Position numbers and translations under genes: made by a program
The notes under the pieces: generated by a model
Told to the model about the DNA's origin: nothing
The model's input: only the letters and a program-made list of their open reading frames with translations
Databases searched by the model: none
Shown here: piece by piece, positions 1-64,000 of the stretch
Position numbering within the stretch: position 1 is the stretch's first letter
Layout of the letters: the number at the start of each line of letters is the position of its first letter
Assembly (NCBI RefSeq): GCF_009914755.1
Contig: NC_060925.1
Reading direction: 5' to 3' (one strand)
From: the human T2T-CHM13v2.0 reference genome, Homo sapiens
Length of the DNA: 64,000 bases

Positions 1-1280
1 AAAAAAATGTTAACTTTGTATCCTGTAACCTTGCTGTAATTGCTTATTATAGTTCCAGGAGTTTTTCGGTCAATTCTTTTTGGATTGTCTACATAGATGA
101 TCATGTCATCTGCAAACAAAGACAGTTTTATTTCCTCCTTTCCAACCTGTATACTTTTTTTTCCCAATCTTATTGTGTTAGCTAGGATTTCCAGTACAAT
201 GTTGAAAAGCAGTGGTAGGAGGGGACATCCTTGCCTTGTTCCTGATCTTAGTGGGAAAGCTTTATTGTTTTTTACCATTAAGTATGATGTTAGTTGTAGA
301 TTTTTTAAAAATCAAGGTGAGAAATTTCCTGTCTATTCCTAGTTTGCAGAGAGTTTTTGTATTTAAAATCATTAATGGGTGTTAGATTTTGTCAAATGCC
401 TTTTCCACATTCATTGATATGTGGAAAAATCATATGATTTTTCTTCTTTAGCCTGTTAATGTGATGGATTACATTAACTGATTTTCAAATGTTGAATCAG
501 CTTTACATAGCTGGGACAAATCCCACTTGGTTGTGATGTGTAATTCTTTTTATATATTCTTGAATTCAATTTGCTAATACTTTCGTTGAGAATTTTCACA
601 TCTATGTTCATGAGAGATATTGGTCTGTAGTTTTCTTGTAATGTCTTTGTCTGGTTTTGGTATTAGAGTAATGCTGGTCTCATAAAATGAGTTAGTAAGT
701 CTTTCACTTGCTTCTATCTTCTGAAAGACATTATAGATAATTGTGTAATATTTTCCTTAAATTTTTGGTAGAATTCAGTGAACCTATCTGTGCCTGGTGC
801 TATATGTTTTGGAATGTTGTTAATTGTTGATTGAATTTCTTTGATAGATATAGGCCCATTAAGACTGCCTATTTATCTTATGTAAGCTTTGGAAGATTGT
901 GTCTTTCAAGGAGTTCGTCCATTTTATCTAGGTTGTCAAATAGGTGAGCATAGATTGTTCATCATGCTCCTTGATTATCCTTTTAATGTCTGTGAGATCC
1001 GTAGTGATGATGTCCCCTCTTTCATTTCTGATATTAGTAATTCGTGTCCTTCTGTTTTTTCTTAGTTAACCTGGCTTGAGGCTTATTGATTTTATTGATC
1101 TAAAGAAAACCTATCAGCTTTCGGTTTAATGATTTTCTCCATTGTTTTTCTATTTTTAATTTTATTGATTTCTGCACTGGTTTTTATTATTTCATTTTTT
1201 TCTGCTTACTTTGAATTTAATTTGCTGTGCTTTTTCTAGTTTCCTAGAGTGAAAGCCTAGATGATTGACTGAAGGTCTTC

Positions 1281-1588
<308 letters not shown>

Positions 1589-1799
1589 TAGGTCTTTCTT
1601 TTTTTCTAATGTATGCATTTTATATATATTTCCATCTAATTATTGCTTTTGCTGCATCCCCCAAATTTTGAAACATTGTATTTTCATTGAGTTCAAAATA
1701 GTTTTAAATTTCTCTTGCAAGTTATTCTTTGACCTATGTATTATTTAGAACTTCGTTGTTTAATTTCCAAGTATTTTGGAATTTTCCAGCTATCTTTCT

Positions 1800-1935
1800 T
1801 TTTTCTTTTTTAAAAAATTGAGATGAGGTTTCACCATGTTTCCCAGGCTGGTCTCGGACTCCTGAACGCAGGCCATCCACCTGATTTCAGCCTTACAAAG
1901 TGCTGGGATTACAGGTGTGAGCCACCACGCCTGGC
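1800..1935 (-). mobile_element. Alu left-arm monomer (FLAM-like or truncated Alu)
   Basis: gagatgaggtttcaccatg...gagccaccacgcctggc, flanked by a ~20-bp direct repeat gaattttccagctatctttct (~1779 and ~1938). Confidence 0.85.
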
Positions 1936-2599
1936 AGGAATTTTCCAGCTATCTTTCTGTTTCTGATTTCTAGTTGTAACTCCACTGTGGTCTGAAAGCA
2001 GACACTGTATGATTTCTATTCATTTACATCTGTGAAGGTATGTTTTAGGGTCCAGAATATGGCCAATTTGGTAAGTGTTTCCTGTTAGCTTGAGAAGAAT
2101 GTATGGTGTTGAATGAAGTAATTTATAAATGTCAATTATATCCAGTTGATTGATGGTGCTATTGAGTTCAGCTATTTCCTTACTGATTTTCTGCAGGCTG
2201 TATCTGCCCATTCTGATTGAGGAGTGTTAATGTTTTCAATTTTAATACTGGATTAATCTTTTGCCTTGAAGTTCTATCTGTTTTTGCTTCACATATTTTG
2301 ATACTCTGTTGTTAGGCACACACACATTAAGCATTGGTATGTTTTCTTGGAGTATTGATCCCTTAACCATTTGGTAATGCTTCTCTTTATTCTTGACAAC
2401 TGTCTTTGCTCTGAAATTAATGTAGCTACTCTTCTTTCTTTCGATTATTATTAGCATGGTATATCTTTCTTTATCTCTTTCAATCTGTATGTGCCTTTAT
2501 ATTTAAAGTGGGTTTCTTTTAAACAACATATAGCCAGGTTTTGTTTTTTTAGATCATTCTGGCAATCTGTCTTTTCATTGATGTATTTAGATCATTGAT

Positions 2600-2908
<309 letters not shown>

Positions 2909-3734
2909 AGATCATTGATGTTTAAAGAAATTATTGGTATTTGGATTAATATCTACCTTATTTAATACTGTTTTTTATTTGTTGCTCTTATTCTTTGTTT
3001 CTATTTTTGCCTTCCACACTTTTTCAACCTTTTATATTTTTTATTGAGCAATCTGTATGATTGTATTTTTCTGTCCTTTCTTAGCACATCAGTTCTACTT
3101 CTTTTTAAACATTTTTCAGTGATTGTCTTAGAGTTTGTAATATTCATTTATAACTAATCTAAGTACACTTTCAAATAACACTATACGGCTTCAGGTAGTA
3201 CAAGTACTATATAATAACAAAATATTTCTACTCTCTCATCTTTTGTATCATTGCTGTGATTTATTTTACTTACATGCTTATATATATGTGTGTGTGTGTG
3301 TCTGTGTGTAATTAAATGCATTGTTGCTAATATCCTTTTAAACAGTCATCTGTTAGATCAATTACGAATAAAAAAATAAAAGTTTTTATTTTACCCTTTA
3401 CGTATTCATTCTCAAATGCTCTTCCTTTCTTTATATAAATCCAAGTTTCTGAGCTATATCATTTTCATTCTCTTTGAAGAACTTTTAAAAATATTACTTG
3501 CAGGTCAGGCTTACTGACAACAAATTCTCTCAATTTTTGCCTGTCTGAGGAAGTATTTCTCTTTCACTTCTGAACGTTAATTTCACAGGGTGTGGAATTC
3601 TAGGTTGATGAGTTTTTTTCTATCAACACTTTAAATTTTTTCTTCCACTCTCTTCTTGCTTGCATTGTTTTTGAGAAATCATGTGTAATTTTTATCTTTA
3701 CTTCTGTGTTCATAAGGTGTTTAATGATTTATTT

Positions 3735-3884
3735 TTAATTTAATTTAATTTAATTTTTTAAGAGATAGTGTCTCCCTATATTGCCCAGGCTTGTCTGGAA
3801 CTCCTGGCCTCAAGCAATTCTACCACCTCAGCCTCCCAAAGTGTTCAGATTACAGGCATGAGCCATGAGCCACCACACCTGGCT
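3735..3884 (-). mobile_element. Alu monomer (FLAM_C/AluJ left arm)
   Basis: (taatt)n tail, then agagatagtgtctccctatattgcccaggc...gagccaccacacctggc. Confidence 0.85.
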
Positions 3885-3921
3885 GCGATTTTTTCTTTAT
3901 GTTTAATTTTTTGAAATTTGA

Positions 3922-4710
<789 letters not shown>

Positions 4711-4947
4711 TAGTCCATAGTCCATAGAAGCATTAAATTTCTGGTCTGGTAATTCTAGCGTTTCTACCATATGCGATTCTGTCCAGATATGCTTGTTCAG
4801 TCTCTTCAGATCTTTAAACTGTGTTTTTTGTCTTTTAGTTTGCCTTATAATTTTTGGTTAAAAGGTACACATGATGTACTGGGTAAAAAGAACTGCAGTA
4901 AATAGGCCTTTAGTAATGTAGTGGTAAGGTGTAGGAAGAAGGGGAAG

Positions 4948-5320
4948 TGTATTAGTTCATTTTCATACTGCTATGAAGAAATACCTGAGACTGCGTAATT
5001 TATAAATAAAAAGAGGTTTAATGCACTCACAATTCCACATGGCTGGGGAGGCCTCACAATCATGGCAGAAGGTGAAGGAGAAACAAAGGCACATCTTACA
5101 TGGCAGCAGGCAAGAGAGAAGTGGCGAGAAAAAGGGGGAAAAACCCCTTATAAAATCATCAGATCTCATGAGAACTCACTCACTGTCATGAGAACAGCAG
5201 CATGGGGGTAACCACCCCTATGATTCAAGTACCTCTCACCGGGTCCCTCTTATGACGTAGGGATTATGGGAGCTACAATTCAAGGTGAGATTTGGGTGGG
5301 GACACAGCCAAACCATATCA
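4948..5320 (-). mobile_element. THE1-type MaLR solo LTR
   Basis: tgtattagttcattttcatactgct...gacacagccaaaccatatca, with TG..CA termini and near-TSD ggaag/gggag. Confidence 0.9.
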
Positions 5321-6173
5321 GGGAGCATTCTGTGGTCTTATGAGTAGGTCTCAGTCTTTTGGTGAGCTTATGCCCCTGAATTGTGAACTTCATCACTGTT
5401 TCTCTGTCCCTATCTCTCTCCATCTCCCCACTCCCACTCCCACACTTTACATGGGAAGGAATGACTTAGAAGGGGTTGGAATTGGGTATTTCTTTTCTTC
5501 CATGTGGAAAGCTAGAGGGAGCTGGGTTGGCTATTTCCCTTTCCCCAGCTTGATCAGGCTCTGATCAAACCCCAGTAGGCTCTGGTAAAATGGTTTCTTC
5601 TGAGGCCAGGCTTTCTTAAGAACAGAATGCTCTGGCACATTTCAAAATTGGTTTTATTTTGTGTCCCCCTGCTGGAATCATAAGGGAATTTTTCTCTGAT
5701 ATTTGCTGTCAGGTAGAGCTCCTGGATGTAAAACGCATAAAAGTGTGGAAGCCCCCATATGACTGGGTCTCTCTGGAGTTTTAAACTTACAGTTGTCTTC
5801 ACTGAGCCTCTAGCAATCCATTAATTACAGTTCAGGTTTTCCTATCCTAGCACTTGTTCCTGTGGAGGTTTTTGCCTGGGAGTTTATGTTCTGATAAGTT
5901 GTGATTCTCAGTATCTGCCTGTCTCTCTGATATTTGGGGCAGTGGTTTGTCCTATAACTCTACTTTTCTGATGGTTCTAAGAAGAGTTGTTGATTTTTCA
6001 GTCTGTTCCAGTTTTTACGTGATGTTAGGATGGAGTAGCAACTTCCAAGCTCCTTACATGCTGAACCAGTTTATTCCTTTTTAATGCTGAATAATATTCC
6101 ATCGTATGGATATACTACAATTTGTTTATTCATCTGTTGGTGGACATTTGAATTGTTTCTAGTGTTGGGCTAT

Positions 6174-6550
6174 CGTATTAGTCCATTTTCATACTTCTGT
6201 AAGAACTGCCCAAGACTGGTAATTTATAAAGGAAAGAGGTTTAATTGACTCTCAGTTCTGCATGGCTGGGGAGACTTCAGGAAATTTATGATTATGGCAG
6301 AAGAGGAAGGGGAAGCAAGGTACCTTCTTCACAAGGTGGCTGGAAGGAGAAGTGCTGAGTGAAGGAGGAAGAGCCCCTTATAAAACCATCAGATCTTGTG
6401 AGAATTCACCCACTATCATGAGAACAGCATGGGCAAAACTGCCCCCATGATTCAGTTACCTCCACCTGGTCTCTCCCTTGACATGTAGAAATTATGGGGA
6501 TTACAATTCAAGATGAGATTTGGGTGGAGACACAAAGCCTAACCATATTA
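6174..6550 (-). mobile_element. THE1D/MSTA-type MaLR solo LTR inside an old L1 3'-end fragment
   Basis: gtattagtccattttcatacttctgtaagaactgcccaagactgg...cctaaccatatta. Flanks (6070-6173, 6551-6780) read as an L1M 3' end. Confidence 0.85.
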
Positions 6551-7162
6551 TGAAAAAAGCCACTCTGAACATTCATGTTTAAGTCTTTGTGTGAACATAT
6601 GTTCCACTTTTCTTGCATGTATACCCAATAGTGGAATTGCTAAGTTTTATGATAAATAAATTTCAACTTTCTAAGAACTGCCAAACTGTTTTCCACAGTG
6701 ATTTACCATTGTACATTCCCACTAGCAATTTATGAGCATTCCAGTTGCTCCACATCCTTGCCAACACTTGGTATTGTCAGTGAAAGGAAGCATTTACTAT
6801 ATCAATTTAGAAAGACTAGTTTCTTCTAAGCTTGCCATTTGACAGAAAGGGAATGAAGAGTGGATGGGACTCTGTAGTTTCTTCATTTGGATAGCTAATG
6901 CCCCATAAATCTCCAAAGATACCACATTTATCAAGAAATTTGATATTTAAATTATCACCATTTTCAGCTTCTCTTGTCCCAATTTCTTCCAAATGGAGCT
7001 AAACTCAGTTCAATCTGGTTTTCCAATTAGGTAGAGTATATGGAAGCTGAGAGGAAGTATTATGGCTGTAGACTCAGTAGGGCATATGGTGAGCTCTGAA
7101 AATCCTCCAAGTGGTTGCTGTTGAGAAATTCATTGTCGGTCTAGTTGTTTCATTATAGATAA

Positions 7163-7507
<345 letters not shown>

Positions 7508-8164
7508 CTTACCTTTGATATTTTAATTTCACTATGATGTGTTTAGGTATGGATTTATCCTGCTTAAAACCCAAATTTCATGATTCTTATTTTTCATTAA
7601 TTCAGAAAAATAGTCATTATTTTCTGAGTCTTATTTTCTCAACAGAGAAATGTTTCTCTGTTCTCAACAGATAAAAATATTTCTCTCTTTTCCCATCTTT
7701 TGGAACATAGATTTGGTATATGTTGAACATTTTCATTTATTCTATGTGATTCTTCATTTCTCTTTTGCAGTGGCTATAAAAATTATCATTCATTTTTCAA
7801 TGCTGCATTCTAGTTAATTTCTCCGGATCAGTCATCTAGTTCTCCACTTCTTTCTACAGGTCTTTAATCTGCTATTTAACCTACTTAAGGGGTTTTAAAA
7901 ATCCAGTGCTTATGTTTATCATTTCTACATGCTTTAGGGATTTTGGTCTTTAATTAATTTAAATGTTCTTATAGACTATAACAAACAATTCTATTTTCTA
8001 AAGTTCTTGGGAGTCTAACTCTGCTTTTTGTTATTTCTACCTACTCTTGCTTACCTGGATTGCTTTTTGAGTGTGGTAAAATTTTATTTAGTAAGTCATA
8101 CTTGGTGGGGATCCTGTGTGGCTTACATTCATGGGATGTCTTTCTAGAGCAATGTTTCCATTTT

Positions 8165-8312
8165 CTTCTTCAACTTTTATTTTAAATTCTGGGGTACGTA
8201 TGCAGGATGTGCATGTTTGTTACATAGGTAAACATGTGCCATGGTAGTTTGCTGCACAGATCATCCCATCACCTAGGTATTAAGCCCAGCATCCATTAGC
8301 TATTCTTCCTGG
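8165..8312 (-). mobile_element. Short L1P 3'-end fragment
   Basis: caacttttattttaaattctggggtacgtatgcaggatgtgcatgtttgttacataggtaaacatgtgccatgg... Confidence 0.8.
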
Positions 8313-8334
8313 TGTAGAGCAGTGTTTTTTAATT

Positions 8335-8482
8335 TTCCTGCATATTAGATTAATCTACTGAGCCTTTAAATATCAAGATGCCAGGTTGAAGCTCAGACCA
8401 GTTAACTCAGATACTGTGAGTATGAGACTGAAGCATCAGTGTTTTTAAAACCTCACAGTCAAGATTGAGAACCATTGCTCTA
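8335..8482. mobile_element. MER5-type hAT MITE
   Basis: Ends in caagattgagaaccattgctctag and contains MER5A-like gcatcagtgtttttaaaa. Confidence 0.55.
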
Positions 8483-10599
8483 GAGAAAATTTGCCTTTGA
8501 TTTTTACAGGCACTGTGAGTGTGTTTTCAGACCTGGACCAGTTTAATATCAGTGTCTCAACTTTGGGTTCCTGAACTATATAGGTAGCATAAATTTGAAA
8601 CTCATGTTTGGGGAACCTTTTTCTTTCTCTCATCAAACATGTAGGCTGAGATAGACAGATTCCTTGTCATCTCTTTGCACTTAGAGAGTAGCCCTTTAGG
8701 GGTCATGGGGGCAAGGAAGGGCTCTGTTCTACTTCATCAGGTTGAGCAAACCCAAGGCTTCATTGTTGATTCCGTATGTCTGTGAAATCCTGAACTTCTT
8801 GATTACCAATATTAACAAATGCCCTCTGTGTGACTTAAATGTCGATGCCAGTGCAGCAGTTCTATGTTTATGTCTTTTTCTGATTTTGGTTCTAAATTCC
8901 TCTTACTTCCGTGAGAGCTCAGCTGTACATTTAGAATCTTTGTTATATTTAACAATTCTCAGTTTTTCTGTGTACTTACATCACACTATTGCTAGAAATA
9001 GAAGTCTTGCTATGATGGCATTCTCTACCTTTGTGGCCATGCCCTACCCTTTGGGATCATCCTCTTTTCCAGATGCCTGCCTAAACCAAGTGTGAACTTG
9101 CTGTGTCTTTAGACATGGTGCATTGGGTTTGCAAGTGTCTATCTGGCAGGCCCCTGGAGCTTGTATGTGTTCCTTCACCCTGCTTGGCTTGGTCTTGGCT
9201 TTGTCTTAATCCATCTGGTCTCTGTTGCCAAGGTCTAGGCATGCTTTGAATTCCAACCTACCTGAATTATGTCAACCTCTATTCTTTTTCTTGTGTTTCC
9301 AAGTCTTTGTCTTCACTCACTTGCTAAACTCAGGTCTGGTTTCAGTTTATTTCCTGGACTCATCTTTCCACAAAGGACTCGCTTTCCCTGATTTGAGGGT
9401 TTGTAGCACAGTTTATAACACCATGGGAGTGAGTCCAGCTCAGGATTCACATTTCTAGGATGCCAAGATGGTCTGAGCAAATAGCTTCTAACTTTATATG
9501 TCATTAAAAAAACACTTGTTACTGAGTATGTAAATTCCAAATACTTTCTATTATATATTGATAACATTTGTACCTATAGTATTAATTGAAGATAAATGCT
9601 GTATCACTGATTTTGTCAGGAAGAAGGATACCCTTTACAGTTGAGGATACACTTTTGTTTTTTTTAAATTTGCTTAATTCATGTATAGCCATCTTCCTGT
9701 GTATCAAATAAAACCAGCTGTGACTGGATTGTGGCTCTTGTAGTCCATGCAACCTTTTTACTCTGAGACCTTGGAAGGAAGCTGAGTTTGGTGGAAAGCA
9801 TCCAGAGAACTCTTGGCAGCCTTGATGGATCATTTACCCCAGTTTGGACTTTTCTATCTCTTTTAGGAAGCTCTGCTGAGATCATTACTGAAACATCAGT
9901 TTTCCTCAGAGAATAACCCCTGGTCTTCTGCCAGTGGAGTTAGCATTTGGTTATGAAGATGGCTTTGAGAATTAAATAAGATACCTGGAGGCAAGAGTGC
10001 ATTATGTACCGGTAGTGAGCCCACAGAAATGATAGGTTGCATGATTGTTGGTGGATAGTGGTCTAATATAATCTTTAATCTTTCATCTATCAATTGCATC
10101 CTTTAGGATTTGTGTTAATGCCCCCCTTTCAATCATTCTGTCTTTATTTAGATTTCTCTTCATATTTTCTGTCTTTTCTTTCTTGGCAGTATCTTCAAAA
10201 GTAATTAGGCGGCTGTCCCAGAAGTTGCCTTTGAAGATTGTTGCAATGTGTATACCTGTCAAAAGGAATTGACCAAACCCTGCTGAAAGCTATTTTACAC
10301 ATCAATTTATGAACCAATCTCAGCTCTTCTGTTCTGAGCTGATCATCCAGAATGATCCAAAAGGAAACCATCAGAGCCAATCATAGTGCCTGGAGTGATT
10401 TTCAGATGCCTTTTTTTCTTCTTTTACTTACACAGGGCACTCGGGAATCTTGCACTCTGGATGAACCCAGTTTACATTTTGGTTGGGATGGGGAAAGTAG
10501 AGCTTTAGACTTTATTTTGAAGGCAAAAACCCTTTTATTTACATAGGAAACATTTCAATTCTATATGGTTTTTTTTTTCTCTTTGTTTTCTTTTCTTCT

Positions 10600-10680
10600 T
10601 TCCCTCTATCCTTCCTTCCTTCCTTCCTTCCATCCTCCCACCCTCCCTCCCTTCTTTCCTTCCTACCTACCAACCTACAT
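10600..10680. repeat. (TTCC)n/(CCCT)n pyrimidine simple repeat
   Basis: Direct reading. Confidence 0.85.
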
Positions 10681-11103
10681 TTTTTTTTCTCTCTTTTGGT
10701 ATCTTGGAACATATCTAAGGCTTTTGGAAAATGGACATTGTTGAAGAAAAAGTGTTATCACTATTACAAAAATATGATTTAGAATAATGGAACCTCAGAT
10801 TTGGAAAGAACCCAAGGATTCCTTTATTTCAGCCATTTAACTAATGCTTAAATTCTTTCCAATCTAGTCACAGCCCATGATGGGATACCTACATCACCTG
10901 CAAGTGTTGGGAAACTTCTGTGTCCTGCAGTATCCCTTACAATTTTGAACAGCTCTGGCTGTTATTTAGTTACTGTTTATGTTGAGCTAAAATATACTCT
11001 CCTGTAATGCCTATCCTCTGCTCTTTAGTTTCTTTTTTGGGGACCATAAAGAGCAGTATTTTTAAAATTTCAGGCTGAAATTCAGGGTTGTGAAATAATT
11101 TTA

Positions 11104-11445
<342 letters not shown>

Positions 11446-11951
11446 GGAGAAGAAGAACAAATAGAACAGAATGAGAGTAGAACAAAATAGAAAATATCAG
11501 AGTATATCACAAGTAGTAAAGTTTTCATGAAACCTTTGTCTTGATTTTATGTTTATTTAATTATATAATTAACTATGTATGTGCACTGTATCTCAATGGT
11601 CAAAAGAGTTTGAAAGCTGCTGAATAGAACATGTCTCACTTTTCTTCCCTATGCCACCCACATAGTTGAGCCATTCTCATGCCCCATCAAGTCTTTTCTT
11701 CCCTACACGAAGCATTTCCATTTCTTTCCACTCATCCATATGTATCACAGTCTCACATTTCCTTGCCACACTGAACACAGTTCAATGAATCTAGTTTGTA
11801 TGAAAAATTGGGACCTGGAATCAAAAACAATGTCCCTAGCTATGTTCTAACTGAAACAGGGGCAAGTAGAACTACCCTGTTCTTGGTTAGCAGAATGCAC
11901 TTCACTGCATTTTAATGCAGCCTGAAGTGATTAGATCGATGAGGATGTGTC

Positions 11952-12039
11952 ACAGAGACTCCAGAGCCAGAGGCCCCTGGGCTGTGTCTCATAGTGATGA
12001 AATACACAGCCCAGGGGCCTCTGGCTTTGGAGTCTCTGT
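11952..12039. repeat. 36-bp inverted repeat (1 mismatch) with 16-nt loop; pre-miRNA-sized hairpin
   Basis: acagagactccagagccagaggcccctgggctgtgt (11952-11987) versus acacagcccaggggcctctggctttggagtctctgt (12004-12039). Confidence 0.95.
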
Positions 12040-12240
12040 TTAGTCAGTGTAAGCCTGCAGATAAGCTGAAGAGTAACCAAGGGCAAGTTACTTCTCTATG
12101 CCTCAATTTCCTCATCTGTAATATAAGCATATTTCAAATTTGCAGTATTTTATAATATTTTTGGATTTTTTTTGTGAGTATTAAATGAGTTAATACATGT
12201 AAAGGACAGAAAAGGGCATATAATAAGCACTTAGCAATCC
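12020..12240 (+). mobile_element. MIR SINE
   Basis: gggcaagttacttctctatgcctcaatttcctcatctgtaaa core; attaaatgagttaatacatgtaaag. Confidence 0.75.
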
Positions 12241-13877
12241 CAAATATTTTTAAAGCAATATCAGCAAATTATTGATTCATTGAACATTTCATCAACTCAG
12301 ACATGTAGAGCTTTCAGCATGTGTATAAATAGTGTGATTATATGTCCCATTGTGCCCAGGGTAGCCCTAGTTTTTACCTATTGTCCTGGCATAATTAATG
12401 GTATCCCCTTTCATTCTCAAAGGCTCCAACAGAACCTCAGATTTGCTTATTCCAAATCGTATTTTTGCAGTAGGAATTAATATTTTCCTCAGTTGTGTGC
12501 CATCCTAGATAAAAGCCACAACTTCTCTCACTAAATATTTAATCAATTTTGGATTTACTTGGAAGATGGGATCTCTCTCTCTTTTTTTTTCTACTGAAGT
12601 TTCACCTGAGCCCGCTGCCCATTGCTATACCTCCTTTCCTTGCCAAGTGGCAGAAGTTAGCTTCAGACTAGAAACTCCAAAGGGGAGGCTGTCCCCCTTG
12701 GGCCCAATTACCTGGGTTTAATTTGCCCATCATTCTGTTCTGTGAAGACCTTTTGGATTCTGATTCTGTCATTCAGGATATTTACTAATCCTCAATTTCA
12801 TGTTATTTTCAAGTCCTTTTTCCTAGGGAGCTGACATCCCTTAAAGGTTGCTTTATGTCTTAATCCAAGTAAGCTGAGGTTACCCAATGGGGTTTTCCAG
12901 AGAGGGTTTATATAAAGCCCTGTGGAAGTGTTAATGGTTGCTATGTATTGAACCTTTATTATGTGCAAACAAACTGCACAGTATCCCTCAAATTAGGGGT
13001 GTTGTGAACATTTTACACATGTATATTCCCTGGTCAATGTCACATCACCATGAGTTAGGTGTTATCTCCATTTTAGGGGTGAGGGAAGCAAGGTTGTCAC
13101 GTAGGTAGTGAGGCGGAGAGCTGGGACTTGAATCCAGTCTGTGTGGTGAGGATACCTGGAGAACAGGGCACCCTCAGAATGAAGGTCTGAACAGAGGTTC
13201 TTGATAACATAGCCTTTAAACTGGAAGGCTTTTTTTCTGATGTGATAAAATTATACTTCCATATGTAATTCATCATTCTGTTGAGGTCTCATAGTCCTTA
13301 TTTAAAATATCAATTATTTCCATAAAGATGAAACTATTAAAGCAGATGTGGATGAGGTGGAACTTTGGGGGTTGGAGGATTAATAATTTGAGGGACACTG
13401 TGCAGTTTTTTTTCTTGTAAAACATCTATAATGTCTATTTGCTTTTCCTCATACGAATGAAAGAATATGTGCACCTGTGTGTAACCTCCTAGGCAATGAA
13501 ACAGTTGGCTTTCTGTGGAATAGATTGGTGCACCAAAGACCAAAGTGCCTTCCTTTGAATTATTTTCCCACTTTCCATAGATTTATATTCTTCCCTATCA
13601 TGATACCATAATCAGTGAGTTTTTTATTGATTTATATCAGACTTACTTCCAAAGAGAACTTGAGTTTATATCACTTTTTGTTGATGTATCAGCAACGTTA
13701 AAAATATTACTTCTGTATTACTAACATAGTCTATTACTAAAAAGTAGGCACTATAATGGAATATGTGAATGAATTGGTGAATGGCCAACACATATTAACT
13801 TTAAGAATGTTTCTCTCTCACTTGTGTTTTGTTGTTGGTGAGTTGAGCTACTTTGTCTCTTTTTTTTTGACACCAAG

Positions 13878-13952
13878 ATTTTTTTTTTTTCCCTGAGACA
13901 GGGTCTTCCTCTGTCGCCAGGCTGGAGTGCAGTGGTGTGATTATGGCTCACT
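13878..13952 (-). mobile_element. Heavily 5'-truncated Alu fragment
   Basis: Poly-T, then ccctgagacagggtcttcctctgtcgccaggctggagtgcagtgg...ggctcac. Confidence 0.85.
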
Positions 13953-14514
13953 TAAGTGCAAGATTCTTCTAAGCAAGATTTCTTTTTTTAAAAAAGTTGT
14001 GATGTTTGAAAGAATGAGTCTATTTCCTAAGGCTTTGGCTTTTGGAGAGGTCTGGTTAGCTTCTTTGAAGATCCAGTCTCACACTGACTGGTTACCTGCA
14101 TGACAGAAGGGGTAGAAAACAGCCTTTCCAAGGATGAGACAAAGACCTCTTAACTGTCACTGTTAGTCCCCTTTTACAAGCCCAAAATAGTTACTGAAGC
14201 CGCTAGGGCTGGGCATTTGCCATATTAACACCTCCAGCTTTTAAGTGGAAAGACTAGGAGACGTGAGTACCAAAGTGGATGGAAGAGCATTTATATATAG
14301 GTCCTAAGCATATCAGAGGGAGGAAAGGCTAAGCCCATCATTTGTTCCTGGCTCCTCCTGCTGATGCCTTTGAGATGTGAGGGTCAGGTTGCTTCAGCAG
14401 AGCCTAAAACTTAGTCTTTCCCTTGTAGAACCTTTTAAATTTCTACCTAAGTTATAATTCACATCCGAAAGCACACCAGTCTTTGATTTAAGTATTTTTA
14501 TATTTACATTTATT

Positions 14515-20318
<5,804 letters not shown>

Positions 20319-20564
20319 TATTTACATTTATTTTTATATGTAGTTATATATTTAAAACTTTATCTTGACCACTTGATTTAGAGTAATGGAAATTGGAGAA
20401 ATGTATACAGTACAGAACATTCTACATTGGCTTTTTTTTTCCTATTTAAAATGCTTAAACGTTCTTTAACTCAAGAACTTTAATTTTGCTAATAACAAAG
20501 ATTCTTAAGCTTAGTGTGAAACATGGAAAGGAAACGCCAGCAGCCTGGTTATGAATAGGATCAG

Positions 20565-20583
20565 CAGTGCCATCTTGTGGTAA
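20565..20583 (-). promoter_or_regulatory. Candidate CTCF motif
   Basis: Minus strand reads ccacaagatggcactg, close to the CTCF core CCASYAGRKGGCRS. Motif only. Confidence 0.4.
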
Positions 20584-21964
20584 ATACCTTGAATTACAAT
20601 TAGAGGCACCCGCATGGGATCTGGGAGACTAAGAAATTCTACTCTATGCTCAGTGATTTACATAGAATGTAAAAGGTATTTCTCACCATTTTAAGACTTT
20701 GGGTTTATATAATCAGAGGAGGTTCTTCCTTTACAAATGTGGCAAAGACTACAGTTTTCTACAAGACCTTTTAATGTTGAGCTTTTAATGTTACATACAA
20801 TTACATTAAATGTTACTGTATGTAATATTAAAAACTACAGTTATAATTTCAAAAAGATTATAGTACATGAAACATTTTCTCTAGCAGCAGCTCTAATGTG
20901 TAATAAAACCTAGTATTATAGGTTAAATTGGATATATCTATAACATAATAAGGTAAGCAGCTATAGATAAGTCAAAGCATGGCAAGTATATGATCAGATA
21001 ATAATCCTGTTTCCTTCAGACCTAACATGTGGTAATACAGTAATTTTGTGTTCTTTAGCTTGTCTGCTGCTTTTGAAAATTCTTTTCAACAGTTAACAAA
21101 TATTGATGAATCCAATTGGAAAAAATAATGTTTACCTATTCATTAGTTCCAAGTCTGTGATAGTTAAATACGTGGGACCATTGTAGTTTCTAGAATAATT
21201 ACATTTAAAATCCCCAGCACCTTGCAAAAATATTTATTCAATTCATATTTTGCTTTTTACGTTATCAACACATATTAGTTTAGAGAGTTTAGCACAAATC
21301 ACTAACTAGACCAGTATTAGTAATCCATTGGTAATTCCAAGTCTCACACTGGATCATCTTGAAAATAGTTCATGGGTTACTATTTTTTTCATTAGTTATA
21401 TATGTCATGCCGAATCAACATTATTTTCAGAAGTCATTCCTCTTTATTTTATTGCCCTTTTGTGTCACTTTCTTTTTCAAATTATAAAAGTAATATATGT
21501 TCATGATGCAAGTTCAGATATTAAAGTAATCATTCCTGATAAACTTAACCCCTGGAAATAATCACCATTTACAGTCTGGTGTATTATTTTCAGTTGCTGC
21601 ATTTATTAATAAAAATATTTTCTCTTTTCAGTTGGTCAGAGGTAGGGGCACCCCATCTTCATTTCCCTCAGTGGCACTTTCTTCCAGAAAATTTGCTGAC
21701 AATATGTTTTTTTTTGTCTGCTAAGATAACTGGGAATTTCATTACCCTGATAGGAAATTTTGATTTTTATTCCTAGTTTTGCTGTTTCTCACTTCCTGCA
21801 GTGTTGGATTTATTGGGCACTGGATGACAACACTCTGTAGTGCTATACAGATTTCCTAGCATGTTCAGATATACATTAACCATGCATAGAAAGGTTGTAG
21901 AAAGCTTAATGACTTTGCCCAAGTTAGCTAACATGTGACTAGCCACGATTTAAATCCCTTCTGA

Positions 21965-22610
21965 TTATACCTATACCTAGGTGAATTCTTCTGGTCCCAT
22001 GACTTTAAATACCATCTGTATTTGAGATGACTCTCAAATTTGTATCTTTAGCCCTGCCTTCCCCCCTGAGCATCAGACTTGTATATGCAATTTAAAAAAA
22101 TACATCTCCGCCTCAGTGCCATCTCAAACCTTGACTTGGCAATAAAGAGAATGCTTGATGTCCTCACCGCTACCTTTTTTCTCCCAAAGACTTCTCCATT
22201 TTAGCTATTGGCATCATTAGCTATCCATTTGCCTAAGCACAAACCTTGGAATAACCTTTGGTTTTTCTCTTCTTCAAGCGTGACATCAATCCATCAGCAC
22301 ATGCTGATTCTAACTACGTTTCCCTAACATAAGTTCATCTCTTACCTAGGCTAACATAATCACATCCCAATTGGTTTTCCTGCTTCCCCTCTGTCTGTCA
22401 TCACCATTATGTGCTATCCTATTACCTTTTTATTTTTTTCATTATATTTAACAATATCTGGTATTATTGGCTTTTGGATCTATTGTCTGTCTTACTTTCC
22501 TTCTAGAATGTAAGCTCTGCAAGGCAGAAACTTTTATCTTGTCACCACTGAATCCCCAAGACCTAGAACACTGCTGGCAGGTAGGTTTCGTGTTGAACCT
22601 GTAAACAAAC
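21965..22610. mobile_element. L2 LINE relic
   Basis: catgactttaaataccatctgta...tgactctcaaatttgtatctttagccc; ctagaatgtaagctctgcaaggcag...acctagaacactg. Confidence 0.75.
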
Positions 22611-23229
22611 AAATTAATTAATAGAAGAAGTCTGGTGCTTGTTCAGTAGTTGGGAATTCAGGAAAATTATTCCTTTGCTGGTTTTCTCAGCGCTGTTTTG
22701 TATAGCGTTGAAAGAACTGAAAAACTTTTATTTAATAATGTGTTCTTGAGATTGATATTAGAGTCTTATTATCTTAGATATACAGTATCACTTAGGCCTT
22801 GCTGAATGCATTTTATGCTCCCTGAGATCTTTTTGGGAGATTTTCTGTGGAAACCTGAAAAGGAAACCATCACAGTGCTTTCTCAGAGAAGCAAGGCTCA
22901 ACAAATGACTGGGAAGAAACTTTTGCTGGTTGAGAGAGGTATTCAGTATGTGCTTCAACAATGATGTAAAAGGGAACAAAGAGAAGTGAATGCAAAACAT
23001 CTTTATTTGCTTTGGACTGCCCTTCTTCCACTAAGGCTAACTTTGAATAAAGAGGAACTCGATACCGGGCCAATGAATAAATTTTTAAAACTGGAAACTT
23101 AAAATGAAGGTTTGAGGATCCTGAAATACTATATATTTTAAAAAATCAATGATTCTTTTAAGAAATGGAAAACAAAGTGAGGGAAGAGTGGGTAGAGAGA
23201 TTGATTGGTCATTCTATATCTAGTGTAAT

Positions 23230-23435
23230 GGAAAAGGTATTTTGTGTCAGCAAGATCTGGGTTTTGATTCTAGTCTTGCCACTAGCTGGCCACATGACCT
23301 TGGATGTCTTGCTTCTGAAATCTAGGCTTGTTATTTCTGTTGGTGGTTTAGGATGATCACATGAGATGAATCTTGGGAAATAATTCTTACAATTATAAAG
23401 CACAATACAAGTGTAATATATTATCCTGATTATCA
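23230..23435 (+). mobile_element. MIR relic
   Basis: gatctgggttttgattctagtcttgccactagctggccacatgaccttgg. Confidence 0.6.
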
Positions 23436-26400
23436 TTATCTCACCATTCTAGTATGAGGATCCAGGGCTTCATTCTCTTGATGTTTTCAACTTTGTGGTC
23501 CCAGAACTCCAATGGCTACAAAGATGCCAAGATCTGAACTCAGAGATTCATGAAACAGCTCTAAATAGTTTTAAATTACTTCCTTGGGAAATTTTTGCTT
23601 GCTTATGTGTATCTGAGATTAACAACAGTAAAAACACCTTTTATATAGCACCATCAGTGAGGCTTTATGTCTTTATTATAAATTTTGGAGCATCCTCCAG
23701 GCTCTCAAAATGAAATCTCTGGATCTACTGAAGAGAGAGAGAGAGAGAGAGACAGCAAGGACTTTCATGTCTTTAAAAGCAATTACAGGCTCAGGTCTCT
23801 GAAAAAGTATTAAGTGCCAAGACTGACGCCTCTGCAACCATTTATTCTTGACATTTTTTCAACTTTTTTTTAAGCCAGACTATTGATGCATTTTAATACC
23901 ATTAGTATTTGTTAAAATTAGTTCAGCAGTATTATTAATTTGTCTTCTTAAAATAAAAGGCAGGAAAACAGTATTATGCATGTATTTAAATAAGTCCCCT
24001 TTCCAGATATTGGAAGGTATGTTTTTAAGTATTCTGGAGAAAAGTCATTTTAAAAAAATTTCCAAGCAGACCATTTTGCTTTAGAAATATTGAAGATGCA
24101 ATATGTGAATCATATTTGGATTTTAAAGCAGGATATTAAACTTCACAGTAAAAATGATTCCATAGTTGTTAAAGTCCAAAGAGAGGTTTACGAAGCCAGC
24201 AGACAGAGAAACTGAAATTCACTTGGAGAGGTAAATGACACAGGAATGGAAACATTGAATAAATAACTTTACAGCAATTTTTCTTGATGTTATTTTATCC
24301 CTTAAAGGCAGACAGATCATTAAAATTAAAATTGTATTAAAAATATTCTCTATAAAAATATATAACCCAATAAAATGAATGTTGAGTCAGCCACGTGTAT
24401 TTCTTTCCAAACCCATAATTTGGATTTGGATTGGATTTCCAAACCCACAATACTAAATTTATTTAGTATTTTGAAATTCATATTTGCTAGGCAGTGCATC
24501 TTAGTAAATTAAAAAATATATATTCCCATTACTTAGTTCATGTAAATAATCCTAAAGGTGAACTGAATTGGCCTTACTGAAATGGAGGCTCATGCCAGGG
24601 CTGACCAGGGAAGGTGAAGAGAGGATAAGAGACATTTTATCTTCATGCATTTGTGTCTTTGCATTTGCTGTTTCTCTCCTGGATGTGTTTCCCATCCTGG
24701 GTCATTTGCTTAAATTCATACCAATTTTTTTTAGCATCTATTTCAAGCACCCTGTTCTCCACTATGACTTCACTAACATTTCTAGATAGATAGTTGCTCC
24801 TTTCTATTGCTGCCTTGTATGTAACTCTGTTATTGCATGTAACACATCATCAATAATTTGCTTACATTTCTGTAGCTTTTGTATTTCCAGTACCTACCTT
24901 AGTGCTTGACATATAGTAAGAACTTAATAAATGTCTGCTGAGTGAATAAATAAAAAAGTGAGTGATAGCTCCTGATCACTGCATAACATAGATACAACTC
25001 ATAAAGTTGTGATTCCTGGCCTCATCCTTGTGGGGCAAGTAGGGGTGGTGGGACAGAGGCTACCCAGAAGATGAACAGAGGGATGGGTTGATTATGCAAT
25101 AAAAAACATTCATTCAGCTTCTGGCACTGTGCCAGGTGCTGTGGGGGAAACTGCAGAGATGTGAGGTACATTGTATCTGCTTTCAGGGGTTTACCAGTTA
25201 GGTTTAAGGGCCTAATTTACCTGTATGAATCATCTAGAGGGAAATTGAAGGCTAAGTTGTAAGACTTGACTGTGTGTCTATGAGGAAGTTAGAAAAGTTA
25301 GAAACCCACATGAGTTGAAGGAGCTTGGAAAGGCTTCATGAGGAGCCACAAGTTAATTTGGGCTCAGCAGTATTGACTGAAGGAAGGGCTGATGAAGTGG
25401 CAAGCCTTGGGCTAGGTGGGAGTTGAATGGGTGGCTGTGTGGGAATTGGCTTGTGGAGCAGTGTTTACTCTGGGAGACCACAGACACTTTCTACACCTAT
25501 GGATGGATTTTAGAGATGCTTTGAACCCCTGGAATTATTTGCAAAATGTTGTATGTATGTTTATATGAGCAGTTTTCCAGGGAGAATTCTCAGCTTTGAA
25601 AGAAGTAGATGCAGATTTTAAAAGAATGTTACGTTTTGTAGTTGTAATCACGAATAGGTAGCATTATCATTATTTATCTTTTCATGAAGTCTTAAAGAAA
25701 GGGAAAAAGGAAGAATTCGATGGGGTAGGGAGGTGAAGGGAGGAGGGAGATTCAGGCTAACAATATAGGTATCAATATTTATTAAATGATCTTTCCCTGA
25801 AAGTGTATCACTAACATGCTGTATCTTTAGCTGATTGTCAAAAGAGATCATCTAAGCGATGGAGGCTACACTGCCTGTTTGAGAGAAACTACTGAACTAA
25901 AAGTGAATGAAAATGTATCCCATTGTTGCCCAAATGAAAATATACTTAATTCAAAGGCAGAAATAATTTTTAAAAATTGTTAGTGCTAGAAAGATGAGGT
26001 ACTTATAAAAAAAAAAAGAATGTATTTCAACCAGATCATGTAAAAGTATGCCCATTCTCCCACTGATTTTTCTTCTACTTGTTAATAGTTTTGCTTTTTA
26101 TACTTAGCACGTTAGCATATTTGAAGTTTATGACATCAAGTAGTGACTCAAGTTATTTTAATGGAAAGCAAGTCATGTTAAGATCACTTCTTGAACAACT
26201 TATGCTTTTGTCATTGACATGATATGCCTAATTGAGGTTTATGTTGTATATATCCTGATTGGGGTTCACTGAGATTTTTGGATTTGTAGATTAAAGTATA
26301 AATTAAATTTTGGAACTTTAAAAAATAAAAATAAAAAATAAAAATAAAAATTGTTAGTGCTTTAACCAGCAAACATTATTTTTTAAGGATTATTCTATTT

Positions 26401-28225
26401 AGGTTTTTGAATGTAGGGATTTGCCTCATAATGAAAAATCTGCATTTCATCATAAAAACTGAATAAAATGAACATGACTTGGTTATTTGCCATAGATGCG
26501 GATTCTTTTAATATTGGATGCTCAGTTTGTATAGAAAACATTTGGATTGGAGCCCCTCTTTGGGCCATTGCCAACTAGAGGTTAACATACTAATATATCA
26601 GAGATAGGAGTGATGGATTTCTACTTCTGGGTGAGTGTTACGCTATCACATGCCCTGAAGTGATAGCTCTATCATGTTGCAATTGTGAGTTAAGGAGGAA
26701 GGAAAGAGATCTATGAAAAAATAAGCTGTTCCTTTGTTTCCTGGCTTGTTCCAAAAAGGATTGCAATAAAAAAGAGTTTCATATTATTGGTTTATGTAAT
26801 TGATAAGAGCCCAGTAATTGAGGAACAAAAAAGTTGTTAAGTTTATGCAAACGAATAATACAAAAGGGATTTTCCCATAATTCTATCTTTAGGAGAGTAA
26901 TTAATTGGATAATAGTTAAAGAAGATAGTAATGTTGAGAGAATGAATAGGTATATAAACCTCAATTATATCTTAAACATTAGTAAGCCATATTTTTACAT
27001 AGAATTCAGTTTAATTGGAGGACCTGAGAAATTTGTTGACACTGGAAACTTGTGCATTTTTGATTTATAAACCTGAAATATGCATAACTAATGTTAATTT
27101 AATAATGTTGAATTTTAATAGCCTTAAAGTCAAGCATTAAGAAAAATGCTCAGATCATACAATTTTATGAGAAATAGACTATTCAACTCTTAATGATTCA
27201 ACATAAAGGGCCACTTCAGTGAATGTTCAAAATGTATTATCACTTCTGTGGTGATCTAATCTTATTTATTGAATCTGGTAACATATATTTATGTATATAT
27301 GAATATGAGAATCTTAATATATATTTTAATATATATATTATTACATTATTCTGTGTAATATACTTTTTGAGTTCTTAATATCTTATATTTTCTATAAAGT
27401 CATATATGTGGCAGATACATATATGGAGATATTTCAGATTATTGTATTGCAAGCTGAGGAATGTAGTATCTTCAGAACTTGCCACTTGCTAGGGACGAGG
27501 TTGGAATGAGAAAGTGTATTGGCCTCATGGCCATTCCTAAGTCTTGGGGCCGAAGGCTGGAGGTTGGCCCTAGTGAACAAATTACTTGGAGGATCCAGAA
27601 GTGGCTAGTGCACAGGAGACAGTGCAATCCATTCCCAATGGGGAGCAGTGGGTCATGACTGGATGAACCATATACATCATCAGTTCTGAAAATGAGGCTG
27701 ATTAAAGGGCATTCAGGAGCAGGGTGAATGAAGCTTCTCTGGGGAAGGAGAGAAGGTCCAGGCCTTTGTAAACAGGATTGAGTTTTCTAGGTTGCCCAGT
27801 CCCAGGTTGACTTTGGCTGGAATTAAAAGTCATGGTTCAGGTAGTTCACCTTTTATAGTTTCGTGCTTATTAACATAAATTTACTTTTATTTTGAATACA
27901 TTTTGCTATAATTAGTTAAAACAATTATAGTAACAAGATGCTTAACTCTCACTCTATAAACAATAGCATTATGAAGGGAATATGGAACAAACAACAATCT
28001 ATTTATGAAGAACAGATCAGTGGTTGCAGCTAGGGTGGGAGCAGTGACTATAAAGGGGTAGCAACAGGAAGTTTCTTGGGGTCATGGAACTGTTCTGGAT
28101 CCTGATAGCGGTGGTGTTTACACACATCTATATGCATTAAAATTCATAGAATCATCTGCCCCAAAAGTCCATTTAACTATACGATAATTGTTTTTAAAAA
28201 GCAAAAAATGCTAGCAGGGAGATAA

Positions 28226-28527
<302 letters not shown>

Positions 28528-31339
28528 AGAAATGTTTAATATATCAAATATACACAACAGAACAAAGTAAATCCTAACAGTCCTAGAAGGCTATAGGAAA
28601 GCCAGAGTCCTAAAAGTATGCCATTTGCCTGTTTCTGAATGTCTTAGGTTGGTGGAAGGCACATTTTACCTGGAAGCTGAAAATGATTTGGTCCCCTAGT
28701 TCTTCTTTTATCTTGCTTTCAAAAATAGACCTGTCTTCCTTCCTTTCTTCTTTCCTCCCTCTCTTCTCTTTCTTTCGATCATTCCTCCCCTCCTTACTCT
28801 CTTTCTTTCTTAAGTTCATGCTATCTGACATGGTGAAGTGGCATTCTAGATTACTTTTTTTTTTTTTGGTCACAAGTGCCTACTGGTGGAAGGGACATGA
28901 AGGGAGGATGAGAAGCTGGTCTAGCTCTGCTCCAATCCTGAGGGTGGACAGTTGAGCCAGAATAAAACCAAAAGTGAAGCCTCACTGCTTACCAGAATAC
29001 ACTTGTGTAGTGCCTACACTACCTGTAGGCCTTCCTGTTTCAGGCAGTAAAGTGTTGTTCTGGAGCTGAGCACCTGCTTTGAGTTAGAATTGAGACAGGC
29101 ACCAGAAGTTGGATGCAGTCCAGACTGATCAGAGGACCCTTGGAATAGACTTTAAGTTGACCTTGACCCTTTAGTCTTCTTTGGATTGGACTTCCCAGGA
29201 TTACTCTGTCCCTTTGAAAAAATATATTTGTGTCTTGGGCCTGAACCAAATTTTAATCAGTCTCCTAGAAATTGTGAAGGGCTGCTATGGCATGGCACAA
29301 CATGGCCTGTTTTCTCAATATTGTCTCTTTAACTTCTCATTTACTTGGCAACCTGATTTCTGATTTTCTGAATGGGTGTTGCTGTGGACATTTGCCCAGA
29401 AAACAGCTCTGAGTGAGGGACTATCAGAGAGAATTTTATGTCTCTTGGGAAGGGAAAGGTTAACTTTTATTTCCAAGAGGACTGGCTGCATGAGTTCTTG
29501 GATGCAGCAGTCCCCAGGAGAGTGCGGTGTGTTGAGCTGTGGCTAGTGTGTGTAGTTCCACACAGGCAGGAGTGGGCTGTGCAGAGCTACTTGTTTACAA
29601 CAGCTTCCTGAATCTGCTAATGCCAGACTGAGTGAATGAAAGATTAGTTTGAAGTTCTTGACCCATATTCTTTACATTAAACATTGATGACCATTTTTTC
29701 TTTCAGTCCTTCCTCTATGTTATTCTGGATTTGAAATCTCTAGCTATGAGATAATATTAACTGAAATTCTTGACATTTGCCAACCCTAGTCACAACCCTT
29801 GCTATAGATCATTTCAACATAAAGCATTTGTCTTTTAGCTTGTCTGAAAATATACTGCAGTATGTTGCTGGTGGTAATGGATTTCTTGGAGTTGAACCAT
29901 TGGGTAGAGGATTTGTGATTGGAGTTTACCATCTGATTTATATGTTCTATGGTCATGATAACTCAGATTTGCAGATCTGGGTACTACTGGGACTGTGGGG
30001 CTATTGTGCCTGACTTAATTGCATATTTAAATGTAAGGCTAGAAGTAAAGCTGAAAAAGCAGATGGATTTGGAAAATGAGATTGTCCTGTTTTGAGGTCA
30101 TATGGAAAGCCAAGAAATTGCTGGAGCAGCTCTGACAGGGATTTCAGGAAAACAGGCTGGTAATATTTCCACTTCTCTCAGCTTGCAGTCTGGCTGAAAA
30201 TGTAGTAAGATCAGCCTTTTCCAAAGGTCTTGGTATTTCTGCAGCTGTTTTCAGAAAGCCTTGAAAGTGAAAAGCAAAGGAGTCCACAGAATCTCAAGTA
30301 TCCATGCTCCAATCACTAAAGCTCTTGGATGATCTAAGTGGAAAAGAGCTGAAGCCATGTAAGTGAAGGTGTGTATGACACAGTTCATGTGTGGAGTCTG
30401 CTCTTTCAGATATGACATCATGTCTGTGGCCCCCAAAAGCTTCCAGGAAAGCATCGGCTTGACAGCGAGGATGCCAAAAAGTCCTTGATAGGAGCTCTGC
30501 ACATTATATTTCCACCTTCTATTATTTTAGATTCTTTTTTGTTCCATTCACCTAAGTCAGCTGGGCCATCTGCCTAAGCCAGCCAACATCTCACATTTTC
30601 TAATTGGTCTAGTTAGTCCAGGGTTAATATGTCACTTACTATCACTAATGAGAGACTGTACTTGCTAGACTCGTAAAGCATTTTTAATGAATGCTTCCAG
30701 TATTATGATTCCTGTTCTACAGAAAAAGAAACCAGGTTTCAGAGAATTTATGTGATTTGTACAAATTATTTGAACAGATTAGTGGATCATGAGGGCTATG
30801 GAATGTATATTTTATACTGTCAGCCACCAACTTTCAAGTGGTTGAAGCTCTCCACATATGTAATGTGTTTAAAAGGAAGTTTAAAATAATAGAAATGACT
30901 AGATTGTGTCAGTGATTTTTAAATATTCTGCAAATGAAACTTAAGTAAAAGTTCAATATGTTAAAGCTACAAGTTCTATTTTAGCATGAATTTATTTCAC
31001 AAGTTCAGGTTTCTAATAACTACTTATCTTCAAATTAACCAGTAACATTAACGAAGCTATTTATGAACACAAGTATTTGAAATCTAGATTTGTAGATGTG
31101 AGTTGGAGCCTTAATATCTAATATATTTTAAAGTTTTGTTCGGTTGTCCCCCACTGAAAAAAAAAACTGATTTACAGATAAATTCTTGAAAATAGGTATA
31201 ATTTTCTTAAAAGCTAAGCCTACTGAAAATATTATTCAATCTGATTGAATCAGACACTTGAGAAATTATTAACAGGTAGTTTTGGACCCACTTTGAATCA
31301 CTATCTAACTATACCTGAAAATATTCATTTTTCCTCTTC

Positions 31340-32785
31340 TCTCCTAAGCCCAGTCCAATTACCATCCTCTGAAACAGCATTTGTCAAGGTCCCTAGACCT
31401 CTGTGTAGCCAAATCTGTCCATAAATTCTCAGTTCTCACTTCATGGGACCCATCATCAGCATTTGACACTCTTGATCACTCCACTTACTCTCCAAGGCTC
31501 GCGCTCTCCTGGCTTTCTTCCCATCTCAAAGGCCACTTCTCAGCTTCCTTTCTGTGCCCCCGTCATTGTCCTGACTATCTCAAACTCCCTATCAGTCCTT
31601 TTCAACCATGGTTTCTCATCTGAACCAAGGACACAAAAAATGATTCCAGAGAATATTTTCTCAACTTTTTCCAAGGAAAATAACTAGTTCTAGGTGCATA
31701 GGAAGGAAGTTAATCCATCACATACAATGGGTGCCTTAGGGCTTTGTCTTAATGTTTCTTCACATAACCTCAGTTGACAAAGGTTGCCAGGCTCAATCCA
31801 CAAACATTAGGCATCTGATGCATTTTCATGACCTTAACTCCATCTATATATTGACAACTCCCAAATTTATATCTCCAGCCCAGGCCTCTATCTGAACACA
31901 AGATAATGTTCTCTCCAATTTGATGCAACCTCTTGTAAATATCTGACATCTCAAACTTCTCATGTTCAAAAACAAAACCCGATCTTTCCCCCAAAAACTG
32001 TTCCACTCAGAGTTGTCATCTCTCAGGCCCCAAATTTTAGTCATCCCTGAACTTCTGGTCTTTCTCTCACATCTTTCATCCAATCCTTTGGCAAATCCTA
32101 CTGTACCTATGTTTCAAATACATCCAGAATCTGACCAATTCTTGCCACCTTTACTTCTACCACCCTGACCTAAGCCACATCATTCTCTAGAGCTTGAACT
32201 ATTCTAGTTGCCTCCTAATTGGCCTCCCTGCTTTCATTGTTGGACCTCTACAGTCTATTTCAAACACAGCAGCCAAATTGATCCAGTCCTTTGCTCAAAA
32301 TTCTCCAGTAGCTCCCAATTACAATATGTATGGTAAAAGCTGGAAACCTTACAATGGCCTACGTGATCTGTAGTGCCTCTTTCCTGACTGCTGCAGTCTT
32401 TTTGCTGTTCTTACAATACATTGAGCAACTTCCACCCAGGGCACTTTCCCCTGCTCCCGCCCCAAACCCCCATGGCTTACTGCTCATTTCTTTCAAGTCT
32501 TTGCTTAGATGATACCTTATCAGTGAGGCCTTTCCCTCCCAACCTTTTAAAAATTGTAACGGCCCTAATCACTCACTATCCCCATTCCATTGCTTATTTC
32601 TCCCTATTGTGTTTATTATTTTCTAATATTTTACATGGTTTGCTTATTTATTTTTATTGTCTTCCTTTTCTACTAGTGTGCAGTTTCCTCAAGGGCAGAG
32701 ATTTTGTCCATCTTGTCCACTACTATATGCCAAGTGTTTGGAACAGTTTGCACGGAGGAATGGTTCCTGAATGAATTGAATGCAT
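31340..32785. mobile_element. L2 LINE relic (L2a-like)
   Basis: catcagcatttgacactcttgatcactcc; caaatttatatctccagccc; ends tgaatgaattgaatg. Confidence 0.75.
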
Positions 32786-35704
32786 GGTGAGCGTTTAATT
32801 TGAAATTTGAAATGTGATTAATGGAATTTTAATCATTTTAAATTCTCCTTGTATTGCACAAAATGCTTCTTAAATGCACGTTGTAACATCATGAGATAGT
32901 CAATCCAGATACCTCAGTGCCCACTCCTGCTAAATATTTACTCAAAGGTTAAAAACCGTCATTGGTTTTGTATGCTGAGGCCAAATTTGAATTTTTAGTT
33001 GCGTGCTGGTACTTCATCTGCAGATGTAGGTATCATGCATTTCAACCCTACATTGCTAAGTTAATCTAATTGAGTATATTGAAAATATCAGTAGGATTCC
33101 AAGTATCTCAGTTCTCTCCCTTCCCCACTGTACTCTGTGTGAGTTGTAGCGGGGCTGGTCCCTGCAGGTTGCATTTCTCTTGGTTGGGCATCTTTCTGTC
33201 TGGGTTGACCTAATTGCAGGCAGTAATGCATGATGAGAGGCAGCTTGGAGAAGCCAGGGTATTTTCCCCTCCTTGTCTGCTGCTGTCAGCTTCCTGCCAT
33301 GGCCACAGCTTCTGTCAAGTGATTCCATCCTAGTGTGTGAGCCAGCTCACACCAGTTCATGAGGGACAATTTTGTTTATTTTTTTCAACTCCACGTTTAT
33401 GTTTTTCCAACTCCATCAATATCACATTGATGACTTAAAATAGGCCAAATCCTGGCTTTCCACTGACAGAGAACCAATTTGTTAAACATTGACCAGCACA
33501 CCCTGGTAGGCTCAGCCCTTGCGTTCTGTAACACCCCTTTTTCCTTTTCTCTCTGGTCTAGGAGTGGTAGTGGCTTCCAACTGTTGCTAGTCCCTGGCTT
33601 ATTCACTCTTCCCTGTTTAGGACTCAATTCCTTGGTCACCTTTGTAAAGAATTTCCTGCATTAATTCTCTTCCCTTTTAGAAACAGGAAATGATTTCTGT
33701 TTTCCTATACTTTGATACAATGCCTAAAATAGAACAACCATGCTATGTTTGAGTGAACTTGAGAGAACCTTTAGCAGCAATACAAAACAAAAATCTTTGT
33801 CTCATCTGAAATATTTGCACCAGTGCCTTGCCTTGGAACACATAAAAATACTTTGATACAAAAAGTAAATTTCTGATCTCATTGCCAAAATTATTACACA
33901 TTATTTTGAAATGCTACAACTTAAAGACAGCACTCTAATATAGTTAACACTTAACATGACATTATCCAATATAGTTTTAAGAGATGCTGCCATTTTATTA
34001 CCTCCTAATACTTGTTTCTGAAGCTTATAGGAACTACTTGAATACTTTTTTTCAATTGCTTTTCTTATAAGTCATTTTCAGTTGCTTTCCTATGGGTTAC
34101 TCATCATTTGTAGACTTGGTCACGTTGTGAATGAGTTACTTCATGGTATGTTCAAAGTCATTTAAATACCTTCCTCTGTTTTGATGTATGTATTGAGTGT
34201 TTTTCAAGGCTATAAACTCCCTTAGGTTTGGCCACAGGAACAAAGTGTACAAAAATGGAGAATAGGAAGAGCTATAACATCCATACTCTCATTTAGTTGA
34301 ATTATAAAGATTTTAGCTGTCTTATTCATCACATATGTTGGATGCCCAGTCTTGGGTGCTGTGAGCTGTGATATCTGACAATGGTACCAATATTTCAGAG
34401 GCAGGGAAGCCTGGTCATTTAACACATTCACTGTGGGGTCAGTAGCTCAGGAGGTAATAGGGTTCACCCAGTGTGTTTCCTTCACATGTGTTGATGTAAC
34501 TTACCCTGAACAATGTTTTTAAATTCATTTTTACCATTTAAATACTACTGGTCCAGACTGAGTAAGCATCCTTGAAACTATATTGTAGTCCCATCTACAG
34601 TCCTACATCAAGGCTTGTTCCAAAATTGCTCCAGGTCGTAGACTTGGACTTTAACTCCATCTTTATCTCTATGCCCACCTTACAGAGTCCTCTAAGGAAT
34701 GTTCTAGAGAGCCCATCTTTCTGTATAATCAGTCTATTTAGAGTGGAGCAAGTGATGAAATTTAATGTGAAAGATTCCTTGATTTTCATATTATCCTATT
34801 GTCTGAAGATTCTGATCAATCTAATAAATATGCAGGTTAGGCCTAGTCTGGTTTTCTTTATCCAGGATCCCTTCTATCCCCAGCTAGAGCCACTAGATCA
34901 CTAAATCAATCGTATGTGCAGGCTGCCTCTGATTTATTTCCCTCACTGCTGCTGGCCTGCCCCTGCCTTTTAGCCCTGATTGGAATGTTTCAATGTTTGC
35001 TTTGTTCTAATACTCTGTCCCTTGTACTCTCTTTTAAATAACCAGCCTCTGACTGTCTTGGTTCTTGTTTACCCACCTTTTCATCAGCCCCTTCCTCATT
35101 CTTCAAGCCCAAATTCCAGCTTGAAGTCTGGGTTCTACAATCTGTTGACAGACTTCCTCGAAGCTTATGATCTGCATTCCTGACCTTCCTAGGAGTGTCT
35201 ACCTCACAATTTTCTGATGTTATGTTGTGCAATGACACCTCATTTTGTTTGTTTTTGCTGTTGCTGACTGGACCATTGTATATCAGATGTGGTGTTTTGC
35301 CTGCCAGACCAAGCCTTCCCGTATTGCATGGGAGTATACTAGTGGCTGTGACCAGACTGATTTTAAGTTCTAATCCCTCTTCCCACTCCTACCCTCAACC
35401 TGCTCAGACCTGACAAAGTAATAGGGAATTGCCCACCCATTTAAGTCCCATAAAAAGCCATACTGCACCACTAGCCACTTCAATTATGATGAGTGGTTTT
35501 ATGGGAAGAAAGGAATTGCAGGCTGATGATAGTAGCTTTGTTGAGTTGGTAGCACTGGATCCAGTCTCTGAGGGAAACATAATGGTTGGATTTCAACTTT
35601 GTAGTATTATTCCAGGAGCATCTGTATAGTATCATAAATATGGGATCTCACATGACGTCTTCCTGTGTCTCAGAAAAATGGACAGAAAGCAGGTTTCAAT
35701 AATC

Positions 35705-36378
<674 letters not shown>

Positions 36379-36930
36379 AAGATTAAAGAATCTTTTGCAA
36401 CAGATGGGGAAATTGAGATTTAGATTGATCAATTGTTGCCCTTGAGATCACACACAGATTTGTTGATAGGATAGATCCTAGGTTTTGGTTTTGGGGAATA
36501 ACAATCCACTGTCCCAGGGACTTCCAACCATTTGATGAAAGAATGGTTTTTAGTTCTCTGAAGTCTTAAGGTAATTTAATTTCAGAGCTGGTCTGGAACT
36601 GACCTTGGAGATTGCCTGGTTATTAGTCTAAACCCTCATTTTCAAGGTACTGATGACAGAGAATAGGGGGTGTGTTCCATTTCCCTACCCCGGATTGTAT
36701 GACTGATGGGAATGGGGAGGTAGAGTAGGACAGAGGTGTATGGTCTATCAAGAAAGGCTTGAAGTCCTCTCTCAATCTTTTGTGCAACCAGTTTTATTAA
36801 ATGGATGGAATTCAATGGGAAGTGAAATAGGGAACAACCTCTACCCAAAATCCCACCCCACCCTCCACTGCCTTCAATAATGTTAGGCTCTTAATTTTTC
36901 CATTTTTCTTTTTTAAAATAATATTTTATT

Positions 36931-38046
<1,116 letters not shown>

Positions 38047-38447
38047 TGTAAGGCTCTTGTATCGGTTTGAACCCTGAAAGCGCACCAACGAACAACACAA
38101 GGCGGTGTGGAGCAACACGCTGTTTTAATGTGTGCCTGGGTGCAGACGGGCTGAGGCTTAAAAGGGCATCAGCACCAAATGCGGACAGGGCAGCAGTTTT
38201 ATAGTCTCCTGTAAACAGGAAGTGTCTCAGTCTGATGTAACTGCTATGCAGTACCTGGACAGCAGTACCTCTCTCGGTCTTCAGGGGGTACATGTCTTCC
38301 GGCCAGTTCTCTTCCTGCTTCTGCCATCTTGCTGACAAACACTGTTGGCACAAGTGGTCTTGTGCCTTGGGACTAGGCCTCAGAAGTGAGGAGTTATTCA
38401 CCACCACCTCCCCCCGCCGGCTTCCAGGCCCTGGGGAAAGTCTTTCA
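38047..38447 (-). repeat. 3' LTR (MER48-like)
   Basis: tgaaagactttcccc...gagccttaca on the minus strand; TATAAAA at 38197-38203, ATTAAA at 38124-38129, ETS site caggaagtg. Family name from recall. Confidence 0.9.
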
Positions 38448-38550
38448 TTCTTGTCTATTTGGTTATAGAAAAAGGGAAAAGCGACGACTTTCTCAATAAC
38501 TACTTCAAGCGTGACATAGGGGGTGGTGTGGCCACCTTGGAAACAAAAAC

Positions 38551-38925
38551 TTAATTTTGGGGGTATTTTTGAGAGATGGGTTGGTATTCATCATGTCGTT
38601 GCAGCAGGAGCATCGTCTGGATTGTCTGGTGGTTAACTATGGTTTCAACAAGACTTTTATTAGCTTTTATTATTAGTGGGATAATACAGGGGAGAAACAG
38701 GAGGAGCCCAGTGATGAAGATTACTGTCCCTACCAGCATTTTAAATCCTCTTAAATTAGAGAACCACCCTCCTAGAATGTTTGTTGGGTCCCATCCCTTC
38801 CAGGTTTGGACTGGTACATGGGCTACTTTTCTGATGTTTGAAGCGATTTATAGTACTGTTTTTCCATTATCGTCTATGTTAAGACAACAATTGGAGATAT
38901 TAAACTTACCACAAACCTCACCTTC
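38551..38925 (-). pseudogene. env remnant: C-terminal TM only
   Basis: [46 protein letters not shown]...MLVGTVIFITGLLLFLPCIIPLII (cysteine loop, membrane anchor). One internal stop; SU absent. Confidence 0.9.
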
Positions 38926-41738
38926 TGAAGTTGTTTGGAACTACCCACCTGGAGAAAGTACAGACAAAGACTAGAAGATAGTGGAGCTGTTTATCGGGTG
39001 GGATGTGAGTGAAGTCTACTTGCCAATCTTGCCCAGGTACCTGTCTCTGGGCTTGGTGGGTAGGAAAAGGCAGTGGCTGGAGGGAGCCCTGGGGTGACAC
39101 TGAGTGGCAGATAGAGCAGGACTGGGTGATTTCTTGAACACAGCTGGAAAGGTGAGGACAAGTGAGAATAGGGCGGAGAAGTTGTAAGAGAGGTTTGGAA
39201 CTGACATGGAAAAGTTGTGGAGACTTTGGGGGATAGGGATTGTTTGAGAGTGAGGAAGAACGAAGCGCCCTTCCTTGACCTACCATGGTCCTTGCTTTTG
39301 AAGGTTTTGGGCTCAGAAGTCCTCCTTTTCTTCCGAGGATTAAAGAGGAGAGAACAAGGACAGGGACAAAAACTGGCCTTGCACAGGTTGTAGGTGTACT
39401 TGTTTGGCTACCTAATCTGCTAGTGCATTTCCAGCTGCTATAGGATCGTATGGAGTTTGGTGGCCCCTGCAATGAATGATGGCAACTTTCTGTGGGAGCC
39501 TGGCAGCTTGAAGGAGTTTGTTGATGAGAGAGCCATGTATGACAGGAGTGTTTTTTGCAGTTAGGAAACGCTGTTCTTTCCAGATGGAAGAGTGTGAGTG
39601 CACTATGTGGAATGCATAATGAGAATTTGAATATATGTTGATCTGTTGTCTGGCTGCTAGAGTGAGAGCTTGAGTGAGGGCAATGAGTTCAGCTTTTTGG
39701 GAGGTGGTTCTTAGAGGGAGCATATTGGCTTCAATAGTGTGTGGGGGGTGACACTATAAAATAGCCAGCATGTTGGTGTCCTTGATGTAGGAAGGAGCTG
39801 CCATCTACAAACCAAGTAAAGGAGGCATCTGGAAGGTGTTGGTCTGTTAGGTTTGGAAAATGTATAAGAAATGTTTGAACAGTGTTCACACAGGAGTGCG
39901 TAGGGTCTTGGGTGGTTGTAGCTTCAGGTAAGAGTGTAGCCAGGTTTAGACAGGAGCTGGTTAGCATGGTGATGTGGGGAGTTTCTATGAATAGAGCATA
40001 GAGTTGGAGGAGCTGTTGGGCAGAGATGAGACTTAGTACACTGCAGTGAGCTAGCATGTCTTTGATGTTATGGGTTGAATAAACTGTTAGGTTGGCATGA
40101 AGAGATAGTTTTAAGCTTTCAAGGGTGAGGATAGCAGCTGCCGCCAATGCTTGGAGGCAGGCAGGCCATCCAAGAACTGTGGCTTCAAGCTGTTTAGGCA
40201 ACAACCTGGAAGGTGGGTCCCTTAGACTGGGTTAGAACACTTATTGCAACTCCACATCATTCATTGGTGTAGAAGGAGAAAGGTTTGGTGAGGTCTAGGT
40301 CTGGGAGAGTGAGGACGGGGGCTGAGGCGAGAGCCTTCTGGAGTAGACGGAAAGGTTAGGTAATAGGCAGTGCAGGGTTTAAAGGCTCATGGAGAGGGCC
40401 TTTAGTGGCTTGGTATAACGGTTTGGTGAGTAGAGCGAAGGAGGGAACTCAGAGCCTAAAATATCCTGCTAGTCCTAGAAAAGAGATAATTTCTTGCTTA
40501 GTTTGTGGAGGTGGGAGGGACTGGAGGAGGGATATGCCATCGGTTGTGAGCCCTCGGGTTTGCGGGGTAAGAGCTAGGCCTAGATAGGTGACTGGGGGGG
40601 TGCTTATTTGTGCTTTCTTAGGGGAGACCTGATGCCCCCATTCTGCCAAGAAGTTTAAAAGAGAGATGGTATGGACATTGCAGTCTCTTTGAGAGGGTCT
40701 ACATAGGTGTAGATCATCAACATACTGAAGGAGAGTGGATGGTTTTAGGGATAAGGTACAGAGGTCACGAGCCAGGGCCTGCCCAAAAAGGTGGGGGCTG
40801 TCTCTGAAACCTTGAGTTAGTATGCACCAGGTAAGCTGATGTGAAAGGTGGGTGTCGGGGTTTTCCCATGTAAAGACAAAGAGGTTTTGGGAATCAGGGT
40901 GTAAAGGAATTGTGAAAACAGCATCCTGTAGGTCTAGAACAGAAAAACAGGTGGTGTTGGAGGGAATTGCAGAAAGTAAAGTATATGGTTTAGGAACTAC
41001 TGGACATACTAGGGGTATGGCTTGGTTAATGAGCCTGAGGTCCTGGACTAAGCAATAAGTTCCATCTGGCTTTTTGACAGGTAGAATTGATGTGTTAAAA
41101 GGGGAGTCTGTTGGGCAGAGTAGGTGACTGACAAGGAGGTGAGAAATGATAGGCTTTAGGCCTATGAGAGCTGCTTGGGGGATGGGATACTGCTTCTGTG
41201 ATAGGAACTGGGTGGGGACTTTAAGAGTAACGTGGACAGGGGTGTGGTGTTTTGTGATTGAGGGTGTGGAAGTATCCCAAACAGTGGGGTTAACTATGGA
41301 TGGGGGACAAGGAAAGGTTGCATGTTTTAAGGTGGGAGGTTGGAGGAGTAGAAGAAAGTTAGAAGCCCCAGAGGGGTCTGGGTTGATGCGTTGGGTACTA
41401 TGGGGAATGTGGAAGTGGAGAGTAGTGTGGAGTTTTGAAAGGATGTCTCTACTTAGGAGCAGAGTTGGGCATGAGGGCAGGACTAAGAAAGAGTGAGTGA
41501 AGGAAAAGGTGTGCAGGGAGCAGAAAAGTGGAGAGGTGGCTCGGGGTTTGGAGACTTGTCCATCAATTCCCACAACAGAGACTTGGGAGGACTGGGTGGG
41601 TCCTGAAAAATTAGGTAAAGCAGAGTAGGTTGCCCTGGTATTAATTAAAAAACATACTGGCCTACCTGCCACCATCAGGGTTACCCTTGGATCACATGAA
41701 GAGATGGTAGTTGCCGGGGTGTCTGTTCCAGGGCACTG
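38926..41738 (-). pseudogene. pro-pol remnant (protease, RT, RNase H, N-terminal integrase), frameshifted
   Basis: PR 'FLINTRATYS' (DTG decayed); RT 'QGFRDSPHLF', 'LQYVDDL'; RH 'WFVDGSS', 'QKAELIAL', 'IIHCRGHQ'; IN 'GQDWQVDFTH'. Confidence 0.92.
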
Positions 41739-43512
41739 TCAGTCTTCAGCAGCAAGGCTGATGAGATACGAGTAGGAGGTTTTGACTGGCTCAGGAAGGG
41801 ATGGGGGCAGTCCTTGTGGGGGCTGCTCACAGTCTGACTTCCAGTTGGGTCCTCCACAGAGGGGGCACAGCCTGGTGGGCTTACCTGGGTTTGGGCATTG
41901 TCTGGACCAGTGGCCTTCATTGCCACACTTGAAACAGGCACCAGGTGGAGGTGGATTGCTAGGAGGCTTCTGTGTGGAGCTGCGGCCCCGTGGGCCCACA
42001 GAGCCCCTGATGGCAGAGGCAAGCATTTGAAACTCTGCCTGTTTTTTGCCTTTTACTTTTCTCATCACGATTGTTAAGGACTTTGAAGGCTAAATTAAGA
42101 AGGTCTCGTGTGGTTTGAAGGCTGTCGTCAAGCTTCTGAAGCTTGCGCCAAATACTGGGGGTGGATTGGGAGATGAACTGAAGGTTTAAGATAGTGGTTC
42201 CTTCTGGGCTGTCTGGGTCTAGGTTGGTATACTTTCTCATGGCTTCAGTTAAACGAGACAGAAAAGGGCTGGGTTTTTGTCGGGACCTTGGGTGATTTCT
42301 GAAAGCTTTTCATGGTTGACTGCTTTATGAGCACCCTTTTTGAGTCCTGTAAGGAGACACACAATCATGTGGTCTTGATGGCGGCGTCCAGGGGCCCTGT
42401 CTTGATAATCCCAGTGGGGGGCCTGGTTGGGGACTGCCTCTGTGTCACTAGGCTGGGCAGGAGCTTGGTGATGAATTGTATCAGCATGCGCCTGAGCTAG
42501 GGTCCAGATACGGTCCCAGTCTTCTGGGGTGAGGGTGGAAGAGAGGATAACATAGAGGTCATGCCAGGTTAGTTCATAAGACTGGGTGAGGTACTGAAAC
42601 TCTCTAATATAAGAGGTAGGATCTTCTGGAAATGAACCGAGTCTTTTGTTAATTTGAGAGAGATCAGTGAGGGGGAAGGGAACATGAACTCTAACAATAT
42701 CTTTAGTTCCTGCTACTTCCCAAAGTGGGCACTCTAGCACAGGCGCTGAAGTAAGCGTGGGGCATGGGCCAAAGATGGCACCTGAGCGAGTATGGGAAGG
42801 AGAGAAGGAAGAGCCTGGAAGTGGTTCCTGCTGAGGGTTTGAATGGGGAAAGGGGGTTTGAGTTAACAGGCAGTGGAAGATAGGGGCGTAAGGTGGCGGG
42901 ATGAATTTGCAAGCCTCAGGAGAGGGCGGTGGGGGAGGACAATGGGTACAGGCAATTCTAGAATTGTCCTGAGGAGGGGACGGTGTAGAAAAAGAAGTGA
43001 ATACAGCTGACTGGGAAGATGGCAGCTGGGAAGATGGCGGCTGAGAAGCTAAAGAGGAGGCTTGGGGGTTAAAGAAGATGGTTGAGAGGGGAGAGGTAGG
43101 GGCTGGGAGAGGTAGACAGCAGACTGCTGGATCAAACAAGGAAAAAGAGGTGGGGTGGGGAGGAGGAAGGCGATCTGGGTGGTGAGAATGGAGGAGAATG
43201 ATTTGAACAGGTGAGCAAGAATTGCAGAGGTCAGGTTGTGATCTGAGTGCAAAAAGGCCTGGACATAAGGAATTTCTCCCCATTTCTCCAGTTGTCGGCA
43301 ATAATTGCTTAAATTAGTTAAAATTATAAAGTCGAATGTTCCATTTGTGGGCCATTTGGACCTGTTATGTAATTCGTACTGTGGCCAGATTGAATTGCAA
43401 AAAAAGACAAGGCGCTTAGGGCGGATATCTTGCATGAGGCCTAAGGTCTGCAGGTTTTTTATGAGGCAGCCTAGAGGCTGCCTTTTGGAATGGAAGACTG
43501 GGAATTTCCCAT
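41739..43512 (-). pseudogene. gag remnant (MA-CA-NC), frameshifted
   Basis: ATG at 43512 (MGNSQSS, myristoylation-type start); MA 'IWPQYELHNRSKWPTNGTFDF'; PPPY late domain; CA 'LGSFPEDPTSYIREF'; zinc knuckles CFKCGNEGHWSRQC and CPLCGGPNWKSDC. Confidence 0.92.
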
Positions 43513-43616
43513 AACGGAGGGTAGGCTCGGGAGAACAGGGAAAAGGAGACCATCCTGGACGGCCGGAGGGAGATGATAAAAGGAGCGATCGTCACTGCTG
43601 CCTTTTTCAAGGCCTT

Positions 43617-43883
43617 GTTCATGTTCCCTTCCCCCTCACTGATCTCTCTCAAATTAACAAGACTTGGTTCATTTCCAGAAGACCCTACCTCTTATATTAG
43701 AGAGTTTCAGTGCCTCACCCAGTCTTATGAACTAACCTGGCATGACCTCTGTGTTATCCTCTCTTCCACCCTCACCCCAGAAGACTGGGACCGTATCTGG
43801 ACCCTAGCTCAGGCGCATGCTGATACAATTCATCACCAAGCTCCTGCCCAGCCTAGTGACACAGAGGCAGTCCCCAACCAGGC
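43617..43883 (+). repeat. Inverted duplicate of gag segment 42421-42689 lying in the proviral leader
   Basis: Reverse complement matches over 267/269 nt with 4 substitutions and one 2-nt indel. The plus-strand ORF 43573..43887 repeats the CA peptide. Confidence 0.95.
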
Positions 43884-44159
43884 TTAGAGGCATCCCCCTA
43901 AGACCAGATGATCAGTGAGTGCCTGGCACATGCCAGAGCCTTCTTGGACCAACATTGGATCTTTGGATTGGAGAAACCAAGAGAGGCCACGTGGATTTTT
44001 CTCTGTTAACGCGGCTCCTGGGAAATTTATCAGTAGATGAGATCAGTGACTGGTGTGCATGCACAGAGAGGTGACTGGAGGCTGAGGAGCTTCCTTTGTC
44101 CGGTTGCTGTGGACTACCGTCCAGGGTGGAAGGACACAAGGGACGCGGACCGGGGCCCC

Positions 44160-44177
44160 TTCCAGATTTCGGCACCA
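44160..44177 (-). other. Primer-binding site, tRNA-Phe type
   Basis: TGGTGCCGAAATCTGGAA, 2 nt after the 5' LTR; 15/18 match to TGGTGCCGAAACCCGGGA. Confidence 0.85.
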
Positions 44178-44179
44178 GA

Positions 44180-44583
44180 TGTAAGGCTCTTGTATCAGTT
44201 TGAACCCCGAGAGCGCGCCAATGAACACCACAAGGCGGTGTGGAGCAACGCGCTGTTTTAATGTGTGCCTGGGTGCAGATGGGCTGAGACCTAAAATGGC
44301 ATCAGCACCAAATGAGACCGGGCAGGGGTTTTATAGTCTCCTGTAAACAGGAAGTGCCTCAGTCTGATGTAACTGCTACAGGGTACCCGGACGGCCTCTC
44401 TCTCAGCCTTCAGGGGGTACGTGTCTTCTGCCGGCCGTCTCTCTTCCTGCTTCTGCTGTCTTGCTGATGCACGCTGCTGGCGCAAGTGTTCTTGCGCCTT
44501 GGGACTGGGCCTGAGAAGGGATGAGTTATTCACCCCCTCACCCTCTTCCCGCCCAGCTTCCAGGCCTCAGGGAAAGTCTTTCA
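44180..44583 (-). repeat. 5' LTR (MER48-like)
   Basis: Direct repeat of 38047-38447 with roughly 45-50 differences by eye; TATAAAA at 44329-44335. Confidence 0.9.
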
Positions 44584-45650
44584 AGAATGTGTTGGAGAAC
44601 TGTTCCAGTGAGCACAGGGCTAGGGTAGGAGGATGAATGTTGGTTCCTCAGGGCAGGGTACCTTTCACAGCTGTATGTGGAAGGAAGTGAGGGAGGCCTC
44701 CAAACTGAGGATGGGGGTTGGCAGGTGGACAGAAGGTACTGGTTCTAGGAATAAGCTACCCACTGAATGGGAGTTCCTAGATTGGGGTTCTTCCTGGCTG
44801 CCTTGGAGTTCTTCCATCATATCTTTGTAATTGCTTCTTTCCTTTGCATCCAGGGAAGCTTTTGCAAATGGATTGTGTTTAATTTTCAGCTGTGAGCTCT
44901 TCATTCTGATAAGCTGTCACAGTTATTTATGAACTAGGTCTCGGAAAGCAATGGCTAGTGATCATGTGTTGTGGACACCCCACTCTCACTATGTGAATTC
45001 GAGGCTGGTGCTTATTAAGGAGTTTGACATAATCAGGCCCCCTCTGTGTAGCTAGTTGTTGATCTTGACTTTGCTGAGGGAGATGGACACCTTCATCTAG
45101 TAGGGCCCTGAGTTGGGGGAATTGGGCTGGATGGGCACACACCTGAGCACCTGCAGCTCAGGCTTGCCCTCTGGCACCCATTCCTGGTTCCCACTCCTGG
45201 TTTTCTTCCAGCGCTTACTGTGGGCCTCCATGAAGTCCAGCAAGAAGGAGTACATGGCTCTTAAAGCCAGGCCAGACATGCTTGGCACTGGAAACAACTT
45301 CCTGGCATTCCTGGTGGTGATCATGTCATTGGTGAGCTCCTTGAAGCATAGCCACAACTTGCTCTCCTCCAGGCCTATGTGCCACTTTCACTCTACATGG
45401 TCACCCTTCTCAATGCCTGGCTTGTTGCTCACGCTTCATGGCTCTCAGCAGGTGGTCCACTCGGTACTGCAGGCTCTTCGATGCACACTCTTACCAGTGC
45501 TGTGGGAGCTCATTCTCCTGCCTGCCTCCCCCGCACCCCCACTTTCTTCTAAGCCCCAACTTGCTACTTGAGAACCATCTTTACCTCTCCAAGACCTATG
45601 AAGGTGCCTGGGTCCCTGTATAGACTTGGAGGAGGGTAAGGACGGAGATC
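44584..45650 (-). pseudogene. Processed Brachyury (TBXT/T) pseudogene, 5' part: 5'UTR, ATG (45513), T-box and exon 5-6 equivalent
   Basis: Intronless, frameshifted: MSS.. / SLQYRVDHLL / GLEESKLWLCFKELTNDMITTRNARKLFPV / AMYSFLLDF / EWVPEGKPE / HQPRIHIVRVGCPQHMITSHCF / VTAYQNEE / LKIKHNPFAKASLDAKERSNYKDMMEE / CPPANPHPQFGG / CERYPALRN / NSSPT. The 5' boundary is approximate. Confidence 0.93.
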
Positions 45651-45777
45651 TGGTCAGGAAAGGCACTGGTGGTAAGGGGGAAGGTTATCATACTTGAACT
45701 CCTGAAAGGCATGACTAGGGCAGACCTCTTGCTCTTTTGTTTTTGCATCCCCTGTTTTTTGGCAGGTGTTTCCCAGG

Positions 45778-46121
45778 TGTATTAGTCCATTTTCACACTG
45801 CTGGAAAGATACTACCTGTGGCTGGGTGATTCATAAACAAAAGAGGTTTAATTGACTCATAGTTCTGCCTGGCTAGAGAGGCCTCAGGAAACTTACAATC
45901 ATGGCAGAAGGTAAAAGGGAAGCAAGGACATTCTTCACATGGTGGCAGGAGAGGGAGAGAGCACACAGGGGAAACTGCCACTTTTGAAGTATCAGATCTC
46001 ATGAGAACTCCCTCACTATCAAGAGAACAGCATGGGAAAACTGCCCCCATGATCCAGTCACCTCCCACCAGGTACAATTTGAGATGAGATTTGGGTGAGA
46101 ACACAGAGTCAAACCATATCA
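45778..46121 (-). mobile_element. MST-type MaLR solo LTR
   Basis: tgtattagtcc...caaaccatatca with perfect TSD ccagg (45773-45777, 46122-46126). Confidence 0.9.
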
Positions 46122-47741
46122 CCAGGATCACAGAAGTAGTGGAAGTGGATAACTAGAAGGAAAAGGGCAAAAATCCCTTGCTTATCTGGGTGCCATCTTT
46201 CTCTTGGCCCTTGATGCTTTCCAGATGTGACATGCTTACATATGTCTTCTCTCTCCTGAGCTACACTTCTGCATCTTTGGAGGCCTCTCACTTGGGATGT
46301 CTCTGCTTTACCCTTCTTTGAATTTATCCTGAGCTCCTGCTCCTGGAGGTTGACCCCACAACCTGTTATTGAGTCAGCCCTTTTAGGCCGGGTCACACAC
46401 GATGTCTCAAGGCTGGGTTACCCTTTGCAGTGTGCACTCAGATCCTGGGCAACTCACATCGTTATGCAAAGGGTAGCCTGCTGCACACCCTCTGCACTCT
46501 ACTTTTGCACACTGGTTCCAACCAACTCTTCAGTGAGAAGCAGAACCCAAGCTCTGTGTTCATAGGCACCCAGATTCCAGAGGACATCTGTCATTTTCTC
46601 TCATGAACTGTCCCTGGATGTAGTTCAATGACATTCAGCCCATGGAGCCTGCAGTCTCTCCCAGCCTCAGTGAGCAGTTTTCTGGGAGCCCTCCAACTCT
46701 CCCACCCACCACTGCACTTAATGAGTATGTAGGAGGTGTTGGGGGGTGAGGTGACAGAGAAGCACTCTAGAGAGGAGTGAAATACTATAGCCCACTCTTA
46801 CTGGGTCTTTCCAACCGCCTCTTAAGATTAGTAAGGTTGAATGGGGTACAAAGGTGAGAGTCTAGGGGCCTTTAGTTTTCCCCTTGGAAAGCCTTGGAGG
46901 GGAATTCATTCCATGTCCTGTTATAATTATCTGGAGAGGTCAGCTCTACATTCAATTGAACCTGTGAGTGGATTTGGCAACTGTCTTGAGCTTAGCCCTG
47001 GTTGCCATAACTCATTAAGTTTCTCACAAGCATTTACTATGTTAACAGAACGCTGGGAATGGGGTGTGGGGGCGGGCGGAGAAGAAGAAGACATTCACAG
47101 TTAACACCTCTGATGACATCTCTGATAGCAAATAGATACTATTACAAGACTCTATCCACCCAAGAGCTAAATCGTTAGTCACAGATGCAAAGTGCTGTGT
47201 GGTCTTGAGTAAGCCTCTCAGTTTTCCCATCTATAAATCTAGAGTAGCAGTGCAGATTTACTTGGCAAGGTTTTTCTGAGGATTAAAGTACCCTAAATCA
47301 TGTAATTAAAATGAACATAAAGTATTTTCCAAATTTGAAGAGCCATGGAAATGAGAAAAATAATTACTAAGAGACCCAGTGAGGGGCTATGTTTGAACTG
47401 TTGGCCATTCCTTGGGCAGTAGTAATTTCCTGGCAGGAACTGGCCTGGGAGGGCCCTTGACAGATGTTGCACAGAACTAGTTTAAGAAGGGCTGACTGGC
47501 ATGTGGTTTTTATTTTATCTTTGTAAAGCTACAGTGTGAGGCCTGTGACAGCAGGAGGAGGCCGTGAGGTATTCACTTGACAGCCTGCCATTGTCAACTC
47601 TAATGGGAGAGAAACTTCAGTGGCTAGAAGGGCAGCCTCAGGTTGTAAGCGATTCATTTTTAGTTCAGCTGCAATAACTCCTGCTGGTGATTTAATCCTG
47701 TGACTTAGGAACTCTTCGTGTGTGCTTGAGTGAATGAATAA

Positions 47742-47807
47742 AAGAGAGACAGAGTGAGAGAGAGAGAGAGTGTGTGTGTGTGCACGTGTGCACACATGCA
47801 CACACAT
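47742..47807. repeat. (GA)n-(TG)n-(CA)n compound microsatellite
   Basis: Direct reading. Confidence 0.85.
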
Positions 47808-48194
47808 TCATGTGAACAATTTCTATTCACTCACTTGTGATTACCAATGGGCCACATTCTATTTAGGTTTTGGAGCCTTGGCATGAAGCATGTTTTGCTA
47901 GGATGATTTGTTTTTTGGACAAGGAAGCTAACATGGTAAGTCATATGATAATTTAGTTTATGTCTTCATTGTTGCAGAGTTTGGCTGATAGCAAGGGCAG
48001 TCGAGAATGATAGTCTCATATAGACCTTAATCCCAGCTCCTAAAGTAGAATGGAATTGTGGAAATCAAGTTTTCTGGTCTAAAATAAATGTTTTGTGGCA
48101 TTCTTATAAAAGGAACAGGTTGAAAAGTCCCTGTGGAATCTTAATTTTGCCACTGCAGATTATTGAAGACCCCAGGTGAGCAAATCAACTGTGA

Positions 48195-48591
<397 letters not shown>

Positions 48592-48749
48592 GGGATGGAG
48601 GATTTTAAAAGGAGTTGTATTGCCTTTTTGAAAAAAAAATCTAGAGGCACCCCCCCCCCCCCCGCTTTTATAATGACCCTTTTGACTGAAACTTTATCTT
48701 AAAAATTCCAGGATAAGGGATAAATTAGCCAGTTGAATGTGATTTCCAT

Positions 48750-49096
48750 GTGCTATAAATTTTCATATTCTCCCAAAATTCCTTTCTCAATGCGATGGCA
48801 TTTGGGAGTGGGGCCTTTTGGAGGTAATTAGGTCATGAGGGCAGAACTCTGATGAATGTGATTAAAGGCCTTATAAAAGAGGTTCCACAGAGATCCCTCA
48901 TCCCTTCTACCATGTGAGGTCACAGGGAGAAAGCACTGTCTGTGAACCAGAAGATGGGTTTTCACTAGACACCAAATCTACCAGAGCTTTGATCTTGGAC
49001 TTTCCAGCCTCTAGAACTGTGAGAAATCATTTCTGTTGTTTATAAACCATTCAGTTTATAATATTTTGTTATAGAAGCCCTGTTGGACTAAGATAC
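48750..49096 (+). mobile_element. MLT1A/B-type MaLR LTR
   Basis: ggaggtaattaggtcatgagggcagaac...cttggactttccagcctctagaactgtgagaaat...ggactaagata. Confidence 0.8.
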
Positions 49097-50600
49097 CATG
49101 AATCTAGAGATATTTTGCATATTTTATTCACCGCTGTATCCCTAGGCCCTAGATATGACCTGACATTTATTTAAGGTGCTCAATAAATATTTGTTTGATG
49201 AATGAATCAATCGAAAAAGGGCTATAACCTCCTATTAGGAGTGATCTCTGGGTATTGGCTCATGCTTGCCTTTTGGGATCATTTGCATGGATGTCATAAG
49301 TGCTAAAATCTTAAGCCACGAGAAATATGGAGCTTGTTTCCACCGCAGTGATTTTCTGTGAAATCACTACCCAAAGATTTTTCACGCTTTCCAAAAATAT
49401 TTTTTGAATGAACACATGTCATGGGTGGGGAAGTTTTCCTCTTATTGGGCAGATATTTATTTTCTTATTTCATGCAGATGCCCCTGTGATGTTAACTTAA
49501 CCCTACTACTGGGTTTTCCATTTTTTTGCATTTGAATCATACTCAAACCCATGCCAGAGAACAATGCAGTTCAGCTTTCTGATGACCATGTACAGTTTTT
49601 GCAAGGTGGTCTATCTTGTCCCTTTTTAAACTGAGGACTAATTTAGTATAAAAGATCATTTAGAGAACCTATTCCATCTATTCTAGCTTTGCCAGCATGC
49701 ACAGAAACACCCAATGCCACAAAATCACTGAAATGAGACTCACACACCAGGATTAAGGGAAGATGATGCTTTTGATGAAACATTAGTGAACAAATAGAAT
49801 TTTAGAATCAATGATAATCTCTGCCTCATTATGTAATTTAAGCCCCTTGATTTGTACCTGAGGAAACCAAAGCCCTGTGGAGCACAGAGTAAGGACGTAT
49901 AAGAACTGGAGTTAAGACTTATGCCCTCTGACTGACAGTAAATTCTTTCCATAGTACTGTCACAGCATGCCACAGGGAACAAGTGTCTTTTTATCTTTTA
50001 ATAACTGTATCGAATGCTTAAGGCCAGAAAGAAGAGTATAGATGTTAACAGATATTTGCACTGTACCAGCTCCCAGCCACCTGAAAGAGCTTGATGGGTC
50101 GGCATCAGTGAGTCTTGGAGAGTACATGAAGACCCGTTGCTCACAGGGTGTGAACTGGGAGTTGGAGGCAGTCTGGTGCAGGTGGAAAGGCATTGAACTG
50201 GGGTGGAGTGAGGAAGCTTAGGTTCTGATTCTGATCGAGCCATTGCCATGCTATATATATTTTACCTTGTTTAGTCCTAATTACCATCCTACTAGGTAGG
50301 GATGGTTATTCTTATTTTAGGAATGAGGAAACCGGGGCTTAGAAAGGTTAGGAAACTTTTTTAAATTAAGGTTATACAGGCTAATAAGTGGCAGAGCTTC
50401 ATTTGAACCCCAGCCTATATAATACTACCCAAAAGTTACTGCCCAGTTTCCCTCTCTGAGCCTCATTGAAAAGAAAATGTTTGGATGATCTCTGACATTC
50501 CTTCCAGGTCACAAATTCTACATTTGATCTTGTTTTTTTTGTTTTTTTTAGTGATGTTTGGCTTTGAAGATTTAGTCCACCCCCTTTCCTCCCTCGTTGT

Positions 50601-50692
50601 TGGTGAACTGATTGTTACACAACCAACCTCACCTCATTGTTGGTGAACTGATTGTTGGTGAACTGATTGTTATATATGGTGAACTGATTGTT
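50601..50692. repeat. Four copies of tggtgaactgattgtt with irregular spacing
   Basis: Copies at 50601, 50641, 50656, 50677. Confidence 0.9.
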
Positions 50693-50948
50693 ATATAGAT
50701 TTTCACACATCTGTCTCCCAGGATAGTGTGCTAAGAGGACCATTGGAGACTGTAGAAGTTTGTTTCTTTTAGGTGTTAAGCCTTGTTTCTCAGGGTACTA
50801 TGCTTTCACTAGCATCTTAAATAATTAGGTGACAGAGACTATTAACACTTTATTTTCACATAACACCAAGTAACTAAGAATTGCTATTATTTTGCCAATT
50901 AGCCCATGCAATCCTTAGCTCATAAACCAAACTATTATCTTCAGATAC

Positions 50949-51452
50949 ATATTAGTCTCGATTACCCAGAGAAACAGAACCAATTGGAGACCTATATCTA
51001 TATCTATACCTGTATCTTTCTATAACTATACATGTAGAAAGGGAGGGAGGGAGGGAGGGAACGATGGAGAAAGAAACTATAAGGAATTGGCTCATGTGGT
51101 TATGGAGGCTGAGAAGTCCTAGAATCTGCAGTTGGCAAGCTGGAGACTCAGGAGAGCTGATGTTGTAGTTCTAGTGCAACTCTGAAGGTCTGAGAACCAG
51201 TAGAGCTGATAGTGTAAGTTCTAGTCTGAGGAGAGGACTGAAGACAGAAGACTAATGTTCCAGCTCAAAGACAATGAATGAATTGGATGAGGCTCACCCA
51301 CATTGGGGTGGGCAATCTGCTTTACTCATTCTGCCAATTCAAATGTTAATCTTATCTAGAAACACTCTCACAGACATACTCAGAACAATGTTAAACCAAC
51401 TATCCGGATACCACATTGCCCAGCCAAGTTGACAAATAAGTTAACCATTACA
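50949..51452 (-). mobile_element. MLT2 (ERVL) LTR
   Basis: tattagtc...cagagaaacagaaccaat...ggaattggctcatgtggttatggaggctgagaagtcc...caagttgacaaataagttaaccattaca. Confidence 0.85.
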
Positions 51453-51561
51453 ATATACTAGAACTATTATGTTTTTACACTTCAAGAGGTGTTGAAGTGA
51501 CTCAGTCGATCTAAGGGGAAAAGGTGATATGCTATTAAAAATATAAACACAGATAAAAACT

Positions 51562-51965
51562 GTATGTTTTAGTTAGGGTAAGCTAACTGTTATAACAAAT
51601 AGACTCCAAAATTTCTACTGGCTTAATCATAAAAGAAGTTTATTTCTTGCTTGTTACAAAGTACTGATCAAGTTACCAGGTCAGCAGAGTCCCTGCTAAA
51701 AGAGGCCTCTTCATCTTTAATATGTAGCTTCTGAAGTCAGCCCAAATGTTGTCTTCATCTCAACCAGCTGGGAGGAGAAAAGAGCATGGAGAAGTGCCAC
51801 ATGGGAGGATTTTATGAGCTAGGCCAGGAATGGCCCAAGTCTTTTCTGTCACATTCTTTTGCATGGAACTCAGTCACATGGCTGCACCTAACTGTTTGGG
51901 GGCGGCTGAAAAATGTAGTCCCTGGCTGGGCAGCCCATATCCCAGCATGTCCACTGTACCCTGTA
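51562..51965. mobile_element. Old MLT1 (J/K-like) LTR
   Basis: tagttagggtaagctaactgttataacaaatagactcc...aactcagtcacatggctgcacctaactg. Confidence 0.65.
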
Positions 51966-53240
51966 TAAAGAATCAGAAGATCTGAATTCTGGAATTGGCT
52001 TTCCTATTAACTGGCTGGTGATCTTTTCTTGTCTGTAAAATGTAAAAGCTTGTTGATATCCCAAATACCTTCTTGCTCTAGAATTCTATGTCTCTGTTTT
52101 GCTCTTTAAAAGAAAATGTTCTGTGTGAAGACAGCTAGTTCTTTGCCTGGATGCAGTGAAGGTCCTGGTTCATGCAGCAAACTTTGTCTCATGTAGGACT
52201 TAATACTGGCAAATCAGGGAGCCAAGTCTGGGGGCTCTTTTGATCCTGTACTGGATAAATTATTATTCACTGGGCATAGTAAGCATTGATTCATGGGTGG
52301 CAGTTTACTGTATTTTAGGGGTCTTCTAAGTGGTGTGTGCCCCTGGCCCACATGAAGATTTTTCCAAAGGGTTAGGTGTTACAGCCAGCATTTTTAGAGG
52401 ATCAGTTATCTTTAATTTTTATATGTACCTACTCCTAAACTGATCAAAGAACATCTGCAATGAAAGAATTTTGTTAGTTCTTCTTTCCCACCTCTTTCAC
52501 AGTTGCCCTTCTCTACCTTTACAAATGAAAGTCTACTGCTTACTCAGCCTGCATCTTGCATAGTTCATTGTTCCAAGTGTAGAAACCTCTAGGGCACCAA
52601 AGTGATTTTTTAAAATATGTGTCACTTATATTCAAGATATTAAACATACTTTCTCCATCTGGCACATTAAAGAGTATATTTATAATAAAAGTTTTGCTTT
52701 TTATGTTTAGTAATAATTTATGAAAAGTATATGTATTTATGTTGTTTTGATCAATTATGTACCACTCATAATTGAGAATACAGCTCAGTAAAACATTATT
52801 TAACTTATAGCCTGATAGTGACAGAAACTTAAAAAATATTTTTTATTTATATTTGGTACTTTTAAATTTAAAACTATTTTGCCCTAAGAGAAAATTCTAT
52901 AGCAAAGGTGAAACAGAAATACAATTTCAAGAAGCTAAAGGAGTGACTGTGTGTACTCGGGTGATGATTGAGATAGATTCCGCCCTTGTGGCTGATAAAC
53001 TAGTGGAGGAGGCATAAACAAGTAAATTAGCAAAAGTGCAAGATAATTTTAGACCATGATAAATGCTATGAAGAAGGTAAGCAGGAGGGTGGTCAAAGAA
53101 AGCCTCTCAGAGGAAGTGGCATTTGGTATGAGCACAGAAGAGGTCTTCTCTCCTCTTGAGCAAATACATCCTCTCAGGTTGGGGCATGGATATGGTGGAA
53201 GGGAAGCAGAGCTTATTTCTGTTAAAAAGAGCTTGTTCAT

Positions 53241-53524
<284 letters not shown>

Positions 53525-53871
53525 GAGAGAGAGAGAGAGCTTGTTTATGTATATTTTAAATGGATGCTGATGGAGATCAAATTGCTTTGGTATTTATATT
53601 CCCACTGGATACATTTAAAGGAATGACATAAGTTTGTGATATTTAAACTATTTCAATAGTCACCATACACTAGAAATTATATCATTTGCAAATATTTAAA
53701 CTTACAATGAAAACTTTTTCATATCAACCTAAAATGAACAAGTGGTAAATAGTTTATTAAAATGTTTTTGGGGATACATGAGCAAAGGACTTTCAAAACC
53801 ACTGGCATAGTAGCTTAGAATATGGGCTTTGAGTTTAGGCTGCTTAAGTTGGAATCCTGGATCCACTACTA

Positions 53872-54230
<359 letters not shown>

Positions 54231-54898
54231 AAAAGCACCTAAGAAGGAGGAAATTTGAAGTTTACATGAGATAATGCATGTCAAGTGCTAATCTCACAAT
54301 AAGGGCTGAACAATGTTTTCTATATTATCAACATTATAACTTTGCTCTCAACTGTATAGTGCTGATTGAACTCTATTATCTTTCATATGGTTGCAGAGCA
54401 GGCTGAAAGGTAAATTGTGAAATCTAGCCCTTTGCTGAACTGGAGTAGCACTTAGGGGCAAACTACACTATTCATTTCATTCTTTCCTACTTGCTTTATG
54501 TGTTATTGATTGATATTCATTCATTCATTGATAGTCCAAGTTGAGTATGTTTTGAGACACTTACTGAGCAGTCCTGCACCTTGACTACAGTGTGGTCTCT
54601 TCTCCTCCTTGTAGTTCATTGAAGTCATTCCAAGGAAATTACAGATTTTCCTTCTCTCCCTGTGCACGTGTACCTCTAGAGTGTAGGGAGATGCAATCTT
54701 GAGAAGAGTACTTGGTTTCTCCCTGAGGACAAGCTGATGGCACTGGCTCTGTCTCCTGATGTCCTTGCTGTGGCTTCCTCCTTTGTTCTGCTAAGGCCTT
54801 AGGGCCTTTGTGTGACACAGCTGGGGATTACTAGGAAGAAGTAAATATTTGCAAAGGGTGTTCTGTAGAATGTTAAAAAAAAATAGAAAAAAATTAAA

Positions 54899-55199
<301 letters not shown>

Positions 55200-55939
55200 T
55201 TGCAAAGGAAAGGGGACCTTGGGAGCAAGTTAACATGGTCTGGTGAGGTGAAGAGAAAAGCTGAATGAAGGTGGCATTAGAAGGAGAGAGGATTTAAAAT
55301 TATTGAGGGAAGTATGATTAAAGAAACTGGAAGATGAAGGTAAAGGATGGTAGAAAAATTAGCGTTAAAAAAATAGAGTCTGCCAAAAGCAAAAGTAAGG
55401 ATTCACTAAGATACATAGCAGAAGGAAAATTGTGAAATGAAGTAAAGGAAAAATACAACTGATGAATCACCAGGGAGTTATAGCAAGGCCTTAAAAATCA
55501 TTAATGGAAAGTTTAATGCCAAAATATTAGAGTAAAAAGATAGCTTGAAAGTACACAGCTTGTCTGTGCCTGGCTCCTAAAAAACACCACAGAACGGCCA
55601 ATCCTTTGCCTCTGGCACCCACACAGCATGCATGCCCTGAAGTGAAATCTTTCATACCGTCCCTATACTCCCTCTTCACACACAAGCTTTGTTACCATTC
55701 TTTTTATTTCATTCCCACTGGTCCAAAACTGTATATGCAACCTATAAGAACTGACCCAGCGGTGCTGCCAATGTGCAAAGACCTGCATCCATGGGCTGCC
55801 TACTTCTGGCAAAGGATCAGTTTGCTTAAGTTGTCCACTTCCCTTGTCATACTACTGACTTGTCAATATTACAAGTGTTTATTGACAGTCTTCCTTCTTT
55901 CAGCTGAAGGCCTTTCAAGTTAGGGACTGTGGCTCTTTT

Positions 55940-57480
55940 GCTTATTGTAGTAGTCCTGGAACCTAATGTGTGGAGAATGGATTAGATGGGGAGAGAGTAG
56001 GAGTTTACCTACTACCAGGGTAAGAAGTAGTTTTGGTGAGTTAAGGGTGACTTGGTTTAGGGAGTTGGAAGCTGCGGCATAGGAAAATGTCTGTTTGAGA
56101 CTTTTAGGAGATATGTTTTGATGAAAGAAAAGGACTTGGTAATTGATTGGATGTGGGTACTGAGCAAGGGAAAGTGTCAAGGATGACTTGGAGAGAGCTC
56201 TGATTGGGTGGTGGTATAATTGAGTATAACAGAGAACACTGGACGAGGATCAAGTTTGCGAGGGAAATAAAAAACCCCTGAGATATCCTGGTGGAAATGT
56301 TGAGTTGGCAGTTGGATGTATGGAGCTGAAAGTGATGTCCTTTCACTCCCATTTCTCTAGACTTGACTTACTTCCTGATCCCAGATCTCTGTTTCCAACC
56401 AATTATTGAACATATTATCTGGAAAAACCACAGGCTGCTCATTCTCAGCATGACTAAAACTCACCTAATCATATTCCTCTGTGTAGCCTGGTTTCCTTCT
56501 TAAAATCTTAATCATTCAGTGGGAATTTTATTTTCCTGTTTCCTCTGTCTCTACCTGACCTGCAAATCCATTCCACCCTTGTCATGTAAGTCTTTTTGAT
56601 CTATACGTCTAACTCTTATTTTCATTTCCACTGCCATTGTTCCACTCCCACTGCCTGATGCTCATTTTACCCCTGCCTATTATAATAGCTTCCAAATTTG
56701 TCTCCCTGAAACTGTGATTTCTTAACTTCAAGCACACGTCCTTATTCACACTGGGTGCAATCTTTCAAAGGCTCAATAGTAAGTATGAGTTTTAACCCCA
56801 CAGTATGTTAGAAAACGCCTTTCCCCTTCTGTCCTCTGCATACCTCACCAATCTTGTCTTCTTTGCTCAACCAATCTGTAATCAGATCTTTGGATAACCT
56901 GCTATTATACAAATGCGCACTCTAATTTAGGCACCCTTGTGCCTGTTGTTTCCTCTCTTCAGGATGAAGTTTCTTCACCTTTGGCCACCTTGGATACTGT
57001 TTTCTTAGCTTGGAATGTGTTTTCCTCACTTCATTCAAAGGACCAGCTTAAACATCACCTCCTCATAGAGACCTACACTGTGCCTGTGTCTTGGTTTAGC
57101 TCCCTTGCCTACTTTTACTTTAAGACACTTATCACAATGATGATGGTATTATTTATGTGATCATTTATGTAATGACTATCTCTGTCACTAGATTAAAGAC
57201 CTCATAGGGTCAGGGTCTGTGACTATTTCATTCACCATTGTGATTCAGCATCTGTGGATTGCAGTTGCAAGCATGGATAGGGATGAAATTAGTCAAAGAG
57301 AAAATTTGGAGTGAGGAAAGAAAGTCAAGACAGAACACTAGGGAATACCAATATTTATGGAGCTGGACATGAAGGCAGATCCCACAGAGAAGTCTGTGGA
57401 GGAGCACTGGAGAAGGTAAGAGAACAGGGCAGAACAGTGTCATGGAAGTCAATGATGGAGAGGATTCCAAGAAGAAGGAG
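55940..57480. mobile_element. L2 relics in alternating orientations
   Basis: ggaaatgttgagttggcagttggatgtatggagctg; ccagatctctgtttccaac; cactagattaaagacctcatagggtcaggg. Confidence 0.65.
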
Positions 57481-57519
57481 AGAACACTTAATAGTCTGGG
57501 ACCAAAAAAAAAAAAAAAG

Positions 57520-58505
57520 ATAAATGAACTTGAAGGCATAGCAATAGAACCTATCCAAAATGAAGCTTACACACAGAGATAAAAAAGACCAAGAAAAATA
57601 AGAGAGACCTGGAGGCAATAACATGTTGACTGACATATGTAAATGGGAGGCTTCAGAAGAGAAGAGAGTAAAAGAGAACAGAGATAATATTTAAAGAAAT
57701 AATGACCAAACATCTTTCATATTTTATGAAAGGTATAAACTCACAGAGCTAAGAAACTCGGAACATGAAGCAAGATACCTACTAGGGAAACCACACCAAG
57801 AACTTCATTATCAAATTACAGCAAGTTACTAATTCTGACAAAAATCTTAAAATTAGAGAAAAAAGGGCACATTCCATACAGGGAACAACATAAAAATAAT
57901 TACAACAGAGTTTTCAGAAACTATGCATGTCAGAAGACAATGGAGTAACATCTTTAAAATGCTGGAACAAATTTTGTCAATCTAAAATTCTAGACCCAGA
58001 GAAAACACCTTTCAAACATGAAACATGTCTTTCCTTAGACAAAGAAAAGTTGTGAGAGTTGGGCAGCACACCTGCAGTACAAGGCTTGTTAAAGGAAGTT
58101 CTTCAGGCAGAAGGAAAATGATACCTGATGATAATGTGGATCTACACAAAAGAATAAAGAGCTCTGAAAGTGATAAATATGTGGGTAAACTAATTTCATC
58201 ATTTAAAAAATTTTAAAAAGGCAACAGTAGACTGCTTAAAACAACAAACAGCAGCAACAATATATTGGGGGAATTCATGACATGAGAAAGTAAAATACAT
58301 GACAACAATAGCACAAAGGGCATTGGGGGGGAAATGGAAGCACACCAATGCAAAATTCTTGTATTTTATGTAAAATATTGTAATGTTTTTCCAAGGTAGA
58401 CAAATAAGATAAAGATGCGTATTAAAAGCCCTAGATGAATCATTAAAAAATAAAGTATAGCCAATAAACCAATAGTATTGAGAAAATGGAATTTAAAAAT
58501 ACTCA
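57520..58505 (+). mobile_element. Old L1M ORF1/inter-ORF remnant
   Basis: tttaaagaaataatgaccaaacatc; cagaagacaatggagtaacatctttaaaatgctg; aaggaagttcttcaggcagaagg. Confidence 0.75.
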
Positions 58506-58509
58506 GCTA

Positions 58510-60538
58510 GCAGGAGGCAGAGCAAGATGGCTGAATAGAAGCCTTCAACCAATTGTCCTCCTTGCGGGAACACCAAATTTAACAACTATCTACCCACATA
58601 AAAAAACACCTTCGTAAGGACTGAAAATCAGTTGAGTGACCACTGTACCTGGTTTTAACTTCATGTCACTGAAAGAGGCACTGAAGAGGATAGGAAAAAC
58701 AGTCTTGATTTGTCAGTGCCATCCCTCTCTGGTTCCCTGGCAGTGGCCGCATAGCAAAGAGAATCTGTGCTCTTGCGGGAGGGAGAGTACAGTGACTGTG
58801 GGACCTTGCATTGGAACTCAGTGCTGCTCTGTCACAGTGGAAACAATACTGGGCAGAACTCAGCCAGTGCACGTGGAGGAAGCATTTAGACCAGCCCTAG
58901 CCAGCGGGGCTTTATCCATCCTAGCAGTGGGAACTTGAGTTCTGGCAAGCCTCACCACCACAGGCTAAAGTGCTCTGGGGTTCTAAATAAACTTGAAAGG
59001 CAATCTAGGCCATAAGGACTGCAACTCCTAGGCAATCCTAGTGCTGGGCTCAGAGCCAGTGGATTTTGAGGGCATGCAACCTAGAGAGACACCAGCTGGA
59101 ATGGCCAAGAGAGTGCTTATGCCACTCCTTCCCCAAACCCACGCAGTGCAGCTCACAGCTCCAAAAAAGACTCCTTCTTTCTGCTGGAAGAAAGGAGAGG
59201 GAAGAGTAAAGAGGACTTTGTCTTGCAACTTGGATACCAGCTCAGTCACAGTAGGATAGGGCATTAGGCAGAGTTATGAAGCCCCTATCCCAGGCCCTAG
59301 CTCCCAGATAACATTACTAGACACACCCTGGGCCAGAAGCAAACTCATTGCCTTGAAGGGAAGAGCCCAGTCCTGGCAAGATTCATCATTTGCTAGCAAA
59401 AGAGCTCTTGAACCCAAAATAATCAGCAGTGGTAGGTGGGTAGTACATGCCATGGGTCTTGGGTGAGACTCTGAGATGTGCTGGCTTCAGGTGTGACACA
59501 GCACATTCCCAGCTGTGGTGGCTATGAGGAGAGACTGTTTCTGCTTGAGAAAAGCAGAGGGAAGAGTAAAGGAGACTTCATCTTGCAGCTTAGGTACCAG
59601 CTCAGCCACAGCAGGGTAGAGCACTAAGTGGGCTCTTGGGGTCCCCAGTTCCAAGCCCTGGCTCTTGGACAGCATTTCTGGACGTCCCCTAGGCCAGAGG
59701 GGAGCCCACTTCCCTGACATATGAGTCCTAAGCCTGGCAACATTCACCACAAGCTGACTGGAGATCCCTTGGGCCTTAAGTGAACATCAGCAGTAGCCTG
59801 GCAGTACTCCTCACAGGCCTGTAGCAGTGGTCACCATGAAGAGAGACTCCTCTGCTTGTGGAAGGGGGAGGGAGGAGTATGAGGGACTTTATATTGTAGT
59901 TTGGGTGTCAGCACAGCAGCAGTAGAATAGAGCACCAGGGAGATTCCTAAGATTTCCAACTCTAGGCCCTGGCTCCTGGATGGTATCTCTGGACCTGCCT
60001 GGGGCCTGGGGGGAGCTTGCCATCCTTAAGCGAAGGACATGAGCATGGCTGTTTTCACCATCTGCTAATTATAGAACCTTAGGGCCTTGAGTGAACACAG
60101 GCAGTAGGCAGATAGTGGTTATAGCAGGCTTTGAGCGAGGCCCAGAGCTCTGCTGGCTTCAGGTCTAACCTAGCACAGTCCCAGTGGTAGTGGCCACAGG
60201 GGTGGTTGTGTCATCTCTCCCCCAGCTCTAGGCACCACAACACACACACACACACACACACGGAGGGAAGAGGAGGAGGAGGAGAGAGAAAGAAACGGAC
60301 TCTGTTTCTTTGGGAGAAAGTAAGGGAAAAGAATAAGAGTCTCTACCTGGTAATCTGGAGAATTCTTCCAAATCTTATCCAAGATCATCAAGGCGGTACC
60401 TCTATAAGTCTGCAAGAGCCACAGTGTTACTGAGCTCGAGGTGTCCCCCTAATGCAGATACAGCTGCAGTGACCAAAAACTCAGATGACAATATCCAAGT
60501 TCCTTTGAATACCTGGTAAGCTTTCCCAGGAAGGATGG
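58510..60538 (+). mobile_element. L1 long 5'UTR (L1PB/L1MA-type) with internal repeats, body missing
   Basis: Starts ggaggcagagcaagatggctgaatagaagcc; repeated unit gagggaagagtaaag-gactt..tcttgca.ctt.g.taccagctcag at ~59200, ~59560, ~59870. Confidence 0.8.
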
Positions 60539-60718
60539 TGTATTAGTCTGTTCTCACACTGCTATAAAGAACTGCCCAAGACTCAGTAATTTATAAAGGA
60601 AAGAGGTTTAATTGACGGTTCTGCATGTCTTGGGAGGCCTCAGGAAACTTACAATCATGGCAGAAGGGGAGGCAAATGCATCCTTCACATGATGGCAGGA
60701 AGAATTGCTGAGCCAAGG
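60539..60718 (-). mobile_element. Half THE1D-type LTR
   Basis: tgtattagtctgttctcacactgctataaagaactgcccaagact...gctgagccaagg, then abrupt end. Confidence 0.85.
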
Positions 60719-62011
60719 CTGAACTTTTAAAAACCCAATTATGTGTAGTCTATAAAAATTTATTTAAATAAAAATACACAAAAGAGAAAAGCTGGGAAAA
60801 GATAAAGCTGTTTTAGTTATATTAATAGCCAAAAAAAATAAGAACTATTACCAGGGATAAAGAGGAATATTTCACAATGATGGAGTCAATGAATCAATAA
60901 GGCATAACATTCCTAAATGTGTATTCACCTAATAACTAAACCTCAAAATTCATTAAGCACTTGACAGATCTGGAAAGATAAAAAGATAAATCTACAATTA
61001 TAATTGCAAATTTCACCACTCCTTTTAGTAATTAATAGAACAAGTCAACAAATAGAAATATGGAAGAATTAAACTAATCATCAACTTGAACTAATTGACA
61101 TTTTTAAGAACATGTCACTTAACAAATGCAAAATATACATTCTTTTCTAGTGCAGTGGAGCATTTACCAAGATAGACCACATGCTTAGCCATTAAACAAG
61201 TCTCCAGAAATTTAAAAGGATTGATATGATATAGAGTATGTTTTCTGACTACAAGGGAATAAATTAGAAATAAGCAATAGAAAGATACATAGAAAATCTC
61301 AAAATACTTGGAAATTAAATAGCATACATTGAAGTAATTAATGGTTTAAAGATGAAATAAAAAGGAAAGTAGAAAATATTTGGGGGTAAATGAAAAGAAG
61401 ACACACATATCAAAATTTGTGAAATGCAGCCTAAAGGGAAATTTATAGGCTTAAAATCTTAATTAGAAAAGAAGAAAACTCTATAAGCAACAGGCCAAGC
61501 TTCCATCATAAGCTAGAAATATAAGAGCAAATTAAACCCCAAACTAGTAGGAAACAAATAGTAAAGAAGAGAAATAAATGAAATAGAGAAACAGTGAAGA
61601 ACAATGAAATCAAAATCTGATTCTTTGAAAGATCAGTATAATAGATAAACTGCTGGCTATATTGATCAAAAAAACAAAAAGGATGACAAATATTACCAAT
61701 ATAGATAATGAAAAAGGGGACATCTCTAAGATTCTTTATATACTAAATGTCTATAATTAAGGGAATATTATAAAAAAACTTGATGTTAATAAATTAAACA
61801 ACCTTGATGAAATGGACAAATTCCTTGAAAGACACAATCAAAACTAACTCAAGAATCAACAGAAAACCTGAATATCAATTAAGCACATTAATTTGTAATT
61901 AGAAATCTTTCCATAAAAAAATGTATAGGCCCAGATTTATTACCTGGTCAATTCTATTACCGGGTCAGTTTATTACCTAGTCAATTCTATCAGACATTCA
62001 AGGTAGAAATA

Positions 62012-62238
62012 TAAGTGACAATCCCTTATCCAAAACGCTTGGGACCAGAAGGACTTTAGATTTTTGATTTTGGAATGCTTCCATTATACTTACCAGTGGA
62101 GCATCCCAAATCCAAAAATTTGAAGTCTGAAATGCTCCAATGAGCATGTTCTGTGAGCACCATGTTGTTACTCAAAAAGTTTTAGATTTTGAAGCATTTC
62201 CTATTGCTGATTTTTGGATTTGGAATGTTCAACCTATA
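62012..62238. mobile_element. MER46/Tigger4-type MITE
   Basis: atcccttatccaaaacgcttgggaccagaag...gatttttggatttggaatgttcaacctata. Confidence 0.75.
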
Positions 62239-63145
62239 CCACTATATGAATTTGTTTTGAAAATATAGGAGAAATACTTTTATTTTATATGGTCAGCACT
62301 TTTCTGATCTCAAAACCAGACCAAAAATATTGCAAATAAAGACAACTACAGAATAAAATTACTTATGAACATGGACCAACAATATTCAACAAAAGATGTG
62401 CAAACTGAAAATGAAATATATAAAAAACGTAATACATGATAATCAAATAATGTTTATCCTAGGAATACAAGGTTGCTTAACATTACAAAATTAATGAATG
62501 TAGTTCATCTTATTGTCATAATGGGACAAAAACCATATCATCATTTCAATAAATGCAGAAAAGCCACTTGATAAAATTAACATCCATTACATATTATCAT
62601 ATTGTACCATAATCATCTTCCAGTAAACTAAGAATAGAAAGGAACCTCCTCAATCTCATAAAAGGCTGATGATGACACATTTCTATGAATATACTAAAAA
62701 CTACCAAATTTTACACTTTAAGTGTTTGAATTTTATGGTATGTGAATTATTAAACTGTTTTTTTTAAAAAACCTGTTGCTGACTTAGTATTTAACCTGAA
62801 TGCTTTTGCCCTAAGATCAAGTAGACAAGGATGGTCACTCTCTCCACTTTTCAACATTCTATTGAAGACTCTTGCCAGTGCAGTAAGACGAGGAAGAAAA
62901 ATAAGAGGCACATAGGTTAGAGAGCTACAAGTAAAACTGTCTTTATTCACAGATGACATGATCAAGCATGCAGCAAACAGCAAATCTTCATGAATCTACC
63001 AAAAACTAGTAGAACTAGTAAGTGATTTTAGTAAGATTTCAGGATGCAAAATTAATTGCATTTCTATATATTAGCAATAAACAGATGGAAATTTTAAAAA
63101 GGACAATATTATTTGCAATAGCATCTCAAAGCATGAAATACGTGA

Positions 63146-63716
63146 GTATGATGATTAATTTTGTGTATTAGCTTGACTGGGCTATAGGGTGCCCAGGTGT
63201 TTGGTTAAACATTACTTTTGGGTATGTCTATGAAAGTATTTCTAGATGAGATTAACATTTGAATGGGTAGACTGAGTAAAACAGGTTGCCTTCCCCAGTG
63301 TATATGGGCCTCATCTAATCCAATTCATTGGGAGCCTGAATAGAACAAAAAGCAGGGAAAGGGAGAATTTCCTCTCTCTGTTTTTAAGCTGGGACATTGG
63401 TCTCCTGCAGTCAGACTGGAACTTATACCATTGGCTCCTAGGTCTTTGGACTTGAACTGGAACGTATATCATCAGTTCTACTGATTCTCAAGCCTTTGGA
63501 CTTGGAGTAGAATTTACATTGTTGGTTCTTCTGGTTCTTAGGTGTAAGGACTTGAACTGGAAGTTCACCATCAGCTCTCCTGTGTTTCCAGCTTGCAGAT
63601 GGCAGATGGTCTGACTTCTCAGCCTCCATAATTACATTAGCCAATTCCATACATATATAGCCAATTTATATACATATATAGTTGGTTCTGCTCCTCTGGA
63701 GAACCCTGACCACTCC
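63146..63716 (+). mobile_element. MLT2 (ERVL) LTR
   Basis: tgatgattaattttgtgtattagcttgactgggctatagggtgcccag...ttggttctgctcctctggagaaccctgac. Confidence 0.85.
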
Positions 63717-64000
63717 AAAGGGGTTAAATTAAATAAAGTATATGTTAAAACCCCTACCCTGAAAACTGGAAACATTTCTATGTGAAATTTAAGAATATGT
63801 AAATGTATTGATTTATGATGTTTATAGATTGGAAGACCTGAAATTGTTTGTGATTTCAGTTCCTCGAATTGATTTATAGATTTGATGACATTCCAATAAA
63901 AATCCAGATTTTCTTATAGAAATGTTCAAGCCATTTCTAAAACCTAAATGCTTAGAATAACCAAAACAATTTTGAGAAAGAACAAAGTTAGAACACTTAA

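What the first reader, a model, noticed from the sequence alone, without database searches (positions are those of the whole stretch)
42421..43883. Young 267-bp inverted gag duplication that could fold the proviral RNA into a long hairpin around the gag start
Seen: 43617-43883 is the reverse complement of 42421-42689 with only 4 substitutions and a 2-nt indel (~98%), separated by 927 nt that include the gag ATG (43512). The left junction carries the palindrome AAGGCCTT. The two LTRs, identical at integration, differ by about 11-12% by eye. Inference: the duplication is several-fold younger than the provirus (template switch/MMBIR) or is being homogenised by gene conversion. Any 5'-LTR transcript would carry a ~265-bp dsRNA stem, a possible ADAR/MDA5/Dicer substrate and source of silencing RNA against this HERV family. 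The arms could also drive recurrent inversion of the spacer.
Basis: partly seen in the sequence, partly recalled or inferred. Interest (0 to 1): 0.7.

Follow-up and report, generated by a model that had tools for sequence, protein, structure and literature searches.

The report
Private inverted patch inside an HERVH48
One old viral insertion inside the human RGL1 gene carries a 267-base piece of its own capsid gene copied backwards about 1 kb upstream, most likely a DNA-repair scar a few to about 15 million years old; it is predicted to fold RNA into a long double helix, but near-perfect intronic hairpins like it are catalogued by the hundred and nothing here shows a function.

Summary
The repeat is real. 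42421-42689 and 43617-43883 are inverted, with 4 substitutions, one 2-nt gap and a 927-nt spacer. It lies in an HERVH48 provirus (38047-44583, minus strand, 5-nt target duplication) inside an RGL1 intron. None of 28 family copies fetched has it, and hg19 coordinates show it too, so it is neither family consensus nor a T2T artefact. The copy plus an 8-nt filler replaced about 21 nt of leader. One junction has 3 nt of microhomology; the filler repeats and inverts the adjacent flank. This is the signature of microhomology-primed template switching (MMBIR/polymerase-theta-like repair; inferred). The arms differ by 1.5% against 13.1% for the LTRs and share three private non-synonymous changes, so the copy likely post-dates integration (last 10-40% of residence; roughly 3-15 Myr). 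A duplex of 264-266 base pairs is predicted on either strand. A published list holds 197 longer near-perfect pairs within human transcripts, including a 701-nt one in RGL1 itself, barely expressed (FPKM 0.0025). No evidence here for immune sensing, siRNA or inversion. Real and well resolved, but ordinary.

The parts
43617..43883 (+). Inserted arm (arm B): inverted copy of capsid-coding gag, placed in the proviral leader; reads as gag on the + strand, antisense to the provirus
   Evidence: absent from all 25 of 28 paralogues that reach the leader
42421..42689 (-). Template arm (arm A): native gag, within the Gag_p30 capsid match
   Evidence: PF02093, E 4.1e-11; sister to arm B in a 30-row tree, support 94/95
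43881..43883 (.). 3-nt microhomology shared by the leader and the template end
   Evidence: paralogue leaders match the window up to and including these 3 nt; alignments end at 43881
43609..43616 (.). 8-nt filler AAGGCCTT; its first and last 5-mers are a direct and an inverted copy of the adjoining flank, making a 5-bp hairpin at 43600-43613
   Evidence: (148 of 65536 8-mers, 0.2%, have this property)
42690..43616 (-). 927-nt spacer (predicted loop) with the gag ATG at 43512; same orientation as in the family
44180..44583 (-). 5' LTR (MER48), followed by a tRNA-Phe-type primer binding site at about 44160-44177
   Evidence: Vargiu 2016 Table S1 row rvnr 6124 gives MER48 and PBS type F
38047..38447 (-). 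3' LTR; 13.1% diverged from the 5' LTR and its sister in the LTR tree (95/89)
38047..44583 (-). Whole HERVH48 provirus with broken gag-pro-pol and an env remnant, flanked by the 5-nt target-site duplication ATTCT, antisense within an RGL1 intron
   Evidence: hub annotation

Best explanation
The repeat is a one-off, locus-private inverted copy of 267 nt of the provirus's own capsid gene, likely made by microhomology-primed template switching during repair of a germ-line break in the leader long after the virus integrated, and it likely has no function. Shown: about 21 nt of leader are replaced by 272 nt; one junction has 3 nt of microhomology; the other has an 8-nt filler built from the flank; the donor is the same provirus, 0.9-1.2 kb away. 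Inferred steps: a broken 3' end annealed at 3 nt to the opposite strand in gag, copied 264 further nt and fell off. It then made one or two short rounds of synthesis on the far flank (the filler) and was joined. Both strands are predicted to fold into a 264-266-bp duplex. The usual carrier would be RGL1 pre-mRNA, where the duplex is intronic, nuclear and short-lived, probably ADAR-edited when made, and tolerated like other near-perfect intronic pairs.
For: Private: 0 of 28 fetched paralogues have an inverted gag repeat; the junction 61-mer matches in full only here, of 10 candidates scored. Cis donor: the arms are sisters, 94/95. Junctions. They fit the described features of MMB-TI (PMC8421209, passages), locally templated insertions (PMC7165422, passages; PMC5728401, passages) and class 2 TSIPs (PMC5110952, passages). 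Post-integration: 4 of 267 vs 52 of 397, Fisher P 1.5e-8. Even the most conservative expectation for an integration-age pair, 11.2 differences, gives P(4 or fewer) = 0.013. Three private changes are shared by both arms and all are non-synonymous. Ordinary context: 197 human pairs over 300 nt and over 96% lie within RefSeq transcripts, and only 20 exceed FPKM 0.01 (PMC7006430, parts 1-2 of 5 read). One is in RGL1 at FPKM 0.0025.
Against: No ape or monkey orthologue could be examined, so the age rests on 4-5 mutations; the internal split gives 0.40 (95% 0.16-0.76) of the lineage. The polymerase is not identified. A 264-nt tract is far longer than typical polymerase-theta synthesis, which is rarely over 10 bp per round, so only the filler fits that enzyme well. 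The neutrality claim rests on a proxy 43 kb upstream in poly(A)-type data (recalled for GTEx), not on reads at this locus. This copy lacks the donor-like motif found at about 44030 in 17 of 25 distinct paralogues, so an LTR-driven transcript might keep both arms.
Confidence: 0.78

Rival explanations
1. The duplication arose during reverse transcription of the founding virus, is as old as the provirus, and has since been homogenised by gene conversion between the arms.
For: Both arms share all 3 private changes and 2 decayed CpG sites, which conversion would also produce. Deletion-with-insertion errors of retroviral RT are known (recalled; search returned no direct paper). The differences all fall in the first 137 of 269 nt.
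Against: The outer 40 nt of both ends are identical (P = 0.035 to under 0.001 if ends escape conversion), and shared private sites lie 16-28 nt from the edges. The clustering is not significant (P = 0.20). The flank-templated filler resembles DNA end-joining.
Confidence: 0.1
2. Whatever its origin, the repeat works like maize Mu killer: read-through RNA from RGL1 or the 5' LTR folds into a hairpin whose products dampen HERVH48 transcripts, or that acts as an endogenous MDA5/PKR ligand.
For: Predicted duplex of 264-266 bp with a 132-bp perfect run, against 21 bp for the nearby Alu pair. All 28 paralogues share exact 21-mers with the arms (2-101 for arm A), 60 of them with the ERVH48-1 provirus. 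Some HERVH48/MER48 LTRs are active promoters (PMC4375928, passages; bioRxiv 2020.08.23.263665, passages).
Against: No expression, editing or small-RNA data for this locus were found. The comparable RGL1 pair is at FPKM 0.0025, and 0 in muscle. The family's LTR pairs average 11.3% divergence, so the virus was probably long inactive when the repeat arose. Human cells make little siRNA from long hairpins, and nuclear intronic duplexes seldom reach MDA5 (recalled; consistent).
Confidence: 0.05
3. The patch was copied from RNA or cDNA of this provirus or of RGL1 pre-mRNA (RNA-templated break repair) rather than from DNA.
For: No target duplication, no poly(A), a microdeletion and microhomology are the class 2 TSIP features.
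Against: TSIP donors are described as distant, not nearby. Here the donor is about 1 kb away and inverted, which local DNA template switching explains directly.
Confidence: 0.05
4. The structure is an assembly artefact of T2T-CHM13.
For: No reads were examined here.
Against: hg19-to-T2T offsets are 609,850-609,851 left of the site and 609,862 right of it, where absence of the +251-nt net insertion would shift them by about 251. The hg19 table marks the third twentieth of this provirus as antisense HERVH48. The arms differ at 5 events and the junction has a unique filler.
Confidence: 0.01

Closest known systems
Germ-line microhomology-mediated templated insertions (MMB-TI; Osia et al. 2021, PMC8421209) and locally templated insertions of TMEJ/SD-MMEJ (PMC7165422, PMC5728401)
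   Same: Nearby template, inverted copy, 3-nt microhomology, small deletion at the site, short filler that repeats and inverts the flank.
   Different: The main tract (264 nt, about 1 kb away) is longer and more distant than the yeast signature (within 100 bp) and than single polymerase-theta rounds; it appears fixed rather than newly polymorphic (present in two assemblies).
Class 2 templated sequence insertion polymorphisms (Onozawa and Aplan 2016, PMC5110952)
   Same: No target duplication or poly(A); microdeletion, microhomology and added nucleotides; size in the 73-414-bp range of experimental insertions.
   Different: The donor is local, not distant; the added nucleotides look templated.
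Long near-perfect inverted duplicated sequences in human pre-mRNA (Barak et al. 2020, PMC7006430)
   Same: Inverted pair over 96% identical within a RefSeq transcript, arms under 2 kb apart.
   Different: 269 nt falls under their 300-nt cut-off, so it is not among the 20 chr1 rows of Table S8. It arose by duplication within one element.
Mu killer of maize (PMC3440606, abstract and passages)
   Same: Partial inverted duplication within a mobile element's coding region, readable by a flanking gene's transcription.
   Different: Mu killer has about 1300-bp arms, demonstrated dominant silencing and an active target family. Here the arms are 267 nt, silencing is untested and the family is long decayed.
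ERVH48-1 (suppressyn) provirus, chr21
   Same: Same family: 86-87% identity over gag-pol; its ORF is identical to suppressyn, PDB 8OUI.
   Different: It has no gag duplication; it has an 87% inverted Alu pair flanking gag instead. The window copy keeps only an env remnant.

Membership tests
HERVH48 / MER48 provirus | Internal sequence like other HERVH48, including the ERVH48-1 provirus | tested here: met
   86.6% over 2149 nt and 86.1% over 1951 nt to L036, which encodes suppressyn; Vargiu row 6124 similarity image is HERVH48, though its summary label is non-canonical HERVH
HERVH48 / MER48 provirus | About 400-nt MER48 LTRs with a target-site duplication | tested here: met
   404- and 401-nt LTRs, ATTCT on both sides; MER48 label
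HERVH48 / MER48 provirus | tRNA-Phe primer binding site | tested here: met
   Window sequence after the LTR equals the PBS typed F in Vargiu row 6124
Microhomology-mediated templated insertion (MMB-TI / TINS / class 2 TSIP-like) | Insert copied from a template that remains intact | tested here: met
   Arm A intact and sister to arm B
Microhomology-mediated templated insertion (MMB-TI / TINS / class 2 TSIP-like) | Microhomology or microhomeology at junctions; microdeletion; no TSD or poly(A) | tested here: met
   3 nt at one junction; a replaced stretch of 21 nt in 20 of 25 rows scored; filler at the other junction. Three nt alone is weak, 1 in 64 by chance.
Microhomology-mediated templated insertion (MMB-TI / TINS / class 2 TSIP-like) | Dependence on polymerase theta or on BIR interruption | not testable with these tools
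   Single ancient event
Hairpin silencing locus (Mu killer type) | Inverted duplication able to fold into a long duplex | tested here: met
   Predicted 264-266 bp
Hairpin silencing locus (Mu killer type) | Transcript spanning both arms accumulates | tested here: inconclusive
   Inside the annotated RGL1 span (hub annotation); proxy 43 kb upstream at FPKM 0.0025; no reads for this locus
Hairpin silencing locus (Mu killer type) | Small RNAs made and family members silenced in trans | not testable with these tools
   No small-RNA data held
Recurrent (toggling) inversion | Both orientations segregate; usually long flanking repeats | tested here: inconclusive
   Spacer in family orientation in T2T and sense in the hg19 image. 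23 of 32 recurrent inversions have repeats of 10 kb or more, though 132 of 183 balanced inversions have repeats of 200 bp or more. The call-set tables could not be seen.

The most novel reading that the evidence does not exclude
A repair scar turned an intronic HERVH48 into a human Mu-killer-like locus. RGL1 read-through, or the unspliced LTR transcript of a copy that lacks the family's donor-like motif, folds into a 265-bp near-perfect duplex. Its edited or diced products tune HERVH48 RNA, including the suppressyn provirus, in embryo, trophoblast or germ line of great apes.
Probability: 0.04. Interest if true: 0.75.

Novelty: new member of a known kind. Interest (0 to 1): 0.2.

Why it matters
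As it stands it is a clean, datable example of a fixed germ-line templated inversion-insertion. About 25 family copies serve as the pre-event reference, so both junctions can be read to the base. It is also a ready test site for how a nearly perfect 265-bp intronic duplex is edited and kept out of the cytoplasm, with A-C mismatches on the viral strand and G-U wobbles on the host strand. It would matter much more only if RNA from it were shown to regulate HERVH48 or suppressyn, or to trigger dsRNA sensors when LTRs are derepressed.

Tried and rejected
Family consensus feature: rejected; 0 of 28 fetched copies carry it (40 of 55 candidates were scored and 10 weaker matches were not fetched), and the first 8 of 24 HERVH48 chains in the hg19 table are wholly sense. 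The self-inverted hits in L005 and L024 are Alu pairs. LTR mismatch as the cause of the high LTR divergence: rejected, the two LTRs are sisters. Clustering of arm differences as a sign of conversion: not significant (P = 0.20). Excess of changes in the copied arm (4 events vs 1) as a sign of error-prone synthesis: not significant (P = 0.375). A distant source for the filler: a 7-of-8 match exists at 43254, so a third template switch is not excluded, but the adjoining flank explains all 8 nt. Literature: 0 papers for 'HERVH48_1q25.3'; no paper on this repeat among the listings; RGL1 is not named in the Barak supplements or in the Porubsky preprint text. The supplements of that preprint are closed and the journal version is not held, so an inversion call at this site cannot be excluded. 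ARAGORN found nothing. The bacterial promoter scan is irrelevant except for confirming the 5-bp junction hairpin. One search printed a net insertion of 254; the correct figure is 251.

Full report
Observation. A self-comparison of the window finds 42421-42689 and 43883-43617 at 97.77% over 269 columns, with four mismatches and one 2-nt gap, 927 nt apart. It is the only one of 45 inverted pairs of 100 nt or more in the window at 90% or better. The ATG at 43512 exists but its frame stops after 13 codons. The palindrome is at 43609-43616.

Setting. The arms lie in a provirus on the minus strand, 44583 to 38047, bounded by LTRs of 404 and 401 nt and the 5-nt duplication ATTCT. Pfam finds Gag_p30, zinc knuckle, protease and RT in separate frames, and a weak matrix match below its cut-off (3 of the 7 frames given had no match). 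The provirus is 86-87% identical to a chr21 copy whose ORF is identical to suppressyn, PDB 8OUI; that provirus is HERVH48 (bioRxiv 2020.08.23.263665, passages). Vargiu et al. 2016 list this very element in hg19 as row 6124, with a MER48 LTR, PBS type F and an HERVH48 image, under the summary label non-canonical HERVH (PMC4724089, passages and supplement rows). By the hub annotation it sits antisense in an RGL1 intron.

Private, and not an artefact. A search of the own genome with arm A gave 40 matches from 40 of 55 candidates scored; 28 paralogous loci were fetched. None has an inverted gag repeat. Twenty-five reach the leader and run across the site with only about 20 nt where the window has 272. 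The junction matches in full only here. A published 701-nt inverted pair left of the site fixes the hg19 offset at 609,850-609,851 and the 5' LTR right of it gives 609,862. A difference of 11 nt, not about 251, means hg19 holds the insertion. The hg19 table also flags the third twentieth of the element as antisense.

Junctions. On the viral strand the leader matches the paralogues up to a 3-nt stretch (43883-43881) that is also the end of the template. The replaced stretch is 21 nt in 20 of 25 rows scored, out of 30 examined, two being duplicates. In 12 of those 25 rows its last four bases equal the last four of the insert, a possible second microhomology. Between insert and flank lies AAGGCCTT. 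Its first five and last five bases are a direct and an inverted copy of the adjoining flank; 148 of 65536 8-mers (0.2%) would pass that test, which I chose after seeing the sequence. It makes a 5-bp hairpin at 43600-43613. These are the features described for MMB-TI, SD-MMEJ, TINS and class 2 TSIPs, all read as passages. In a 30-row tree the arms are sisters (94/95, bootstrap not fully settled), so the donor was this provirus.

Age. The arms differ at 4 of 267 columns (1.5%; 95% 0.4-3.8%) and the LTRs at 52 of 397 (13.1%; 9.9% without CpG), Fisher P 1.5e-8; the ERVH48-1 LTRs differ by 8.4%. The family's canonical LTR pairs average 11.3%. Against a simple ratio, gag in this copy has a short branch of 3-5%. 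An integration-age pair would still be expected to show 11-16 differences, and 4 or fewer has P 0.013-0.0004. By paralogue states, four events are derived in the inserted arm and one in the template. Three private changes are shared by both arms (a fourth at the alignment edge was dropped), all non-synonymous, as expected of neutral decay before the copy was made. The copy dates to 0.11 (0.03-0.29) of residence by LTR ratio and 0.40 (0.16-0.76) by site split. Borrowing the 27-38 Myr age of ERVH48-1, that is about 3-4 or 11-15 Myr, with extremes of 1 and 29. Conversion of an old pair is disfavoured, since both outer 40-nt ends are identical (P 0.035 or less), but only orthologues can exclude it.

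RNA. The viral-sense strand is predicted to close a stem across the whole repeat (-748 kcal/mol). Two-strand folds give 264 pairs on the viral strand and 266 on the RGL1 strand, with a 132-bp Watson-Crick run; the inverted Alu pair 5 kb away manages 21. Mismatches are three A-C and one G-U on the viral strand, and the reverse on the host strand. So the duplex is of better quality than Alu pairs. But Barak et al. count 197 human pairs over 300 nt and 96% within RefSeq transcripts, of which 20 exceed FPKM 0.01 and 2 exceed 0.1; such pairs are almost absent from mRNA (PMC7006430, parts 1-2 of 5 and Table S8 rows). One row is a 701-nt, 96.291% pair that I located exactly in RGL1, 43-50 kb upstream, at FPKM 0.0025. 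That is a proxy only, and GTEx poly(A) selection (recalled) understates introns. For an LTR transcript: the 5' LTR keeps TATAAA at 44335 and other MER48 LTRs are active. This copy lacks a donor-like motif present at about 44030 in 17 of 25 distinct paralogues (19 of 27 rows), so such a transcript might retain both arms. No call shows that it is made.

Inversion. The spacer is in family orientation (25 of 28 paralogues cover it collinearly). Inverted repeats of 200 bp or more flank 132 of 183 resolved balanced inversions, but 23 of 32 recurrent ones have repeats of 10 kb or more (bioRxiv 2021.12.20.472354, passages). Its supplements were not visible, which bears on whether an inversion is recorded here.

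Comparison and verdict. By origin it is a microhomology-mediated templated insertion; by form a near-perfect intronic inverted pair just under a published cut-off; by analogy a small Mu killer (PMC3440606, abstract and passages), whose defining silencing activity is untested here. I found no paper describing this repeat, though it shows as an antisense flag in a 2016 table. A preprint already counts inverted repeats across human ERVs (bioRxiv 2024.02.07.579350, passages). New member of a known kind; interest 0.2; novel regulatory reading 0.04.

Noticed in passing
window 37365-38046 and 44584-45588, minus strand: The provirus splits the TBXT processed pseudogene. The annotated part (LOC100420254) stops at the 5' LTR, but the sequence resumes after the 3' LTR and matches the next two exon-like blocks of the same chr6:167.53-Mb gene (70-80%). 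That half has no row in the annotation.
   Followed up: partly
G000:C5:28318469-28319733: A second, more decayed intronless copy related to the same gene (66-79% to the window's pseudogene).
   Followed up: no
L039:1583-2283 and 7803-8503 (window-relative -7418 to -498): RGL1 holds a second, longer near-perfect inverted pair, 701 nt at 96.3%, listed in Barak 2020 Table S8.
   Followed up: yes
L036:6950-7246 and 9439-9735: The ERVH48-1 (suppressyn) provirus has two inverted Alus (87%) flanking gag; one is inserted about 40 nt from the position homologous to the window's insertion.
   Followed up: no
window about 44030: The donor-like motif seen in 17 of 25 distinct paralogue leaders is absent from this copy.
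   Followed up: partly
window 35823-36117 and 36931-37227: Inverted Alu pair, 82%, about 810 nt apart, in the same intron, 5 kb from the repeat.
   Followed up: partly
window 38047-38447 vs 44180-44583: LTR divergence is uneven, about 16% in the first 240 columns and 9% in the rest, and high relative to the short gag branch of this copy.
   Followed up: partly
L036:6123-6304: A 56-nt-period tandem duplication (97.6%) in pol of the ERVH48-1 provirus.
   Followed up: no
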